Assembly (NCBI GenBank): GCA_022340775.1
Contig: JAJDNH010000073.1
Coordinates: 12,519 to 76,518 of the forward strand
Source: Acidobacteriota bacterium
GTDB taxonomy: Bacteria; Acidobacteriota; Thermoanaerobaculia; Thermoanaerobaculales; Sulfomarinibacteraceae
Length of the DNA stretch: 64,000 nucleotides
Direction: 5' to 3'
The position numbers were made by a program, and so were the translations under genes. Below the pieces are notes generated by a model. It was given only the letters and a program-made list of their open reading frames with translations. It had not been told where the DNA came from and searched no databases. Positions 1-64,000 of this stretch are shown here, piece after piece. Positions within the stretch are counted from its first letter, which is position 1. Every line of letters starts with the position of its first letter.

Positions 1-588
1 GCGGAGACCGCCGCTCCGCTCGTCCTCCGCTCACCACACCCCAGCATCTTCCTGGCCGGTGCACACCTCAATGACATCGAGTGGCTCGACGCTTCGACTG
101 CGCGCGACTATGCACTGCTCGGCCGATCGATCCTGGACAGGATCCGGTCCTTTCCCAGACCGGTCGTCGCCGCGGTAGATGGGGCTTGTGCCGGCGGCGG
201 GCTGGATCTGGTCCTCGCCTGCGACGCGGTCGTCGCCTCGGAGTCGGCCTCGTTCGCCCACCCTGGCGTGAGGCGCGGCCTCATCACCGGCTGGGGAGGA
301 ACCGTCGAGGTCCCCAGTCGCAGCGGAAGACCACATGCCGTCGGTGTCATCCTGGAAGGTGGTGCGACCGAGGCGCCGGCAGCGTACGCCGCCGGCTGGG
401 TGGCGCACCTGACGGACGATCCGGTCGCCGCTGCGCACGAGGAAGCACGGAGACTGGACCACCTCAACCCCTTCAGGCTGCGGCTGTGGCGCGTGCTCAG
501 GGGTGCCTGTTTCATTGACATCTTCCACGCCAGCGTGGTACACAACGAGAGGATGCAGCAGGCTCTGAACGACCGGGAGACACCATGA
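1..588 (+). CDS. Enoyl-CoA hydratase/isomerase (crotonase) family protein, 5'-truncated by window edge
   Basis: Frame +1 is open from base 1: IFLAGAHL...FPRPVVAAVDGACAGGGLDLVLACD...SASFAHPGVRRGLITGWGGT, typical crotonase motifs; stop overlaps next ATG (ATGA 585-588). Confidence 0.85.
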   Translation, partial: AETAAPLVLRSPHPSIFLAGAHLNDIEWLDASTARDYALLGRSILDRIRSFPRPVVAAVDGACAGGGLDLVLACDAVVASESASFAHPGVRRGLITGWGGTVEVPSRSGRPHAVGVILEGGATEAPAAYAAGWVAHLTDDPVAAAHEEARRLDHLNPFRLRLWRVLRGACFIDIFHASVVHNERMQQALNDRETP

Positions 589-1826
589 GTGGCACGATTC
601 TTCTTGCCGACGACAGCCTCACGATCCAGAAGGTCGTGGAACTCACCTTCGCGGACACCGACAACTCGGTCGTCACCGTCTCGAGCGGCGATGAGCTCCT
701 CGAGAGGCTTCCCGCGGTCGCACCGGACCTGGTCATCTGCGACGTCATCATGCCGGGGACTGATGGATACTCGGTCTGTCAGGCCATCAAGTCGAATCCA
801 GCCACCTTGCACATCCCCGTCGTGCTGCTCACCGGCACTTTCGAGCCCTTCGACAGGGACCGTGCGCTGGCCGCCGGGTGCGACGAGATCATCACCAAGC
901 CGTTCGAGGCCAGGAAGCTCGTCGACACCGTGGAGAGCCTGCTCCAGGGGACCCCCGAGACGGTTCCCGAGACGGCCCCGATTGAGCCCACGGAAGGCGA
1001 GCCGCAGTTCGAAGGTGCCTTCACCCCGACGGAGCCAGAAGCGGTGCCGCCAACCGACGAGTTTGGCACCCGCCTCGCTCCTGCAGCCCCTCCATCGGGG
1101 GGTGAGCCGGGAGAAGCCAGCGAGGGGATGGACTTCACGACCACCGGTTTCGCCGAGATGGAGGAAGCCGGCCAGCGGGGCGAAGAAATGGCGTACCAGA
1201 CCCCCTCGGAGGGTCTGGAGTTCGACCTCGAGGAGGTGAAGCAGCCACTCGAGCCCGAAGCGGCGGAAAGAAGCGCTCCTCCGCCCTTTTCCGCGGAAGA
1301 CGAGCCGGCCGGTAGCGACGAGACCGCGGAGCCGTTTTCCCCCGCTGCCGACACCGCATCCGCTGTCACTGCTCCGCCACCGCCACCACCCTTCGGCGAG
1401 CCCGACGAGCCGTTCGAGGAGGCTCCGCCGGCCGTGGAAGAAGCCGAGGAGCAGGAGCCCCCGATCGGCTCGGTCACCGAGCCGGTTGCGGTTCCCCCCG
1501 TCGGGACGTTCGAGACGCCCGCTTTCGGCCAGGCCGGGGGCGATGAAGAAGAGGTGGCAGAGGAGGCCGCGGCGGCGGCGGTCCCTGAACCTACTGAGGC
1601 AGAGCCCGTCACACAGACAGCAGACGCCGAGCCACCCGCGCCCGCAGAGCCGCTGTCGGAGGACGAGGTGGAGCGAATCGCCCGCCGTGTGATCGACCTC
1701 TTCGCCTCCCGGCTGGAGCAGATCGCGTGGGAAGTGATCCCGGATATGGCGGAGATCGTGGTGCGCGAACGCGTGCGCCAGATCGAGGCCGAAGCGGAGA
1801 GCGACCAGCCCGAAGCGACCCACTGA
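585..1826 (+). CDS. RomR-like response regulator: N-terminal receiver, long acidic Pro/Glu/Ala linker, short conserved C-terminal helical domain
   Basis: Receiver ILLADDSLTIQKV...DLVICDVIMP...LLTGTFEPFD...ITKPF; low-complexity E/P/A linker; C-terminal LEQIAWEVIPDMAEIVVRERV resembles the RomR-C region as I recall it. Confidence 0.75.
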   Translation: MSGTILLADDSLTIQKVVELTFADTDNSVVTVSSGDELLERLPAVAPDLVICDVIMPGTDGYSVCQAIKSNPATLHIPVVLLTGTFEPFDRDRALAAGCDEIITKPFEARKLVDTVESLLQGTPETVPETAPIEPTEGEPQFEGAFTPTEPEAVPPTDEFGTRLAPAAPPSGGEPGEASEGMDFTTTGFAEMEEAGQRGEEMAYQTPSEGLEFDLEEVKQPLEPEAAERSAPPPFSAEDEPAGSDETAEPFSPAADTASAVTAPPPPPPFGEPDEPFEEAPPAVEEAEEQEPPIGSVTEPVAVPPVGTFETPAFGQAGGDEEEVAEEAAAAAVPEPTEAEPVTQTADAEPPAPAEPLSEDEVERIARRVIDLFASRLEQIAWEVIPDMAEIVVRERVRQIEAEAESDQPEATH

Positions 1827-1964
1827 GGGTCCCGCCGGGACCTTACCGCCGCATAGTTGCCAGAGCGCAGTTGTGCTATCCACAGTGTAGCCGCTCCCAG
1901 CGGAACGCGAGTGTATGATCCGGGCTAGACTGTGCAGGCCCCCGCACGGGGTCAGGAGAGGTGC

Positions 1965-4577
1965 ATGAGCTCTGACAGCCTTCCAACGCGCTACGATCCG
2001 GAGAGCTTCGAGGGCCGCTGGTACTCGAAATGGGAAAGCTCCGGGGCGTTTTCACCAACACTCGAGGGAGACCGGCCTCCCTTCTGCATCGTCATCCCCC
2101 CGCCCAACGTCACCGGTGTTCTCCATATCGGCCATGCCCTGCAGTTCACGCTGCAAGATCTGATCATCCGCTGGCGGCGCATGCAGGGTTACGACGCACT
2201 CTGGCTGCCCGGCACGGACCACGCCGGCATCGCCACCCAGGTCATGGTCGAGCGCCAGCTGGCCAAAGAAGGAACCACTCGACAGGCCCTCGGGCGCGAC
2301 CGGTTCCTCGAACGGATGTGGCAGTGGAAGGAGGAACACAAGGACAACATCTCCCGCCAGGCGAAAGCGCTCGGCTCGTCGTGCGACTGGAGCCGCGAGA
2401 GGTTCACGCTCGACGACGGCCTGTCGCGAGCCGTTCGCCGCGCGTTCGTCACCCTCCACAGCCAGGGTCTCATCTACCGCGACCAGAGGCTGATCAACTG
2501 GTGCCCCCGCTGCCACACCGCACTCTCGGACCTCGAGGTCGTCCACAAGGAGCAGCAGGGGCGCATGTGGGACTTCGCCTACCCCCTCGAGGACGAGGGC
2601 GAGATCGTGGTCTCCACGACTCGACCGGAGACGATGCTCGGCGACACAGCGATCGCGGTCCACCCGGCCGACGGACGGTACTCCGGGCTGGTGGGATTCC
2701 ATGCCATCCACCCGTTCCTCGACCGCCGAGTGCCGCTAATCGCGGACGCCGAGCTGGTGGACCCCGAGTTCGGTACGGGCGCCGTCAAGGTGACTCCGGC
2801 ACACGACCCTAACGACTTCCAGACCGGCAAGCGTCATGAGCTCGAGTTCATCAACATCCTCGACAACGAGGGCAAGATCAACGACGCCGGCGGACAGTTT
2901 GCAGGCCAGGACCGGTTTGCTGCCCGCACAGCGGTGGTCCAGGCGCTCAAAGCGAAAGGCCTGCTACGGGGCGAGCGCCCGCACGAGATGGCCATCGGAC
3001 ACTGCCAGCGGTGTGACACGATCGTCGAGCCTCTCCTGTCCCGCCAGTGGTTCGTCGATGCCAAGCCGCTGGCGGAGAAGGCCCTCGAGGTTGTTCGTGA
3101 CGGCCGCGTCAAGGTCGTTCCCGACTTCTGGGTGGCGACCTACGAGCACTGGCTCGAGAACATCCAGGACTGGTGCATCTCCCGCCAGCTCTGGTGGGGG
3201 CACCGGATCCCCGCGTTCACATGCGCCCAGGGCCACCTCCTCGTGTGCGAGGAAGATCCCGACTCCTGTCCGACGTGCGGCCAGGCGGTGGAGCAGGACC
3301 CGGACGTTCTCGACACCTGGTTTTCATCCGGTCTGTGGCCGTTCTCGACCCTCGGATGGCCCGACGAAACCGAGGATCTGAAGCGGTTCTACCCGACCTC
3401 GGTGCTGATCACCGGGTTCGACATCCTGTTCTTCTGGGTGGCGCGGATGATCATGATGGGCTGCCACCTCACCGGCGAGGTCCCATTCCACGCCGTTCAC
3501 CTGACGGGTCTTGTCAGGGACGCGAGCGGCGACAAGATGTCCAAGACCAAGGGCAACACGATCGACCCACTGGAGGTCGTGTCCGAGTATGGCGCCGACG
3601 CAGTTCGGTTCACGCTCGCCGCTCTGGCCTCTCCCGGTCGGGATCTGCCGCTCGACATCCGGAGGATGGAGGGGTATCGGGCGTTCGCCACCAAGGTGTG
3701 GAACGCGGCCCGCTTCGTGCAGATGAAGCTGGAGGGTGACGAGCAGCCGCTCGGTGATCTTTCTCCCGCCGACCTCGGCCCCGCGGAGCGCTGGATCCTC
3801 TCCCGGCTGGCCCACACCGTGCGCAGCGTTAACCGCGCGTGGGAGTGCTACCGGTTCGACGAGGGTTGCCACGAGCTCTATCACTTCGTCTGGCACGCCT
3901 ACTGCGACTGGTACCTGGAGCTCGCAAAAGGGGTCACCGACCGGCGTGAGGTGCGCTCGGTCTTGCGGGGCGTGCTGCTCGAAGCGCTCAAGCTCCTTCA
4001 CCCAGTGATGCCCTACATCACTGAGGAGATCGGGCACCATCTGGGACATGAGGAGATGCTGATCCTCACTCGGTACCCGGACCCTGACGGACGGTGGGAG
4101 GACAACGAGCTGGAAGCCGATTTCTCGGCGCTTCAGGAGCTCGTGGCGGGCCTGCGCTCCTATCGAGCCATGGTCGGGCTCAGCCAGCGTCATCCGATCG
4201 CCGTAACGCTCGTCGGAGTGGACGAACACCGCGCTGGTTTCCTGACCTCGCAGACCGATCAGCTCGAGCAGCTGGCAGCCGTTGCATCGATCAGGCTCGG
4301 TACAGCACCGGCCCAGGCCATCCACGAGCTCCTCGGTGGCATGGAGGTGGCTCTCGAGCTACCGCCCGGCTCCCTGGGGGAGGATCAGCTAGTTCGGCTT
4401 CAGAAGCAGATCGAGCAGCTGGACCGCAACCGCGCCGGTCTCGAGGGGCGCCTATCGAACAGTAGCTTTACCGCGAAGGCGCCGCCGGAGGTCGTGGACG
4501 GCGCCCGGCAGCAACTCGCGGAGGTCACGACACGGCTCGAACGGCTTCGACAGACGATCGAGGCGAGCGCCGGGTGA
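1965..4577 (+). CDS. valS: Valine--tRNA ligase
   Basis: PPPNVTGVLHIGH (HIGH), WCISRQLWWGHRIP, DVLDTWFSS, KMSKTKGN (KMSKS-like), C-terminal coiled coil; SD AGGAGAGG before ATG 1965. Confidence 0.98.
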   Translation: MSSDSLPTRYDPESFEGRWYSKWESSGAFSPTLEGDRPPFCIVIPPPNVTGVLHIGHALQFTLQDLIIRWRRMQGYDALWLPGTDHAGIATQVMVERQLAKEGTTRQALGRDRFLERMWQWKEEHKDNISRQAKALGSSCDWSRERFTLDDGLSRAVRRAFVTLHSQGLIYRDQRLINWCPRCHTALSDLEVVHKEQQGRMWDFAYPLEDEGEIVVSTTRPETMLGDTAIAVHPADGRYSGLVGFHAIHPFLDRRVPLIADAELVDPEFGTGAVKVTPAHDPNDFQTGKRHELEFINILDNEGKINDAGGQFAGQDRFAARTAVVQALKAKGLLRGERPHEMAIGHCQRCDTIVEPLLSRQWFVDAKPLAEKALEVVRDGRVKVVPDFWVATYEHWLENIQDWCISRQLWWGHRIPAFTCAQGHLLVCEEDPDSCPTCGQAVEQDPDVLDTWFSSGLWPFSTLGWPDETEDLKRFYPTSVLITGFDILFFWVARMIMMGCHLTGEVPFHAVHLTGLVRDASGDKMSKTKGNTIDPLEVVSEYGADAVRFTLAALASPGRDLPLDIRRMEGYRAFATKVWNAARFVQMKLEGDEQPLGDLSPADLGPAERWILSRLAHTVRSVNRAWECYRFDEGCHELYHFVWHAYCDWYLELAKGVTDRREVRSVLRGVLLEALKLLHPVMPYITEEIGHHLGHEEMLILTRYPDPDGRWEDNELEADFSALQELVAGLRSYRAMVGLSQRHPIAVTLVGVDEHRAGFLTSQTDQLEQLAAVASIRLGTAPAQAIHELLGGMEVALELPPGSLGEDQLVRLQKQIEQLDRNRAGLEGRLSNSSFTAKAPPEVVDGARQQLAEVTTRLERLRQTIEASAG

Positions 4578-5350
4578 GCGACGCGGTTCTCGTACTGTAC
4601 GGAGCCATTTCCGCGTACGTCGAGAACCTCGTCTACCTGCCAACTATCGACTCCACTCACGAGACTGCTCTCCGCCTGATGCAGCAGATGGACGAGGAGG
4701 ACCAGCAGCTGCGGACGACGGTCCTGATCGCCCGGCACCAGACCGGCGGCCACGGGCGCGAAGGCAGGCCGTGGCAGTCGCCTGAGGGAGGCCTCTACCT
4801 GAACTGGGTGCGCTCCGATGTCGATCACACGATCATCAACATGCTGCCCATGCTTGCCGCCGCCGCTGCCACCGAAGCCGCCACGAAGGCTGGGATCGCA
4901 AATGTGGGCATCAAGTGGCCCAACGACCTCCTGGTGGATGGCGCCAAGATCGGCGGCATCCTTGTCCACGTTCGCCGGGGCGACACGATCTGGGCGACGA
5001 TCGGCCTGGGACTCAACGTCGCCACGAAGCCACGTCTTCCCGGCGACGCGACGCCGCCGGTTACGTGCCTGGCCGACCACATCGCTTCCCGGCCGATCGA
5101 TGCCTGGATCTCGGAGCTCACCGTTGACTTCCTGGCGGCGCTCGATCAGGGGATCGAGGATCCGCAGATCGCTCGGACCAGGTGGCGAGAGCGTCTCATC
5201 CATCAGCCGGGGGACACTCTTGAGGTGCGTCTGGCGTCCGGAGAGCAGGTCCGGGGGCACTATGCGGGGGTGACCAACGACGGCTACCTGATGCTCGAGA
5301 ACGACACCGGGACACGTACCGTCTCGTCGGGGGAGATCTTCGGACGATAG
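4574..5350 (+). CDS. birA: Biotin--[acetyl-CoA-carboxylase] ligase (no N-terminal HTH)
   Basis: IDST, ARHQTGGHGREGRPWQSPEGGLY, IKWPNDLLVDGAKIGGIL; GTGA overlap with valS stop. Confidence 0.92.
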   Translation: MSDAVLVLYGAISAYVENLVYLPTIDSTHETALRLMQQMDEEDQQLRTTVLIARHQTGGHGREGRPWQSPEGGLYLNWVRSDVDHTIINMLPMLAAAAATEAATKAGIANVGIKWPNDLLVDGAKIGGILVHVRRGDTIWATIGLGLNVATKPRLPGDATPPVTCLADHIASRPIDAWISELTVDFLAALDQGIEDPQIARTRWRERLIHQPGDTLEVRLASGEQVRGHYAGVTNDGYLMLENDTGTRTVSSGEIFGR

Positions 5351-5430
5351 CTCCTACTTCTCACCACCGCCCGGACGCCTGGCGTGAGGCACCCGCACGC
5401 GCCGCACCTCGCCTGAGGTGGCGATAAGTC

Positions 5431-7626
5431 ATGCAGACTCGGGGCCTCGTGCACGGATACCGCGTCGAGCTCCCGCCAGCGGTTACCCTGATCGCACTCG
5501 GCTTCTCAAGCACCGTGGTCCAGGCGCTGCTCCTGCGCGAAGCGATGGCCGCGCTATCGGGATCCGAGATGGCATGGGGCGCGGTGCTTTTTGCCTGGCT
5601 CATCGGAATGGCGGCCGGTGCGCGAGCCGGGGTCGGCCTCGGAACGGCTCGCTTCGCGAAGCTGGCACCGCTCGTGGTCCTGGTTCTCGGTGCCGCAGGG
5701 GTGGTGCTGTTCCGGGCGGCACCTGCCCTGGCGGCGGTCGGCCCCGGCGTCACCCTCACGACCTGGAAAGCGCTCTGGCTCTGGATCGCCGCCGTGCTCC
5801 CGGCCGCAGCAGCTGGCGGTCTCGCGTTCCCGATCCTCGCGCACGAGCTGCCAGGCGCCAATGCGGCCGGTAACGCCTACGTGAGGGAAGCAACCGGCGC
5901 CCTGATCGGGGGCGTGGCGTTCACCTTTGCGCTCGCACCCTGGGGCACCGCGGTCACGCTCGTTCTGTGTAGTGCCATGACCGGAGCCCTGCAGCTCGCG
6001 CGGCGGCATGTTGCCGCCGCCATCGTCACCCTGGCTGTCGGGATCGTGGCAGCCGGTCCTGCTGCGTCGGCGCTTGCTCATGCGACATGGCACTGGTCTG
6101 GCCGACCGGGTGAGCTCGCTGCCTGGCACGAGACCCGCGAGCAACGGCTCGAGCTGGCGGCTGGCGAGCCAGCAGTCGTTTACGCCGATGGTCGCCTGCT
6201 GGCGAGCTTCCCCGACCCCTGGGGCACGATCCCTCAGGCTCACCTGCTCATGCTCTTGCACCCCGCTCCACGCCATGTGCTCGCCACTGGGGTTTTGGCC
6301 GACGGCGCCGTCATACCGATGCTCGAGCACCCGGTCGAACGTCTCGACATCGCCGAGGAGGACCCGCAGCTGCCAGGTCTCCTGGAGCGCTGGTATGGAC
6401 GACGCCTTGCAGACGCGCTGCGGGATCCGCGGGTGGTGCTTCATGCCAGAGATCCAATCGCGACGCTGTCTCGTGGCGGGACGTGGAACCTGATTGCGCT
6501 CTTGGATCCGGATCCGTCAACCATCCGCCGCAACCGTACCCGCACCGTGGAGTTCTACCAACGATGTCGGGCACACCTGTCACCAGAGGGTCTTCTCGTC
6601 GTTCGGGTCGGTGTACCCGACACTTACGTCGGAGGCGCCGGCGGGCGCCTGTTGGCCATCACGGCCACGTCTTTGCGCTCGGTCTTCCCACAGGTGGCGG
6701 GTATCCCAGGCGAGCACGTCCTGATTGTCGCCGGCGGGCCCGAGGCCGACCTCGACCTGTCATCCGACACCCTGGTCGCTCGCTGGCTGGCCCGCGGGAT
6801 CGCCGATCCCTCGTTCCCTCCCGAGCTCATTCCGGTGCTGCTCGATCCCGACCGTGCCGACCCCCTGAGTCATTTTTTGCAGACCGCGCAGGCGCCGACC
6901 AACACCATCTTCAGGCCGCGAGCCGTGCTTGTTGCCGCAGCGCTGTCGGAGGGAAGGGGCCAGCCACCACTGCTGCGCGCTGCGGCCACCCTTGAAAACG
7001 TCTCTCCCCTGCCCCTCGCGGTTGCGGTCGCGGCGCTTGTGTTGCTGTTGTTCTTTCGTAGCGCCAGAGGAAGTCCGTTCGGAGTCGAGTCGGCTGCGGT
7101 CGTCGGCCTGTCCTCGATGGCCTGGTGGCTGTTGCTGCTGGCCCAGTGGCAGGCCACCGTCGGATCGGTGTTCTCCGAGGTCGGGGCGCTCTCCGCCGCC
7201 TTCATGGCCGGGCTCGCCGTCAGTGCCTATTTCGCCGGACGGCAGGACCGGCCGGAGAGACTCCTGCCCTGGGTGTTGGCGGCCGGCGGAGCCCTGTCGC
7301 TGGCGGTAGCCTCTTCGGCCGTTCTCACGGCTCCGAGACTCGTGATCCCCGTGCTCCTGGGTCTGGGAGGCGGGCTGACCGGCGCCGCTTTCCCCGGGGC
7401 CGCAGCCCTTGCCGGCCTCGGTTCTCCCCGCGCGGGAAGCGGTCGGGGCTTTGCCGCCGACGAGGCCGGTGCCGGTCTGGCGGCGATTACCGTCGGGCTG
7501 ATCGCCCTACCCTGGACCGGCCTGACGGCGACGGCCAACGGAATAGCTGCCCTCGACATCGCCACCGCTGCCGCATGCCTGGTCGCGGCGTGGAGGAGAA
7601 GCCCCCGGACTCACCTCTCGTCTTGA
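5431..7626 (+). CDS. Multi-pass membrane protein with central spermidine-synthase-like (SAM methyltransferase fold) domain, fused MFS/spermidine synthase type
   Basis: N-terminal TM block (GFSSTVVQALLLRE...SGSE), central HPAPRHVL...ERLDIAEEDP...DPDPST...TVEFYQRCRAHLSPEGLL, C-terminal TM block; start codon uncertain. Confidence 0.7.
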   Translation: MQTRGLVHGYRVELPPAVTLIALGFSSTVVQALLLREAMAALSGSEMAWGAVLFAWLIGMAAGARAGVGLGTARFAKLAPLVVLVLGAAGVVLFRAAPALAAVGPGVTLTTWKALWLWIAAVLPAAAAGGLAFPILAHELPGANAAGNAYVREATGALIGGVAFTFALAPWGTAVTLVLCSAMTGALQLARRHVAAAIVTLAVGIVAAGPAASALAHATWHWSGRPGELAAWHETREQRLELAAGEPAVVYADGRLLASFPDPWGTIPQAHLLMLLHPAPRHVLATGVLADGAVIPMLEHPVERLDIAEEDPQLPGLLERWYGRRLADALRDPRVVLHARDPIATLSRGGTWNLIALLDPDPSTIRRNRTRTVEFYQRCRAHLSPEGLLVVRVGVPDTYVGGAGGRLLAITATSLRSVFPQVAGIPGEHVLIVAGGPEADLDLSSDTLVARWLARGIADPSFPPELIPVLLDPDRADPLSHFLQTAQAPTNTIFRPRAVLVAAALSEGRGQPPLLRAAATLENVSPLPLAVAVAALVLLLFFRSARGSPFGVESAAVVGLSSMAWWLLLLAQWQATVGSVFSEVGALSAAFMAGLAVSAYFAGRQDRPERLLPWVLAAGGALSLAVASSAVLTAPRLVIPVLLGLGGGLTGAAFPGAAALAGLGSPRAGSGRGFAADEAGAGLAAITVGLIALPWTGLTATANGIAALDIATAAACLVAAWRRSPRTHLSS

Positions 7627-7678
7627 GTATCCGCTTGCCCATCGTCGGGCAGAGGAACAAGCAACTGACCGGCCCGAG

Positions 7679-8800
7679 TTAGTCGCGGGAAATGACAACC
7701 AGACTGCGGTCGTCGCAGGGTCGCTCGTCGCCAGCGAACCTCTTCAGCTCGGAGAGCACGCGGTCGTGGACCTCCTGTGGTTCGCCCCCTCCCCCCACGA
7801 CCCGCCGCAGCCGGTCAAAGCCGAACGCCCTGCCGGCGGAATCGATCTGCTCCGGAATACCGTCGCTGTACATCACGAGCAGGTCGCCCGCGTGCAGGGT
7901 TGCGCTCCCGGTCTGCAGGCTGAGCGTTGGCCTGAGGCCGAGCGGGAGGGATCCTGACCCGAGCTCCTCGATCTCCCCCGTTCGGCGCCGGAGGAGGGGG
8001 TACGGATGCCCGGCGCAGACGTAGTTCATCTCGCCACTCCTCGGTTCGAGGAGCCCGCAGAACAGGGTCATGAACGCCCTGGGACCGCCGGTCCGATAGA
8101 GGGCGGCATTGATCGTCGACGCCACCGCGGCCGGCTCCGGATCCCGGTCGGATGCCACCTTGAGCATCGCATGCGCAACCGCCATCACGATCCCGGCGGC
8201 AATGCCATGGCCGCTGGCATCACCGGCTGCCAACAGGACACGGCCGTCCTCGAGGGGCACGACGTCGTAGTAGTCACCGCCAATCGTGTTGGCAGTCGAG
8301 TACGAGAACACGATTCGGTAGCCGTCGAGCCGCGGTGGCTCGGCAGGCATCAGCTCCGCCTGCAGCTGGCGTGCGACCTCGAGCTCGTCGCGTACCAGAA
8401 CCCGATCGGCAAGCTCGAGCACAAGAAGCAGGAGCAGGCACCCCCAGCTGAACAGCAGCATCAGTGGCGCAGAGGCCCGAACCTCCCCGACGCGGAAGGT
8501 GATCTGGTTGTGCTGCAGCCCAAAGAGCAGCGCGACCAGTGCAACCAGAAACAGTATGCGACGAACTGGGCTGAGCTTGGCCGACAGCCCGAGAAACAAC
8601 GCCCGCGCCTGGTGCCAGAGGCGTACGATTCCCTTCTCTTGCTGCTTGGAATCGGGCTGCTCACGCGTCAAGACTCCAAACGCGCGCGTGGCATCCCGAC
8701 CCAAAACCCGCGGGATCTGGCGTGCCTCGACGCCTGCCGTGTACTCCGCGAAGGCCCGCCGCCATCGCTCCAACCGGGTCGCAAGTTTCACCGTGCTCAA
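7679..8800 (-). CDS. PP2C/SpoIIE-family (RsbU-like) protein phosphatase with two TM helices
   Basis: ELEVARQLQAELMP, IGGDYYD, AGDASGHGIAA, LYSDGI-like MYSDGIPE, DDRSLVVI. Confidence 0.9.
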   Translation of the reverse strand: MSTVKLATRLERWRRAFAEYTAGVEARQIPRVLGRDATRAFGVLTREQPDSKQQEKGIVRLWHQARALFLGLSAKLSPVRRILFLVALVALLFGLQHNQITFRVGEVRASAPLMLLFSWGCLLLLLVLELADRVLVRDELEVARQLQAELMPAEPPRLDGYRIVFSYSTANTIGGDYYDVVPLEDGRVLLAAGDASGHGIAAGIVMAVAHAMLKVASDRDPEPAAVASTINAALYRTGGPRAFMTLFCGLLEPRSGEMNYVCAGHPYPLLRRRTGEIEELGSGSLPLGLRPTLSLQTGSATLHAGDLLVMYSDGIPEQIDSAGRAFGFDRLRRVVGGGGEPQEVHDRVLSELKRFAGDERPCDDRSLVVISRD

Positions 8801-8837
8801 ACCTCCACCATGAGGTACGGTCCGCCGGCCTTTGAGT

Positions 8838-10703
8838 TCACTCCTCTCGCAACCAGGCTACTTGGTACGGTTTCAGGCGCAGGTTCAGAACGCCGTCCGA
8901 GACCACCGTCCCCTCCCCGCCCAGCAGGTCCTGGAGCTTGCCCGCAAGACCCACCTCGGCTGCCGCCACCTGTACACACACCGTCTCGCGGGAGACATTG
9001 ATCAGACTCAGCACCTTTGAACCCCCGGATGGAGCGGTCCGCAGCACCGCGAGCACACGCGAGTCGACCGCCAGAACCTGCTGCCGCCCATGGGGATGGA
9101 ACGCCGCATCGCCAACACGAACCTCCAGCAGATCCACCAGCCGCCTGGCCACTCGAGAAGGGAGCGACCCGGGATCCTCGAACTGCTCGAACAGCTTGTG
9201 AGACTGCAGCGCCGTCCGGTTGATGCTTCGGTAGGAGCCCCCGTGAGCCACCCCATCGAGATCATTCTTCGATCCGAACATGCTCGGCAGGTAGATCCCG
9301 GGCACCCCTCGCAGCACCAGGGCGATCGCGCGCGAAGCGATGAACCGATCGACGTGCACCTCCACGGGCTCGCTGCTGCCCGGCCGGCTCAGCACGGAGA
9401 ACCAGGTTGTGTTCAGCTCGTAGGGGTCCTCGGTCCCATCTCCGTTCGCCTTCTTGGACACGAAGCCACCACACTGGCGCGTTCTCTCGCACATCTTCCC
9501 GATCTGCTCCTCGGAGAGGATGCCTCGAGCACCCAAGACTCCGATGCCGTCGTGCGAGTCGAGGAGGTTGAGAAACGAGGTGGTGTCGGAGGGTGGCTCC
9601 AGTTTCGCCACCCAACGGCTCAGCTGCCGCGCATCTCCCTCCAGGAAGGCGTCCAGCACCAGCGGGGGCAGCGCGAAGTTGTAGACCATCTGCGCCTCGT
9701 CGTGCCCGTCTCCGAAGTAGGTGATGTTGTCGCGGTGGGGAACGTTGGTCTCGGTGACCAGCGCGACGTGCGGCGAAACAACATCGAGGACGTCGCGGAA
9801 CAGCTTGACCACCTCATGAGTCTGACGGAGGTGTGCGCAGCTCGTCCCCAACTCTGACCAAAGGTAGGTGACCGCGTCGAGGCGAATGAGGTCCGCGCCA
9901 CGCCGCACATAGTAGAGCAGGATCTCCAGAACCTTGAGCAACACCTTCGGATTCTTGAAGTTGAGATCTATCTGATCGGGTGAGAACGTGGTCCACACGT
10001 ATCGGGTCCCATGGATGGTGGCCACCTCGGTCAGCAGGTCCGTGGTCCGCGGCCTCAGTATCAGCCGCAGGTAGTCCTGGTCCACGGCTTCCCTGGAGCT
10101 GAACACGGTGAAGAAGCCATCGTACTCCGGATCGCCGTTGAGGAACTGCTGGAACCAGTAGCTCTTCGCCGACACGTGATTGAAGACCGCGTCGAACATC
10201 AGCTTGAAGTTGGACTCCAGCTCGGCGATCTCCTCCCACGAACCGAGGCGAGGATCGACCTCCTCGTACGAGAGGACCGAAAAGCCGCGGTCCGACGAGT
10301 AGGGGTAGAAGGGCAGAATGTGAAGCGTGCTGACGATACCGCGGAAGAAGACCTCGGTGAAATCAGCAAGGGTACGGAGCGGCCGGCGATCCTCGGAGAC
10401 GATCATGTCACCGTACGTGATGAGGATGACGTCCCTCTCCGTGAACCGTTGACGAGGGTCGAGGCGTCGCTCCATATCGATCAGCTCTGGCATCTGGAAG
10501 GCGTAGTGCACCCGCATCAGACGCTCGACCTGCCGAGCCACTTGATCCGCTGCCGCCTTGCCATACAGCACCTCCAGGCGACCGCGTATCCGTTCTCTTC
10601 TGGCCTCGGGGACGTCCAGGGCTGGACGTGTGTAGTCGGGCTGCAGGTTGAACAGCGTTCCTCGAAAATCGTCCGCAGAGACCTTCTTCCCGGCCTTCTT
10701 CAC
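8838..10703 (-). CDS. GH13_18 sugar phosphorylase, most likely glucosylglycerate phosphorylase (YcjM-like)
   Basis: LITYGD, HILPFYPYSSDRGFSV, MFDAVFNHVS, IRLDAV, VTETNVPH, SHDGIG, YELN; TETN/YELN matches my recollection of the glucosylglycerate phosphorylase clade; start (GTG 10703) uncertain. Confidence 0.8.
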   Translation of the reverse strand: MKKAGKKVSADDFRGTLFNLQPDYTRPALDVPEARRERIRGRLEVLYGKAAADQVARQVERLMRVHYAFQMPELIDMERRLDPRQRFTERDVILITYGDMIVSEDRRPLRTLADFTEVFFRGIVSTLHILPFYPYSSDRGFSVLSYEEVDPRLGSWEEIAELESNFKLMFDAVFNHVSAKSYWFQQFLNGDPEYDGFFTVFSSREAVDQDYLRLILRPRTTDLLTEVATIHGTRYVWTTFSPDQIDLNFKNPKVLLKVLEILLYYVRRGADLIRLDAVTYLWSELGTSCAHLRQTHEVVKLFRDVLDVVSPHVALVTETNVPHRDNITYFGDGHDEAQMVYNFALPPLVLDAFLEGDARQLSRWVAKLEPPSDTTSFLNLLDSHDGIGVLGARGILSEEQIGKMCERTRQCGGFVSKKANGDGTEDPYELNTTWFSVLSRPGSSEPVEVHVDRFIASRAIALVLRGVPGIYLPSMFGSKNDLDGVAHGGSYRSINRTALQSHKLFEQFEDPGSLPSRVARRLVDLLEVRVGDAAFHPHGRQQVLAVDSRVLAVLRTAPSGGSKVLSLINVSRETVCVQVAAAEVGLAGKLQDLLGGEGTVVSDGVLNLRLKPYQVAWLREE

Positions 10704-10726
10704 CGTGCCGGGCCCCGGACCCTCAT
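10700..10726 (-). other. 8-codon upstream ORF (MRVRGPAR) with strong SD, stop overlapping the phosphorylase GTG
   Basis: Minus strand GGGGAGG-atcaacc-ATG(10726)...cgGTGA; TGA 10702-10700 overlaps GTG 10703-10701. Confidence 0.4.
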
Positions 10727-10796
10727 GGTTGATCCTCCCCTTCCAGTCATCGATAGTATGATAGGCCAGCCGGGTGAGGCTGCTCCGGAGGCACCG

Positions 10797-11126
10797 ATGT
10801 TCAAGACTGAACAGCGTGGCGACGTCACCGTCGTAGTGGCTGGGAGCGAGCTGAACGCCCACAACGCCCCGGAGGCCAAAACCACTCTCAGGGGGCTGGT
10901 GAACTCGGGGAGGGTCAAGCTGATCATCGACCTCTCGGCACTCAGCTTCATCGACTCGGCGGGGCTCGGCGCCCTTCTCACGGCCTTCAAGACCGCCGGT
11001 GCAGCCGGCGGTCAGTTGGTTCTGTGCGGACTCTCCCAGCCCGTCAAGTCGATCTTCGAGCTGACCCGCCTCGATCGCGTCTTCCCCATCTTTGACACCC
11101 AGGAGGAGGCTGTCGGGAGCTTCTAG
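10797..11126 (+). CDS. STAS-domain anti-sigma factor antagonist (RsbV/SpoIIAA-like)
   Basis: 109 aa; IIDLSALSFIDSAGLGALL, ELTRLDRVF; GGAGG SD before ATG 10797. Confidence 0.92.
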   Translation: MFKTEQRGDVTVVVAGSELNAHNAPEAKTTLRGLVNSGRVKLIIDLSALSFIDSAGLGALLTAFKTAGAAGGQLVLCGLSQPVKSIFELTRLDRVFPIFDTQEEAVGSF

Positions 11127-11263
11127 CTCCTACGATTGAGATCCCCACCATCACCGACACCTTCTCCACGAGTTTCAATCCGCTGTGAACGATGCCCGCC
11201 AGCCGTGCTAGAGTCCGTTGGGCCGCGGCGCGCTTCCGCCCGCGGCACCTTGCGGGGAACCAG

Positions 11264-12082
11264 ATGCTCGAAGCTGCCAGCAATGGGTACCGAGTCGGTG
11301 CCGTCAGCTACCTCAACGCACGGCCTCTGATCGAAGGACTCGAAACCCGACCGGGCGTGAGCCTGGTGACAGACGTCCCATCAGGTCTCTTGCGCCGCCT
11401 CGTCGAAGGCGAGGTCGACGTCGCTCTCTGCCCCGTGATCGACTTTCAGCGCTCGACAGCCCCCCTCCGTGTGATCCCGACCGGCGGCATCGGCAGCGAC
11501 GGTCCCACCCTCACTGTTCGCCTTTTCAGTCGCCGGCCCATTTCCGAACTCGAAGAGGTCGCCGTTGACAGCGACAGCCACACCTCGGTCGCCCTCCTCC
11601 AAGTCGTGCTCCGCCACCTCCTCGGCCGCGTCCCGCGACTGCTGTCTTTTGACGCTCGAGCCGACGTCCCAACCGATCACGAAGCCGCGCTGCTGATCGG
11701 CGACAAGGTCGTTACCGCCGATCCAGGGAAGGAAGCGTACCCCTTCCAGCTCGACCTCGGGGGCGCCTGGCGCGAGATGACCGGTCTACCGTTCGTGTTC
11801 GCGGTCTGGATGGCACGCGCCGGAGCCAGCCTCGGATCGCTCCCCGAGGGCCTGGACGAGCAGCTGACTATCAATCTCGCCCGGGTCCCCGAGATCGCGT
11901 CCAGGTGCGGCCCTGTCTCCGGCTGGCCCGTACCCTTGGCCGAGCGGTACCTGGGAGAAATCCTGCAGTACCGGATCGGCGACCGCGAGCTCCAGGCCAT
12001 CCAGCTATTCTGGGACCATTGCCGTCGGCTGGGCTTGACGCCCTCCGAGCGGCCGCTCGCGCTGTACCCCTTACAGAGGTAG
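11264..12082 (+). CDS. mqnA: Chorismate dehydratase (futalosine menaquinone pathway)
   Basis: RVGAVSYLNARPL, DSDSHTSVALL, AALLIGDK, DLGGAWREMTGLPFVFAVW. Confidence 0.92.
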   Translation: MLEAASNGYRVGAVSYLNARPLIEGLETRPGVSLVTDVPSGLLRRLVEGEVDVALCPVIDFQRSTAPLRVIPTGGIGSDGPTLTVRLFSRRPISELEEVAVDSDSHTSVALLQVVLRHLLGRVPRLLSFDARADVPTDHEAALLIGDKVVTADPGKEAYPFQLDLGGAWREMTGLPFVFAVWMARAGASLGSLPEGLDEQLTINLARVPEIASRCGPVSGWPVPLAERYLGEILQYRIGDRELQAIQLFWDHCRRLGLTPSERPLALYPLQR

Positions 12083-13537
12083 GACCAACCGCCCGAGGGT
12101 GAGCGTCAGCAGGGTAATGATGACCGCGGAGGCCAGGTTGAGCCGGATGCCTTCGCGAAACAGGTCGGTCGCGCTGACGTGGCCCGACCCGATGACGATT
12201 GCGTTCGGCGGCGTGGCCACCGGCAACATGAAGGCGCATGAGCAGGCCACTGTCGCGGGCACCATCAGGACGTAGGCATGCTCCCCCAGGGCCTCGGCAA
12301 GGGCAGCCATGACCGGCACCAGCAAGGTCGCCGTGGCCGTGTTGGAGGTCAGCTCGGTCGCACCCATCGCGATCAGCGCCACGACCAGGACGAGCGCAGG
12401 CAGGGGGAGGACGCTGAGCCCGTGCAAGCGGCCGGCAAGCCAGGTATCCAGTGCTGCCGCCCTGACCGCATCGGCGATGGCAAACCCGCCGCCGAACAGG
12501 AGCAGGACGCCCCAGGGCACCCCGTGACGGATCTCCTCCCACGTGACCAACGGCCGCTTCGCGCCACCACCGGCCGGCAGGATCGCCGCGATGCACGCGG
12601 CGGCGATCGCAGGAACTGCATCGCTGACCAGCTTCGGGTTCGGAAGGAGCTGGCTCCACCCCGGGATCGAGAAACTCCCGAAATCCATGCCGGATCTGGT
12701 GATCCAGGCCAAGGCCGTGAGCGCGAACAGAATCGCTGAGCGTCGCTCAGCCGCCGACATCGGGCCAAGCGCCGTCCGCTCGGCCTCGAGCGCACTCCGA
12801 GCGCCGGTGTCGTCGCTCGACAGACCCCTGCCAAGGAGCAGCCCGGCCACGGGCAGCAGCAGCAGGACCATCGGTACTCCGAACAGCATCCAGCCGCCGA
12901 ACGTCAGGGTCGGCAGCCCTTTGACCAGCTTCGGCGCCATCCCGGCCAGCACCAGGTTGGGTGGCGTCCCGATCAATGTCCCGAGTCCGCCGATGGAGGC
13001 GCCGAAGGCCACCGCCAGGTAGATCCGCATTGCCGTACGGCCACGGGAAGTCCTGTCCACTACCCCCGACGCGATCGGCAGCATCATCAGGGTTGTTGCG
13101 GTGTTCGAGAGCCACATCGAGAGCACCGCAGTCGACAGCAGGAAGCCCCAGACCAACCGCTTCGGCGAGCTTCCAACGAGGTGCAGGATATTGAGGGCGA
13201 TCCTCCGGTGGAGGCCCGACCGTTCGACGGCCAGAGCGAGGACGAAACCGCCGAGAAAGAGGAACACCATGTTCTCGGTGTAGTTCGGCGCCACCTTGGC
13301 GACGCTCCGTACCGCCATGAGCGGGAACAGAACCAGCGGCAGCAACGAGGTGATAGCGAGCGGTGCCGCCTCTGTGACCCACCAGACGGCCATCCAGCCG
13401 ATGGCGGCGGCGACACGGAGGCCGGCGACACCCATCGTTCCTGAAGGCAATGCCAGAATCAACAGAAACAGGAGTGGTCCGGCCACGCGTCCAGCAATCG
13501 CGAGACGGCCCGGTGGTTGAGCACTGTTCTGAGACAT
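12071..13537 (-). CDS. SLC13/DASS family sodium:dicarboxylate or sulfate symporter
   Basis: LSMWLSNTATT, GTLIGTPPNL, WGVLLLFGGG, TELTSNTATA, FMLPVATPPNAIV. Confidence 0.92.
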   Translation of the reverse strand: MSQNSAQPPGRLAIAGRVAGPLLFLLILALPSGTMGVAGLRVAAAIGWMAVWWVTEAAPLAITSLLPLVLFPLMAVRSVAKVAPNYTENMVFLFLGGFVLALAVERSGLHRRIALNILHLVGSSPKRLVWGFLLSTAVLSMWLSNTATTLMMLPIASGVVDRTSRGRTAMRIYLAVAFGASIGGLGTLIGTPPNLVLAGMAPKLVKGLPTLTFGGWMLFGVPMVLLLLPVAGLLLGRGLSSDDTGARSALEAERTALGPMSAAERRSAILFALTALAWITRSGMDFGSFSIPGWSQLLPNPKLVSDAVPAIAAACIAAILPAGGGAKRPLVTWEEIRHGVPWGVLLLFGGGFAIADAVRAAALDTWLAGRLHGLSVLPLPALVLVVALIAMGATELTSNTATATLLVPVMAALAEALGEHAYVLMVPATVACSCAFMLPVATPPNAIVIGSGHVSATDLFREGIRLNLASAVIITLLTLTLGRLVLPL

Positions 13538-13571
13538 CTGATCTCCCGACCGAGAGTCTAGCGCTCCCCGA

Positions 13572-13919
13572 CTACGGCCACCAGCGGTAGATCTCGAGGT
13601 CGATCGTGCCCGAGGGTCGAAACTCGATTCCTTCAGACTCGAGAATCGCGCGCTGCAGACCGCTCGGGAAATCGGGCAGGCGGTCTGTCGAGCAGCCTCC
13701 CGAGCTGTTCACCACCCGCTGCCAGGGCACGTCATCGGGGCAACGGTGCAGGATCCAGCCGACCGCACGCGGCGAGATCCGACTTTCGAGCACCTGGGCG
13801 ATCTGCCCGTATGTCATCACCCGGCCCCGGGGGATCCTCTTCACGAGATCGAGCACCTGGTGGCGGGCTCTGCCCCGCTCGCTCGCGATCTCGCCGTGCA
13901 CCCGGTCGCCGTATTGCAC
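13572..13919 (-). CDS. Alkyltransferase-like (ATL/YbaZ, MGMT family) protein
   Basis: IPRGRVMTYGQIA, PRAVGW, VPWQRVVNS (Trp in place of the active Cys, ATL type); start placed at GTG 13919 from promoter spacing. Confidence 0.88.
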   Translation of the reverse strand: MQYGDRVHGEIASERGRARHQVLDLVKRIPRGRVMTYGQIAQVLESRISPRAVGWILHRCPDDVPWQRVVNSSGGCSTDRLPDFPSGLQRAILESEGIEFRPSGTIDLEIYRWWP

Positions 13920-13925
13920 CAGCAC

Positions 13926-13931
13926 ACTCTA
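13926..13931 (-). promoter_or_regulatory. Putative -10 hexamer TAGAGT, 6 nt before GTG (leaderless ATL gene)
   Basis: Minus strand TAGAGT-gtgctg-GTG(13919). Confidence 0.5.
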
Positions 13932-13945
13932 CCGCTATTCTCCTC

Positions 13946-13951
13946 TACAAT
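13946..13951 (+). promoter_or_regulatory. Putative -10 hexamer TACAAT, 6 nt before priA GTG (leaderless)
   Basis: TACAAT-cgcgcc-GTG(13958), no SD. Confidence 0.55.
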
Positions 13952-13957
13952 CGCGCC

Positions 13958-16450
13958 GTGAGCTGCCCCTCCCCGCCTGGAGAGCCTCCGAGGAGCATCA
14001 AGACCGGGCTCGATGACAGACACGGCTCGGCCGCGTTCGCGTCCGTCGCGGTGCCGCGCGGTGTGCCCGAGGCCCTCACCTACTCGGTGCCGGAGATGCT
14101 CAGACCTCTTGTGCGCGAGGGCGTACGAGCTCGCGTGCCACTGCGAGGACAAACCGTCACGGGGGTCATCGTCGGGCTCTCCGCGATCACTGACATCGAC
14201 CCGGGGCTGGTTCGTCCCATCACGGAGGTCCTCGACCCCGAGCCGCTGCTGCCACCTCACCTCCTCGAGCTCGCCAGCTTTGTCTCGTCCTACTACCGCT
14301 CCCCCCTCGGGATCACACTCGCCGCCATGCTCCCTGCCGGCCTGCTGCGAGCGGATGCGGAGGAGGCCGAGCTCACACCACGTGGCGCTGCCGCTGATCC
14401 CACCACGCTGCCGGACCGCCAGCAGGGAATCCTGCAACACCTGCAGGCCGAGGGGCGGTCGCGCACGACCGCTCTCCTCACTGCTGCGGGAGTAGCCACC
14501 CGTGGGCCGCTCGACACACTCATCGACGCCGGACTGGTCCGCCTGCGCCGGCGGCGCCGCGACCGCCCCCCGCGCGTGGAGATCGCTGCTGTGCGGCTCG
14601 CAGACAGGCCGTTGGAAGAGCTTCTGGCCTCCTGCTCGCGGGCTCCGAAGCAACGCCGCGTCGTCGAGCACTTGGCCGAGGCCGGGCGCCCGGCCCTGCA
14701 GCGCGAGGTGTGTGAGGTTGTCGGTTGTGCTCCGTCGGTCATCCGCGCGATGGCAGACAAGGGAGTGCTGGATCGTTTCACGCAGCTGGCCCCCGGGCGA
14801 CCGCGCTGGGCTCTTCGGCCCGATGAGTCCCGTTTCGAGCTCACGGATCAGCAGGCAGTGGCCGTCAGCGAGATCACCGCCGCGGTTCACTCTGGTAAGT
14901 ACGCTCCATTCTTGCTCGCCGGGATCACCGGCTCGGGCAAGACGGAGGTCTACCTCCGTTGCCTCGAGGCGGCCCTGGATGCCGGACGGACCGGCCTGGT
15001 GCTGGTCCCCGAGATCGGCCTCACGCCGGCCGCCGTCGGCGCCGTCGAGCGCCGCTTCGGTGAGCGTGTGGCAGTCCTCCACTCCGCCCAGTCCGAAGGA
15101 GAACGCTGGCGCCAGTGGCGCATGGTGCGGGAAGGACGTGCAGATGTCGTGGTCGGTCCCCGCTCGGCCCTGTTTGCACCACTTGGACGACTCGGTCTGA
15201 TCGTCGTCGACGAGGAGCACGACTCCGCCTATAAGCAGGGTGAAACCCCCCGTTATCAAGCGCGTGACCTGGCGCTGGTTCTTGGACATCACCTTGGCGT
15301 TCCCGTGCTGCTGTGCTCCGCCACTCCCTCGGTCGAGGCGGCAGCACTAGCGGAGCGAGGGCTCGCTCGCCGGCTCGAGCTGAACCGGAGGGTGGCAGGC
15401 GGATCCCTTCCCGAGGTCGAGCTCGTCGACCTGCGCGGCGAGCCGCCGGAGCCCGGCGAGCAGGGGCGCACGCTGTTCTCCCGCCGACTGCGCGAAGTGA
15501 TGGCGGAGACCATCGAGCGAGACGAGCAGATCATCCTCCTCATTCAGCGACGCGGTTGGGCGCCGGTGATGCTGTGCCGCGACTGCGGCCACAAGCTGGA
15601 GTGTCCGGACTGCTCGATACCGCTCGTCCTCCACCGCCGCCGCCGCGGCCTGCAGTGCCATTACTGCAGTCACAACGAGCCTCTGCCCGCGCAGTGCCCC
15701 CGCTGTGGCGGGACCCTCCTCGATGCAGTCGGAGCGGGCACCGAAAAGGTGGCCCACCACCTCGCTCGCCACTTTCCGGGGGTCACCGCTGCCATTCTCG
15801 ATCGGGACACGGTACGCCACCGCAACGGTCTCGAGCAGACACTCGGCGCCTTCGCCGCCGGGCGGGTCCAGGTACTGGTGGGCACGCAGATGGTCGCCAA
15901 GGGCCACCACTTCCCCCACGTGACGCTGACCGGAGTCATTTCCGCGGATGCGCTGCTCGGGCTGCCAGACTTTCGCGCCGGAGAAAGGACGTTCCAGCTC
16001 CTCACTCAGGTTGCCGGGAGGGCTGGGAGAGGTGACCGGCCGGGGCGAGTCGTCATCCAGACTTACTACCCTGATCATCCCGCGGTGCGGCACGCCTCCG
16101 ACCATGACGTGGACTCGTTCAACCGCGAGGAGCTCGTCTACCGCCGCGCCTTCCACTACCCGCCGGCAGTACGAATGGCGCTGGTGAGGTTCGAGGCCAC
16201 GTCGGAGCGCGCCGCACGTTCGGCGGCAGAGGCCGCTGCCGCAGCAGCAGGCACTCTTCCCACGGGAGTCCGCGTTCGTGGCCCGGCACCTGCCCCTCTC
16301 GAGCGCCTGCGCGGGCAGTGGCGCTGGCAGCTCCTGCTGACCGCGCCCAACCGAGAGCTTCTGCGTGAGCTCACCGAACGCGTCGAGTCGGCCGGAGTGC
16401 TGGGCCGGGCTCACCGTGTGGTTGACGTCGATCCTCTCTCGACATTGTGA
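13958..16450 (+). CDS. priA: Primosomal protein N' (replication restart helicase)
   Basis: GITGSGKTEVY, LVPEIGLT, VVDEEHD, CSATPS, four CxxC Zn motifs, GTQMVAKGHHFP, QVAGRAGR. Confidence 0.97.
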   Translation: MSCPSPPGEPPRSIKTGLDDRHGSAAFASVAVPRGVPEALTYSVPEMLRPLVREGVRARVPLRGQTVTGVIVGLSAITDIDPGLVRPITEVLDPEPLLPPHLLELASFVSSYYRSPLGITLAAMLPAGLLRADAEEAELTPRGAAADPTTLPDRQQGILQHLQAEGRSRTTALLTAAGVATRGPLDTLIDAGLVRLRRRRRDRPPRVEIAAVRLADRPLEELLASCSRAPKQRRVVEHLAEAGRPALQREVCEVVGCAPSVIRAMADKGVLDRFTQLAPGRPRWALRPDESRFELTDQQAVAVSEITAAVHSGKYAPFLLAGITGSGKTEVYLRCLEAALDAGRTGLVLVPEIGLTPAAVGAVERRFGERVAVLHSAQSEGERWRQWRMVREGRADVVVGPRSALFAPLGRLGLIVVDEEHDSAYKQGETPRYQARDLALVLGHHLGVPVLLCSATPSVEAAALAERGLARRLELNRRVAGGSLPEVELVDLRGEPPEPGEQGRTLFSRRLREVMAETIERDEQIILLIQRRGWAPVMLCRDCGHKLECPDCSIPLVLHRRRRGLQCHYCSHNEPLPAQCPRCGGTLLDAVGAGTEKVAHHLARHFPGVTAAILDRDTVRHRNGLEQTLGAFAAGRVQVLVGTQMVAKGHHFPHVTLTGVISADALLGLPDFRAGERTFQLLTQVAGRAGRGDRPGRVVIQTYYPDHPAVRHASDHDVDSFNREELVYRRAFHYPPAVRMALVRFEATSERAARSAAEAAAAAAGTLPTGVRVRGPAPAPLERLRGQWRWQLLLTAPNRELLRELTERVESAGVLGRAHRVVDVDPLSTL

Positions 16451-16480
16451 TGTTGACCCCCAGCCGGGCGAGTCTCACTC

Positions 16481-16501
16481 TGGATGCGTACAGCGCATCC
16501 A
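16481..16501. terminator. Hairpin between convergent priA and slyD
   Basis: TGGATGCG-tacag-CGCATCCA, 8-bp stem, no U-tract. Confidence 0.35.
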
Positions 16502-16583
16502 TGGGAGCGAGTGCCACAGAGCCCGTGCGAACGCCCTCGAACCGCGCCCCAACCGTCAGGGATGGGCTTCGCGGCAGAGCCTC

Positions 16584-17054
16584 CTAGTGGGCGTGCCCGT
16601 GGTCGATCTCCTCGGAGGTTGCGGTCCGGACGCCTACCACCTCGACCTTGAAGTTGAGAACCTTGCCGGCCAGGGGATGGTTGCCGTCGAGCGTTACCGT
16701 GGTCTCTTCGACACCAACAACCTGAAACGGCACCGTGGTGCCGTCCTGCTGCTGCGCCTGGACGAAGTCGCCTTCCGAGATGTCGAACTCGAAGCGATCT
16801 CGCGGAACCTCGACCAAACGGTCGGGATCGTGCTCGCCGTACCCGTTCTCAGCGTCGATCCGCACCGCAACGGCATCCCCGAGACCCTTGCCCTCGAGCT
16901 CCTGCTCCAGGCCCGGGATCAGCTGGCCGTGGCCATGCAGGTACGTGAGGGGCTCGCCGCCCTCGCTGGAGTCGATGACGGTCCCGTCGTCGCCGGTCAA
17001 GGTGTACTGGATGGAAACCACGGTATCCGCGGCGATCAGCTTCTTCTCGCTCAT
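16584..17054 (-). CDS. slyD: FKBP-type peptidyl-prolyl isomerase SlyD (short His tail)
   Basis: VVSIQYTL, PLTYLHGHGQLIPGLE, LDGNHPLAGKVLNF, ends DHGHAH; GGGGAG SD. Confidence 0.95.
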   Translation of the reverse strand: MSEKKLIAADTVVSIQYTLTGDDGTVIDSSEGGEPLTYLHGHGQLIPGLEQELEGKGLGDAVAVRIDAENGYGEHDPDRLVEVPRDRFEFDISEGDFVQAQQQDGTTVPFQVVGVEETTVTLDGNHPLAGKVLNFKVEVVGVRTATSEEIDHGHAH

Positions 17055-17122
17055 GTTGACTCCCCTGCGGCTGGCTGCGCCGCGCCCGGCTACGGTACAG
17101 CATCGGACGGCTCCAGTCACTC

Positions 17123-18877
17123 TCACCAGATCAACGGGATCAGAAGAGCCGCAGTGGCGAGAACCAGGAGCTTGAGTGGCAGGCCGAAGCGCACGAAGTC
17201 ACGTACCCGGTAGCCGCCAGCTCCGCTGATCATCACGTTCCCGTGGTAGCCAAACGGCGTCAGGAAGCTCGTGGAGGCACCGACGGCAACCGCCACGGCG
17301 GCCCCATGCAGGCTCACGCCTCCATGAGTCGCGACCGTCGCCGCCACCGGAAACACGAGTGCCGCCGCGGCGGGGTTGTCCAGGACCTCGGTCAGCAGAG
17401 CGGTCACCAGGAGCACGGCCGTGATCAGCACGGCGGAACCGAGGTGGCTCGGTGAGTGCAGCAGAACCCTCACGACGGTGGCTGCCAGGCCGCTGTCGGC
17501 GAGCGCATGCCCCATACCGATCGAGGCCGCGATCATGACCAGCGTCGGCCAGTGGACCGCAGCCCAGACGTCGGCTGGGCGCAGCCTGCCCAGCGCCACC
17601 AGTAGGAGAACGCCGAGGACGACGGCCGCAAGCAGCGGCAGCAGCCCAAGAGCGACCGCACCAACGACCGCCGCCAGCACCGCCGGCTCGAGCCAGTCCC
17701 ACCGGGTGACCGCCGTCGGCACCCGGCCGAGCGTCGACACCAGGTAGAAGTCGCGCGCGTACCGCCAACGCTCGAGAAAGCTGGAGCCCGCAGCGACCAG
17801 CAACGTGTCTCCCGGCCGTACCACGATGTCGCCGATCTTCTGCCTCAGGTGCTCCCCGTGCCGGTGGACGGCCAGGACCACGGCGTCGTACCTGCCTCGA
17901 AAGCCGGTCTCGCGAATGTTGCGGCCCACGACCGGTGACGAGGGAGATACCACAACCTCGGCGAGGTGAAACCCGTCCGCGGTGCCCCACGCACCATCGC
18001 CCCCCTCATCCACCGGCTGCAATCCGGCCTCAGCCGCGAGCTCAGCGATCCGGTCGACCCTGCCGACGAAGGCCAACACGTCGCCACCCATCAGCAGCTC
18101 GGTTGGCTCGGCGGGCCCATGGAGGCGGCCGTCGCGCTCGACACCGGCCAGGTAGAGGTCCTTGAGATGCCTCAGACTGCCGATGGTCTGACCGGCCAGC
18201 GGCCCGTTCGGAGCAACCCGGAGCCAGCCGAGGTACTCGCGCGGGTTGGCGTCCAACTCCCCCAATGGGTCCTGGTGGTCGGGGAGGAGGTGCGGCCCCG
18301 CAACCGCAAGGTAAAGCACCCCTACAACCACGACCGGAAGCCCCACCGCTGCGATCTCGAACAGCCCCAGACCGGCGTCTCCGTGCTGGATCAAGAGCCC
18401 GTTGACGACCAGATTGGAGGCGGTTCCGATCAGAGTCAGCAGCCCGCCCAGCGTGGCGGCGAAGCCGAGCGGCATCATGAGAGTGGAGATTCCGCGTCGG
18501 TGCCGCCTCCCCCACGACCGCACCGCCGGCATCAGGACCGCGATCACGGTGGCGTTGGACAAGAAGGCGGACAGTAGCGCCACCGGGGCCAGCCCGCGCA
18601 GCCCGAGGCGTTCCCCGCCGTCCCCGAACAAGAGGCCCGAAAACCAGCGCAGCCAGGGGCTTCTCTCCAGCGCTCCGACGAGAATGAACAGCAGGCCGAT
18701 GATGAGAACTGCCGGATTCGCGAAGCCGGCCAGAGCTCGCTCTGGTGACAGCACACCGGCCAGTAGCAGGATGCCGACGCCGCCGCCAAGCGCGAACGTC
18801 GGGTCCACGCGATCGCTGGCCGACGCGATCACGACGACCGCCAGAACCGCCAGTGTCAGCCACCCAGCAATCGTCAT
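17123..18877 (-). CDS. SLC13-family permease with two TrkA-C domains (likely sulfate-related)
   Basis: SAFLSNATVIA, TLIGTASNL, TrkA-C repeats (SPVVGRNIRETGFR...VLAVHRHG), SFLTPFGYHGN; directly downstream of sat-cysC. Confidence 0.88.
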   Translation of the reverse strand: MTIAGWLTLAVLAVVVIASASDRVDPTFALGGGVGILLLAGVLSPERALAGFANPAVLIIGLLFILVGALERSPWLRWFSGLLFGDGGERLGLRGLAPVALLSAFLSNATVIAVLMPAVRSWGRRHRRGISTLMMPLGFAATLGGLLTLIGTASNLVVNGLLIQHGDAGLGLFEIAAVGLPVVVVGVLYLAVAGPHLLPDHQDPLGELDANPREYLGWLRVAPNGPLAGQTIGSLRHLKDLYLAGVERDGRLHGPAEPTELLMGGDVLAFVGRVDRIAELAAEAGLQPVDEGGDGAWGTADGFHLAEVVVSPSSPVVGRNIRETGFRGRYDAVVLAVHRHGEHLRQKIGDIVVRPGDTLLVAAGSSFLERWRYARDFYLVSTLGRVPTAVTRWDWLEPAVLAAVVGAVALGLLPLLAAVVLGVLLLVALGRLRPADVWAAVHWPTLVMIAASIGMGHALADSGLAATVVRVLLHSPSHLGSAVLITAVLLVTALLTEVLDNPAAAALVFPVAATVATHGGVSLHGAAVAVAVGASTSFLTPFGYHGNVMISGAGGYRVRDFVRFGLPLKLLVLATAALLIPLIW

Positions 18878-18885
18878 GTGGTCTG

Positions 18886-20616
18886 TCAGCCGCCGCCGTT
18901 GGCGCCGACATAGCCTTCCCGTTCGAGGTGGAGGATCACAGCCTGGGCGGCCTCTTCAGGGCTAAGGTCGCTGGTATCGAGCACAATCTCGGCATCCTTG
19001 GGTGTCTCGTACGGATCCGATATCCCGGTGAACTCCTTGATGATCCCGGCCCTGGCCTTGGCGTAAAGGCCCTTGCGGTCACGCTTCTCGCACACCCCGA
19101 GCGGCGTCGCAACATGGACGAGCACGAACCCACCGACGGGCTCGATCATGCTCCGCACCTCCTTGCGAACGGAGCTATAGGGCGCAATGGGCGCACAGAT
19201 CGCGATGCCGCCGTTCTTGGTAATCTCGGAGGCAACGAAGCCAATTCGCTTGATGTTGATGTCGCGGTGCTCCTTGGAGAAGCCAAGCTCCGATGACAGA
19301 TGGCGGCGAACGATATCTCCGTCGAGCAGCGTGACCGGACGCCCGCCCATCTCAAGGAACTTCACCAGCAGAACGTTGGCAACGGTTGACTTACCCGCCC
19401 CTGACAGACCAGTGAAGAACACCGTTAGACCCTGTCGGTGACGCGGGGGATGGCGGAGGCGCAACTCACGCTCGACCTCGGGGTAGGTGAACCAGGACGG
19501 AATACCCCGCCCCTCGGCGAGCCGGCGTCGTAGCTGGGTGCCCGAGATGGTCAGCGTGCGGGCCCCCTCCGGAACCTCGTCGGCTGACAGGTAGCGGTCA
19601 TGATCCTCGACGTAGACCATGGTCCCCACTGGGACGACGCCGATCCCGATCTCCTGTGCGTGATGGCGTAGCATCTCCTGGGCCTCGAACGTTCCGTAAA
19701 ACGGCTGGCCGGCGGCGTCACGCCCCGGCCCGGCGTGGTCGCGGCCAACTACCAGATGGCTGCAGCCATAGTTCTTGCGGATGATGGCGTGCCAGAGCGC
19801 TTCGCGCGGCCCAGCCATGCGCATCGCCAGCGGTAGCAGGGCGAGCTTGACAGTGTGGCGTGGGTACCGCGGCAGCAACGCCTGGTAGCACCGGACCCGC
19901 GTGTAGTGGTCGACATCGCCCGGCTTTGTCATCCCAACGACCGGATGCAGGAGAAGGTTGGCCTCCGCGTTCTTGGCCGCTCTCAGGGTGAGCTCGTGGT
20001 GAGCCCGGTGCATCGGGTTCCGGGTCTGGAAACCTACGACTTTCCGCCAGCCGAGGCGGACAAGCTCGGAACGCAGCTCCCGCGGCGTCAGCCGCAAGGT
20101 CATGAAGTCGTAATGCGCAGGCAGATGCACACCCTCGACCCGCCCACCCACGTACCAGCCGTGCGCCTGGCGGCGAAGGTAGGCGACGCCGGGGTGGTCC
20201 ATGCTCGTGGTACCAAACACACCCGCCGCCTCGGCTTCTCCGTCCGGCCTCCACACGTCCTCAACGTGCAGGACGGCGAGCATCACGCCCTCCGGATCCC
20301 GCAAGGCCAACGTGGAGCCGGGCTCGAGCTCCGTGGCCAGGGCCTCGTCGATGTCGAGTGTGATCGGGATCGGCCACAGCGTCCCGTCCGTGAGCCTCAT
20401 GTCGGAGACGACTGAGTCGTAGTCGGCGCGGCGAAGGAATCCACGGAGGGGTGAAAAGCCGCCGTTCAGGAGCAGCTCCAGGTCACACAGCTGACGTGGT
20501 TCGAGGTCCCAGGAGGGCCAGTCCCGCGAGGCCTCGTGAAGCTCCCGTCGCCGGCCTTCGGACACCACCAGATCGACAAGCTGCCCGCCATACGGCGGAT
20601 TGAGGTGATCCGACAC
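18886..20616 (-). CDS. sat: Bifunctional sulfate adenylyltransferase / adenylylsulfate kinase
   Basis: FQTRNPMHRAH, GRDHAG in the ATP sulfurylase domain; C-terminal APS kinase with GLSGAGKST, LDGD, EFTGISDPYE. Confidence 0.95.
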   Translation of the reverse strand: MSDHLNPPYGGQLVDLVVSEGRRRELHEASRDWPSWDLEPRQLCDLELLLNGGFSPLRGFLRRADYDSVVSDMRLTDGTLWPIPITLDIDEALATELEPGSTLALRDPEGVMLAVLHVEDVWRPDGEAEAAGVFGTTSMDHPGVAYLRRQAHGWYVGGRVEGVHLPAHYDFMTLRLTPRELRSELVRLGWRKVVGFQTRNPMHRAHHELTLRAAKNAEANLLLHPVVGMTKPGDVDHYTRVRCYQALLPRYPRHTVKLALLPLAMRMAGPREALWHAIIRKNYGCSHLVVGRDHAGPGRDAAGQPFYGTFEAQEMLRHHAQEIGIGVVPVGTMVYVEDHDRYLSADEVPEGARTLTISGTQLRRRLAEGRGIPSWFTYPEVERELRLRHPPRHRQGLTVFFTGLSGAGKSTVANVLLVKFLEMGGRPVTLLDGDIVRRHLSSELGFSKEHRDINIKRIGFVASEITKNGGIAICAPIAPYSSVRKEVRSMIEPVGGFVLVHVATPLGVCEKRDRKGLYAKARAGIIKEFTGISDPYETPKDAEIVLDTSDLSPEEAAQAVILHLEREGYVGANGGG

Positions 20617-20828
20617 CCTGCTCCCCCCTTTCCCTGCGTCGCGCCCGGTCTGCTACAGGGCGCAAGAGCCTCCCACGGTCCGGCTCGGCACCCGGCAATG
20701 TCTTCTGATCCGGGCCCACAGGGTACACGAGCCGGGGGTCGTTCTCCCCTGTGAGGACAGTCACACACTTGATGGTGCTCCCCGCATAAAGTGTGGAGGT
20801 CCACGTTCGTCAACGAAAGAGGACAAGC

Positions 20829-22433
20829 ATGACAGCTTCAGCAAGGCACCGCAGGCTCCTTGCGACCATCGCGTTCACGGCTGTTCTTGTCGGCCCACTG
20901 ATACCTGTGACCAGCTCGGCTCAAGAAGGCACCGCGCCACGGTCGGCGGCATGGACACATGCCACCTTCGGTGATGTGCCATTCAGCTCACAGATATGGC
21001 AAGCCGTCGAATCGCTCAGCGCAGCCGGTCTGACGGCTGGCTGCAGGTCGACGCCGTTCCCCAGGTACTGTCCACAGTCGGTGATGAGTCGCGCCGAAAT
21101 GGCGGTCTTCCTGCTGCGGGGCATCCACGGCGCGGCATACGGACCACCTTCGGCAACCGGCAACGTTTTTGCTGACGTCGCTGCTGACTCCTGGGCCGCA
21201 GCCTGGATCGAGGAACTCTCGGCGGAGGAGGTCACCGCCGGTTGTGATACGACACCGCCTCGCTTCTGCCCCACTGCATCGGTGAACCGTGCGCAGATGG
21301 CCGTGTTCCTGCTGAAAGCAATCCACGGAGTCTCGTACACGCCGCCTCCCGCATCCGGAACCGTCTTCGCCGATGTCGATGCTGACTCCTGGGGCGCTGC
21401 CTGGATCGAGGAGTTCTTCGCAGAAAGTCTGACCGCAGGCTGCGCCACGGCGCCACTTCGCTTCTGTCCCTCGGCTGCCGTAACCCGCGCTCAGATGTCG
21501 GTCTTCCTGGTCGCGGCGTTCGGTATCCCATTGGTCGAACCCCCGACCACCCCGACCCTCGGTCCGTGCCTCGTACTCCCGGAGACCAGCATCTGGAACA
21601 CACGAGTCGACACCTTGCCCGTCGATGCACAATCCCCCGCGTACATCGCAACGATCGGCACGGGAACTGGCCTCCACGCGGACTTCGGATCCGGAACCTG
21701 GGAAGGAGGGCCGATCGGTATACCGTTCGTGACGGTACCCGGCACTCAGGCTCCGGTCGACATCACCTTCGACTACGCTGACGAGAGCGACCCCGGCCCG
21801 TACCCGATCCCTGACAACGCCCCGATCGAAGGGGGGCCCGACAGCACCGGCGACCGCCATGTCCTCGTCCTCGACTTCGATCGCTGTCTGCTGTACGAAA
21901 CATGGAATAGCTGGCCCCAGGCCGATGGGAGCTGGCACGCCGGGTCCGGCGCCGTCTTCGACCTGACGTCGAACGCTCTCCGCCCGGCCGGCTGGACATC
22001 TGCCGATGCTGCCGGCCTACCGATCCTCCCCGGGTTGGTCCGCTATGACGAGGTGGCATCGGGAACGATCCGACACGCAATCCGGTTTACGGCCGCTCTG
22101 ACGAGGCGGGCCTATGTTTGGCCAGCCCGACACTTCGCGTCCTCGAGCGACGATCCGGCACGGCCGCCCATGGGCCAGCGGTTCCGTCTGAAAGCCAACT
22201 TCGACATCTCCCCTTTCCCGGCTCACGTGCAGGTGATCCTACAGGCGATGAAGGAGTACGGGATCATTCTGGCCGACAACGGCAGTAACTGGTTCATCAG
22301 CGGCGTCCCCGATGCCCGCTGGGACAATTCGGAGCTCCAGAGTCTGTCCGGTGTTCACGGCAGCGACTTCGAGGCGGTTGATGCGTCTGGCCTGATGCTG
22401 AATCCCGATTCAGGCGAGGCCGGTTCACCCTGA
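20829..22433 (+). CDS. Secreted protein with three SLH-like repeats and a C-terminal domain of unknown function
   Basis: Signal peptide (RRLLATIAFTAVLVG...SSA-Q), three F.DV...TAGC...(Y/F)CP...RA.M.VFL repeats, then about 290 aa Gly/Pro/Asp-rich globular domain. Confidence 0.75.
   Translation: MTASARHRRLLATIAFTAVLVGPLIPVTSSAQEGTAPRSAAWTHATFGDVPFSSQIWQAVESLSAAGLTAGCRSTPFPRYCPQSVMSRAEMAVFLLRGIHGAAYGPPSATGNVFADVAADSWAAAWIEELSAEEVTAGCDTTPPRFCPTASVNRAQMAVFLLKAIHGVSYTPPPASGTVFADVDADSWGAAWIEEFFAESLTAGCATAPLRFCPSAAVTRAQMSVFLVAAFGIPLVEPPTTPTLGPCLVLPETSIWNTRVDTLPVDAQSPAYIATIGTGTGLHADFGSGTWEGGPIGIPFVTVPGTQAPVDITFDYADESDPGPYPIPDNAPIEGGPDSTGDRHVLVLDFDRCLLYETWNSWPQADGSWHAGSGAVFDLTSNALRPAGWTSADAAGLPILPGLVRYDEVASGTIRHAIRFTAALTRRAYVWPARHFASSSDDPARPPMGQRFRLKANFDISPFPAHVQVILQAMKEYGIILADNGSNWFISGVPDARWDNSELQSLSGVHGSDFEAVDASGLMLNPDSGEAGSP
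20967..21524 (+). repeat. Three tandem SLH-like protein repeats, each with a Cys pair
   Basis: TAGCRSTPFPRYCP / TAGCDTTPPRFCP / TAGCATAPLRFCP. Confidence 0.85.
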
Positions 22434-22540
22434 CTTCCAGCGGCTGAGTGGCGCTCCGCACGAACGAACGAGGCGCGGGCCGCCGAAGTCTCTAGTCCTC
22501 GACCTCATCCCAGAGCGCCCCGGAAGGGAGAAGGGCCCCG

Positions 22541-23737
22541 CTACTCAACCGTGGCCGCGATGGCGCGCCCGATTGAGATCGATGCCGTTGCCGCCGGCGA
22601 CGGAGCGTTGAGCACGTGCACCATCTGCGGCGCGCGCTCGATGCGAAAGTCGTCGAGCAACGCTCCGTCGCGACCCAGCGCTTGCGCGCGTACGCCGGCC
22701 CCGCCACGACGCACCTGGTCAAATCTGATCTCCGGCACCAGCCGCTGGATCGAGCGCACGAAGGCGGACCTGCTCAGCGACCGCCACTGCTCGGCAAAGG
22801 CCATCTTCCAGTAGCGCCGGGCCAAGCGCCAAAACCCCGGGTAGGAGATCGTCGCCAGAGCGTCTCTCAGAGAGAAGCTGGCCCGCGAGTAGCCCTCTCG
22901 CCGCAGTGCCAGGACCGCGTTCGGCCCCGCCTCCACGCCGCCGCCGATCATCCTCGTCAGGTGTACGCCGAGAAACGGGAAGCTGGGATCAGGGACAGGA
23001 TAGATGAGGTTGCGAACCAACTGCGCCGCATCGGGCGTCAGGTCGCAGTACTCCCCCCGAAACGGGACGATCCGGACGCCGGGCCGCAGGCCACACAGCC
23101 GGGCTACGCGATCACTCTGCAGGCCCGAGCAGTTCACGAGAAAGCGGGTTCTCACGGCTCCCGCCGTCGTCTCCACCACCAGCTCCGAGGCGCGACGTTG
23201 TACTCCCGTGACACGGGCGTGGAGCCGAATCTCGCCACCCCGTTCGCGGACCACAGTGCCGAACGCCTCGGTCACCCCTGTGTAGTCGACGATGCCGGTC
23301 TGTGGAACCCAGAGACCGCCGACGCCCGCTGCGTGTGGCTCCAACTCGGTGAGCTCGCCGGTGCGCAGCCGACGGATACCGTCGAGGCCGTTCGCGCGGC
23401 CCCGCCGTTCAAGCTCATCGAGGGCGGGAATCTGCTCACGGCTGGTGGCCACCACCAGCTTGCCGCACACCTCATAGGGCACGTCGTGACGATCGCAAAA
23501 CTCGAGAAGAGCCGTGCGACCCGCCACACAGTTGCGAGCCTTGAGGGATCCCGGGCGGTAGTAGAGACCGGAGTGGATGACACCGCTGTTGTGTCCCGTC
23601 TGGTGCGCGGCGAGCCGCCCCTCCGATTCCACCACACACACCGAGGTGCGCCCGCCTTCCAGCAGTGCCATTGCGGTCGAGACGCCCACGATTCCGCCCC
23701 CGACGACCACCACGTCCCACGCTGGAGCATCACTCAC
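22541..23737 (-). CDS. lhgO: L-2-hydroxyglutarate oxidase
   Basis: VVVGGGIVG, HQTGHNSGVIHSGLYYRPGS, IYPVPDPSFPFLGVHLT, GVRAQA, HVLNAPSPAATAS. Confidence 0.93.
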   Translation of the reverse strand: MSDAPAWDVVVVGGGIVGVSTAMALLEGGRTSVCVVESEGRLAAHQTGHNSGVIHSGLYYRPGSLKARNCVAGRTALLEFCDRHDVPYEVCGKLVVATSREQIPALDELERRGRANGLDGIRRLRTGELTELEPHAAGVGGLWVPQTGIVDYTGVTEAFGTVVRERGGEIRLHARVTGVQRRASELVVETTAGAVRTRFLVNCSGLQSDRVARLCGLRPGVRIVPFRGEYCDLTPDAAQLVRNLIYPVPDPSFPFLGVHLTRMIGGGVEAGPNAVLALRREGYSRASFSLRDALATISYPGFWRLARRYWKMAFAEQWRSLSRSAFVRSIQRLVPEIRFDQVRRGGAGVRAQALGRDGALLDDFRIERAPQMVHVLNAPSPAATASISIGRAIAATVE

Positions 23738-23897
23738 CGCGCACCTCCTACCGTCTGGTGAGTACCGGCCGGCACATTGTGCTCCGGTCGATCGGCCCCC
23801 TCAAGCGCGGCGGTTGACCAAGCGCCAGCCGCTCGAAGCCCTTTCCTCGCTGATGAAGGGCTACTGGCTCCGCAGTTCCGGCCGTCGCGCCGCAGGT

Positions 23898-24695
23898 TCA
23901 CTCACCTGGGATCTGGCTTGCCGGCATCCCCAGGGCGACCGCCAGCTCGCGGAGCTTGGTCTTGACGCGACGGACGTTGTCCGGTCCCATCCGCAGCAGG
24001 TGCCGTTGTGCATCGCTCAGAGCCTCGAGCTTGGGATCGGCATACCTGTAGGTGATCACCTTCTCCTCGAGTGGAGCATCCGGCGGCACCTCTGGGGTTC
24101 GAAGTAGCTCCGCAATGGCATCGTAGAGTGTTTGTTGGAAGGTCTCTCCGGGACGTGCAATCTCACCGAATGCCTGATCCGTAAGCGGCCGGAGCTCCTG
24201 GAGGACCTGGACGGCGCCCTGCGTATCGATGGAGGAGAACACCCCCGCCGCAAGGTTGTATCGCCGGTAACTGCGGGGGTCTGTAATCAGCTCCCCGTTC
24301 TTATTCTCCACCTTGAAGGGACTCTGCGGCCGCATGAAGGCCAGGTGGGTACGCGGGCTCTTGCCGTGAGCGATGTTGTAGACGGACGCCACGAAACGGC
24401 GCACCAGGTCTTCATGTGCGAGCCAGGCTACGAGCTTGGGGTTTTGGGAAAGCCCCGCCACCAGCTGCCGTACCGCAACGTCGCTGGTGTTCAGCGTCAC
24501 GCCTTCGGGCAGGGCGCCCACACCCGGTGTTTCCTCCGGCGTTGGTGACGGTACCGCGGTTGGCGTCGTCAATCCCGCTTCAGACCCGGCACCGCCCGCC
24601 CCCGTGCAGCCTCGGCTCAGAAGAAAGCCCACGATCACCGCAGCAATGACTACCACGGCACCGACGACCCACCACGTCCGCCCTCTCGAGCCCAT
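23898..24695 (-). CDS. DUF3014-like membrane-anchored protein
   Basis: N-terminal TM, P/T linker, LVRRFVASV, SYRRYN, YRYADPKLEALSDAQRHLLRMGPDN. Confidence 0.8.
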   Translation of the reverse strand: MGSRGRTWWVVGAVVVIAAVIVGFLLSRGCTGAGGAGSEAGLTTPTAVPSPTPEETPGVGALPEGVTLNTSDVAVRQLVAGLSQNPKLVAWLAHEDLVRRFVASVYNIAHGKSPRTHLAFMRPQSPFKVENKNGELITDPRSYRRYNLAAGVFSSIDTQGAVQVLQELRPLTDQAFGEIARPGETFQQTLYDAIAELLRTPEVPPDAPLEEKVITYRYADPKLEALSDAQRHLLRMGPDNVRRVKTKLRELAVALGMPASQIPGE

Positions 24696-24867
24696 GATGC
24701 CTCCTCAGTTCCCGCTCACTCGAGGTACCATCTCAGGGATGCGGGACTCCAAATCACAGCTTACCGTGTTTCCTCGGAGTGCGCACGGTGAGAACTCAAG
24801 CTGTTGACCACTGCCGCGACGATCGGAGAATCGCCGGTCACCGGAGCTCGACGGTGGATGACCCGGG

Positions 24868-25542
24868 CTACGAAGGGTCCGAGACCATCGAGGTCAGCCC
24901 GGCAAGAATCCCTTCCTGCACGGCATCGATGGCATCGTTACCATCGACAACGATGTAGCTCGGGGCACCGGGGGCCCCCACTTCCCCGAGGCCCCGGTAG
25001 TAGCCGGCAAGAACCTCCGTCTGTTGGTGGTAGGTTTCGAGCCGTCTGCGGACCGTTTCCTCCTGGTCATCTTCCCGCTGAATCAGCGCGTCCCCGGTTT
25101 CGTCGTCGCGGCCCGCCACCTTTGGCGGGTTGAAGACGACGTGGTAGGTCCTGCCGGAGGAGGGATGAACCCGGCGCCCGCTCATGCGGCGTACAATCTC
25201 ATTATCGGGCACCTGAATCTCGATAACAGCGTCGATGGCGATTGCCGCTGCGCGCGTTGCCTCGGCCTGCTCGAGGGTACGCGGAAAGCCGTCGAACAAA
25301 AAGCCGTTTGCGCAGTCTTCACGACCCACACGATCGCGTACCAGGCCGATGATCAGGTCATCCGGAACGAGCGCGCCGGCGGCCATGATGCTCTTGGCCT
25401 TGAGCCCCATCTCGGTTCCCTCTGCGACGGCGCTGCGCAGCATGTCACCGGTCGAGATCTGGGGAATGCCAAAGTGCTTGCAGAGAAACGCGGCCTGGGT
25501 GCCTTTGCCCGCGCCGGGCGGTCCTAGGAGAATGAGTCTCAT
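24868..25542 (-). CDS. adk: Adenylate kinase
   Basis: [42 protein letters not shown]...REDD; AGGAGG SD. Confidence 0.98.
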
Positions 25543-25741
25543 GAGTCCTCCTTCACAACAATGAACGGTCTCAGGCACCCCCCGCCCGTGGCACCTGCCT
25601 CATGATACTCGGGCCCGACACGGAGGCAACCCCCCGGCCCTGATGGCTCGGTTCGCCACACCAGAATCGTCCCGCCGCGTACGCCGCCCGTGAACCGCAC
25701 GGGAGAGGATCGGGTAGACTCCACAGGTTGGGGGGACAGGA

Positions 25742-26740
25742 GTGAGCTTCAAGGAGAAGGACATTGCAGTTGCCGCCGTCGCCGAGGGCTGTCGCATCGC
25801 GCGCCGGGCCCAGGCCGACATTGCGGCATCCGGCGAACGCGTCCTCAAGGGCGATCGCTCGCCGGTTACCATCGCTGATCTCGCGGTCCAAGCGGTGATC
25901 ACTTCCCGTCTCATGGAAGCCGGCGCCACGATCTCGCTGATGGCCGAGGAGGACACCACCCCCTTCGCGGCTCCCAACGGAGACGACGTTGAACGTAGAG
26001 CGTGGCTGCTGGCGAAGGGCGCAGCTCCGGAGCTTGATCAAGCCACCTTGCGTGACATGCTTAGGCTCGGGTCCTGGGCCGGCGGAGAGAAGGGTCGAGG
26101 CTGGGTCCTGGACCCGATCGACGGCACCAAGGGCTTCTTGCGCGGTGACCAGTACGCCATCGCGCTCGCCCTGCTGGAGCACGGCCGCGTCCGGCTCGGG
26201 ATCGTCGGCTGTCCCAACCTCCCCCAGCGCCCGGGGGATCCGATGAGCCCGGTCGGCTGCCTGTTCGTCGCCGAGCGAGGCGCCGGTGCCGTCCAGTTGC
26301 CGGTTGACGGTGGAGAGGCCGTGAGCATCCGGGTGGACGACATCGTCGACCCCGCTGCAGGCTCATTCTGTGAGTCGGTGGAGTCTGCCCACTCCTCCCA
26401 CGGGGCCACGGCGTGGGTGGCTGCGCGGCTCGGCATCACTGCCCCTCCTTACCGCGTCGACGGACAGACCAAGTACGCCATCGTGGCCCGCGGCGAGGCC
26501 TCCGTCTACCTGCGCCTGCCGACACGCATCGGCTACAGGGAGAAGGTCTGGGACCATGCCGCCGGATCGTTGCTCGTCGAGGAGGCCGGCGGCCTCGTGT
26601 CCCATGTGAATGGGGATCCTCTCGACTTCCGTGCCGGCAGGACCCTGCCCAACCCGACCGGCATTGTCGTCACCAACGCCGCCCTCCACGACTCGGTTCT
26701 CGCCGCCATAAGGCAGGAGCCCTCTGGTGCTGTTGGGTAG
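25742..26740 (+). CDS. 3'(2'),5'-bisphosphate nucleotidase, HAL2/SAL1-type (PAP phosphatase)
   Basis: SPVTIADLAVQA, AEED, WVLDPIDGTKGFLRGDQYAIALAL, FCESVESAHSSH, YREKVWDHAAG. Confidence 0.88.
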   Translation: MSFKEKDIAVAAVAEGCRIARRAQADIAASGERVLKGDRSPVTIADLAVQAVITSRLMEAGATISLMAEEDTTPFAAPNGDDVERRAWLLAKGAAPELDQATLRDMLRLGSWAGGEKGRGWVLDPIDGTKGFLRGDQYAIALALLEHGRVRLGIVGCPNLPQRPGDPMSPVGCLFVAERGAGAVQLPVDGGEAVSIRVDDIVDPAAGSFCESVESAHSSHGATAWVAARLGITAPPYRVDGQTKYAIVARGEASVYLRLPTRIGYREKVWDHAAGSLLVEEAGGLVSHVNGDPLDFRAGRTLPNPTGIVVTNAALHDSVLAAIRQEPSGAVG

Positions 26741-26793
26741 CCGGCTGTACGGCGACATCAAGGTATACTGGGACTGCACGTGGAGGCGATACC

Positions 26794-27594
26794 ATGAGGC
26801 ACAAGCTCATCAAACCTACCGACGAGCTATCGAGGTGGGTACGGCCTGGCCGATACGTCAAGGCGCTTCTCGGGGCCATCCTGCTCGTGGCCTTCGCGGT
26901 CGGCGCCAGCTCAGGATATGTGGTCATTCTGAAGACTGGACAGCGGATTCGTGCCCGTGAGCCCTTCACCATCAAGGGCAAGGAAGCGATTATCGTGCTT
27001 GTCACCGGCACGCTGACAGCCATTCCGCTCGACAAGGTCGACATTGTTGCAACCCAGCGCTACAACAAGCTCGGCCTTGGTGACGCCCTAACCGTCGAAG
27101 GTCTCCAGGCAGACGCAGCGCGGCCAACACCCACGCCGAGGCGCGCTCTCGGCTCCTACGTGACACTCCAAACACAGGATACGGCCGAGCTCGGGAGCGT
27201 GGAGACGCCGACTCCAACACCGACGCCCGGGATCAAGCTGCAGAACAGGGCCTACCCCAACTCCAAGGTCGATGAGGCGTTCAAGCAGGTCTTCGATCAA
27301 CACCATCTGTACCTCGTCCGCACCAGTATCGGCACCCGCCCGGAGTATTACTTCGTCCAGGCGGTGACCGACTCGGAAAACGAAGTCTTCAATGCCCTGA
27401 AAGCGGTGGCGGCCGGCTACACGGTCATTCATGACCTCCAGCCGGAGTTGGCACCGGAGGCGGTTGAGCTGCAGATGGTGACCACCTCCGGCAAGCCAGC
27501 AGGGACCTTCCGGATGAGCCTCGCCGAGGCACAGGCGCTGACATCCGGCAAGGTGGGCGTAGAGACCTTCTACGTCAAGAACGTCATCTTCTAG
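26794..27594 (+). CDS. Hypothetical exported protein with Pro/Thr linkers
   Basis: GGAGG SD and TATACT (26764-26769) upstream; hydrophobic signal-like segment, PTPTP linkers; no recognised family. Confidence 0.6.
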   Translation: MRHKLIKPTDELSRWVRPGRYVKALLGAILLVAFAVGASSGYVVILKTGQRIRAREPFTIKGKEAIIVLVTGTLTAIPLDKVDIVATQRYNKLGLGDALTVEGLQADAARPTPTPRRALGSYVTLQTQDTAELGSVETPTPTPTPGIKLQNRAYPNSKVDEAFKQVFDQHHLYLVRTSIGTRPEYYFVQAVTDSENEVFNALKAVAAGYTVIHDLQPELAPEAVELQMVTTSGKPAGTFRMSLAEAQALTSGKVGVETFYVKNVIF

Positions 27595-27596
27595 GG

Positions 27597-27760
27597 CCCT
27601 GCGGGTATGGGCCCCCGGGACCGGTTGGGCTGCTGAATCGGCGAGGATATCTCCCGTTCCACCTCTTGTGAGCTTACCCGGTGTCCGGGGAAGCCGATCA
27701 ATCAATCCCTCATTTACTTCGTCACGGGGTGGGTGAGTCGGGCCCTGTCCCGTGATCCGG
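27597..27760. ncRNA. Candidate structured ncRNA, rod with central bubble (6S-RNA-like architecture)
   Basis: Terminal pairing CGGG/CCCG plus GGGCCC/GGGCCC (27602-27614 with 27740-27752), ATCGGC/GCCGAT (27637-42 with 27693-98), hairpin 27673-27693; lies between convergent genes; strand undetermined. Confidence 0.35.
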
Positions 27761-27781
27761 TGGCGTCCGGAAAGGCCGCTG

Positions 27782-28912
27782 TCAGACCGGTTGCGAACCA
27801 GCTCGTAGTCGGCGTGCGAGTGGAATCCAAAGCGTGAAGACAACGACCGAGAGCCCGGCTGCGGCGAGGAACGCTCCCTCCCCGCCCGCTGCCGCGTAGA
27901 GGGGACCCGCGAGCGCCGAGCCAACCGTGATTCCAAGGCCGAACGTGAGCCCCGAGTAAAGCGCCTGGGCGCGTCGTCGCATCCCCTCCGGCACGGCATG
28001 CTGGACCAGCTGGATCCCGGCCAGGTGCGCGACCGCAAAGGTCACCGCGTGCATGGCCTGGGCCACGATGACGATTGGCAGGACCGGCGGCAACGCCAGC
28101 AACACCCATCGGACCGGGGCGAGGACCAGGGCCGATCCCAGGAGTCCTCGTAGTCCGCGCCAACGTTCGAGCCGGGCTCCGAACGAAAACGCGACCGACT
28201 CGGCGACGACTCCGGCCGACCACAGCACTCCGATCAGCGTGCTCGACCAGCCGGCGTCCTCGAGGTGGAGTGAAAAGAACGCGTAGTACGGCCCGTGCGC
28301 CACCTGGTTCAGTGCCAAAACCCCCAGCAGCCACCACACCTCGGCTGGCAGGGATCCCCCCCGTTGCACCCGGGGGTGAGGGCGGGCCGAGCGCTCGAAC
28401 GGACGGCACGCAACCACGAGCAGGGCGAGGGAGACGACGAGCAGAACTGGGAACCGAATGACCTTCGCCGCCGATAGCAGCGGACCAGCCCCGACGGCAA
28501 CCACGATGAAGCCGATCGAACCCCACATCCGCAAGGCGCCGTAGCCGCCAGCAGGGACACGCTCCAAAATCGCCGCCTCGACAATCGGCAGCACGGTCGC
28601 GTGGCCGAGCCCGAGAAGGAAGAACGCCACGCCCAGCTGCCAGGGCTGCTGCACCAGCAGCACGGCAAGAGCGCTGGCCACCGCGACGGCCGCGTGCAGC
28701 ACGAGCATCCCCGGCAGCCAGCGGCCTCGATCCACGACCGCACCGACGAGCGGCGCATACACCACCTTTGCCAGCGAGACCGCCGCGGTGATGAGACCGA
28801 TGCCGACTGCACCGATGGCCCGGGCTCTCAGGTAGGGCCCCAAGTAGGGCAGGAGAGCCCCAAGGACGCCGAAGTAGGCGGCGAAGAAGAACGATGACTG
28901 CTTTGACGACAC
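27782..28912 (-). CDS. MFS transporter (MFS_1_like / HcaT-type)
   Basis: 12-TM pattern; FFFAAYFGVLGALLPY, YGALRMWGSIGF, GPYYAFFSLHL, LHAVTF-like MHAVTFA; start uncertain. Confidence 0.85.
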   Translation of the reverse strand: MSSKQSSFFFAAYFGVLGALLPYLGPYLRARAIGAVGIGLITAAVSLAKVVYAPLVGAVVDRGRWLPGMLVLHAAVAVASALAVLLVQQPWQLGVAFFLLGLGHATVLPIVEAAILERVPAGGYGALRMWGSIGFIVVAVGAGPLLSAAKVIRFPVLLVVSLALLVVACRPFERSARPHPRVQRGGSLPAEVWWLLGVLALNQVAHGPYYAFFSLHLEDAGWSSTLIGVLWSAGVVAESVAFSFGARLERWRGLRGLLGSALVLAPVRWVLLALPPVLPIVIVAQAMHAVTFAVAHLAGIQLVQHAVPEGMRRRAQALYSGLTFGLGITVGSALAGPLYAAAGGEGAFLAAAGLSVVVFTLWIPLARRLRAGSQPV

Positions 28913-28925
28913 AGTACAGCTCGGA

Positions 28926-28931
28926 TAGCCT
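28926..28931 (+). promoter_or_regulatory. Putative -10 hexamer TAGCCT, 6 nt before ATG 28938 (leaderless)
   Basis: TAGCCT-gatcgc-ATG, no SD. Confidence 0.45.
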
Positions 28932-28937
28932 GATCGC

Positions 28938-30248
28938 ATGACGGAGATCGTCGTCGTAGGGGCAGGGCTAACCGGGCTCACGGCGGCCCTGCGCCTCGCT
29001 CAGTCAGGATATCGGGTTCGGGTGTTCGAGCGCTACCCCCGACCCGGCGGTCTGGCCCGGGTATTCGAGGTCGGCGGCGAGAGGCTGGAGGCCTTCTACC
29101 ACCATCTCTTCACGACCGACTCGGCATACGTCCGACTGGCCCGTGAGCTCGATCTCGCGTCCGCAATCGAATGGCTACCCTCGAGGATGGGCATCTGGAC
29201 CGACCACCGCCTGTGGGACTTTGGCACTCCTCAATCGCTGCTCCGCTTCTCTCCCCTGAGCCTGGTCGACAAAGCGAGGTTTGTCCTGTGGACGGTTCTC
29301 CTGCAGCGCTCCGGGCGGGCCGAGCGCTACGCTGACGTCACGGCCAAGGAGTGGATCTGCGCCCATCAGGGACGCCGCGTCTGGGACGTCGTCTGGGGCC
29401 CTCTCTTTCACCAGAAGTTCTCGGACTACGCCGACCAGGTCGCCATGGTGTGGCTATGGCGAAAGGTCTACCTCAGGGGCCGTTCGCGCTCGCGGTCCGG
29501 CCTTGGAGAGCGCCTCGGCTACATGCGCGGCTCCTTCGCGCGCCTGGTGGAAACGCTCGCGGCACGCATTACGGGCCTCGGCGGAGAGGTCAGCCTCAGC
29601 GATGAGGTCCGACGCCTGGAGCATGACGATGCCGGCTTCCAGGTCATGAGCCGGCAGGGCGAGGTGCACTGCGACCGTGTCCTGCTGGCAATCCCCATCC
29701 CCGAGTATCTAGAGGTCGCCGGACACCTGCTTCCGGCTGCTGATCTCGATCGCCTGCACGGACTGAAGTCCACGGCCGCCATCTGCACGGTGCTGGAGAT
29801 GAACCGCTCCCTGACACCGTACTACTGGCTCAACATCGCCGACCCCGACATGCCGTTCGGTGGGCTCATCGAGCACACCAACTACATCTCCCGGGAACGA
29901 TACGGTGGGCGCCACATTCTGTACATCTCAAACTACCTGCTGCCGAACGACCCCATGCTCTCGCTCAGCAAGAGTGAGATCCTTGACAGGTACGTGCCGG
30001 CCTTGCAGCGAATCAACTCCAGCTTCGGCGAGGACTGGATCGTGGCCAGCCACCATTTCAAGGCAGACTACGCCCAGCCCCTGGTCACGGTCGGATACCG
30101 GCGCCTGATCCCCCCTTTCCGCACTGCCGTGCCCGGCCTCTACCTCGGTTCGATGGCACAGATCTACCCCGAGGACAGGGGACAAAACTACGCGGTGGAG
30201 TACGGTGAGAAGGTCGCTCGCTGCCTCATCGAGGATCTCGGCGGGTGA
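28938..30248 (+). CDS. NAD(P)/FAD-dependent oxidoreductase (protoporphyrinogen/amine oxidase fold)
   Basis: VVVGAGLTGL, ERYPRPGGLA, LEAFYHHLF, C-terminal QIYPEDRGQNYAV. Confidence 0.85.
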   Translation: MTEIVVVGAGLTGLTAALRLAQSGYRVRVFERYPRPGGLARVFEVGGERLEAFYHHLFTTDSAYVRLARELDLASAIEWLPSRMGIWTDHRLWDFGTPQSLLRFSPLSLVDKARFVLWTVLLQRSGRAERYADVTAKEWICAHQGRRVWDVVWGPLFHQKFSDYADQVAMVWLWRKVYLRGRSRSRSGLGERLGYMRGSFARLVETLAARITGLGGEVSLSDEVRRLEHDDAGFQVMSRQGEVHCDRVLLAIPIPEYLEVAGHLLPAADLDRLHGLKSTAAICTVLEMNRSLTPYYWLNIADPDMPFGGLIEHTNYISRERYGGRHILYISNYLLPNDPMLSLSKSEILDRYVPALQRINSSFGEDWIVASHHFKADYAQPLVTVGYRRLIPPFRTAVPGLYLGSMAQIYPEDRGQNYAVEYGEKVARCLIEDLGG

Positions 30249-30347
30249 TGGCCCCTCGATCGGGGAATGTCCCCGGGTACGCGCCTGTAGTACCATGTGC
30301 CAGCCGGCTCGCGGCCGGCTCAACGTGAGCTCGATGGAGGATGAGTG

Positions 30348-30674
30348 ATGGCAGGAAAAACTACCGCGGTGACCACCAACGATTTCGACAGTGTGGTCCT
30401 GAACGCGAGCCAGCCGGCAATCGTCGACTTCTGGGCGGTCTGGTGCGGGCCGTGCCGCACGGTGGGACCGATCGTCGAGAACATCGCTGAGGAGTACGAG
30501 GGCAAGGCCCTGGTGGCCAAGCTCGATGTGGACTCGAACCGGGACGTGGCTGTCCGCTACGGGATTCAGGCCATCCCGACTCTCCTTTTCTTCAAGAACG
30601 GAGAGGTCGTGGACCGCATTGTCGGCGCCGCCGACAAGAGGTCCATCACATCCAAGCTGGACGCCCTCCTCTAG
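30348..30674 (+). CDS. trxA: Thioredoxin
   Basis: VDFWAVWCGPC, YGIQAIPTL. Confidence 0.97.
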   Translation: MAGKTTAVTTNDFDSVVLNASQPAIVDFWAVWCGPCRTVGPIVENIAEEYEGKALVAKLDVDSNRDVAVRYGIQAIPTLLFFKNGEVVDRIVGAADKRSITSKLDALL

Positions 30675-30864
30675 CCCGGGTCATTCACTCTCAATCTACC
30701 GCGATCGACGGTGCAGAAGCCTGGCCGCACTCCTCGCGTCGCCGGCCCTGCTGCAATCGCCCGCAAACTGTCCGGGCGAGGCCGCGCTCGATGTTGAGGG
30801 TCGGCCGTCTCCGGGCTCCTCTCGAGTTGCCACTCCCATGGAGTCCCTGCGGCCGGAAATGGGA

Positions 30865-33276
30865 TCAGCTGGCGCCGTTCCCGTCGGTGTCGTCGGTCGC
30901 AGCCTTCCCGGCTCGCCGCATCAGGCGTGCCATCTCGTCGAGGCGCTCCTGGCAGCGCGCGTAGACGCTCCCCGCGGGCCACCCGTCATCCTGCCACTCG
31001 CCGGCTGTCGTCCCGGTCAGCAGCTCGATGCCTTCCTCGATCGACCCAACCTCCCAGACGTGGAAGCTCCCCTCGCGCACCGCCTTCAGGACCTCTCCGT
31101 CGAGATGAAGGTCCTTCACGTTGCCGGACGGGATCATGACCCCCTGCGAGCCACTCAGCCCCCGGCGGCTGCACACGCGGTAGAACGCCTCGATCTTCTC
31201 GTTCACGCCGCCGATGGGCTGGACCCGGCCGTACTGGTCAACCGAGCCCGTGACCGCCACGTCCTGTCTCAGAGGGAGCTCGGCGAGGGCCGACAAGATG
31301 GCGTAGATCTCCGTCGACGAGGCAGAGTCGCCGTCTACGCCGCCGTAGGACTGCTCGAAAGTCACGGAGCAGGCCATGGTCAGAGGCGCGCGCCGGGCGA
31401 AGTTGCCGCGCAGGAAACCGGTCAGGATGTTCACGCCCTTGTCGTAGGTGGGTCCCGACAGACCAGACTGTCGCTCGATGTTGATCACTCCATCGCGACC
31501 CAGTCCCACCCTCGCAGAGATCCGCGCCGGCTTGCCAAAGCGGTGGTGCCCGAGATCGTAGACTGCGAGCCCGGAAACCTGGCCGACGGCGGTGCCCTCC
31601 GTGTTGATGTGGATGACCTCGTCGGCGATGAAGTCGAGGGTCCTCTCCTCGGACAGACCGTGGCGGTACCTGTGCGCTGCCAGCGCGCCCGTGACATGCT
31701 CTCTCGACACCGTCTCGGAGCCCGCTTTTCGCGCCAGGAAGGATGCCTCCCTCAGCACGTCAGCGAGGTCGGAGAAGCGGCTGGAGAAACGATGCCGGTA
31801 CCGGCCGAGCCGCACAGCCACCTCCAGAATGGCCGCCATCCCGCTTTGTTCCATGGCCGGAAGATCCTCGTCCGCGGAGACCTTCCTCAAAACCGAGAGG
31901 ATGTCGTGCGCGGCCTCCGGCCTCAACGGCATCAGGGAGTCGAAGTCCGCAAGGACCTTGAAGATCTTGGGGAAGTCAGGATCCAGCCGGTACAGCAGGT
32001 CGTAGATGCTGCGGTCGCCAATAATCACCACCTTGACCTCGAGCGGCACCGCCTCCGGCTTGAGGAGACTGATCCCCAGCACCGCTGACTCGGGCGACTG
32101 GATCTGGACTCGACTGTACTTCAGCGCCCGCTTGAGGCCGGGCCACGCGCGCGCCTCGAGGAGCACGTCGTTCGCGCTCAGGACCAGATAGCCGCCACTG
32201 GCGCGCAGCAACGAGCCCGCCCGGATCTTGAGGAACGAGCTGGTGCCTTCTCCCTTCGAGGTCAGCGACCTCTCGATGGTGCCGAAGAGGTTGGTAAACG
32301 TCGGTTCGGTCTCGATCACGACCGGACGGCCCTTGAGCTCGCCGTTGTCCACCGCCAGGTTCACACGCCAGCGCAGAAACGGATCGACACCTTCCGGCTT
32401 CTCGTCGCCTGCGAACGCGGCCAGACGCTCCTCGAGATCGGTGCGGACTTCCCGCAGGTAGTCGTTCACCCGGTCGTCGCCCGTGGCCTCGCCGACCCGC
32501 CGGACCACGACGTCGAGGAGTGGCCTCACGACCGCCTTCTGGACCTTCTCGACCTGCTCCTCCATCTGCCGTCTGAGCTCGGTGACGCGTTGGAAGACCT
32601 CCCCCATCTTCTTCATCAGGAGCTCGTGACTCTTCTCCAGGCCGGAGGCCTCCTCGGCGCTCAGATCTCCAGCCTCGACGTGGGAGGAGAGCTCGTCCAT
32701 GGGGACCGGCTTCTCTTTGACGACCGGGAAGATCTCGGGACGGGTCACCATCCCCATCTTGATCTGCACCATCTGGAAGCCGGCCTCCTGAACCTCGTGC
32801 TCGAAAGACCCGACCAGCTCCTTCTCCTCACCCTTGAGGTCGGCGAGAGCGGCGTCGATGCGGTCCCTGATCTCCTGGTTGGTGAACATTTCGGAGAGGC
32901 TCTCCGCAAGCTCGGTGATGAGCCGATCCATCGCCTCGCGAAGCCGCCGCCCGGCGCCAGCCTTCAAGCGAAGGACGCGCGGCTCCTCCTCGGAGCGGAA
33001 GTTGAACACGAAGCACACGTCGTCCGCTGGTTCCTGACCCTCGGTCTGCTCGTCGAGGAAGCGCTTGATCGTTGTCAGGCGACCGGTACCGGAAAGGCCC
33101 GTCACGAAGATGTTGTACCCTGTTCCCCCCACGCCAAGGCCGAACGCGATGGCGCGCACGGCCCGGTCCTGGCCAACAATGGAGGCGGCAGGCTCGATAT
33201 CGGCGGACGTCCGCCACGGTAACCAGTCATCGGGACACGACCAGGCAAGCTCCTCAGCCGGCAGCTCACGCACCAT
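30865..33276 (-). CDS. Lon-like serine protease, LonC/AAA_32 type
   Basis: IVGQDRA, EPTFTNLFG, AGSLLRASGGYL, KVLADFD, Ser-Lys dyad DGDSASS / PIGGVNEKIE; Walker motifs degenerate. Confidence 0.9.
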   Translation of the reverse strand: MVRELPAEELAWSCPDDWLPWRTSADIEPAASIVGQDRAVRAIAFGLGVGGTGYNIFVTGLSGTGRLTTIKRFLDEQTEGQEPADDVCFVFNFRSEEEPRVLRLKAGAGRRLREAMDRLITELAESLSEMFTNQEIRDRIDAALADLKGEEKELVGSFEHEVQEAGFQMVQIKMGMVTRPEIFPVVKEKPVPMDELSSHVEAGDLSAEEASGLEKSHELLMKKMGEVFQRVTELRRQMEEQVEKVQKAVVRPLLDVVVRRVGEATGDDRVNDYLREVRTDLEERLAAFAGDEKPEGVDPFLRWRVNLAVDNGELKGRPVVIETEPTFTNLFGTIERSLTSKGEGTSSFLKIRAGSLLRASGGYLVLSANDVLLEARAWPGLKRALKYSRVQIQSPESAVLGISLLKPEAVPLEVKVVIIGDRSIYDLLYRLDPDFPKIFKVLADFDSLMPLRPEAAHDILSVLRKVSADEDLPAMEQSGMAAILEVAVRLGRYRHRFSSRFSDLADVLREASFLARKAGSETVSREHVTGALAAHRYRHGLSEERTLDFIADEVIHINTEGTAVGQVSGLAVYDLGHHRFGKPARISARVGLGRDGVINIERQSGLSGPTYDKGVNILTGFLRGNFARRAPLTMACSVTFEQSYGGVDGDSASSTEIYAILSALAELPLRQDVAVTGSVDQYGRVQPIGGVNEKIEAFYRVCSRRGLSGSQGVMIPSGNVKDLHLDGEVLKAVREGSFHVWEVGSIEEGIELLTGTTAGEWQDDGWPAGSVYARCQERLDEMARLMRRAGKAATDDTDGNGAS

Positions 33277-33328
33277 AGGACCTTCCTTTCTCTGCCAACG
33301 GCGGATCACGAGATGAGCGCCGTCGAGA

Positions 33329-34675
33329 CTACCCAATCATGACCGATTCTTCCGGCTGCTGCCAGTCGCCCGGCATGCCACGGTCCACCAGCGCAAGGCC
33401 GAAGGTCAGCGGGCCAACGCGACCCAGGAACATGAGCGAGACCAGCACCAGTCGGCTCGGCACACCGAGTTGCGCCGTGATGCCCGTCGACAGGCCGACG
33501 GTTCCGAAGGCTGAAACCGCCTCGAACAGGACCTTCAGAAAGCTCCCGTCGCCCCCGAACGGCCCCCCCAACTCCGCCTCCAGGTGGAGAATCACCAGCG
33601 TTGCCAGTAGTACCAGCGTCAGGCTCGAGAGCATCAGAGCAACCGCCGATGCCAGCGCATCCGCTGGCAGGGTACGGTTCCACAGGTTGACGCGGCGGTG
33701 CCCTCGGCTGCGGGAGAACGCCGCCGCAGCCAGAACGCCCAAGGTTGTCGTCTTGACGCCCCCGCCGGTCGAACCCGGCGACGCTCCGACGAACATGAGC
33801 ATGACCGTGAACATCAGCCCTGCCGCGGTAAACCGTCCATAGTCCAGGGTGCTGAAACCAGCTGTACGGGGCGTGACCGCCTGGAAAGCTATCGCGGCCG
33901 CTCGCTCGTCGCTCGGGATACCCTGCAGCGCTCCATGCCACTCGAGAACGCCGATTCCGATCATTCCGCCGATCAGCAGCGCTAGTGTCGTTGCGAGGAC
34001 GAGCCGCGTGTGCAAGGAGAGCGGGCGGCGTCTGCCCGACCGCCACCGGTCATACATGTCGGTCAACGGCAGAAACCCGAGCCCGCCGATTATGATGAGG
34101 CCGGCGACTGTCGCCACCACCAGGACATTGCCGCGCCACGGCATCAGCGATGCGGGGTGGAGCCCAAAGCCGGCGTTGCAGAACGCCGACACGGCGTGGA
34201 AAGCTCCCCAGCCAAAGGCGCGAAGCCACCCCATCTCCGGGCCCCAGGCCACCATCAGGAGGGCGGCTCCGACGGCTTCAACCAAAAACGTCACTCCGGC
34301 AGCCATCTTGAGCAACGGCCAGAAATCCTCCCACGGTCCCTCTGCCAAAGTGCTCTGGACCAGGGCTCGGCCGAAAAACGACATACGCCCACCGACCAGG
34401 ATCACGAGGAAGAAGCCGAACGTCAGCACCCCCAGCCCACCGAGCTGGAACAGCGACATGATCACGCCTTGTCCGGCGACCGTGAAGTCCTCCGGAGAGC
34501 GTACGACCAGACCGGTAACGCACACCGCGGAGGTGGCGGTGAACAAGGCTTCGTCCCACCTCAGCTCACGCCCTGGCTTCGCCACTCCTGGCAGCTGAAG
34601 GGCCACGGTCCCCATCGCCACCAGCAACGCAAAAGAGGCCACGAACCCGCGGGCCGGCGTCAACCACCGCGGCAT
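33329..34675 (-). CDS. TrkH/KtrB family potassium uptake membrane subunit
   Basis: Four pore loops: TSAVCVTGL, SAFCNAGF, TPRTAGF, SAFGTVGLS; IGASPGSTGGGVK-like VGASPGSTGGGVK. Confidence 0.93.
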   Translation of the reverse strand: MPRWLTPARGFVASFALLVAMGTVALQLPGVAKPGRELRWDEALFTATSAVCVTGLVVRSPEDFTVAGQGVIMSLFQLGGLGVLTFGFFLVILVGGRMSFFGRALVQSTLAEGPWEDFWPLLKMAAGVTFLVEAVGAALLMVAWGPEMGWLRAFGWGAFHAVSAFCNAGFGLHPASLMPWRGNVLVVATVAGLIIIGGLGFLPLTDMYDRWRSGRRRPLSLHTRLVLATTLALLIGGMIGIGVLEWHGALQGIPSDERAAAIAFQAVTPRTAGFSTLDYGRFTAAGLMFTVMLMFVGASPGSTGGGVKTTTLGVLAAAAFSRSRGHRRVNLWNRTLPADALASAVALMLSSLTLVLLATLVILHLEAELGGPFGGDGSFLKVLFEAVSAFGTVGLSTGITAQLGVPSRLVLVSLMFLGRVGPLTFGLALVDRGMPGDWQQPEESVMIG

Positions 34676-37179
34676 GACCGCCCCTTGGAGAGCAGCACCG
34701 GGAGGACCGTGATGCTGAGAACAGCGGTCGACACGGCACCGAGGATGGCTGTCGCCCCGATCGACCGCAGCCCCGGGAAATGAGAGAGGACAAGGGAACC
34801 GAAGCCGACGACCGTCGTCAGAGCCGCGACCGCGATCGCCTTGGCGGTCTCTGCCAAGGCGTTCGGGTCACCCTCGGACTCGCGCCACCGGTGCAAGAGG
34901 TGCACACCGTAATCGACACCGATGCCGATGATCATCGTGAGCACGAAGATGTTCATCAGATTCATTCTAATGCCGGCCAACGCCATCGCCCCCAGCATCC
35001 ACACCACGCCGATTGCCAGCGGAACCAAGGCCAGGGCTGCCTGTCGGATCCCGCCGAGGTCGATGGCGAGCAGCGCCGTGACGAGGACCATACCGAGGAT
35101 GGCGGCCCGCGCCGCGTCCTTCCAGACCAGCTGGCGCAGCTCGGCCGAGACAACATTGGCCCCGGTCAGCACTGCCTCCGGGTGCCTCGACAGGAGGCGT
35201 TCCAGCGCCGGCGGTGCATTGCGTCGCCACTTTCCGGCCGGCGGGTAGCAGTAGATCACCGTCGAGACGCCCGATGGAAACCGTCGGAAGTACCGATCGA
35301 CGACCCGGGCCAGGGAGGTCCCCTGCAGATCACTCAGCGAGAGCGGTCTGCTGACCGAAAGAGCTTTCTCGAGGTGCCGGATACCGGGCAAGAACGGATC
35401 CGGGTTCAAACCCGCGTTCTCGAGTGCTGTCTTAAAGCGAGTCTCGAGGTCGCCCAGCTCGGGCCGTCTTTCATTGAGCAGTCGGATCAGCTTCAGCTGC
35501 TGATCTCTGGAAGGGACCATTCCGGCAATCGTGTCGACTCCGGCCAAGGTCTCGCCGTCCTCCAGTTGACGCAGGTCGGGCAGCAGACGACGAGCCGCGG
35601 TCATGACGTCATCCTCCGAGGTGCCGTCGATCCGGATCATCATTGGCGTGAACCGAAGCCCGAACGCCTTCATGATCTCCTGCCGCAGGATGACGCCCTT
35701 GTTCCCCGCCGACCGCATGTTGCGGATATCGTCATCGAACTGAAGGCGAAACGCTGCCGCACCAAGACTCACGGTCACCACCGCGGCGATGACCGCAACA
35801 GTCTTCGGCCTCGCAAGGCTCAGCCTACACAGCATGTCGGAACCGAACGAATGCAGGTGAAGCCGCCGCGACACGGATTTCCCGGACCCGCGGAGGGTGA
35901 GCAGCGCCGGCAGCAGGAGGAACACGGTAGCTGCGAAGAGCAGGATTCCGGTTCCGGTCAACAAGCCGAGGTCGGAAAGGCCTCGGAAATCCGTGATCAA
36001 GAACGCATAGAACGTGGCCGCGGTCGTCACTGCACCGAGCAAGACGCCGACGCCGGTGTGCCGTCCCATGGCGTCGACAGCGTCTTCGTGTCCGCTCCCC
36101 GCGATCCGCTCCTCGACGTAGCGGCCGTAGAGCACAATGACGAAGTCGATCCCCAGGCCGATGAGAAGAGCGGCGAACGCCGACGTCGCCGAGTTGAGGC
36201 CATGCATCACCACGGCAACGAAAATGAACGTCAGTGCCAGTCCGACCGCTAGCGGCGCAAAAGCGTATCCGAGAGCCGCCGGACGCCTGAATGCGAGCAG
36301 GAACAAGAGCATCACACCGATGAAGGAGGTGGCTACACCCACGCCCAGATCGCTGACGATGAGTCGTCCGTCGTCGAGGGCGGTGATGTAGCCGCCTGCG
36401 AACTCGACCTGTGGCGCCTTCCCCTCCCAGCCGTCCGCGCGCCAGTCGGCCTCCGCCCGTTGCACCCGACTCGGGAGGCCGGCTGCGAGCTGGCGGTCGA
36501 ACGCGACCTCCTGGGCGGGACGGGTGGGCTTGGCCAGCATCAGCAGGAAGCGCCGTGCCGGGTCGATGAGACATCCAGTACCGGGGTCGAAGCGAACGCC
36601 GATACCGCCCAGCCGTGCCCGCCGCAGAAGCTCCGGCAGAAGCCCCATCGGATCGAGCTCCAGCATCTCCTGGACGACAATGCCCTGGGGCGCCAAAAGC
36701 TGGGCCCTTATCCTCTCCGCCGCCCGCTGCAGCCCATCGTCGTCCAGGCTGTCGAGCAGTTTCTCGAGCCTGGCCTCAGGGAGGAGCAAGGTTGCACGGT
36801 CGAGAAGCGGGGCCGCCGTCAACGCCGGGTCTTCAAGCCTGTACTCCACCCAATCGATCGAGTCCCAGCGGCGCAGCTCCGCCGCAAGACGATCGGCGAA
36901 ACCGACCTCGGCCTCCAGGTCTCCATCGCTGGGCAGCCGGACCACGACCAGCAGCAGGTCAACCGAGCCAAACCTCTCCACCGTTATCTTGAACTGCCTG
37001 ATCACCGGATCATGGTTCGGCATCAACGATAGGACGTCGGTGTCGATGCGGACGTGAATCCCGAGTACAACTGCTGCGACACAGACCAGGAGCGACACCA
37101 GACACACAACGATCGGGTGGCGACGTCCGAGCCTGACGAGAAACAACGGAAGCAGCCTTGGTAGCAGGCCTCGCCTCAC
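34660..37179 (-). CDS. MMPL/RND-superfamily transporter (HpnN-like lipid exporter)
   Basis: Two large extracytoplasmic loops; TM motifs GLGIDFVIV and GIGVDYGVH; GTGA overlap with pgsA. Confidence 0.85.
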   Translation of the reverse strand: MRRGLLPRLLPLFLVRLGRRHPIVVCLVSLLVCVAAVVLGIHVRIDTDVLSLMPNHDPVIRQFKITVERFGSVDLLLVVVRLPSDGDLEAEVGFADRLAAELRRWDSIDWVEYRLEDPALTAAPLLDRATLLLPEARLEKLLDSLDDDGLQRAAERIRAQLLAPQGIVVQEMLELDPMGLLPELLRRARLGGIGVRFDPGTGCLIDPARRFLLMLAKPTRPAQEVAFDRQLAAGLPSRVQRAEADWRADGWEGKAPQVEFAGGYITALDDGRLIVSDLGVGVATSFIGVMLLFLLAFRRPAALGYAFAPLAVGLALTFIFVAVVMHGLNSATSAFAALLIGLGIDFVIVLYGRYVEERIAGSGHEDAVDAMGRHTGVGVLLGAVTTAATFYAFLITDFRGLSDLGLLTGTGILLFAATVFLLLPALLTLRGSGKSVSRRLHLHSFGSDMLCRLSLARPKTVAVIAAVVTVSLGAAAFRLQFDDDIRNMRSAGNKGVILRQEIMKAFGLRFTPMMIRIDGTSEDDVMTAARRLLPDLRQLEDGETLAGVDTIAGMVPSRDQQLKLIRLLNERRPELGDLETRFKTALENAGLNPDPFLPGIRHLEKALSVSRPLSLSDLQGTSLARVVDRYFRRFPSGVSTVIYCYPPAGKWRRNAPPALERLLSRHPEAVLTGANVVSAELRQLVWKDAARAAILGMVLVTALLAIDLGGIRQAALALVPLAIGVVWMLGAMALAGIRMNLMNIFVLTMIIGIGVDYGVHLLHRWRESEGDPNALAETAKAIAVAALTTVVGFGSLVLSHFPGLRSIGATAILGAVSTAVLSITVLPVLLSKGRSCRGG

Positions 37180-37718
37180 TCCTCAGGCTCCGATAACACG
37201 TTTCGGTTCTGCCAGAAGTAGATCACCATCGAGATGATGGCCAGGAAAAACGTGATCCATAGCGCCACGGTCCCCAGGACGATCCAGTGTCCGAGCTTGC
37301 GGCCCAGGATCAGCAAGGCGACGGCCACTACCTGGGTTCCCATCTTGGCCTTTCCCCACCAGTTGGCAGCGATTGTGATCCTGCGCTCCATCGCCACCAT
37401 CCGAAGGGCCGTGACGGCGAACTCGCGCCCGACGATCCCGGTCACCATCCAGGCGGGGGCGAGTCCGAGCTCGACGAGCGAGATGAATGCCGCACTCATC
37501 AAGAGCTTGTCCGCGATGGGATCCAAGAGCGTGCCGGTCACCGTAATCCGGTCTGTTCTCCGGGCTATAATCCCGTCCACCAGGTCGGTCAACGCCGCCA
37601 GGAGGAATATGGCGAGCCCCCAGAACTCCTTTTCGGGAAACTCCGTGAGCAGAACCGCCACCAAGAGCGGGACCATGAAGATCCGCAAGATGGTGATCGT
37701 GTTGGGCAGGTTCCACAT
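37176..37718 (-). CDS. pgsA: CDP-diacylglycerol--glycerol-3-phosphate 3-phosphatidyltransferase
   Basis: NLPNTITILRI, DLVDGIIARR...GTLLDPIADK, REFAVTALR, GKAKM. Confidence 0.93.
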   Translation of the reverse strand: MWNLPNTITILRIFMVPLLVAVLLTEFPEKEFWGLAIFLLAALTDLVDGIIARRTDRITVTGTLLDPIADKLLMSAAFISLVELGLAPAWMVTGIVGREFAVTALRMVAMERRITIAANWWGKAKMGTQVVAVALLILGRKLGHWIVLGTVALWITFFLAIISMVIYFWQNRNVLSEPEE

Positions 37719-37835
37719 CGGAGCTCTCCCTCGCCGGCCACCGTGGCCTGGCTGCAACACACCACACCGGTGCTTGGATCTGGTGGGCTGGCCGACCCGG
37801 CCACACGATTCTAAACATCCCAAGAGGAATCGACA

Positions 37836-39377
37836 ATGAGTTGGCAGGGGTGTACCTACCACCCCTCTCGAGACGCGGCGGGCGAGTGTCGGAGCTGTGG
37901 CCGACGCCTGTGTGCCGCCTGCATTGAGCAGTGGAGCGGGGCCCCATACTGCAGCCGCTGGTGCCACTGCAAGGGGCGGATGCGAGACGCCGCCGGCGCC
38001 GTCCGCCGTGCGCTGGCTCTCCCCATCCCGGTCCCCTGGGCGATCGCGGCAACTGCAATCATTGCCGTGCCGCTGATCACCATGACTGGTCTCCTGGTCG
38101 CCCGCCTGCTCGCCAATGCACGCGCGCCCTCCGCCGCAAGGTCAGCTGCCCCCAGCCCCACTGCCAGCCCGCCGACCCCCTCGCTGGCTCTGGTCGCACA
38201 CATCGAGGCCCACGAGCGACGCCTGCAACTCGTGGTCGACGGCCAGCCGGGCACAACGGTGCTTGTGACTCTCGATGAACGTCCCTGGCGCGTGCTAAAC
38301 CTGGATGCCGGCGGTCGTGGAAAGACCGAGATCGTCCACCGCGGGACGCCGCCCCGGGTCCGCGTTTTCAGCCTCGGCGCCGGCGTGCCGGCCGCGATCG
38401 CAACGCCAACCAGAACGCCCACGAGCTCCCCCACGCCGCGACCTACCTCAACCCCGAGCGAGACCCCGGTACCGACGCCAAAACCGACATCGACCCAAGG
38501 CCGGGCTGGAACAACACCGACGGCGGCGACGGCCCCATCTCCTCCCCCCCCAACCTCCGTGCCGCGCATGAGTGCCGATGAGTCGCTCCGGGTGCCCGAC
38601 CTTCTCCTCGTGCGCGATGGGGGTCCTCACCTGGCTCTCACGTTTGACGCCGGCTCGACCGCCGACGGCACCGCCCAGCTTCTGGCTTTGTTTCGGCGGC
38701 TCCATCTGCGACCGACCTTGTTCGTGACCGGAGCTTTCATCCGCAACCACCCGGCGCTCGTCCGGCAGGCCGTACTGGATGGCCATGAGATTGGCAACCA
38801 CCTACTCACCCACCCGCACCTGACGACGTATGCCAAGAACCGCCGACAGCAGCTTCTGCCCAACGTCACCCGTCCCTGGTTCGAGCACCAGTTACTCGAA
38901 ACCGAACGCCTCTTCTTCGAGGCCACCGGTCGGCGCATGGCGCCCTTATGGCGGGCTCCATATGGGGAGGAGAACCCCACCCTCCGTAGCTGGGCGTACG
39001 ACCTCGGATATCTCCACGTGCGCTGGAGCACCCTGCGGGGCACATCGCTCGACTCGCGCGACTGGGTCGCCGACGAGCACAGCAGCCTCTACGAGAATCC
39101 CGAGCGCATGATGAAACGCCTGCTCAGCTTCCCCCATCTCGAGGGAGGAATTGTCCTGATGCACCTCTCGACCCACCGCAGCGATCCGCCGTGGGAGGTC
39201 CTGCCCAAGCTCGTCGCGAAACTGAAGGCTCGAGGCATCCAGCTCGGCTCCGTGACGTCCCTGCTCGAGGCCTCACCCTCCTGGCGTCCGGTCCTAGAGA
39301 GAGCGCGGCGGCGGTTTGACGCACGTCAGGAACGAGCCGCGGCCGCAGGATCATCGGCTGCAGCTGCCAGGGAGTGA
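37836..39377 (+). CDS. Polysaccharide deacetylase (CE4/NodB) with N-terminal Cys/His zinc-finger-like module, TM and P/T linker
   Basis: CTYHPSRDAAGECRSCGRRLCAAC...YCSRWC; ALTFDAG, HEIGNHLLTH, WRAPYG, IVLMH. Confidence 0.85.
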   Translation: MSWQGCTYHPSRDAAGECRSCGRRLCAACIEQWSGAPYCSRWCHCKGRMRDAAGAVRRALALPIPVPWAIAATAIIAVPLITMTGLLVARLLANARAPSAARSAAPSPTASPPTPSLALVAHIEAHERRLQLVVDGQPGTTVLVTLDERPWRVLNLDAGGRGKTEIVHRGTPPRVRVFSLGAGVPAAIATPTRTPTSSPTPRPTSTPSETPVPTPKPTSTQGRAGTTPTAATAPSPPPPTSVPRMSADESLRVPDLLLVRDGGPHLALTFDAGSTADGTAQLLALFRRLHLRPTLFVTGAFIRNHPALVRQAVLDGHEIGNHLLTHPHLTTYAKNRRQQLLPNVTRPWFEHQLLETERLFFEATGRRMAPLWRAPYGEENPTLRSWAYDLGYLHVRWSTLRGTSLDSRDWVADEHSSLYENPERMMKRLLSFPHLEGGIVLMHLSTHRSDPPWEVLPKLVAKLKARGIQLGSVTSLLEASPSWRPVLERARRRFDARQERAAAAGSSAAAARE

Positions 39378-39381
39378 GAGG

Positions 39382-40266
39382 TCAGACCAGTCCGAGCAAC
39401 GTAGATGCAGCTCGGTACCCCTTGCTCACCAGGTCGTCGAAGTGGTCCCACTCCGACCACGAGATGGGGCCCAGGTGGGGATCGAGAACAACGTCGGCGT
39501 CACGGAGCTGGAAGACTCGCAGCAGTCTCGAGGTCATGAGCCCGGTGCGGGCCATGGTCTCCAGCACCAGACGGTCGCCTCGGTAGGCGGGCATCTGCAT
39601 GGCGACGTCGACGGCCAAGACCGGGCGGCCGAGCATCGTTGCCGCGGCGACCGGCACTTCGGCCACGACGCCTCCGTCGACGAGCAGGCGGTCGTCGACC
39701 TGGACCGGCGGCACGAGGCCTGGTATCGAGCTCGAGGCCAGCACCATGGTGCGCAGGGAACCCGTCGCCAGCCGCACCTCCTCTCCGGTTTCGAGGTCCG
39801 TGGCCACGGCCACGAACCGGCCCGGAAGGTCGCCAATCTGGATATCCGGAATCAAGAAGTCCAGCGCTCCCTTGAGGGCGCTGCCGTCGAGCACCGTGCT
39901 GCGGTTGACCGCCAAGGAAATGACGACCCGATCACGGATACGCCGTGCCGCCTGCAGCAGGAAGTGCTCCTGGGCCCCTTTGTCCTCCTCACGCGAGAAC
40001 GCCTCGATGGTGGGAATCAGCTCCTCATCGAACGCCGCCTTCCACTTCTGCTTGACGGCATCCACTGAGCCGTAGGCCAGGTACATTGCGCCCACCACCG
40101 CACCGGCACTGGTCCCGGCGATCCTCCGCGGGCGAATGCCGGCCTCTTCAAACGCTTGAAGAACGCCGAGGTGTGCGAAGCCCCGCGCGCCGCCGCCGCC
40201 GAGAGCGAGCACCGGTGGCCGAACCTTCCAGAATAGCCGTCTCAGCCGCCCTGACAGAGCAGTCAC
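39382..40266 (-). CDS. Patatin-like phospholipase
   Basis: LGGGGARGFAH, GTSAG, LVDGG. Confidence 0.92.
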   Translation of the reverse strand: MTALSGRLRRLFWKVRPPVLALGGGGARGFAHLGVLQAFEEAGIRPRRIAGTSAGAVVGAMYLAYGSVDAVKQKWKAAFDEELIPTIEAFSREEDKGAQEHFLLQAARRIRDRVVISLAVNRSTVLDGSALKGALDFLIPDIQIGDLPGRFVAVATDLETGEEVRLATGSLRTMVLASSSIPGLVPPVQVDDRLLVDGGVVAEVPVAAATMLGRPVLAVDVAMQMPAYRGDRLVLETMARTGLMTSRLLRVFQLRDADVVLDPHLGPISWSEWDHFDDLVSKGYRAASTLLGLV

Positions 40267-41138
40267 CCCGCCCGTTCCCCCCGCCGATGCTGTCGTAACA
40301 ACCCGACCAGCGCCTCGTGGACCCCTTCGGCCACCCGATGCGCTTTGTCCGAAATGTGGTTCAGATCCTCCGTGGCTCCGCGCGGGTCCACGTCCCCGAT
40401 CTTGTCACCCTGATTCACCGGCACGCCGTCGCGGAGCAGGCCGCGGACAACCCCGGAGATCCGGACGGTCACAGCGTACGACGCATCGATGGGAACGCCG
40501 CGCCTGAAGTCGTCCACGCCGTACACCGACACCACGGTTCCGATTCTCTCGCCCCGCTCGACCTCGTCACCGATTTTCGCCGGCGTGAAGAACACCCCAT
40601 CTCGTGCGGCCTTGAGGACGCGCTCGTTGGCGAAACCCATAATCTCAGCTGGCGGCTCCTCGATCAGGTGCTCGCCGGTGTCCTCGAGGACCGCTCCGAC
40701 CTGTGGCCCGCGAAAGGTGTCAACGACAGCGTGACAGTCACGTCCGGCGACGTAGCCGGGACCGAGCGCGATCACGATGCGTGCGAGGTCCCTGGACAGC
40801 CCCCAGTTCTGCCTCAGCATGGCGGCCTCGATGAAGACATCGGGCTTCCACTCGGCAAGCGCCATCTCGAGCGGCACGACAGCAACGGCGATGTCGCCGA
40901 GCCTGTTGATGAACTCCACCTGCTCGAGATCGCTGGCGAGGCGTGCCGTCACGCCCTGGACATGTTGAACACCGCTGAACACGGCCTCCGAGAAGCACAC
41001 GTTCCGCCTTACCGCTTTCGGGTACCGCCGTTCCAGCATCAAGATCCGTCCCAGGCCGTTGATATGCAGCTCGTGGGCTGTAGCGGAGGCCAGTTCCCCC
41101 GCCCCGCGGATCACAATGCGAGGCTTGGCTCTCGTCAT
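40263..41138 (-). CDS. yqeB: YqeB-family selenium-dependent molybdenum hydroxylase system protein
   Basis: IVIRGAGELASA, AVRRNVCFSEAV, VIALGPGYVAGRDCHAVV, RGLLRDG...KIGDVDPRG, ISDKA. Confidence 0.85.
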   Translation of the reverse strand: MTRAKPRIVIRGAGELASATAHELHINGLGRILMLERRYPKAVRRNVCFSEAVFSGVQHVQGVTARLASDLEQVEFINRLGDIAVAVVPLEMALAEWKPDVFIEAAMLRQNWGLSRDLARIVIALGPGYVAGRDCHAVVDTFRGPQVGAVLEDTGEHLIEEPPAEIMGFANERVLKAARDGVFFTPAKIGDEVERGERIGTVVSVYGVDDFRRGVPIDASYAVTVRISGVVRGLLRDGVPVNQGDKIGDVDPRGATEDLNHISDKAHRVAEGVHEALVGLLRQHRRGERAG

Positions 41139-41509
41139 GCCACCACCGCCACGGCCTCGATCTCCACCTCGGCGCCCTTGGGGAGAGCCGCGACCTCCAC
41201 CACCGACCTGGCCGGCCGGTGGGAACCGAAGAACTCCGCATAGGCTTCGTTGAGAGAGGCGAACCGGCCCATGTCGGTGATGAAAACGGTTACCTTGAGC
41301 ACGCGGTCACGCCGCGAGCCGGCCGCGGTCAGCACCGCGTCCAGATTCCCCAGCGCACGTGCGACCTGTGCGTCGAACCCGCTTGCCAGCTCACCGCTGG
41401 ATGGATCCAGCCCGATCTGTCCCGAGGTCAAGACCAGCTCGCCGCGACCGACTGCCTGACTGTAGGGCCCCACGGCGGCGGGCGCCCGATCGGTGGAGAT
41501 GACGCGCAT
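41135..41509 (-). CDS. ridA: RidA/YjgF enamine-imine deaminase family
   Basis: APAAVGPYSQAV, SGQIG, KVTVF, PARSVVEVAALPKGAEVEIE. Confidence 0.93.
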   Translation of the reverse strand: MRVISTDRAPAAVGPYSQAVGRGELVLTSGQIGLDPSSGELASGFDAQVARALGNLDAVLTAAGSRRDRVLKVTVFITDMGRFASLNEAYAEFFGSHRPARSVVEVAALPKGAEVEIEAVAVVA

Positions 41510-41594
41510 TCTCGTTCCTCCCCGCCTCGATGCGGCCGTTGTCCGGCCGGCGTCACTTTTCGGGCGGCATTCTACTCCCTTCCTCCCGCCATGT

Positions 41595-42131
41595 TCAGAC
41601 CGGCGGCTCCCGGTCTGGCAGGTACTCGTGGATATCGGGCAGGTTCCGGTACTGCTCGGCGAAGTCAAGACCGTAGCCGACGACAAACAGGTCGTCGATC
41701 TCAAAACCGAGGAAGTCGACCTCGATCTCGATCTCGCGCCGGGACGGCTTTGACAGAAGCGCCACGATCTGCACCGACCTGGGGTGACGGGCCCGGATCA
41801 AGTGAAGGATGTCGGCCAGGGTCGAACCTGTGTCGACGATGTCCTCCACCAAGTAAACGTCGCGATCACGGACATCGACCGTGATGTCCTTGACCAAGAC
41901 CACCGTCCCGGAGCTGGTGGTGCTCGCCCCGTAGCTCGAAACCTGGATGAAGTCCACCTCGACAGGGGTCTTGATCGACATCGTCAGGTCGGTGAAGAAA
42001 TAGACGCAGCCCTTCAGTACGCCGATGAAAACCGGCGACCTCCCTTCGAGGTCGGATTCCAGTTCTTCGGCAAGCCGCGCTACCACACTCGAGATCCGCT
42101 CGCGGCCGACTACCACGCGTCCTAGCATCAC
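41595..42131 (-). CDS. hpt: Hypoxanthine phosphoribosyltransferase
   Basis: GVLKG, VSSYGASTTSSG, LVEDIVDTG, FVVGYGLD...YRNLP. Confidence 0.96.
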   Translation of the reverse strand: MMLGRVVVGRERISSVVARLAEELESDLEGRSPVFIGVLKGCVYFFTDLTMSIKTPVEVDFIQVSSYGASTTSSGTVVLVKDITVDVRDRDVYLVEDIVDTGSTLADILHLIRARHPRSVQIVALLSKPSRREIEIEVDFLGFEIDDLFVVGYGLDFAEQYRNLPDIHEYLPDREPPV

Positions 42132-42185
42132 CCACCTCCTCCTACTCTTGGCGGCTCATGGACATCCGGTGTATCCTATTGCTTG

Positions 42186-42191
42186 TAAGAT
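42186..42191 (+). promoter_or_regulatory. Putative -10 hexamer TAAGAT, 7 nt before ATG 42199 (leaderless)
   Basis: TAAGAT-gaatgcg-ATG, no SD. Confidence 0.45.
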
Positions 42192-42198
42192 GAATGCG

Positions 42199-43863
42199 AT
42201 GAACCTCCGCCACCAGAGCGAACGCTACACCCGTCTTTCCGACCGGTTCCGCTCACTGTGGACCTTCTACCAGTTCCTGGGGGGGCTGTTCAAGCATCAG
42301 GGCCGAGGCACTCTGCCCCAGACCTATGACTTTCAGGAGCTCCACCGACGGCTCCAGGATCTGGTTCCTCGGATGGGCCTCGAGACCACACCTGCTACCG
42401 AGCACGAACTTCAGGAGATGGGTCGCCGGCTCACCAACATCCACCGCGGCCTGCGGGACATCGAGCGGGAGTTCCCTCCCTCCCTGCTACGGCGGTTCTT
42501 TGATCACCTCAAGCGGCAGGACGAGAAGATCCTGGTCGCGCTCGTGAAGTTCTACCTGCAAACAGACGAGATCGACGATGACACTCAGGACAAGCTCGAC
42601 ATCCTGCTGACCAGGCTCGCCGAGGCGCCGACCGAGGACGGAAAGGCTCTCCCCCGAGAGACTTCCGAGGTACAGCCCCTCTTTGCACGGCTGGCGGCCT
42701 ACATCGACACCGGCAGCGCCGACCAGACCTCGCTGGCGGCCCTGCGTACCGCCATCCGTGACTTCCGAACCGAGCTGGGTCGCGTGGAGGACTTCGGAAC
42801 CCTGCTGACCTGCGGTGTCTACGACCGATATCGTGAGTTCAAGCACGGGCTCGGCTTGACCTTCTTCCTGCCCGAGATCCTGTGCGAGATCACCACCACC
42901 AACATCCTGGCGAGAAACCGCTTCCAGGAGCTTTACGAGGCGGAGGAGACTCGGATCCTGGAGGACACCAACAGGATCTTCGAAATCGAGCGCTACCTCG
43001 AGCGCCATCCCGACTTCGCACACCCCGACCTGCGCCGCCACATCGAAGCTTTCCGCCGTTTCCGGATTCGGTTCGATGCCGGTCGCAAGGAAGACAACAT
43101 CAAGCGGGACGATCTGCTCGAGCTGAGACAGTCCATCCATGCCGTTCTCGAGCGTTTCGATCCGACCGAGCGAAGACCGGTGGAGGTTCCCATCGTCGCC
43201 TCCCCAGGCGGCGCCGGACCGGCTCCGGCGCTAGAAAGTCGAGGTTCGACACCAGAAGCGTCGTTGGCGGCCGTAGGCACCGAGCCCGCTCCAAGGTCGG
43301 AGCCCAGCGGGCACCTCCCGCCAGCCGAGCCCGAGACCGCCGTTGCATCGCTCGGCCAGCTCCTTCCCTCCGACGCTCTGCTCAACGAGGCGCTGCACAA
43401 GATCATGTTCTCGCTCGAACTTGTGGCTTGGGACCACCCAGCGGACCAGGCAGTCCATACCAAGGAGCTCCACAACCTCCACCTGGAGCCATGGGAGGTC
43501 GAGGCGTACCGGAAGCTCAGCGAAGGGGTTGTTGGGATCGACACCCTCGGATGGGAGCTGGGTAGCTTCTACCTCAGGAGCGCCGCGCTACGCGTCAAGA
43601 TGGAGGAGGAGGCGGCCGAGATCGCCCGGCTCAGACAGTCCAACAGCTCGGACCGTCTCTACGAGATGCTGGAACGGGCAGCACAGAGCCTGGAGAGAGC
43701 GCGAGAGATGGACCGCAGGTTCCAGTGGTTTATCGAAGACATGCTCTACCGCGGTGAGACCGCCCACCTCGAGCAGATCTACCGATCGCGCTTCAGGTTC
43801 CTCAACGTCTTCTCACACCTGTGGCTCGAGCACCAGAGCTCAGGAGGCATCACTCCGCTGTGA
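42199..43863 (+). CDS. Hypothetical soluble, mostly alpha-helical two-domain protein
   Basis: Long ORF with GC3-biased codons; charged helical N-domain, P/A/E linker, helical C-domain; no recognised family. Confidence 0.75.
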   Translation: MNLRHQSERYTRLSDRFRSLWTFYQFLGGLFKHQGRGTLPQTYDFQELHRRLQDLVPRMGLETTPATEHELQEMGRRLTNIHRGLRDIEREFPPSLLRRFFDHLKRQDEKILVALVKFYLQTDEIDDDTQDKLDILLTRLAEAPTEDGKALPRETSEVQPLFARLAAYIDTGSADQTSLAALRTAIRDFRTELGRVEDFGTLLTCGVYDRYREFKHGLGLTFFLPEILCEITTTNILARNRFQELYEAEETRILEDTNRIFEIERYLERHPDFAHPDLRRHIEAFRRFRIRFDAGRKEDNIKRDDLLELRQSIHAVLERFDPTERRPVEVPIVASPGGAGPAPALESRGSTPEASLAAVGTEPAPRSEPSGHLPPAEPETAVASLGQLLPSDALLNEALHKIMFSLELVAWDHPADQAVHTKELHNLHLEPWEVEAYRKLSEGVVGIDTLGWELGSFYLRSAALRVKMEEEAAEIARLRQSNSSDRLYEMLERAAQSLERAREMDRRFQWFIEDMLYRGETAHLEQIYRSRFRFLNVFSHLWLEHQSSGGITPL

Positions 43864-44795
43864 ACGAAAGCCAGACCAAGTCGGTGTTCGCACTCGAGTG
43901 CGGGGGCGTCAGGTACCCGCTCTGCGAGGGTGAACACCTCGTTGGACGATCTGCGGAGTGCTCGATCCAGCTGCCTCAGGTGACGGTCTCCAGACGCCAC
44001 CTGATGATTCAGGTTTCAGGAGAGGGTGTGGTCATCGTTGACCTGGGCTCGCACAATGGAACCTGGCTCAACCGCAGGCGGCTCCGCCCTGGCGAGGCCG
44101 CCAAAGTGAGCTTCTCAGACCAGATCTACTTGCCGGCCGTGGCGCTCCGAATCTGTCCCATGGAGCGCATCAGCACGGCCAACTCGCTCGCCGTTACCGG
44201 AAGCGGCGACGTACTGACGCCGACCTCATCCGGCAGCTACGCTGCCTGTTTGCCTGCAGGCTCGATCGTCCGCCTCGGTGCGACCCTGGTAGACATGCTC
44301 CTTTTCACTCTCCTGAGCGGCGTCATCGCCGTCCCCCTACTTCTCCGCCTACCAATATCCGTGCAACACGTCCTCAGCCTTGACGGCTTGACGGCCCTGG
44401 CCGGGGACGGCTCATGGCTCCGGCTCGCTCTCGCGTGCCTTATCCTCTGGGTTGCGGTGTGGTGGGCCTACTTCGTCGTCGGGTGGGGTCTATTGGGAGC
44501 CACGCCCGGTCAGTGGCTGTTCGGTCTCCGTGTCGTCGATCACCGCGGTCGCTACCCAATCGGCCCCGCGAGAGCTGCGTTGAGGCTCGTTGCCTACTCG
44601 ATCAGCTCGCTACCGCTGTGCGGCGGCCACCTTCTGGTGCTCTTCCGCGGTGACTGCCGTGCCCTGCACGACGTTCTCGCAGGCACCCGGGTCATCTCAC
44701 GTCGGCTCAGGGCAAGCGCCGCACCGGAACCTGCAGCGCAAACTGCGGCTAGTGCCGACATCACGGTAGTCGAGGGACATCTGGAAGCGAGGTGA
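43860..44795 (+). CDS. FHA domain - RDD domain fusion membrane protein
   Basis: FHA: VGRS, VSRRH, DLGSHNGTW; RDD: RLGATLVD, ATPGQWLFGLRVV, ALHDVLAGTRVI; GTGA overlap with upstream gene. Confidence 0.85.
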   Translation: MNESQTKSVFALECGGVRYPLCEGEHLVGRSAECSIQLPQVTVSRRHLMIQVSGEGVVIVDLGSHNGTWLNRRRLRPGEAAKVSFSDQIYLPAVALRICPMERISTANSLAVTGSGDVLTPTSSGSYAACLPAGSIVRLGATLVDMLLFTLLSGVIAVPLLLRLPISVQHVLSLDGLTALAGDGSWLRLALACLILWVAVWWAYFVVGWGLLGATPGQWLFGLRVVDHRGRYPIGPARAALRLVAYSISSLPLCGGHLLVLFRGDCRALHDVLAGTRVISRRLRASAAPEPAAQTAASADITVVEGHLEAR

Positions 44796-44890
44796 CATAG
44801 TCACCCCGTTCACCTCGGTTGTTGCTCCCGACCGTATCAGCCCTACTGTCTGTGGCCGCTCCATCGCCGACCGGTTGGCCTCAAGCACCC

Positions 44891-44920
44891 CCGGGGACGG
44901 CCGGGGACGGCCGGGGACGG
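44891..44920. repeat. Tandem repeat, 3 x CCGGGGACGG
   Basis: Three exact 10-bp copies in the intergenic gap. Confidence 0.9.
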
Positions 44921-45021
44921 GTGAGATGATCCCTCGACCGAGTCGTGATTGCCGCCATGGGCAGCCGAGACACCCCCTGGGTTAAGGGCAGAAGACGTCA
45001 ACTCCGGACAGATGATGCGGG

Positions 45022-45540
45022 TTAGTCGACTCGTAAGGTGAGGGTACTCAGGGGAAGGCGGCACCGCTGGGACGGCCCCCGCCGGGCTCTCCCGACCGGT
45101 AGCAGCGCCACAGGGCGCCAGCCCCGTTGGAGGCCCAGCGCTTTGGCTACATCGCGTTCGCGGAAGGCACCGACCCAGCAGCTACCCAAACCGTGGAGGG
45201 TCGCAGAGAGCAGCATGTTCTCGGCCGCCGCAGCGGCATCCTGGATGCAGTAGAGCTCCCGCCCACGCTCGCCGTACTGTCGCGCAGAGACCTCCGGCAG
45301 CGCGCAGACGACGAAGATGACCGGCGCTTCGGCCAGGAACCGTTGTCCGAAGGCTGCCTCCGCCAGTCGTTCCCGAGCTTCCCGCCGAGTGACCACGACA
45401 AAACGCGTCGCCTGTACGTTCCCGGCGCTGGGTGCCCACCTCGCTGCATCCAACAACGCGTCGATGACCGGCGCCGGTACGGGCTCGGGACCAAACTCCC
45501 GGCAGGAGAACCTGGTTTGGAAGAGCGCGTTGTCAGGCAC
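45022..45540 (-). CDS. Nitroreductase family protein
   Basis: TRFSCREF, AARWAPSAGNVQ, QDAAAAAENMLLSA...GLGSCWVGAF. Confidence 0.9.
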   Translation of the reverse strand: MPDNALFQTRFSCREFGPEPVPAPVIDALLDAARWAPSAGNVQATRFVVVTRREARERLAEAAFGQRFLAEAPVIFVVCALPEVSARQYGERGRELYCIQDAAAAAENMLLSATLHGLGSCWVGAFRERDVAKALGLQRGWRPVALLPVGRARRGPSQRCRLPLSTLTLRVD

Positions 45541-46276
45541 GGGATGTGTTCCCCGTCGGGCTGCCGGAGGGGGACGGCGACGGAACCTGCCGCGCGAGGT
45601 AAGCCGCCAGGCGCTGCTCGCCATCGTCCTCGAGCGCAATGAACTGAACCGCGAAACCCAGCACCCTTTCCTTGAACGGCTCCGATGTCCGCACCACACG
45701 AGCCCTTGCCGCAACCGGCCGGTCTTCACCGGGCAGGCGGAACGTAACGCGCACATCCGAACCCGCGCGGAAAGCGCCGGGGCCTTCCAGAAGCATGCCA
45801 GAAGACGACACGTTAACCGCTCGACACACATCCTCGCCCAGCTCTTCACCGAGGTCGACGTCGACGTGAACGAAACTGCGGAGGGCGATGCGCGGCGCGA
45901 CCTCCAACAGGTCGGAGAATGCCTTCCACAGCCGTGCCCCGGTCCACTCGACTGAGATCGCACGGTTGGCGCCGCGATCCACATGGCGCGTGGCCGCATC
46001 CAGGTTGTCGGAGCTAGCCAGCAGCAGCACGCCCGATGCGCGACAGGACGACCCTTCGGCCCGGACCGCATCGAGCAACACCTCGACCGACACATCATCG
46101 AGCGGGAACGTCACGACAATGAGATCGAATGGGGTGTCACGAACCAGCTCCGCGACTGTGCCACACGCCGACGCCGTAAGAACCTGGAACTCCTCTCGAT
46201 GCAGCATCGGCGCCACCCTCTCGACCGCCTCGCGGGAGGCGCCAACCAGGAGCACGTGGCGTCGCGGCATCACCAT
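45533..46276 (-). CDS. Pseudo-receiver domain plus PilZ domain protein
   Basis: N-terminal receiver-like fold lacking acidic residues (LLVGAS, FDLIVVT); PilZ motifs RIALR (RxxxR) and NVSSSG (D/NxSxxG). Confidence 0.75.
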   Translation of the reverse strand: MVMPRRHVLLVGASREAVERVAPMLHREEFQVLTASACGTVAELVRDTPFDLIVVTFPLDDVSVEVLLDAVRAEGSSCRASGVLLLASSDNLDAATRHVDRGANRAISVEWTGARLWKAFSDLLEVAPRIALRSFVHVDVDLGEELGEDVCRAVNVSSSGMLLEGPGAFRAGSDVRVTFRLPGEDRPVAARARVVRTSEPFKERVLGFAVQFIALEDDGEQRLAAYLARQVPSPSPSGSPTGNTSRA

Positions 46277-46282
46277 CACCTG

Positions 46283-46288
46283 ATAGTA
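46283..46288 (-). promoter_or_regulatory. Putative -10 hexamer TACTAT, 6 nt before ATG 46276 (leaderless)
   Basis: Minus strand TACTAT-caggtg-ATG. Confidence 0.5.
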
Positions 46289-46585
46289 CCGTGATCCTGT
46301 CCGGGTTGACAGGTTGATTTTTGAATACGACTCCGATACCATCCATCAGAGTTTGTCGTCACGTCAGGGAGGAGGCACTTCGCCGCGTGCGTGCACTGCA
46401 CCATCTGATACTGTTGCTCGTGTCGAAACAGGTTGGCCCGCACTCTCCTGGGTGGGAGAATCAACACCAAGGCATCATGACGCTCCCGGGCTGGAAGGCC
46501 ATGGGTAGCGTTTGATTTTCATGTCCCCCGTCGTGGGGAGCCCCGGCTCCCGACGACCCATTTCATCTGTCCCCTTTTCGCTTTT

Positions 46586-46613
46586 CCGGGCCGCCCGGCC
46601 CGGGATTTTTTTT
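46586..46613 (+). terminator. Intrinsic (Rho-independent) terminator upstream of lepB
   Basis: CCGGGCC-gccc-GGCCCGG followed by GA and T8. Confidence 0.7.
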
Positions 46614-46675
46614 GCTCTCCAGAAGGAGCTGTGCAACCCGATTCTCCCTGAGACGTATCCTGAACGGGAGGCTCG

Positions 46676-47359
46676 ATGGGCGGTCTGGCTCGGAGGATCT
46701 GGAAGGAGTGGTTGAGAGGCCTCGTGGTGGTACTGGCCGTCACCGGTTGCATCCGATCGGCGGTCGCGGACTGGAACGACGTGCCAACCGGTTCCATGAA
46801 GCCCACAATCCTCGAAGGAGATCGAATTGTAGTCAACAAGCTGGCCTACGATCTGCGCGCGCCTCTGGTCGGCTGGCGTCTCCTTTCCTGGGCTGACCCG
46901 GAGCGTGGGGACATCGTCATCCTCAGGTCACCCGCCGATGGCAAGCGGCTCGTGAAACGAGTCATCGGTGTGCCAGGCGACCGCCTGGCCATGGTGGGTG
47001 ACCGCTTGCTCGTCAACAACACACCCGTCACACTCCAGAGAAAAGGCGTCCTTTGGGACAAGGGACGGTTCGGGAACGTACAGAGGCGCCTCATCGCGAT
47101 CGAGGTGTTGGGGCGAACCAGACACACGATCATGATCACACCCCAAATCCCGGCGTCGCGGTCGTTTCCTCCTACGGCGATTCCGTCCGGTCGGTACTTC
47201 GTCATGGGCGACAACCGCGATGAGAGCGCCGACTCCAGGTGGTTCGGCCTGGTTGCTCGTGAGGACATCCTCGGCCGCGCCTTCGCGGTGGCTGGATCCG
47301 TCGACCTCCAGCACAAGTGGCGCCCTCGCTGGGACCGGTTCTTCACCGGCCTCGACTGA
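46676..47359 (+). CDS. lepB: Signal peptidase I
   Basis: VPTGSMKPTILEGD, LVKRVIGVPGD, YFVMGDNRDESADSRWFG. Confidence 0.95.
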   Translation: MGGLARRIWKEWLRGLVVVLAVTGCIRSAVADWNDVPTGSMKPTILEGDRIVVNKLAYDLRAPLVGWRLLSWADPERGDIVILRSPADGKRLVKRVIGVPGDRLAMVGDRLLVNNTPVTLQRKGVLWDKGRFGNVQRRLIAIEVLGRTRHTIMITPQIPASRSFPPTAIPSGRYFVMGDNRDESADSRWFGLVAREDILGRAFAVAGSVDLQHKWRPRWDRFFTGLD

Positions 47360-47590
47360 CAGGCTCATCCTGCCGACTCGGGTCACCTTACTGGGCGGCA
47401 ACGATCAACTCACATCCGCCTTGAACGTCAGCTTCCGGCTGTGGTGGCGACCGAATGCCGCGCCGACGTCGCAGCCCCTTAGCCGCATTTGAAAGAACCT
47501 CAGCAGCACCAGGGAGAATGAACTGTGTCTCGTTCCCTGTTGTAGGATCAACGAGCCGGGTCACGGCATGGCCCGCGATCGAGGTGAAAC

Positions 47591-50269
<2,679 letters not shown>

Positions 50270-50279
50270 GGAGGCAGGT

Positions 50280-51602
50280 ATGCCAACACCCGTGAAGCTC
50301 CCCGCCCTCGGCGAGAACATAGACTCTGCAGACGTGGTCAACGTTCTCGTCGCGCCCGGTGAAACCGTGGCCAAGGACCAACCGCTGCTCGAGGTCGAGA
50401 CCGGGAAGGCGTCGGTGGAGATCCCGTCTCCGGCGAGCGGAGTCGTCAAGGACGTGCTCGCCAAGACTGGAGACACAGTCGCAGTAGGCGGGACGATCCT
50501 GACCCTGGAAGGTGCGGACAACACCGCTGCCGCATCCGCCCCTCCCGCCACAGATTCGACGGACGAGCCGGCTGCCGCAGGAAACAACGCGGACAGGATC
50601 CTGCCGGCGGCACAGCCACAACCTACGTCCTCAGCGGCGGCCAAGCCGCTGCTAGCGGCTGAGGCGCAACCCCGTCTCTCGGAAGTGCCCGAGCCTGGCC
50701 CCTCCGGCCGCAGGTTGGTTCCAGCGGCGCCCACGGTACGGCGCTTCGCACGCCAGGTGGGAGTGGAGATCACCGAAGTTCGCGGTAGCGGCCCGGGGGG
50801 CAGAATCTCGATCGACGATGTCAAGGCTCATGCCAAACGCCTGCTCTCCGCCCCAGCGGGAAGCCGTGAACCCGCAAGGGAGCTGCCCGACTTCACGCGC
50901 TGGGGAGACGTCGAGCTCCAGCCCATGAGCTCGATCAGGAAGCTGACGGCCCAGGCCATGGCCTATTCCTGGGCCAACGTGCCACAGGTCACTCACCACG
51001 ACCTCGCCGACATCACGCGTCTGGAGGAGCTGCGCCAGCGGTATGGCCCTCGTGTCGAGGCGGCCGGCGGCAAGCTGACGATGACTGCGATCCTGGTCAA
51101 GGTTGTCGCTTCGGCCCTTGCCGTCTTCCCGAAGTTCAATGCCAGCGTCGACGTGGCGGCGCAACGGATCATTCGCAAGCTCTACATCAACGTGGGCGTG
51201 GCGGTTGACACCGACCGCGGCCTTCTGGTGCCCGTGATCAAGAACGCCGGAACCAAATCCATTGCCACAATCGCCGCCGAGCTGGTCGAGCTCGCCACCC
51301 GGGCGCGGGAGCGCAAGCTCAGCGCCGACGAGCTACAAGGGGCAACGTTTTCGGTCTCGAACCTCGGCGGCATCGGAGGAACCGGTTTCGATCCGATCGT
51401 CAACTGGCCCGAGGCTGCAGTGCTCGGCGTCTCCCGTGCCCAGATGCAACCGGTGTGGAATAGCGAGAGCTTCCAGCCGCGGCTTCTCTTGCCGCTCTGT
51501 GTCACGTACGACCACCGCCTCATCGATGGCGCCGACGCTGCTCGTTTCCTGCACTGGGTCTGTGAGGCACTCGAGGAGCCCATTCTTCTCTCACTGGAGT
51601 AA
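50280..51602 (+). CDS. aceF: Dihydrolipoamide acetyltransferase E2 (one lipoyl domain)
   Basis: Lipoyl domain LEVETGKA, E3-binding AAPTVRRFARQVGV, catalytic TYDHRLIDGA; GAGG SD. Confidence 0.93.
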   Translation: MPTPVKLPALGENIDSADVVNVLVAPGETVAKDQPLLEVETGKASVEIPSPASGVVKDVLAKTGDTVAVGGTILTLEGADNTAAASAPPATDSTDEPAAAGNNADRILPAAQPQPTSSAAAKPLLAAEAQPRLSEVPEPGPSGRRLVPAAPTVRRFARQVGVEITEVRGSGPGGRISIDDVKAHAKRLLSAPAGSREPARELPDFTRWGDVELQPMSSIRKLTAQAMAYSWANVPQVTHHDLADITRLEELRQRYGPRVEAAGGKLTMTAILVKVVASALAVFPKFNASVDVAAQRIIRKLYINVGVAVDTDRGLLVPVIKNAGTKSIATIAAELVELATRARERKLSADELQGATFSVSNLGGIGGTGFDPIVNWPEAAVLGVSRAQMQPVWNSESFQPRLLLPLCVTYDHRLIDGADAARFLHWVCEALEEPILLSLE

Positions 51603-51727
51603 CGCATCGCGACTCTCGAGCGGTTCGCATCGTCCACCAGCCGCGCTCGCGAGACCGGCAAGGTCTGAGGAACACGGTCAGCCTCTCACATCGCCGGTCA
51701 CTGCGGGCAGCAGGCGGCTGACCCGGA

Positions 51728-52822
51728 CTAGACGATCCGCTCTCGGATCTTGGCCGACACGATGTCCATCAGCCAGACCGTGATCGCGATCAGCAGAACC
51801 AGCGTGCCGACCTCTCCCCACTCTCCGAGGTCGACGCGGGGTTTGAGGATGTAGCCGATACCGCCGCCTCCGACAAAACCGATGATTGTCGACATGCGGA
51901 CGTTGATGTCCCAGCGGTAAATCGTGAACGAGAGGAACGGTGGCATCACCTGGGGTACCACTCCGTACCGCAGGACCTGAAGAGGTCCGGCTCCCGTTGC
52001 AGTGATCGCCTCTACGGGCCCCAGGTCGATGCTCTCGATCTGCTCCGAGTAGAGCTTGGTCAGAGCTGCCACGGAGTGAATCCACAACGCCAGCACCCCG
52101 GCAAAGGGTCCGATACCGACCCACGAGATGAAGATGAGGGCCCAGACCAGCGGCTCAACGGCCCTCGTGAAGTTCATCCCCGCGCGCACCACGGTGTACA
52201 GTCCACGGGCCAGGACGCTGCCCCGAGTCAGGTTGCGGGCGGCAAGAAACGACAGCGCGAATGCGATCGGGATCGCAAAAGCGGTCGCCATGAAGGCCAG
52301 GAACACCGTCTGCACCAGCAGCACGACACCCTGGTGGAGGATCGACATCGAGGGATGTACGAGTCCCCGCACGATGTCCGAGGCCTTCGAGAACTTGGTC
52401 AGGAAGGCGGGCAGGTCAACCTCTGTGATCAGCCATCCAGCGAAAAAGGTGAGCTCGATGAACAGAACGGCAAACCAGCCGCGCAAGGTGCGCGACCACG
52501 GCAGGTCGGCCTCCCATTCCGGGACGCCGCGCACCAATGCCCGTCCCGGCGAGGATCCGATCCAGCGGGAGAACAGGTTCCAGGTGAAGGCGAGCACGAC
52601 GCACGCCGCGGCCATCCAGCCGTAATGCAGGAGATCGAGCGCCTCCTCGGCCGTGAGCAGCAAGCCGGTCGGGCCACGCCGGCCGGAGAAGGCGACGATC
52701 AGAAGCTCGGCCATGAGGCCCGCGGTCGTCAGGAGCAGAGCATCGACGGCCAGGGCCTTGAGCCTGGCGACGCTCTTCTCCAGGTGGCTCACTGTGGTTG
52801 CGGTGCCCGTTTCTCCTGCCAT
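51728..52822 (-). CDS. phnE: Phosphonate/phosphite ABC permease PhnE with N-terminal RDD-like extension
   Basis: NFTRAVEP, KLYSEQIE..D.GPVEAITATGA, WDINVRMSTIIGFVGGGGIG. Confidence 0.88.
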   Translation of the reverse strand: MAGETGTATTVSHLEKSVARLKALAVDALLLTTAGLMAELLIVAFSGRRGPTGLLLTAEEALDLLHYGWMAAACVVLAFTWNLFSRWIGSSPGRALVRGVPEWEADLPWSRTLRGWFAVLFIELTFFAGWLITEVDLPAFLTKFSKASDIVRGLVHPSMSILHQGVVLLVQTVFLAFMATAFAIPIAFALSFLAARNLTRGSVLARGLYTVVRAGMNFTRAVEPLVWALIFISWVGIGPFAGVLALWIHSVAALTKLYSEQIESIDLGPVEAITATGAGPLQVLRYGVVPQVMPPFLSFTIYRWDINVRMSTIIGFVGGGGIGYILKPRVDLGEWGEVGTLVLLIAITVWLMDIVSAKIRERIV

Positions 52823-52829
52823 TCGATCC

Positions 52830-53624
52830 TCAAACGAGCGTGTTGGACGCCGGCTCGGCGTCGGTCCCGTAGATCTCCCGGAAGGTGCCGCGGTCAAAGT
52901 CCCCCGGCGGTCCTTCGTAGACGATATGGCCGTCGCGAAGTGCGGCCAGGCGGGTCGCGTAGCGTTTGACGAGATCGATGTCGTGAAGCGAGCAGATCAC
53001 CGTCAACCCTTCCTCCTTGCTCAGCTGCTCGATCTGACGCATCAGAGAGTGGCGCAGCGCCGGGTCGAGGGAAGCGACCGGTTCGTCCGCAAGGATCACG
53101 CGCGGCCTCTGAACGAGGGCCCGTGCGACGGCGACACGCTGCTGCTGACCGCCCGACAGCGCGTCAGCCCGGCTCGCGCCACGGTCCCTCAGCCCCATCC
53201 GAGCCAGAGCCGCAAGCGCCTGTTCTCGCTCCACTGCCGGGTACCTCAGGAAGAGGCTCGGCAGAAGGGGACTGCGACCGAGGCTGCCGGAGAGTACGTT
53301 CGTCAGGACCGAGTGCCGCTTCACCAGGTTGAACTGCTGGAAGATCATGGCCACCTGTCGCCTCAGCTGGCGCAGCCTGGCCCCCTCGGCGGCCGTCATC
53401 TCATCGTCGAAGATCCACACCCTGCCCAAGGTCGGGTCGACGAGTCGGTTGATGCAGCGCAGCAACGTCGACTTCCCTGATCCTGACAGCCCCAGAACAA
53501 CCAGAAACTCGCCCTCGCGCACCTCGAGGCTGACGTCGGTCAGCGCCTGCACGCCCCCTGGGTACACCTTGCAGACACCTTGGAGGCGAACAGCCACCCT
53601 TCCACCACCGGGCGGTGCGTTCAC
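52830..53624 (-). CDS. phnC: Phosphonate ABC transporter ATP-binding protein
   Basis: GLSGSGKST, MIFQQFNLV, LSGGQQQRV, LADEPVASLDP. Confidence 0.92.
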   Translation of the reverse strand: MNAPPGGGRVAVRLQGVCKVYPGGVQALTDVSLEVREGEFLVVLGLSGSGKSTLLRCINRLVDPTLGRVWIFDDEMTAAEGARLRQLRRQVAMIFQQFNLVKRHSVLTNVLSGSLGRSPLLPSLFLRYPAVEREQALAALARMGLRDRGASRADALSGGQQQRVAVARALVQRPRVILADEPVASLDPALRHSLMRQIEQLSKEEGLTVICSLHDIDLVKRYATRLAALRDGHIVYEGPPGDFDRGTFREIYGTDAEPASNTLV

Positions 53625-55039
53625 GAGCCACTCCCCTTCCCGGCTTTGCGCTTCTTGAGCTTCGCCTCCTCGGCCTCGAGCACCTTGGTTGCGCTAACCC
53701 CGGACTGCCTGAGCGCCTCGCGGAACCGGTCGAAGTCCGAGTCCCCGCACGGTGCCGCCGCCACGCCGGCCACCAGGTCGTGATAGGCCAGCTGGCCCTC
53801 CTCCGTCTTCAGAAAGCGCTGTAGAGAGGTTTCGAACCGCTCCCACGTGCGGCGTGGAAAACCCTTGCGCACACAGCAGACATCGTTGGGAATCGGATCG
53901 GTGAGGGCAATGATCCGCACCTCATCGAGCAGACGCCGCCGTGCCTCGTCATCCGGCAAACGCTTGATGATCAGCCTTCTGGCATCCCCGACCAGCGTAT
54001 GGTCACGGACCTCGCGCTCGCCCGGAGGCGAGTAGAAGGCCGCACCGCCGGCTACTTTGCCGTCGAGGACGGCCTGGACCACGTTCGGGTGGCCGCCCGC
54101 GAAGTAGACGTGACCAAGGTGCACCGAGGCGCGATTGAGAAGGGCGCGGGCAAAGATGTGACCCGAGGTCGAGGTTTCGTCCGAAAAAGCAAACGACCGG
54201 CCGTTGAGATCGGCGAGCGTACGGACACCGGAGTCGGTGCGAGTCAGGATGCACCCGTTGTAGGTCGTGGTCAGCTGGGCAACCGGATCCTCGGTGACGT
54301 CGATAACGCGGGTTTCTCGGAGTGTTCCCGGGCGTTCGGCCTCGAGCTCCTTGCGTCCGTCGCCGATCAGGTCGTGCGGACCCGAGAAGACGTGGCTCGA
54401 GACGGCGGCGTCCACCCGGCCGGGTGACTCCACCATCTGTCGGACTGCCGCAAGGTCGCTGTCGACGGGAACCTCCACCCAGCCTCGGGCCGACCTGTTG
54501 AGCCGCCGCGTGACCTCGCGCCGCAGCTCGGCTTTCAGGTTACGCGGCACGGCGATCCTCCGCCCGGCGAGGCCGGCGAGCGACGTCGGCTCCCCCGGTC
54601 CATCGCGGGTTACGACAATCGCGAACAGGTCGAGGGAACGCACAACTTGCAGACGCGCCTCGGCACCGTAGCGGGCATGAGCCAGGACGTAGGCAAAGGC
54701 TGGGATCCATGCCACATCGGCCTGTCCGGTTCCGAGCGCCTGGATCACCGCTGCATAGCTGGTCGGCACCTCCGAGCGGAGCATCAGGCCGCAGTCGGAG
54801 CGAATGAAACGCGCCAGCTCGTCACCCCTCCGGACCAGGGTCCCCTGCTCCACTGACGGCACGAAGAGCATTCGGATCATCCCACTGTTCGCGTCCTCCA
54901 GACGCGAACGGTGGTGCAGACCGGCCAGAAACAGGACAAGGAGGAGGGCCGCGACGGCCCAGCCGATCCGGGACAACCACAGCCCGCGATGCGGGCGCGG
55001 ACTTGTCGGTTCTTCGGGTTGCGGGGTTGATGACCTCAT
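53621..55039 (-). CDS. phnD: PhnD/PtxB-like substrate-binding protein with internally duplicated second lobe
   Basis: MLFVPS, PTSYAAVIQAL, TSTSGH, AGGHPNVV, DPIPND; 472 aa with N-terminal TM anchor. Confidence 0.8.
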   Translation of the reverse strand: MRSSTPQPEEPTSPRPHRGLWLSRIGWAVAALLLVLFLAGLHHRSRLEDANSGMIRMLFVPSVEQGTLVRRGDELARFIRSDCGLMLRSEVPTSYAAVIQALGTGQADVAWIPAFAYVLAHARYGAEARLQVVRSLDLFAIVVTRDGPGEPTSLAGLAGRRIAVPRNLKAELRREVTRRLNRSARGWVEVPVDSDLAAVRQMVESPGRVDAAVSSHVFSGPHDLIGDGRKELEAERPGTLRETRVIDVTEDPVAQLTTTYNGCILTRTDSGVRTLADLNGRSFAFSDETSTSGHIFARALLNRASVHLGHVYFAGGHPNVVQAVLDGKVAGGAAFYSPPGEREVRDHTLVGDARRLIIKRLPDDEARRRLLDEVRIIALTDPIPNDVCCVRKGFPRRTWERFETSLQRFLKTEEGQLAYHDLVAGVAAAPCGDSDFDRFREALRQSGVSATKVLEAEEAKLKKRKAGKGSGS

Positions 55040-55091
55040 CTCACCGCCGGGGAGAGTAGCACACGCCAGCGAGCAGTTCGGAACGACCGGC

Positions 55092-56630
55092 TCACTGCTT
55101 CGCGACGCCGGTCAACACCTCCCCAGTTGTCAGGGTCACGCTCCAACGGACCACAACCCGGGAGGCCGGAGAGGGCAGCCGCACGACGCCCGAGACGACT
55201 TCCTCGCCGGGTGCGAGGTAGCTCTCATAGAAACGAACCGCATCAGCGCCGCCACCGGACACAGGTTGCCAGTCGCCGCGGCGGAGGGTTCCCACCATGA
55301 CGCGATCGAAGTCTCCACGGTCCTCTGCCACCAGGCTTCCTTGCTCGACTCCGACCTCGGTCCACGTTGCGTAGGTCGAGACAGCGCTGGAAAACCGGGT
55401 CGGATTGGACAGCACCACACGCATCGAGCGCCCCGAGCGCTCGACGCGGACCTCGGGGCGCGGCGCCGGTCCCTCGCCCGAAAGGTACGCCAGCAGTGCC
55501 TCCCTCCCCATGCCAAGGCGGTTTCCCGGCGGCGGAAGCGAGATCAGGTCCCAGCCGCTCACATCAGGAACCGTCAGGTTGGTGATCTCCCTCAGCGCGG
55601 CATCGAGACGGGCGGCATCGGTCCAACGGACTGCAACGCTGCTCCCCGGCTTCCACTCCACACCACTCCAGGACAGCGCCCGAGTGAAAGAGAAGGTCCG
55701 GTCCAGCTCCGAGTCGGTGGAGATCCGAACCGACTGGGAATTGCAGAGGGCGTTGAGATCGTCTCCCCAGTTGCCGATGGGTGGGATCGTCCTCGGCTCG
55801 AGCACGACGCCCACGCGCACCGTCGCTCCGAGGCCGGTCAGCGGCGCCAGCTGAGTGCTCAGGGGAAGCATGGATGGGGTGGCTTCGGGCCGCACGTCGG
55901 CCAAGCTCCCATACGCCAGCACGACTGCGCTTCCTGCCGAGCGGATGACTTCCAAGACCGACTGGCTCTGAAGCTGAGCCACCGTCACGACCGGTACGAC
56001 CCGTACGCCGGCCGTTCTCGACAGCGCCGCTACGAACGGCGAGAAGTCTGGCGGTACGGTCGGCAGATCCAGGAGCACCTCGGCGGGCGCCAAGTTTCCG
56101 TCGAGGGCGGACTTCACAGCACCCCACAGGGCCCTTGCCGTGGCCGGTTTCTGGCCGGCTTCCGCCCGGTTGATGCGGAGGACCACCGCTACCGGAATGG
56201 TTCCGGCTACCCTTGGGTAGGACGCCAACCGGACCACCGGGGCTCCCCCACCCAGGGTCACCGCACCCACACGAACGGCCAGCTCGTCGACGCCGGCGGC
56301 CGCCAGCCGGCCGCTCCAGTCGGCATCCAGGTCTCCCGACCCGAGCCACATCACAGACCGGTTGGAGACCACCGGAGTTACAGAAGCCGGGGCCGGCTCG
56401 CCGCTACAGCCGGCCAGAAAACCCAGTAGCAGGAGCGCCACAACCGAAACGACACCGCCTCTGGGATGGGTTGGAATAGCCCGCCACCACCGGCAGCCGC
56501 GCCAGTCCTCGGACACCGATGTCGTTTGCGCCAGGCGTTTTTCCGGTGGGACAAGGGCTTCCAGCAACTCACCGGTGGCCTGAAAGCCACTCTCGCCTGC
56601 CGCGCGGTGTACGACGCCTTGTACCGTCAC
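55092..56630 (-). CDS. Putative lipoprotein, possibly DUF3142/GH18-like barrel plus C-terminal beta domain
   Basis: Lipobox LLLLGFLAGC; barrel-like alternation lacking a DxDxE motif; family call tentative; start uncertain. Confidence 0.5.
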   Translation of the reverse strand: MTVQGVVHRAAGESGFQATGELLEALVPPEKRLAQTTSVSEDWRGCRWWRAIPTHPRGGVVSVVALLLLGFLAGCSGEPAPASVTPVVSNRSVMWLGSGDLDADWSGRLAAAGVDELAVRVGAVTLGGGAPVVRLASYPRVAGTIPVAVVLRINRAEAGQKPATARALWGAVKSALDGNLAPAEVLLDLPTVPPDFSPFVAALSRTAGVRVVPVVTVAQLQSQSVLEVIRSAGSAVVLAYGSLADVRPEATPSMLPLSTQLAPLTGLGATVRVGVVLEPRTIPPIGNWGDDLNALCNSQSVRISTDSELDRTFSFTRALSWSGVEWKPGSSVAVRWTDAARLDAALREITNLTVPDVSGWDLISLPPPGNRLGMGREALLAYLSGEGPAPRPEVRVERSGRSMRVVLSNPTRFSSAVSTYATWTEVGVEQGSLVAEDRGDFDRVMVGTLRRGDWQPVSGGGADAVRFYESYLAPGEEVVSGVVRLPSPASRVVVRWSVTLTTGEVLTGVAKQ

Positions 56631-56634
56631 GAGA

Positions 56635-59600
56635 TCATCGTAGCAAAGGTCCCGCCGTCCCGGCCGAACGTGGGAGCTCGAGACACACGACCAGGCCCTT
56701 CGCACCGTTGGCGGCAGTCACCGACCCATGGCAGCGCGAAACGACCTGTCGCACGAGGGCAAGCCCGAGCCCGGTTCCCGAGGAGGTCGTCGAGAAGTGA
56801 GGGTTGAAGAGGTCGTGAAGCTGGTCCGGCGGCACGCCGCCACCGGTGTCCCGAACCTCGATGGTGACCGTGTCAGCCGTACAGCGCGCTCGGACCGTGA
56901 TCTCGCCTGGACCTTCATCCACGGCGTCGACGCTGTTCTGAATCAGGTTGCCGAGCGCGCGACGGAGCCACTGCCGGTCCCCAACCACCGAGCAACGACC
57001 GCAGCCAGAGGTGTCGCGGACCAGGTGAATGCCACGCCTTTGCAGTATCCCGAGCCCACTCAGCGCCGAGTCGATAAGGTCGGTCACGGCCACCTCCTCG
57101 GCCTCCCAGCGCTCGAGCGCTACGAGGTTCGAGAATGACGATGCCATCTGCTGAAGCCGTTCGACCTGAGTTGTGATCTCCACACACGCCTCACGCAACA
57201 GGACGTCCCTGTCCTGATCACGGCGCGCCATGGCGTCCTCCAGCTCCTGAACCCAGAGCCGTATCGGAGTCAGCGGGTTCTTGACCTCGTGGGCAACGAT
57301 CCTGGCCAGCTGGGCCAGCTGCTGGAGCCGATCCGCCCGCACGACGTCGCTGACGTCGTCCACCACCGCTACCAGACCTCGGGTTCCATCGGGCAGCGGC
57401 ACTCCGGCCACCCCAAGTCTCCACGTCACGTCCGTCCCCGGAAACGGCTGCACCGTGACCACGACTGGCCGGCCGTCTTCGCCGGAGCGCTCCGCAAGCT
57501 CCGTGACGTGACGTACCACGACGTCGCCCTCAGCCTCCAGCAGCGTCTTGGCACTCGGGTTGGCGAAGCGGACAGTGGAATCCGCGTCGAGTACCAGAAC
57601 CGCCTGGGCCAGTGTCGAAAGCGTGATCCGCAGCAGCTCCTCCTGTGAGCGCAAGCTGGTTTCACGACGTTGTACCTCGAGACTCATGAGTTGAACCGCG
57701 TCGAGCACTTCTGCGAGATCGCGCTCGGCTGGCCGCGGAACCTGGCCGACCGGATCGCCACGCTGCAGCCGTCTCGCCAGCTCGACCAAGTCTCGTAGCG
57801 AGGCGCCAACTCTTCCTTCCACTCTGGACGTGACGAAGAGCGTCAGCATCGCCGAGAGGAGGGCTCCAACCAGGAGCCAGTCGATGACGCCGGGGACCGC
57901 CTGGCGCCGCACTGGATCGGCTAGGAACATTTCGAGAAGCAGCGACCGGCCCTCGATACTCACACCGCCGGCTGCCAGTAGCTGCCTTCCCGTCCGACGG
58001 ACCACCGGGTCGGACCGTCCGAGCTGGAAGCGTGAGAACGCCACCGGATCCGGCAGGCCGGGGAGAGCCCCTACCGTCAGCAGGTCCGGGCGCGAGGTGG
58101 CGGCGACGTTGGCACCGTCGAACAGCACGACCTCTCCACCAACCTGACGCGCTAGCCACTTGGCGAGGTCCGCGTTGACCGGGAGCCCACCTTCGAGGTG
58201 CTGGGAAGTCCACCGTGCCGCCTGAATGCCGTCGCCGCCAATGACTCGGGCCAAGCGCACCTCTTCCTGGCGGAGGCGCTGGTGGAGGAAAAGTGTCAGA
58301 AGCACCAGGGGAAGAACCACACCGCCCACGACCAGCAGGCGCAGCCGACCGCCGAAGGTCGATAGGCTGTCCCTCCGCAGACGCGGGGGAAAGGCGATCA
58401 GGAGTGCGACTGCCGCCCACAGAGAGGCTAGGAGCGAACGAAGCAGCCAGACAGGCAGCGAAGGGTAGTTCGCAACTGCCGCCACCAGCCAGTCGCCGTG
58501 ACGAGCGACATGGGCCAGCCTCCGATCAGAGCCGATGCCGACGAGGACCCATCCACCACCGGCATGAAAGAGCTTTCCCGCTACCTCGGGCCCAAGTCCA
58601 CGGATCTCCTCCCGCTCCGACGCGACCGCATGTCCCGCCCGTGTCAGCGCCGCGAACCAGACCGCCGCGGCTGCTCCATCGAGGGTAACTCCCCCTGCTG
58701 GCCATCCGCGCAGCCACGACCACGGTGGAACCGCCGCCCACAGCTGCGCCGTCCCCACTGCCGTCGTCGCCGAGCTGAGCGCCCACGTGCGGAGCAGCCT
58801 CGTCGACTCGCGCCCCACATTCAGCACGCCCCAGCGGGAGATCTCCGCCCCCTCAGGATCTACAACGACCAGCATCACCGGGCGCTGCCAGCGATCCAGC
58901 TTCCATTGCTTCGCCAGTACCGGCGCAAGGTCCGAGAGGTGACATGCCGGCAGCGGTGCCGGCAGGAGATCCCCCAAGTCCAAGGTCGCTGCCGGCGGCG
59001 ACGGTGCTGTCCGCAACTCCTCGGCAGCCTGAATCTGCTCGGGCACGCGGAGGCCTTGCGTCACCGCCATCAGCACGCCCACGCTCAGGGGAATCACCAA
59101 CCGGGCTCGTGGCCACTGCCGGCGGCGCAGGTCGTAGCGCAGCCAGCCCGTCGCCAGCCAGGCGGCAGCAACGGCCCAGGCGGCTCCCCACCCGGGCCGA
59201 AAGACCGTTCTGGGAAGCCACTCGGCGACCACCGTGCTCGGGAGCAGCAGCGCGCTGACCGGGATCGCGGCCATCGCCGTCAGCACCAGCAGCCGGGCCG
59301 GCGCAGCCGGCAGGTTGCGCGCACAGCGCCAGATTGCGGACCCTCCGAGAAGGAGACCCAAGCCGACGACTAACGGTGGCACGGCATGCCAGGCCAGCCC
59401 GGCCGCTAGCCCACCGGCCACGACGGCGGTTGGAGCGAGCGACGGCAGCCACACGGTTCCAATCAGGATGAGTATCCCCCACGGCAACCACCGCGCCGGG
59501 GCTGGCCCGGGCAGTGCCTCTCGTCTCAGGGCTACGGGGATCGAGACACCTGGAAATCGATCAGCCTGGACGAGGTCGCGCGCCTGGTTTCCGGCGGTGC

Positions 59601-60264
59601 CGAGCGACAGCAGCCAGCCGCGCCCCACCCGCATTCCCCAGATCGAGTGGGCGAGCAGCGGCGAACGGTCAACCACGGTCACGGCTCCCACCAGCCGGCC
59701 CTCGAACATCACAGGCTCACGAACGGCCAACGCCGCCGACCCCGCCCACCAGGTCACGCTCCACCGCCGTTGCCCGATCGGACGAACGCCAGGGGGCAGT
59801 TCTCTCGCCACGCCACTCCATGCCACCAGCTGCCCCCGGTCGTCAGACAGGTAGGCACTGCGGCCGGAGGAGCGCCCGACCATCCGGTCCAGAGCTCTGA
59901 ACAGACGCTCCGGGTCGGCGACCTCGCCGGTGGCGGCAAAAACACGCCGGACCTCTCCACTCACCGCCACTCGGCTGGCGTCGCCGAGCATCCCCTCGCA
60001 GTGCTCGGACAGTCGATCCGCAAGCTGTTGCCGGTCTGGAGGATGCGGGTGCCACCCGATGGCCAACGGTACCGCCAAGATGACCGCTGCCCAGGGCACC
60101 AGGGCACGGTGCCTCGGACGCGCCAACACGGCCAGACCAGCCACCACCGCGGCCAGAGCTAGCGGCGTCGGCGCCCACCCCGGCCAGGGCCCGCACACGA
60201 CGACGGCCGCCAAGGCCAGCCACCATGATCGTGTCAACGATGCACGACCACCACCGGGGTCCAT
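56635..60264 (-). CDS. Large multi-TM sensor histidine kinase (NtrY-like HAMP-PAS-HisKA-HATPase)
   Basis: VAHEVKNPLTPI, NLIQNSVDA, DTGGGV, FSTTSSGTGLGL; about 850 aa membrane/extracytoplasmic N-terminus. Confidence 0.92.
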   Translation of the reverse strand: MDPGGGRASLTRSWWLALAAVVVCGPWPGWAPTPLALAAVVAGLAVLARPRHRALVPWAAVILAVPLAIGWHPHPPDRQQLADRLSEHCEGMLGDASRVAVSGEVRRVFAATGEVADPERLFRALDRMVGRSSGRSAYLSDDRGQLVAWSGVARELPPGVRPIGQRRWSVTWWAGSAALAVREPVMFEGRLVGAVTVVDRSPLLAHSIWGMRVGRGWLLSLGTAGNQARDLVQADRFPGVSIPVALRREALPGPAPARWLPWGILILIGTVWLPSLAPTAVVAGGLAAGLAWHAVPPLVVGLGLLLGGSAIWRCARNLPAAPARLLVLTAMAAIPVSALLLPSTVVAEWLPRTVFRPGWGAAWAVAAAWLATGWLRYDLRRRQWPRARLVIPLSVGVLMAVTQGLRVPEQIQAAEELRTAPSPPAATLDLGDLLPAPLPACHLSDLAPVLAKQWKLDRWQRPVMLVVVDPEGAEISRWGVLNVGRESTRLLRTWALSSATTAVGTAQLWAAVPPWSWLRGWPAGGVTLDGAAAAVWFAALTRAGHAVASEREEIRGLGPEVAGKLFHAGGGWVLVGIGSDRRLAHVARHGDWLVAAVANYPSLPVWLLRSLLASLWAAVALLIAFPPRLRRDSLSTFGGRLRLLVVGGVVLPLVLLTLFLHQRLRQEEVRLARVIGGDGIQAARWTSQHLEGGLPVNADLAKWLARQVGGEVVLFDGANVAATSRPDLLTVGALPGLPDPVAFSRFQLGRSDPVVRRTGRQLLAAGGVSIEGRSLLLEMFLADPVRRQAVPGVIDWLLVGALLSAMLTLFVTSRVEGRVGASLRDLVELARRLQRGDPVGQVPRPAERDLAEVLDAVQLMSLEVQRRETSLRSQEELLRITLSTLAQAVLVLDADSTVRFANPSAKTLLEAEGDVVVRHVTELAERSGEDGRPVVVTVQPFPGTDVTWRLGVAGVPLPDGTRGLVAVVDDVSDVVRADRLQQLAQLARIVAHEVKNPLTPIRLWVQELEDAMARRDQDRDVLLREACVEITTQVERLQQMASSFSNLVALERWEAEEVAVTDLIDSALSGLGILQRRGIHLVRDTSGCGRCSVVGDRQWLRRALGNLIQNSVDAVDEGPGEITVRARCTADTVTIEVRDTGGGVPPDQLHDLFNPHFSTTSSGTGLGLALVRQVVSRCHGSVTAANGAKGLVVCLELPRSAGTAGPLLR

Positions 60265-60271
60265 GGCAAGC

Positions 60272-60277
60272 AGTATA
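60272..60277 (-). promoter_or_regulatory. Putative -10 hexamer TATACT, 7 nt before kinase ATG (leaderless)
   Basis: Minus strand TATACT-gcttgcc-ATG(60264). Confidence 0.5.
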
Positions 60278-60291
60278 GCGAGGGTCCGCGA

Positions 60292-60300
60292 TGCTAACAT
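60292..60300 (+). promoter_or_regulatory. Putative extended -10 promoter (TGcTAACAT) for gatE-gatD
   Basis: TG-n-TAnnnT about 35 nt upstream of ATG 60336, which has a GGAGG SD. Confidence 0.45.
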
Positions 60301-60335
60301 CGGCCGACGTGCCGCTTGACGTCACGCGGAGGACC

Positions 60336-62300
60336 ATGAGCACAGCCTTCGACTACGCCGCCGCCGGTCTCAAAGTTGGTCTCGAAGTTCATCAGCAGCT
60401 TCTCACCCAGGAGAAGCTCTTCTGCCGGTGCCCCGCGGGAATGTACACGTCACAGCACGACGGCTCGGTCCTGCGCCACATGCGGCCGACACTGTCCGAG
60501 CTCGGCGAATATGATGGGACCGCACTGATGGAGTTCAAGACCAAAAAGAACATCATCTACCTACTGCACGAGTCCAACGTCTGCACCTACGAGATGGACG
60601 ACACGCCGCCGTTCCTGCTCAATCCACGCGCCCTCGACATCGCCATCGAGCAGTGCCTGATGCTGGGATGCGACATCGTTGACGAGGTTCACATCGCTCG
60701 CAAGCAGTACCTCGATGGTTCGATCCCCACCGGCTTCCAGCGCACAGCAGTAGTTGGCGTCGCCGGCCGCATCCCCTTCCAAGGCCGAGAGCTCACCATC
60801 ACTCAGGTCACGCTCGAGGAGGACAGCTGTCGCGAGGTCTCGGACCGCGGCCACCTCATCGTATGGCGCACCGACCGGCTGGGAATGCCCCTCATTGAGA
60901 CCGTGACCGCACCGGACCTGAGGACCCCGGAAGAGGTCGAGGAGGCCATTCTCCTCATTGGACGCGTATGCCGCTCAACCGGCCATGTCCGTGTCGGGAT
61001 CGGCGCCAGTCGGCAGGACGTCAACGTCTCGGTCACCGGTGGTCGCCGGGTTGAGATCAAGGGCGTGTCAAAGGCCGGCTGGGCCCGCAAACTGGTGCAC
61101 ACGGAGGCGATTCGGCAGGTCAGGTTGCTCGAGCTTCGCGACGAGCTCCACCGGCGCGGCCTGACTCGACCTGCCGACATCGGCATCGAGCATTTCGACG
61201 TCACGGATCTGTTCGTCGCCTCCGAGCTGAGCCAGCTGCGCAGGGAATCGTGGCAGAGGTTGATCGACGAGGAAGGGCGCAGGCCCGGTTTCGAGCTCGG
61301 CCGCGGACCATTCAGCGTCAGGGCCGTTCGCCTACCGGGTCTGGCCGGGACAATCTCTCACCCGACTCAGCCGGGGCTCACGTTCGCTCACGAGCTCGCC
61401 GGACGGATCCGCGTCATCGCCACCCTCGACCAGCAGCCAACGCTTTTCCATAGTGAGAAGTGGCCTGACTACGCGGAATCCCGGGTCGAGTTCGACCGCC
61501 TCCTGCGCCGAACGGCTTGTGGGCCGGACGACGCCATCGTGGTCGTCTGGGGCGCCGAGGAGGACACCGTCACCGCTGCCGAGGAGGTACGGATCCGGTA
61601 TGCCGACGCCACCGACGGCGTCCCCCACGAGACCCGGCAGCCACTGCCGGACGGGAGGACCGACTTCGAACGGATCCTGCCAGGCCCGGACCGGATGTAC
61701 CCCGATACCGACAGCCCGCCGCAGCGGCTGATGCCTGAGCGGATCGAGCAGCTCCGGGCGCCCCTGCCACCAGCTCCCTGGGTACGCGAGGGACGTTATG
61801 CCGCCGCGGGCATCCCTCGCTCCACGATTCGCTACCTCATCCGGCGCGGCGGTGCGCGGCTCGTGGACCTGGTGGTGAACGAGGGGGGCGCCGACCTCCG
61901 GCGTGCGTGCTTCCTCTTCGGAGAGGAGCTCAAGGCGCTCCGTCGCCGGGGCCTCGGCATCGATCGGATCGCCGACGCCCAATGGCTCAGGTTCTTCGAG
62001 ATCCTTGAAAGCTCACCGGTCATCTGGGAAGCCCGATCGAGGCTGGTCGAGGTGATGGCGGGGTCGCCCGCCACCGATCCCGGAGAGCTGGCTTCCAGCC
62101 TGGACCTCGGGAACGCCCCCGAAGGATGGCGCGAACGGGTCGTCAGCCTCGCGCGCACCTCGGTGCTCGATCACTCAAACGGTAGGCCCGGCCAGCGTCT
62201 CCGATTCCTGATGGGTCTGGCGATGTACGAGCTGAGAGGGAAGGTCTCGGCCCACGCAGTCGAAAACCTCCTGCTGGAGGAGCTGGGAGGTGCTCAATGA
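60336..62300 (+). CDS. gatE: Glu-tRNA(Gln) amidotransferase subunit E (archaeal type)
   Basis: GLKVGLEVHQQL, DGSIPTGFQRT, LEEDSCR, DRLGMPLIE, RQDVNVSV, RVEIKGV, AspRS-like insertion, LPGPDRMYPDTD, YqeY-like tail LMG.AM.ELRGK. Confidence 0.93.
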   Translation: MSTAFDYAAAGLKVGLEVHQQLLTQEKLFCRCPAGMYTSQHDGSVLRHMRPTLSELGEYDGTALMEFKTKKNIIYLLHESNVCTYEMDDTPPFLLNPRALDIAIEQCLMLGCDIVDEVHIARKQYLDGSIPTGFQRTAVVGVAGRIPFQGRELTITQVTLEEDSCREVSDRGHLIVWRTDRLGMPLIETVTAPDLRTPEEVEEAILLIGRVCRSTGHVRVGIGASRQDVNVSVTGGRRVEIKGVSKAGWARKLVHTEAIRQVRLLELRDELHRRGLTRPADIGIEHFDVTDLFVASELSQLRRESWQRLIDEEGRRPGFELGRGPFSVRAVRLPGLAGTISHPTQPGLTFAHELAGRIRVIATLDQQPTLFHSEKWPDYAESRVEFDRLLRRTACGPDDAIVVVWGAEEDTVTAAEEVRIRYADATDGVPHETRQPLPDGRTDFERILPGPDRMYPDTDSPPQRLMPERIEQLRAPLPPAPWVREGRYAAAGIPRSTIRYLIRRGGARLVDLVVNEGGADLRRACFLFGEELKALRRRGLGIDRIADAQWLRFFEILESSPVIWEARSRLVEVMAGSPATDPGELASSLDLGNAPEGWRERVVSLARTSVLDHSNGRPGQRLRFLMGLAMYELRGKVSAHAVENLLLEELGGAQ

Positions 62301-63688
62301 GCTGCTCCGATGAGCTGAAGGGCTACCGGGGAAGGGCGCGCCAGCGTCTCGGCGAGTGGGGTGTCCGTGTATGGAGCGATGTGCGGGTCACCAATACTGC
62401 TGGGTCGGTCTTCGAGGGCGTCATCCTGCCACGATCGGAGACGTTCGACGACCTCCACCTGGTTCTCAAGCTCCACAACGGCTACAACGTCGGGGTCCAC
62501 GTCGATCGAATCTCGACGATCGAGGAAATCGGGTATCGCGAGGCGGTCTACAAGATCCCGGAGAAGGAGTTCCCGGCCCGCCCCGACCTTCCCAAGGTGA
62601 CGCTTCTCGGCACCGGCGGTACGATCGCGTCACGTCTCGACTACCGCACCGGAGCGGTCATCCCCGCCTTCACCCCGGGGGAGCTGTACGGCGCCGTGCC
62701 CGAGCTCGCCGACCTGTGCAACCTGACGACCAAGAAGATCTTCGGCGTGTTCTCCGAGAACATGTCGTGGCCCGAGTACGCCACGCTCGCGGGAGCCATC
62801 GGCGAGGAGATCGAGGCAGGCGCTGACGGCATCGTCATCGGCCACGGCACCGACACAATGGGACACACGGCAGCGATCCTGAGTTTCATGGTGCAGAACC
62901 TGCCGGTACCAGTCGTTCTTGTCGGCAGCCAGCGCAGCTCCGACAGGCCCTCGTCCGATGCCGCCCTCAACCTCATCCACGCCGTTCGTGCAGCCGCCTA
63001 CGGCGACATCGCAGAAGTGCAGATCTGCATGTTCGGACCGACTTCGGACCGCTATGCCCTGCTTCACCGCGGCACCCGATGCCGAAAGATGCACAGCTCC
63101 TACCGGTCGACCTTCCGCACTGTCGGCGACACACCGTTGTGCCTCGTCAGTCGGGACGAGTTCACGATTCTGAACGGCGACTACGCCAGACGTGATAGCG
63201 AGCGGCAGGTTCGGATAGATCCCACCTATGACGATCGCGTTACGATCCTCTACTACTACCCAGGCATGAAGCCGGACCTCGTGGACGCCCTTGTCGACAG
63301 GGGCTACCGCGGAATCGTCATCGCCGGAACCGGTCTCGGCCACGTCAACAAGCCTCTTTACCCGGCCCTCGAGCGGGCCGTACGGGCGGGCGTCCAGGTC
63401 ATGATGACCGTCCAAACTCTGTGGGGCTACGCGCAGATGTACGTGTACGACACCGGCCGCGATCTCCTCGATCTCGGAGTCGTCCCCCTCGACAACATGT
63501 TGCCGGAAACCGCACTGATGAAGCTGGGTTGGGTGCTCGGCCACACGGACCAGCACGCCGAGGTAAAACGCCTCATGCAGACCCCCATCAGCCACGAGAT
63601 CACCGCACGCGAGCCGCACAACGGCTACCTCATCCTGCAGGGCGGCTTGCCCGAGGTCGAGGACTTCATCACGAGCCACTGGAAGTGA
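62297..63688 (+). CDS. gatD: Glu-tRNA(Gln) amidotransferase subunit D (asparaginase-like glutaminase, archaeal type)
   Basis: GatD N-domain FEGVILPRSE...LKLHNGYNVGV; TGGTIASRLDYRTGAV, HGTDTM, VGSQRSSDRPSSDA, RKMHSS; ATGA overlap with gatE. Confidence 0.93.
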   Translation: MSCSDELKGYRGRARQRLGEWGVRVWSDVRVTNTAGSVFEGVILPRSETFDDLHLVLKLHNGYNVGVHVDRISTIEEIGYREAVYKIPEKEFPARPDLPKVTLLGTGGTIASRLDYRTGAVIPAFTPGELYGAVPELADLCNLTTKKIFGVFSENMSWPEYATLAGAIGEEIEAGADGIVIGHGTDTMGHTAAILSFMVQNLPVPVVLVGSQRSSDRPSSDAALNLIHAVRAAAYGDIAEVQICMFGPTSDRYALLHRGTRCRKMHSSYRSTFRTVGDTPLCLVSRDEFTILNGDYARRDSERQVRIDPTYDDRVTILYYYPGMKPDLVDALVDRGYRGIVIAGTGLGHVNKPLYPALERAVRAGVQVMMTVQTLWGYAQMYVYDTGRDLLDLGVVPLDNMLPETALMKLGWVLGHTDQHAEVKRLMQTPISHEITAREPHNGYLILQGGLPEVEDFITSHWK

Positions 63689-63724
63689 TCAGGAACGACT
63701 CCCGGTTCTTCCGGTACACCGCGG

Positions 63725-63730
63725 TACCAT
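63725..63730 (+). promoter_or_regulatory. Putative -10 hexamer TACCAT, 6 nt before ATG 63737 (leaderless)
   Basis: TACCAT-aagggc-ATG. Confidence 0.4.
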
Positions 63731-63736
63731 AAGGGC

Positions 63737-64000
63737 ATGTCGTTGCCGGACCGTCCATCGGGTTGTGATGGGTTCTCGATCCTGGAGCTCGTGGCGGCAC
63801 TGGCCATTCTCGGCTTTGCCATCCTCGTGACGGCTGCGGTGTTGAGCACCGAGTCAGACCGTGCAGCGCGGCTGGCCGCGCGACACCAAGCCGTGCACGC
63901 ATTGGAGGCCACACTCGAGGATGTTCGCGCCGGCATCGTCCCGTTGCAGTCGAGCTCGCCCCAGACTGGAGAGATCGTCCAGCCAGCGGCAGCCGACAAC
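63737..64000 (+). CDS. Prepilin-type (type IV pilin / T2SS pseudopilin) protein, 3'-truncated; absent from the ORF track
   Basis: Hand translation MSLPDRPSGCDG|FSILELVAALAILGFAILV...; G|F cleavage site and Glu5; open to window end. Confidence 0.85.
   Translation, partial: MSLPDRPSGCDGFSILELVAALAILGFAILVTAAVLSTESDRAARLAARHQAVHALEATLEDVRAGIVPLQSSSPQTGEIVQPAAADN

What the first reader, a model, noticed from the sequence alone, without database searches (positions are those of the whole stretch)
585..1826. RomR-like / PopZ-like polar scaffold candidate directly upstream of valS
Seen: receiver with intact acidic pocket, phospho-Asp and Lys; about 240 aa acidic E/P/A low-complexity linker; short C-terminal amphipathic segment (LEQIAWEVIPDMAEIVVRERVRQIE); valS follows 140 nt later. 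Known: Myxococcus RomR has this three-part layout and positions the MglA polarity module; alphaproteobacterial PopZ has an acidic Pro-rich disordered middle and a helical C-terminus. From memory (unverified), both genes often sit next to valS. Inference: a polar hub protein in a lineage where cell-polarity machinery is largely undescribed, possibly linked to the prepilin and PilZ genes in this window.
Basis: partly seen in the sequence, partly recalled or inferred. Interest (0 to 1): 0.7.

Follow-up and report, generated by a model that had tools for sequence, protein, structure and literature searches.

The report
RomR polarity regulator upstream of valS
This gene encodes an acidobacterial version of RomR, the pole-marking response regulator that positions the MglA motility switch in Myxococcus; it is an ordinary member of a known family, but RomR and the Caulobacter pole organiser PopZ both sit directly upstream of valS, which hints at a deeper, unproven link.

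Summary
ORF 585-1826 (+) encodes 413 aa: an intact receiver (D9/D10/D53/T83/K105), a 235-aa disordered acidic E/P/A linker (net charge -54) and a conserved about 50-aa C-terminal helix. valS starts 138 nt downstream.

It is a RomR orthologue. The receiver is the reciprocal best hit of RomR in Cystobacter, Corallococcus and Geobacter. A profile of the C-terminal block hits one place per genome, always in that same ORF. The invariant Trp/Pro of RomR-C and the published RomX-contact residues V17/E108 are present. The genome also carries mglB-mglA and a pilB-pilT-pilC cluster. Across 151 Acidobacteriota genomes, RomR-C and MglA co-occur (103 both, 3 and 13 single, 32 neither).

RomR homologues in Acidobacteria were already catalogued in 2012, so this is a new member of a known kind. 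It is not PopZ: three DUF2497 model tests failed and there is no PopZ N-terminus. romR->valS recurs in three phyla and popZ->valS across Alphaproteobacteria. My own RomR-C and PopZ-C profiles align only weakly (hhalign 62-81 %, P about 1e-5). Common ancestry is therefore possible, about 0.3, and unproven.

RomX and MglC were not found. The prepilin and PilZ genes lie 44-62 kb away, and nothing links them to romR.

The parts
1..588 (+). 3' part of an enoyl-CoA hydratase/isomerase gene; its stop codon overlaps the romR start (ATGA)
   Evidence: Pfam ECH_1, E 1.2e-21. The sequence caccATGAgt at 581-590 shows the overlap. The same ECH->romR order is seen in relative L094.
585..1826 (+). romR orthologue, 413 aa
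   Evidence: A GGGAGA Shine-Dalgarno sequence lies 5 nt upstream.
585..947 (+). Receiver (REC) domain, residues 1-121, with D9/D10/D53/T83/K105 and the RomX-contact residues V17 and E108
   Evidence: Pfam PF00072. 49-52 % identical to C. fuscus RomR REC. Reciprocal best hit in three genomes. AlphaFold2 pLDDT about 85-97. The roles of V17 and E108 come from bioRxiv 10.1101/2024.02.20.581209.
948..1652 (+). Disordered acidic E/P/A-rich linker, residues 122-356, net charge -54
   Evidence: Composition. pLDDT mostly below 50. Poorly alignable among relatives.
1134..1187 (+). Conserved mid-linker motif F-T-T-T-G-F-A-E-M (residues 184-192), overlapping a predicted short helix at residues 188-201; found only in this clade
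   Evidence: F184, G188, F189, M192 and A195 are invariant in alignment A1. Helix 188-201 has pLDDT 60-72. The motif is in 118 of 120 closest relatives and 0 of 8 Myxococcota/Geobacter RomRs.
1653..1805 (+). RomR-C: Glu-rich C-terminal helix, residues 357-407, with invariant W382 and P386
   Evidence: Alignments A1 and A2. The profile hits one place per genome in 8 Myxococcota/Geobacter genomes and in 106 of 151 Acidobacteriota genomes. Predicted helix 359-407.
1965..4577 (+). valS (valyl-tRNA synthetase), the conserved downstream neighbour of romR; an alternative GTG start lies at 1932
   Evidence: Pfam tRNA-synt_1, Anticodon_1 and Val_tRNA-synt_C. AGGAGAGG precedes the ATG at 1965. No + strand terminator and no Rfam element lie in the gap.
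4574..5350 (+). Biotin-protein ligase (birA-like) gene, overlapping the valS stop codon; last gene of the apparent ECH-romR-valS-birA same-strand run
   Evidence: Pfam BPL_LplA_LipB and BPL_C. In relative L094 birA follows romR directly, with no valS between.

Best explanation
The ORF encodes the orthologue of RomR, the polar scaffold of the MglA polarity module, in an Acidobacteriota MAG (by named relatives, probably Thermoanaerobaculia). Orthology is shown here. The mechanism below is inferred from Myxococcus xanthus work. The C-terminal helix (RomR-C, 357-407) oligomerises into dimers or trimers, helps take the protein to the cell poles, and binds the Roadblock protein MglC through a surface that includes the invariant Trp (W382 here, W394 in M. 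xanthus). That tethers the GTPase-activating protein MglB. The receiver binds RomX through a surface that includes V17 and E108, and RomX in turn holds MglA-GTP. The protein therefore gathers both the activating and the inactivating partners of MglA at the poles and sets which pole is active. The acidic disordered linker acts as a spacer and as a second pole-targeting or partner-binding region; the conserved helix at 188-201 is its most likely docking motif. Phosphorylation at D53 by an unidentified kinase would modulate or switch polarity. The most likely output in this organism is polar control of the type IVa pilus machine encoded elsewhere in the genome.
For: Architecture: REC, disordered linker and C-terminal helix, as published for RomR (PMC3441718; PMC10329633).

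REC orthology: BLASTP gives 49 % identity over 136 aa to C. fuscus RomR, E 6e-40. C. fuscus RomR REC finds the window ORF as best of 29 receiver-type matches (126 bits against 74 for the next). The window REC finds the RomR ORFs of Cystobacter, Corallococcus and Geobacter as best hits (120-124 bits against 67-83).

RomR-C homology: a 51-position profile hits one place in each of 8 Myxococcota/Geobacter genomes (E 1.5e-11 to 4.7e-6; Nannocystis has one extra weak hit), and wherever REC was also searched it hits the same ORF. hhalign of non-Myxococcota against Myxococcota RomR-C gives 98.6 %. W and P are invariant, as in Keilberg's logo.

Functional residues: D53, V17, E108 and W382 are conserved (W394 from PMC12719032).

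Partners in the genome: the adjacent mglB-mglA genes match M. xanthus MglB and MglA chains at E 1.1e-57 and 2.4e-91. PilB, PilT and PilC are present.

Co-occurrence in 151 Acidobacteriota genomes: 103 have both, 3 RomR-C only, 13 MglA only, 32 neither; odds ratio 85, Fisher P 6e-19.

Synteny: romR->valS on the same strand in 6 of 8 Myxococcota/Geobacter loci and 15 of 30 acidobacterial loci.
Against: RomX and MglC, the two direct partners in the inferred mechanism, were not identified in this genome. Pfam Roadblock finds only MglB, and a motif filter for RomX gave no convincing candidate. The assembly is a 93 % complete MAG in 251 contigs, so absence cannot be concluded either. The linker is strongly acidic (net -54) whereas C. 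fuscus RomR's linker is Pro/Gly-rich and slightly basic (+7), so any linker-dependent function may differ. No Frz-type kinase was looked for. There are no localisation or expression data. The co-occurrence statistic ignores phylogenetic relatedness, and 13 genomes have MglA without RomR-C. All mechanism steps are carried over from M. xanthus.
Confidence: 0.85

Rival explanations
1. It is a true RomR orthologue but works as a static pole marker rather than a switchable one. As in Bdellovibrio, it would be a hub at one pole that organises pili and c-di-GMP signalling proteins, with no Frz-type reversals and possibly no direct MglA control.
For: Keilberg et al. found a Frz system in only 10 of 26 genomes with intact RomR. 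In B. bacteriovorus RomR is an essential hub with many direct partners and showed no direct MglA interaction in the POLAR assay (PMC11025332). No Frz system was looked for here. The linker chemistry and its clade-specific motif differ from Myxococcus.
Against: D53 and the whole phospho-acceptor pocket are invariant across the family, which argues that phosphorylation matters. MglA and MglB are present and co-occur tightly with RomR-C in the phylum.
Confidence: 0.3
2. It is a PopZ-like, self-assembling general pole organiser that works independently of the MglA module.
For: It shares with PopZ an acidic Pro-rich disordered middle and a short C-terminal helical oligomerisation region. It sits directly upstream of valS, like popZ. 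Profile-profile similarity is weak but reproducible.
Against: Pfam DUF2497 fails on the gene, on isolated RomR-C segments and on eight RomR-bearing genomes. The PopZ N-terminal MEEILASIRRII helix is absent and a receiver stands in its place. The PopZ-C HMM does not list this genome's RomR among 572 hits at E up to 1000. The tight co-occurrence with MglA points to the MglA module.
Confidence: 0.07
3. It is a generic orphan response regulator whose acidic tail is low-complexity filler, with no role in polarity.
For: Databases name the relatives only 'response regulator' or 'CheY-like chemotaxis protein'. Pfam and NCBIfam recognise only the receiver.
Against: The C-terminal block is conserved with invariant Trp and Pro from Acidobacteriota to Myxococcota and Geobacter. 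The gene is single-copy, syntenic with valS and co-occurs with MglA.
Confidence: 0.03

Closest known systems
RomR of Myxococcus xanthus (MXAN_4461; Leonardy 2007, Keilberg 2012, Carreira 2023, Kodesia 2025). It is represented here by the 430-aa RomR of Cystobacter fuscus (L086 1474..2766, - strand), because M. xanthus itself was not among the genomes fetched.
   Same: The order is the same: REC, then a disordered linker of about 240-260 aa, then an alpha-helical Glu-rich C-terminus of about 50 aa with the invariant Trp and Pro. The phospho-acceptor is at position 53 and V17 and E108 are at the same numbering. The gene is single-copy, lies directly upstream of valS on the same strand, and co-occurs with mglA/mglB and type IV pili.
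   Different: The linker is acidic E/P/A-rich (net -54) rather than made of Pro/Gly-rich PGMARPG repeats (net +7). It carries a clade-specific conserved helix motif, FTTTGFAEM. RomX, MglC and Frz have not been shown in this genome, and there are no experimental data for any acidobacterial RomR.
RomR of Bdellovibrio bacteriovorus (hub of the prey-invading pole; PMC3983030, PMC11025332)
   Same: It belongs to the same family and serves as a polar hub linked to pili and MglA.
   Different: In Bdellovibrio RomR is essential, marks a single pole and has many lineage-specific partners. Which mode applies in Acidobacteriota is unknown. No Bdellovibrio sequence was compared here.
PopZ (Pfam DUF2497, PF10691) of Caulobacter and other Alphaproteobacteria
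   Same: Both have an acidic, Pro-rich disordered middle and a short C-terminal helical region with a Trp, a Pro and a following (L/I)(V/A)E..V..E(I/V) pattern. The literature reports that both oligomerise and act as polar hubs. Both genes lie directly upstream of valS on the same strand (126-nt gap in Caulobacter, 138 nt here). My profile-profile alignment gives 62-81 % probability in one consistent register.
   Different: PopZ has an N-terminal client-binding helix where RomR has a receiver. Pfam's DUF2497 model does not match RomR-C. The Trp is offset by two residues relative to the Pro. HMM-to-sequence hits between the two families are all at E of 1.6 or worse. No protein combining features of both families was found.

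Membership tests
RomR | N-terminal receiver domain that groups with RomR receivers rather than with other response regulators | tested here: met
   Reciprocal best hits with a wide margin: 126 against 74 bits, and 120-124 against 67-83 bits in three genomes. BLASTP gives 49 % identity, E 6e-40. No full receiver phylogeny was built.
RomR | RomR-C: a conserved alpha-helical, Glu-rich C-terminal region of about 50 aa with an invariant Trp and Pro (Keilberg 2012) | tested here: met
   The profile A2 hits one site per genome in 8 Myxococcota/Geobacter genomes. hhalign between the clades gives 98.6 %. W382 and P386 are invariant. Helix 359-407 is predicted.
RomR | Unstructured, non-conserved linker between REC and RomR-C, with lineage-specific composition | tested here: met
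   pLDDT is below 50 over most of 128-348. The region aligns poorly. Composition is E/P/A here against P/G/A in C. fuscus.
RomR | Phospho-acceptor Asp (D53) with an intact acidic pocket and conserved Lys | tested here: met
   D9, D10, D53 and K105 are invariant and T83 is at least 90 % conserved in alignment A1.
RomR | Co-occurrence with MglA and MglB | tested here: met
   mglB-mglA lie on contig C188. Phylum-wide 2x2 table: 103/3/13/32, odds ratio 85.
RomR | A RomX partner that binds the receiver through E108 and V17 | tested here: inconclusive
   The RomR-side contact residues V17 and E108 are present and invariant. No romX gene was identified; a small-ORF filter gave no convincing candidate.
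RomR | An MglC partner that binds RomR-C through the conserved Trp | tested here: inconclusive
   W382 is conserved. Pfam Roadblock finds only MglB in this genome, even at E up to 10. MglC is too divergent for that model.
RomR | Asymmetric bipolar localisation and a requirement for motility | not testable with these tools
   This needs microscopy and genetics.
PopZ (DUF2497) | Match to Pfam PF10691 at the C-terminus | tested here: not met
   There is no hit on the protein, none on six isolated RomR-C segments at E up to 10, none at the gene in a whole-genome scan at E up to 10, and none at any RomR locus in eight genomes.
PopZ (DUF2497) | N-terminal conserved helix (MEEILASIRRII) that binds client proteins | tested here: not met
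   The N-terminus is a receiver domain. The PopZ helix is invariant in alignment A3 and is also present in the long PopZ variants.
PopZ (DUF2497) | Remote similarity of the C-terminal helices at profile level | tested here: inconclusive
   A narrow PopZ profile gives 2.6 %. Broad profiles give 64 %, P 6.5e-5, and 0 of 400 column shuffles reach that score. The result is stable with larger profiles. Subsets give 81 % and 62 %, and reversed controls 2-3 %. In mutual HMM searches each family ranks just below the other's true members, all at E of 1.6 or worse.
PopZ (DUF2497) | Gene position directly upstream of valS on the same strand | tested here: met
   popZ->valS is seen in Caulobacter and in about 22 of 30 alphaproteobacterial loci. 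romR->valS is seen here.

The most novel reading that the evidence does not exclude
RomR and PopZ, the two best-studied bacterial pole-organising proteins, may descend from one ancestral gene that sat upstream of valS. That ancestor would have had a disordered acidic/Pro-rich region followed by a C-terminal helix-Pro-helix oligomerisation module. RomR-C and the PopZ H3H4/DUF2497 region would be homologous, and the lineages would differ in the N-terminal module: a receiver in RomR and a client-binding helix in PopZ. The acidobacterial RomRs, whose linkers are acidic like PopZ's, would then resemble the ancestral state more than the Pro/Gly-rich Myxococcus protein does.
Probability: 0.3. Interest if true: 0.7.

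Novelty: new member of a known kind. Interest (0 to 1): 0.3.

Why it matters
As a RomR orthologue the gene is unsurprising. The family was defined in 2007-2012, and Acidobacteria were already on the published list. What this work adds is scale. RomR-C is a single-copy gene in about 70 % of 151 sampled Acidobacteriota genomes and tracks MglA closely, so the MglA/MglB/RomR polarity module is a mainstream feature of a large, mostly uncultured phylum. These RomRs have linker chemistry opposite to the Myxococcus model, plus a conserved linker motif that no one has studied. That gives a natural experiment on what the disordered linker does.

The second point is evolutionary. romR->valS is conserved across Myxococcota, Geobacter/Geomonas and Acidobacteriota, and popZ occupies the same slot across Alphaproteobacteria. 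If the weak similarity between RomR-C and PopZ-C reflects homology, two textbook polarity systems would share an origin, and the open question of how RomR-C finds the pole (stated as unknown in PMC10329633) could be approached with what is known about PopZ self-assembly.

Tried and rejected
1. PopZ membership through Pfam DUF2497 failed in three tests.
2. hhalign with a Caulobacter-only PopZ profile gave 2.6 %, out of register. That profile was too narrow (Neff 1.4) and was replaced by broad profiles.
3. I tested whether long alphaproteobacterial ORFs that match only the end of DUF2497 (303-533 aa) are REC-bearing intermediates. They are not: they are PopZ proteins with expanded acidic repeat linkers and the normal N-terminal helix.
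4. I looked for MglC with the Pfam Roadblock model at E up to 10. It found only MglB and a 13.8-bit hit inside a 1066-aa frame.
5. I planned to find RomX and MglC by concatenating small ORFs into 5000-aa pseudo-queries against the PDB. I abandoned this before spending any searches, because receivers, thioredoxins and similar proteins in the blocks would flood the 60-row output.
6. A filter for small helical ORFs carrying the RomX helix-3 signature passed 22 ORFs, only one of which carries the signature, and none is convincing.
7. My regular expression for PilZ found only spurious matches and missed the real PilZ domain, which the Pfam genome search then located.
8. The genome search does not accept a locus as 'of'. 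I solved this by first obtaining a genome handle.
9. M. xanthus itself was not among the species representatives returned, so C. fuscus and Corallococcus RomR served as the Myxococcaceae reference.
10. A Rfam scan and a promoter/terminator scan of the romR-valS gap found nothing relevant.
Full report
OBSERVATION. The ORF at 585..1826 (+) is real and encodes 413 aa. Pfam finds a single domain, Response_reg, at residues 5-116 (E 7.6e-23). NCBIfam gives only sub-cut-off receiver matches. The acidic pocket (D9, D10), phospho-acceptor (D53), T83 and K105 are all present. Residues 122-356 (235 aa) are E 21 %, P 19 %, A 16 %, with 58 acidic and 4 basic residues. An AlphaFold2 model made with 25 relatives shows a confident receiver (pLDDT about 85-97), a disordered linker containing one short helix at 188-201, and a long C-terminal helix at 359-407 with pLDDT 70-89. 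romR's ATG overlaps the stop of the upstream enoyl-CoA hydratase gene (ATGA) and follows a GGGAGA ribosome-binding site. valS begins most plausibly at the ATG at 1965 behind AGGAGAGG, 138 nt after the romR stop. No + strand terminator or Rfam element lies between. birA overlaps the valS stop.

THE FAMILY. More than 4,600 database proteins match at E of 0.001 or better. The best 120 are all 358-487 aa, full-length relatives of the same architecture, and the few with source names come from Acidobacteriota or Thermoanaerobaculales MAGs labelled only 'response regulator' or 'CheY-like'. An exhaustive search gave 1,278 representatives at E of 1e-30 or better. In an alignment of 25 relatives, three parts are conserved. 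The receiver is nearly invariant. A short motif sits in the middle of the linker (F184, G188, F189, M192 and A195 are invariant). A C-terminal block spans 357-403 with invariant W382 and P386. The C-terminal block recurs in relatives down to about 38 % overall identity.

IS IT RomR? Keilberg et al. 2012 define RomR as REC (1-115), an unstructured linker (116-368) and RomR-C (369-420). RomR-C is alpha-helical and Glu-rich with an invariant Trp and Pro, and the authors already list homologues in Acidobacteria (PMC3441718). To test this directly, I used the M. xanthus MglA sequence printed from the PDB to fetch named Myxococcota and Geobacter genomes. A 51-position profile of the C-terminal block alone (A2) hit one place in each of Cystobacter fuscus, Corallococcus, Sorangium, Minicystis, Geomonas, Geobacter and an Anaeromyxobacteraceae genome, and one strong plus one weak place in Nannocystis; the strong hits have whole-genome E-values from 1.5e-11 to 4.7e-6. 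In C. fuscus the hit lies in a 430-aa ORF with REC (Asp at position 53), a PGMARPG-repeat linker and the C-terminus ...EKIAWEVVPQLAETIIREELERLIKD. The receivers are 49 % identical over 136 gap-free residues (E 6e-40). The best-hit relation is reciprocal and clear. C. fuscus RomR REC scores 126 bits on the window ORF against 74 for the next of 29 receiver-type matches. The window REC scores 120-124 bits on the RomR ORFs of Cystobacter, Corallococcus and Geobacter against 67-83 for the runners-up. hhalign between non-Myxococcota and Myxococcota RomR-C profiles gives 98.6 %. Residues with published roles are in place: D53; V17 and E108, which are predicted to contact RomX, with the E108A mutant weakening binding (bioRxiv 10.1101/2024.02.20.581209); and the Trp whose M. 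xanthus counterpart W394 is critical for MglC binding (PMC12719032). I conclude that this is a RomR orthologue.

GENOME CONTEXT. The assembly (3.83 Mb, 251 contigs, 93 % complete) carries adjacent mglB and mglA genes that match M. xanthus MglB and MglA chains at E 1.1e-57 and 2.4e-91. It also carries a pilB-pilT-pilC cluster followed by a sensor kinase and a sigma-54-type regulator. PilB scores 722 bits on TIGR02538 (cut-off 675.65), PilT scores 486 bits on TIGR01420 (cut-off 319.1), and PilC best matches the Myxococcus-type model. Across 151 genomes sampled evenly over the phylum, RomR-C is present in 106, always as one copy, and MglA in 116. The table is 103 both, 3 RomR-C only (all weak matches), 13 MglA only and 32 neither, giving an odds ratio of 85 and Fisher P of 6e-19, not corrected for phylogeny. 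RomX and MglC could not be identified with the tools at hand and remain open.

valS SYNTENY. romR is followed directly by valS on the same strand in Cystobacter, Corallococcus, Geobacter, Geomonas, the Anaeromyxobacteraceae genome and Nannocystis, which is 6 of 8 loci, and in 15 of 30 acidobacterial loci. One relative has ECH-romR-birA with no valS between. It is also correct for PopZ. In Caulobacter, popZ (DUF2497) lies 126 nt upstream of valS on the same strand. PopZ is single-copy in 66 of 81 alphaproteobacterial genomes, and about 22 of 30 loci show the same arrangement.

IS IT PopZ, OR RELATED TO PopZ? It is not a member. Pfam's DUF2497 model fails on the protein, on six isolated RomR-C segments, on this genome at E up to 10 and at the RomR loci of eight genomes. 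The PopZ N-terminal helix is replaced by a receiver. A distant relationship cannot be excluded. With broad, redundancy-filtered profiles (54 RomR-C and 24 PopZ-C sequences), hhalign gives 64 % probability, P 6.5e-5, with 29 columns and Pro aligned on Pro. None of 400 column-shuffled nulls reaches the observed score of 23.3 (maximum 20.0), and reversed profiles give 12-13. The value is unchanged with 87 against 39 sequences. It holds separately for Myxococcota/Geobacter RomRs (81 %) and for all the others (62 %). In a search of about 53,000 ORFs, the first non-PopZ hit of the PopZ-C HMM is Corallococcus RomR, and 7 PopZ proteins fall in ranks 11-30 of the RomR-C HMM, directly after the true RomRs. 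All of these hits have E of 1.6 or worse, and the window's own RomR is not among them. Short charged amphipathic helices can converge, and column shuffling is a lenient null. I put common ancestry at about 0.3. The RomR papers I opened mention PopZ only as an example of a polar factor or as an assay tool; the other papers returned by those searches were not read.

HOW IT PROBABLY WORKS. Only orthology is shown here; the mechanism is carried over from M. xanthus. RomR-C is required and sufficient for oligomerisation into dimers and trimers, is the interface to the MglC dimer, and contributes to polar targeting. MglC in turn binds MglB, forming a positive-feedback complex that MglA-GTP breaks (PMC10329633; PMC12719032). 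RomX bridges the receiver and MglA-GTP. The linker is an independent pole-targeting determinant in M. xanthus. In this clade it is acidic rather than Pro/Gly-rich and carries a conserved helix motif found in 118 of 120 close relatives and in no Myxococcota/Geobacter RomR. That motif is the best candidate for a lineage-specific docking site. The likely output is polar control of type IVa pili.

THE WINDOW'S PREPILIN AND PilZ GENES. A prepilin-type N-terminus starts at 63689 and is the first of three consecutive pseudopilin-like genes that run past the window's end. One of the genome's seven PilZ domains lies at window 45593-45865 on the - strand. These lie 62 and 44 kb from romR with unrelated genes between, so position gives no evidence of a functional link.

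VERDICT. This is a correctly observed, correctly guessed but ordinary RomR orthologue: a new member of a known kind, in a phylum where the family was already recorded. The points worth keeping are the phylum-wide prevalence, the acidic linker with its own motif, and the shared position upstream of valS with PopZ.

Noticed in passing
window 1134-1187 (residues 184-201): A conserved motif, F-T-x-[ST]-G-F-x-x-M, overlaps a predicted short helix inside the otherwise disordered linker. It is present in 118 of 120 closest relatives and 44 of 106 more distant representatives, and absent from all 8 Myxococcota/Geobacter RomRs. It is a candidate lineage-specific partner-binding or pole-targeting motif.
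   Followed up: partly
window 60291-63688 (+): Two adjacent genes encode a 669-aa GatB/GatE-type catalytic subunit and a GatD-type subunit (GatD_N plus asparaginase domains). This is the archaeal-type GatDE amidotransferase pair, which is unusual in a bacterium.
   Followed up: no
window 63689-64000 (+), continuing to contig C27:77623: Three consecutive small genes have prepilin-type hydrophobic N-termini (GFSILELV..., GATLLELV..., RGFALLLAL...), which makes a pseudopilin cluster. None matches any NCBIfam model.
   Followed up: partly
window 45593-45865 (-): A PilZ domain (45.8 bits) lies here, one of seven in the genome. A nitroreductase-family match lies next to it in another reading frame.
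   Followed up: partly
genome G000, several contigs: Four MglA-like matches at E of 1e-30 or better occur in this genome, and 2-5 in many Acidobacteriota genomes. Some lie in open frames of 300-680 aa, which suggests MglA paralogues fused to other domains.
   Followed up: no
genome contig C178:7944-8723 (-): A 259-aa protein about 1 kb beyond the end of the pilB-pilT-pilC-kinase-regulator cluster has a sub-cut-off match to an MshE-related cyclic-di-GMP-binding motif (30.3 bits against a cut-off of 38).
   Followed up: no
loci L126 and L127 (alphaproteobacterial genomes G059 and G016): These PopZ proteins are expanded to 487-533 aa by tandem repeats in the linker (for example INPEEMMEPAAPE units). 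They keep the N-terminal helix and the DUF2497 end and still lie upstream of valS. Several divergent PopZ proteins lack the Pro of the 'LP' kink.
   Followed up: partly
window 56635-60300 (-): A 1,220-aa histidine kinase (HisKA and HATPase_c domains at its C-terminus) has a long, unannotated N-terminal region.
   Followed up: no

Follow-up and report, generated by a model that had tools for sequence, protein, structure and literature searches.

The gatE-gatD locus and its host

The window analyzed here, a stretch of 64,000 nucleotides, belongs to a Thermoanaerobaculia (Acidobacteriota) MAG that is 93% complete, and the host is a soil- or sediment-type bacterium. Two plus-strand genes lie near the end of the window. 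The first, gatE (60336 to 62300), encodes the kinase/amidotransferase subunit, a protein of 654 residues with a cradle domain, an AspRS-like insertion, and helical and YqeY-like tail domains; the second, gatD (62297 to 63688), encodes the 463-residue ammonia-generating subunit, which has an asparaginase fold and a GatD-specific N-domain. The gatE stop and gatD start codons overlap on the same strand in the sequence ATGA (62297 to 62300), an arrangement suggestive of translational coupling. A Shine-Dalgarno-like GGAGGA (60328 to 60333, plus strand), read from the sequence, sits 2 nt 5' of the gatE ATG at 60336. This start is consistent with the beginnings of homologues and with the alignments to archaeal proteins; an in-frame ATG upstream, at 60291, would give a protein of 669 residues.

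Both flanks are bacterial and lie outside the system. Upstream and divergent is a 1,221-residue membrane histidine kinase (56635 to 60300, minus strand; Pfam HisKA and HATPase_c), and downstream begin pseudopilin-like genes (63737 to 64000, plus strand) with a prepilin-type hydrophobic N-terminus; the syntenic downstream genes in a same-genus relative give a weak N_methyl match. The third-position GC content (GC3) is 0.80 for gatE and 0.83 for gatD, inside the range of 0.72 to 0.85 for neighboring ORFs. An earlier sequence-only reading of this DNA had described the two ORFs, their overlap, the ribosome-binding site, the host-like GC-rich codons, the bacterial flanks and the E-then-D order, and ORF coordinates, codon composition and domain matches bear it out on all of these. 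The extended -10 element that it also proposed did not hold up: the promoter/terminator scan is empty there, and 35 nt separate gatE from the start of the kinase gene. An Rfam scan of the window returned no matches. The E-then-D order is seen in 72 of the 83 related loci that have both genes, and no conserved neighbors besides gatD were found around related gatE loci.

An assembly chimera or archaeal contamination of the MAG, which is divided into 251 contigs, has a negligible probability as the source of these genes. Both genes lie well within a contig of 80.6 kb and match the host in GC and GC3. From 55086 to 65065, a region that takes in both operon borders, the sequence runs collinear with the genome of a same-genus relative at 75 to 79% nucleotide identity, so the locus is not a chimera. 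The same-genus genome has the same histidine kinase neighbor, its own order of histidine kinase, gatE, gatD and pseudopilins is found in four independent assemblies, and GatE is present in 28 of the 61 genomes of the host's order. Compared with the same-genus copy, dN/dS is 0.12 for gatE and 0.04 for gatD, against 0.22 for GluRS; both genes are thus under strong purifying selection.

Identity and catalytic sites of GatE and GatD

In profile searches GatE scored 475 bits against NF003107 (equivalog cut-off 456) and 411 bits against TIGR00134 (cut-off 320), whereas GatB models gave it 56 to 137 bits with cut-offs above 314 (at best 137 against 338). It aligns over its full length to the archaeal chains 1ZQ1_C (E = 1e-95) and 2D6F_C, and its AF2 model (pLDDT 88) matched 1ZQ1_C and 2D6F in Foldseek with TM scores of 0.78 to 0.80, compared to 0.58 to 0.75 for GatB structures. 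The protein is therefore GatE rather than GatB, as had been proposed. Local matches of the model to bacterial AspRS fit the insertion domain and, with the full-length archaeal alignments, uphold the earlier assignment of that domain; the Pfam GatB_Yqey match to the tail is weak (20.4 bits against 27). The cradle motifs named from the sequence, GLEVHQQL, LEEDSCR and DRLGMPLIE, are all present. In the general forms GLE[VI]HQQL, EED[SA]CRE and DRLGxPLxE, they are kept in all bacterial copies as well as in 1ZQ1 and 2D6F, conservation having been scored across 84 members of the clade.

GatD scored 498 bits against TIGR02153 (cut-off 324), carries the Pfam domains GatD_N, Asparaginase and Asparaginase_C, and aligns over its full length to archaeal GatD in 1ZQ1 (chain 1ZQ1_A, E = 6e-122) and 2D6F. 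The claimed N-domain is thus found, and so are the motifs TGGT, HGTDT and RKMH. Residues T109, T185, D186 and K264 align with T101, T177, D178 and K254 of Methanothermobacter thermautotrophicus GatD, which we take from mutagenesis to be the catalytic residues. In all 80 sequences compared, T109, T185 and K264 are unchanged, and D186, within HGTDT, is kept in every motif variant listed; between phyla, GatD sequences are 63 to 94% identical. We also considered a free type I L-asparaginase and rejected it: that model gives 355 bits against 497 to 498 for the GatD models, GatD_N is present, and the gene is coupled to gatE.

Archaeal GatDE, as known from M. thermautotrophicus (2D6F, with tRNA-Gln) and Pyrococcus abyssi (1ZQ1), has the same two subunits and domain order as the host enzyme, and both catalytic sites are identical. 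The host differs in a changed first-base-pair loop, the loss of a tail motif (GXXAXGX), a 12-residue insert, and the gatE-gatD order with overlap. In bacterial GatCAB, GatB shares the cradle domain with GatE, but the glutaminase is the amidase-type GatA working with GatC, whereas the host has the asparaginase-type GatD and no GatC. Family scores, catalytic residues and same-genus synteny together place a complete GatDE pair in a genuine bacterial chromosome.

Distribution, ancestry and coexisting synthetases

Reviews up to 2022 call GatDE archaea-only and, in discussing how glutamine decoding evolved early on, treat the enzyme as a signature of that domain (PMC9499178, PMC2811023). The bacterial sequences contradict the archaea-only statement, since they form one large, strongly conserved clade of thousands of proteins from many phyla. 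No paper in the literature that we searched describes a bacterial GatDE, in keeping with the earlier suggestion that it is uncharacterized. The host's GatDE, within this clade and with GatE passing its threshold in 28 of the 61 genomes from its order, is not a one-off transfer, as the sequence-only reading could be taken to imply. Its "old, ameliorated inter-domain transfer" stands as far as the genes are old and host-like; the direction and age of transfer are not settled by the trees or the AU test. Free tree searches put a Heimdallarchaeota GatE cluster (TET29438.1) as sister with SH-aLRT of 98 to 99, but keeping all archaeal sequences in one group improves the log-likelihood by 23.8 units (p-AU 0.78); the sister placement did not withstand this AU test, and an Asgard origin was set aside. 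Thermoplasmatota copies (L069, L240 and L258) nest inside the "bacterial-type" clade. We considered that L069, which has a Thermoplasmatales label, was mis-binned, and dropped this because an archaeal-type tRNA-Gln adjoins near-identical gatE copies.

An inventory of the host genome, proposed earlier as a check, gave GlnRS (649 bits), AsnRS (462 bits), a single GluRS and two tRNA(Gln) genes, and it gave no GatCAB. The only match of the GatB model is gatE itself (88 bits against 315), and the best GatA match, an amidase-family ORF, reaches 199 bits where the cut-off is 481. That ORF has, by eye, a putative signal-peptide-like leader at its N-terminus. The division of labor with GatCAB that had been envisaged fails, since the host has none; GatB is absent from the host and all 60 relatives, and the host also lacks GatA. 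Across the 61 genomes of the order GlnRS is found in 57 and a single GluRS in 59. GlnRS is near-universal with or without GatDE, and close relatives that lack GatDE likewise combine GlnRS, AsnRS and one GluRS with no GatCAB. GatDE itself is patchy even within genera, with fragmented copies in three relatives (G029, G054 and G058).

The picture is similar over a wider range. Among 48 GatDE-bearing bacterial genomes from many phyla, GlnRS was found in 42 (40 over cut-off and 2 fragmented), AsnRS in 44 and GatB in 24. In only three (G092, G109 and G087, the last of 2.3 Mb) were GlnRS and GatB both missing, so that GatDE could be the sole route to Gln-tRNA, and these gaps are within the expectation for incomplete MAGs. 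Given GlnRS and AsnRS in the host and in nearly all GatDE-bearing bacteria checked, GatDE is an extra route, and a missing synthetase, the usual reason to keep an amidotransferase, does not apply. GatDE as the Gln-tRNA route of the host, as first suggested, is not borne out.

Neither asparagine synthesis nor GluRS offered a correlate of GatDE. The idea that GatDE-bearing relatives have lost their Asn synthetase was rejected, AsnB-family proteins (over the TIGR01536 cut-off) being present in 60 of the 61 genomes with no relation to GatDE; the host's own AsnB-like proteins are of uncertain subfamily and, at 306 bits, fall short of the 499 bits demanded by the strict AsnB equivalog NF006949. An Arg at the position of Thermus thermophilus GluRS R358 is found in the host GluRS and in all 58 GluRS proteins of relatives, with or without GatDE. 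As a marker of discriminating versus non-discriminating GluRS, however, this residue was abandoned: Arg also occurs in two of three GlnRS-less, GatCAB-bearing controls, and so it is uninformative either way. No GluRS alignment column was tied to the presence of GatDE, the best p value being 3e-4 in 636 tests with confounding by phylogeny.

tRNA recognition and possible roles of GatDE

Archaeal GatDE reads tRNA(Gln) with A1-U72 and A73, whereas both tRNA(Gln) genes of the host, neither of them close to gatE, have U1-A72 and G73, as the earlier contrast between archaeal and bacterial tRNAs had anticipated; the host also has GlnRS and AsnRS. The host tRNA(Asn) shares U1-A72/G73 with tRNA(Gln). 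Changes in the tRNA-reading elements, likewise foreseen, are apparent in GatE. The tail motif GXXAXGX of archaea has been lost: GMGAMG aligns to PGQRLRF in the host, and across the clade the position is taken by variable Q/R-rich strings. The first-base-pair loop has gone from KVKRGLGT in archaea to HVRVGIGA in the host with its length kept; the subclade that includes the host has HVR[VT]G at this place, and others have KVRRG. The 12-residue insert relative to archaeal GatE lies in the insertion domain. With the tail motif lost, the tRNA discrimination of the host enzyme may differ from that of archaeal GatDE.

In several other lineages a tRNA gene adjoins gatE. A tRNA-Gln(CUG) lies 70 to 120 nt away in L023 and in the Holophagaceae locus L047, where it has A73 rather than G73; a second Holophagaceae locus, L050, has the same tRNA with a CUA anticodon. 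In a lineage within the host's order (L019, from genome G038, and L196) a divergent tRNA-Asn is found 124 to 134 nt upstream of gatE, and two archaeal members, L240 and L258, have a tRNA-Gln(CUG) directly downstream. Every adjoining tRNA-Gln gene encodes the CUG isoacceptor or a form derived from it, and in a scan of about 170 loci just one tRNA gene other than tRNA-Gln and tRNA-Asn, for Arg, lay 400 nt or less from gatE. This repeated adjacency gives indirect support to amide tRNAs as substrates.

We lean, by a little better than even chances and from family membership and gene content, toward an active GatDE that works alongside GlnRS as an accessory amidotransferase for Glu-tRNA(Gln), not as the main route. 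As in the family generally, GatD (Thr109, Thr185, Asp186 and Lys264 in its asparaginase fold) would free ammonia from glutamine or asparagine, and GatE, with ATP, would phosphorylate glutamate misattached to tRNA(Gln) at its side-chain carboxylate and then amidate the activated glutamate to give Gln-tRNA(Gln). The single GluRS would supply Glu-tRNA(Gln), and GatDE would convert it in a second or back-up route, perhaps repairing toxic mischarged tRNA or supplying Gln-tRNA under some condition; the remodeled tRNA-reading elements would let the enzyme act on bacterial-type U1-A72 tRNA(Gln). That GatDE is accessory in the host is plain from the presence of GlnRS, AsnRS and one GluRS and the absence of GatCAB. 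Against the proposed activity count the presence of GlnRS, beside which a second route has no evident benefit, the U1-A72/G73 of the host tRNA(Gln) in place of the A1-U72 read by archaeal GatDE, and the loss of GXXAXGX from the enzyme.

Two other readings give the enzyme a different substrate, and we consider neither of them likely. GatDE might act also, or mainly, on Asp-tRNA(Asn), as a GatCAB-like enzyme of dual Asp/Glu specificity that makes Asn beside AsnRS; we give this roughly one chance in five. The shared U1-A72/G73 of the two host tRNAs, the tRNA-Asn next to gatE within the host's order and the sub-threshold scores of the host AsnB-like proteins all speak for it. There is also precedent: T. 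thermophilus, Deinococcus radiodurans and Bdellovibrio bacteriovorus retain GatCAB for Asn synthesis beside both direct synthetases (PMC4206432). Their retention is explained by absent AsnA/AsnB, whereas AsnB-family proteins here are nearly ubiquitous and independent of GatDE; moreover, Asp-tRNA(Asn) is not used by archaeal GatDE (PMC2330236), half of the GatDE-bearing bacteria hold a GatCAB that already does the job, and the tRNA neighbors of gatE are mostly tRNA-Gln. Somewhat more doubtful still is that GatDE serves, in place of bulk tRNA(Gln), a dedicated or unusual tRNA, such as a suppressor or a tRNA(Gln)(CUG) variant poorly read by GlnRS, or else a non-translational use of an aminoacyl-tRNA. 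The A73 and CUA variants in Holophagaceae, the restriction of adjoining tRNA-Gln genes to CUG forms, and the complete direct routes alongside GatDE in almost all genomes checked would fit such a role, but the two tRNA(Gln) genes of the host are ordinary and there is no tRNA of any kind close to its gatE, although, the MAG being 93% complete, a further tRNA could be missing. Patchiness within genera, the fragmented copies and the lack of any genomic dependency on GatDE might instead mark the remnant, decaying or neutral, of an older indirect pathway that GlnRS has made superfluous, a remnant heading for loss and without present function. We regard this as very improbable, in view of the low dN/dS (0.04 to 0.12), the invariant GatD residues in 80 sequences and GatE catalytic motifs in 84, the intact and coupled operon, and the high GatD identity between phyla.

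Either bacteria value the repair or back-up of mischarged tRNA(Gln) far more than has been believed, or GatDE has a new tRNA target. The broader proposal that bacterial GatDE, far from duplicating the archaeal pathway, has been re-targeted, with a relaxed or new choice of tRNA that takes in tRNA(Gln)(CUG) variants poorly read by GlnRS (A73, CUA) and/or tRNA(Asn), is speculative and improbable. If it were true, GatDE would give bacteria that have both GlnRS and AsnRS a distinct, conditionally used way of charging particular tRNAs, and the pattern of a direct route plus GatDE would extend to the Thermoplasmatota and Heimdall relatives, whose GatE proteins (L069, L240 and L258, and the TET29438.1 cluster) are the nearest archaeal sequences. 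GXXAXGX is likewise absent from the Thermoplasmatota GatE. In the archaeal copies the tRNA-Gln(CUG) adjoining gatE is of archaeal type (A1-U72, A73, no encoded CCA), and gatD is divergent, whereas in the host it lies downstream of gatE.

The gatE-gatD locus

As the sequence-only reading had proposed, the window holds a complete GatDE pair, both subunits of which exceed the GatE and GatD cut-offs and align with the archaeal proteins over their full length. The plus-strand open reading frames gatE (60336-62300, 654 aa) and gatD (62297-63688, 463 aa) overlap via ATGA; an alternative in-frame ATG at 60291 would give GatE 15 extra residues. GatE scores 475 and 411 against the NCBIfam GatE equivalog models (cut-offs of 456 and 320, respectively) and falls far under the cut-off of every GatB model, and GatD scores 498 (cut-off of 324), with the Pfam GatD_N domain and both asparaginase domains. 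End-to-end alignments with the archaeal structures 1ZQ1 and 2D6F gave E values of 1e-95 for GatE and 6e-122 for GatD. An AlphaFold2 model of GatE (pLDDT 88, pTM 0.84) has 1ZQ1_C and 2D6F as its top structural matches (TM 0.78-0.80), followed by GatB chains; bacterial AspRS proteins also match weakly and locally, in keeping with the AspRS-like insertion domain. All 84 GatE sequences compared keep the cradle motifs. In GatD, T109, T185, D186, and K264 align with T101, T177, D178, and K254 of the Methanothermobacter thermautotrophicus protein; T109, T185, and K264 are each invariant (80/80 sequences), and D186 lies within the conserved HGTDT motif. A Shine-Dalgarno-like GGAGGA, read from the sequence, stands 2 nt before the gatE start at 60336 on the plus strand, and the extended -10 that had also been proposed was unsupported by a promoter scan. 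Both genes are under strong purifying selection, with dN/dS values against the same-genus copy of 0.12 (gatE) and 0.04 (gatD) versus 0.22 for GluRS. By its sequence, the locus is a real, functional-looking GatDE from a large bacterial clade.

Within an 80.6-kb contig, the window covers bases 12519-76518; the contig belongs to a metagenome-assembled genome (MAG) of 3.83 Mb (251 contigs, 93% complete, 0% contamination, 66.6% GC). The GC and GC3 of both genes are on par with those of their neighbors, in agreement with the host-like composition noted earlier. Chimerism or contamination at the locus is very unlikely, because window positions 55086-65065 (kinase, gatE, gatD, and pseudopilin genes) are collinear with a same-genus genome at 75-79% nucleotide identity, in alignments that cross both operon borders, and because the relative's own locus, histidine kinase-gatE-gatD-pseudopilins, was found in four independent assemblies. 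The 1221-aa histidine kinase (minus strand, annotated start at 60300) is divergent from gatE; only 35 nt separate the two starts (window 60264-60336), so that either the gatE promoter lies inside the kinase ORF or the true kinase start is further in. Upstream of the kinase (52830-55039), an ATPase and a PhnD-like periplasmic binding protein form an ABC transporter pair of the phosphonate/phosphite type, as judged by eye from the translations.

Extent and origin of the bacterial clade

More than 8000 proteins match the host GatE strongly, and relatives are encoded at no fewer than 589 loci of species-representative genomes, titled Acidobacteriota, Myxococcota, Planctomycetota, Bacteroidota, Ignavibacteriota, Chlorobiota, Eisenbacteria, KSB1, and others. 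Where both genes are present (83 loci), gatE is followed by gatD in 72, and related GatE loci showed no conserved neighbor besides gatD. GatDE has been said to occur "exclusively in archaea" (PMC2811023). A bacterial Gln-tRNA route through GatDE had been called uncharacterized in the sequence-only reading. Full-text searches for bacterial GatDE in several phrasings found nothing relevant, and databases already name host-like proteins GatE and GatD; the finding recurs and looks unpublished, and it is not unique to the window.

GatE trees rooted on GatB recovered a single "bacterial-type" clade with a support of 100. Within it lies a Thermoplasmatota subclade (loci L069, L240, and L258) that is truly archaeal, given its GC content of 33-34% and the archaeal-type tRNA-Gln (A1-U72/A73) next to gatE in L258. 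The sister of the clade is a GatE with a Heimdallarchaeota protein in its cluster (support of 98-99). A tree holding all other archaeal sequences and Heimdall together is 23.8 log-likelihood units above the free quick-search tree and is not rejected by the AU test (p 0.78); an old archaeal-to-bacterial transfer and a deep sister lineage are thus both compatible with the data as origins of bacterial-type GatE. The Thermoplasmatota-labelled or similar loci (L069, L070, L240, and L258) have a GC of 33-37%; gatD is divergent from gatE in L069 and L070, and a glutamine synthetase gene directly follows gatE in L069, whose bin (G102) also carries a bacterial-type GlnRS (743 bits). The tRNA-Gln(CUG) next to gatE in L240 and L258 is archaeal-type, with CCA not encoded. 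At four loci titled Deltaproteobacteria, Pseudomonadota, or Myxococcales (L023, L025, L035, and L036), GatE is nested in an Acidobacteriota subclade, with 65-68% identity to the host, which points to either mislabelled MAGs or recent inter-phylum transfer.

GatDE alongside other aminoacylation routes

The host encodes GlnRS (649 bits), AsnRS (462 bits), a single bacterial-type AspRS, and LysRS; the GlnRS gene is located at the end of a contig and adjoins that of the sole GluRS. Profile searches of its genome found no GatB, with gatE as the sole match of the GatB model, and no GatA, with an amidase-family ORF as the top match (199 bits versus a cut-off of 481). A division of labor with GatCAB, as proposed earlier, therefore cannot apply, and since GlnRS and AsnRS are present, GatDE is dispensable for decoding there: it is an accessory enzyme alongside them. 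The N-terminus of the amidase-family ORF looks signal-peptide-like by eye. On another host contig, tRNA-Ser, gltX, and glnS stand in a row (G000:C193:27217-30371), and the gltX-glnS adjacency was seen again in most relatives.

Among 61 genomes from the host's family and order, GatE exceeds the cut-off in 28, with 3 more fragmentary copies, and is patchy even within genera; GatB is found in none. Because GlnRS (57/61), a single GluRS (59/61), and AsnB-family synthases (60/61) occur regardless of GatDE, the latter is an accessory gene within the order. Of 50 GatDE-bearing genomes searched more widely (48 bacterial and 2 labelled archaeal), 24 have GatB above the cut-off. GlnRS is present in 42 of the 48 bacteria (40 above the cut-off, 2 fragmented) and AsnRS in 44, and 3 of the 6 without GlnRS have GatCAB. 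The other three, G092, G109, and the small G087, have neither GlnRS nor GatCAB, which MAG incompleteness can explain, and so in none of these 48 bacterial and 2 archaeal-labelled genomes is GatDE convincingly the only way to make Gln-tRNA(Gln). In one Holophagaceae genome (5.7-Mb contig; G080:C1:2404607-2406198 and 2670124-2671400), GlnRS and GatB each occur as several neighboring fragments in shifted frames, one of which contains an in-frame TGA, and gatE-gatD is also shortened in L051; the cause is either frameshift errors of long-read sequencing or genuine decay.

tRNA recognition and tRNA genes beside gatE

GatE has two named tRNA-reading elements, one being a short positive loop by the first base pair (PMC2811023). 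The archaeal loop KVKRGLGT is HVRVGIGA in the host, and the archaeal tail motif GMGAMG is replaced by PGQRLRF, with no conserved motif at that position across the clade of the host GatE (84 sequences). U1-A72 with G73 is shared by the host tRNA(Asn) and both host tRNA(Gln) genes, UUG and CUG. The altered loop and lost motif fit adaptation to bacterial tRNAs; they also leave room for a less strict selection between tRNA(Gln) and tRNA(Asn). No GluRS alignment column tracks the presence of GatDE. The R358 position, which is Arg in all GluRS of the relatives, was dropped as a criterion for discriminating and non-discriminating GluRS after failing a control.

Amidotransferases serve two tRNAs, tRNA(Gln) and tRNA(Asn), and the genes found beside gatE appear to tie GatDE to exactly these. 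In L023, a divergent tRNA-Gln(CUG) lies 120 nt upstream of gatE; in L047, a tRNA-Gln(CUG) codirectional with gatE lies 70 nt upstream; L050 has an L047-like tRNA with a CUA anticodon 69 nt upstream. In L019, from the host's own order, a divergent tRNA-Asn is 124 nt upstream. A second, independent set of 80 metagenome loci includes L196, with tRNA-Asn 134 nt upstream and a GatE 85% identical to that of L019, and L240 and L258, with tRNA-Gln(CUG) just downstream. Across about 170 loci, the 400 nt around gatE contain just a single further tRNA, for Arg, at a distance of 359 nt. With chance adjacency of an amide tRNA estimated at about 2e-4 per locus (3 such genes per ~4-Mb genome), four independent adjacencies are far beyond chance. 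The activity of GatDE is most likely amidation of Glu-tRNA(Gln), and there is a real chance that Asp-tRNA(Asn) or special tRNAs are among its substrates.

The gatE-adjacent tRNAs of L047 and L050 have U1-A72 together with A73; the host tRNA-Gln has G73. The L050 tRNA (4188-4263, Holophagaceae MAG bog_363) is near-identical to the tRNA-Gln(CUG) of L047, its CUA anticodon is amber-suppressor-like with C at position 37, and a terminator-like hairpin lies between it and gatE.
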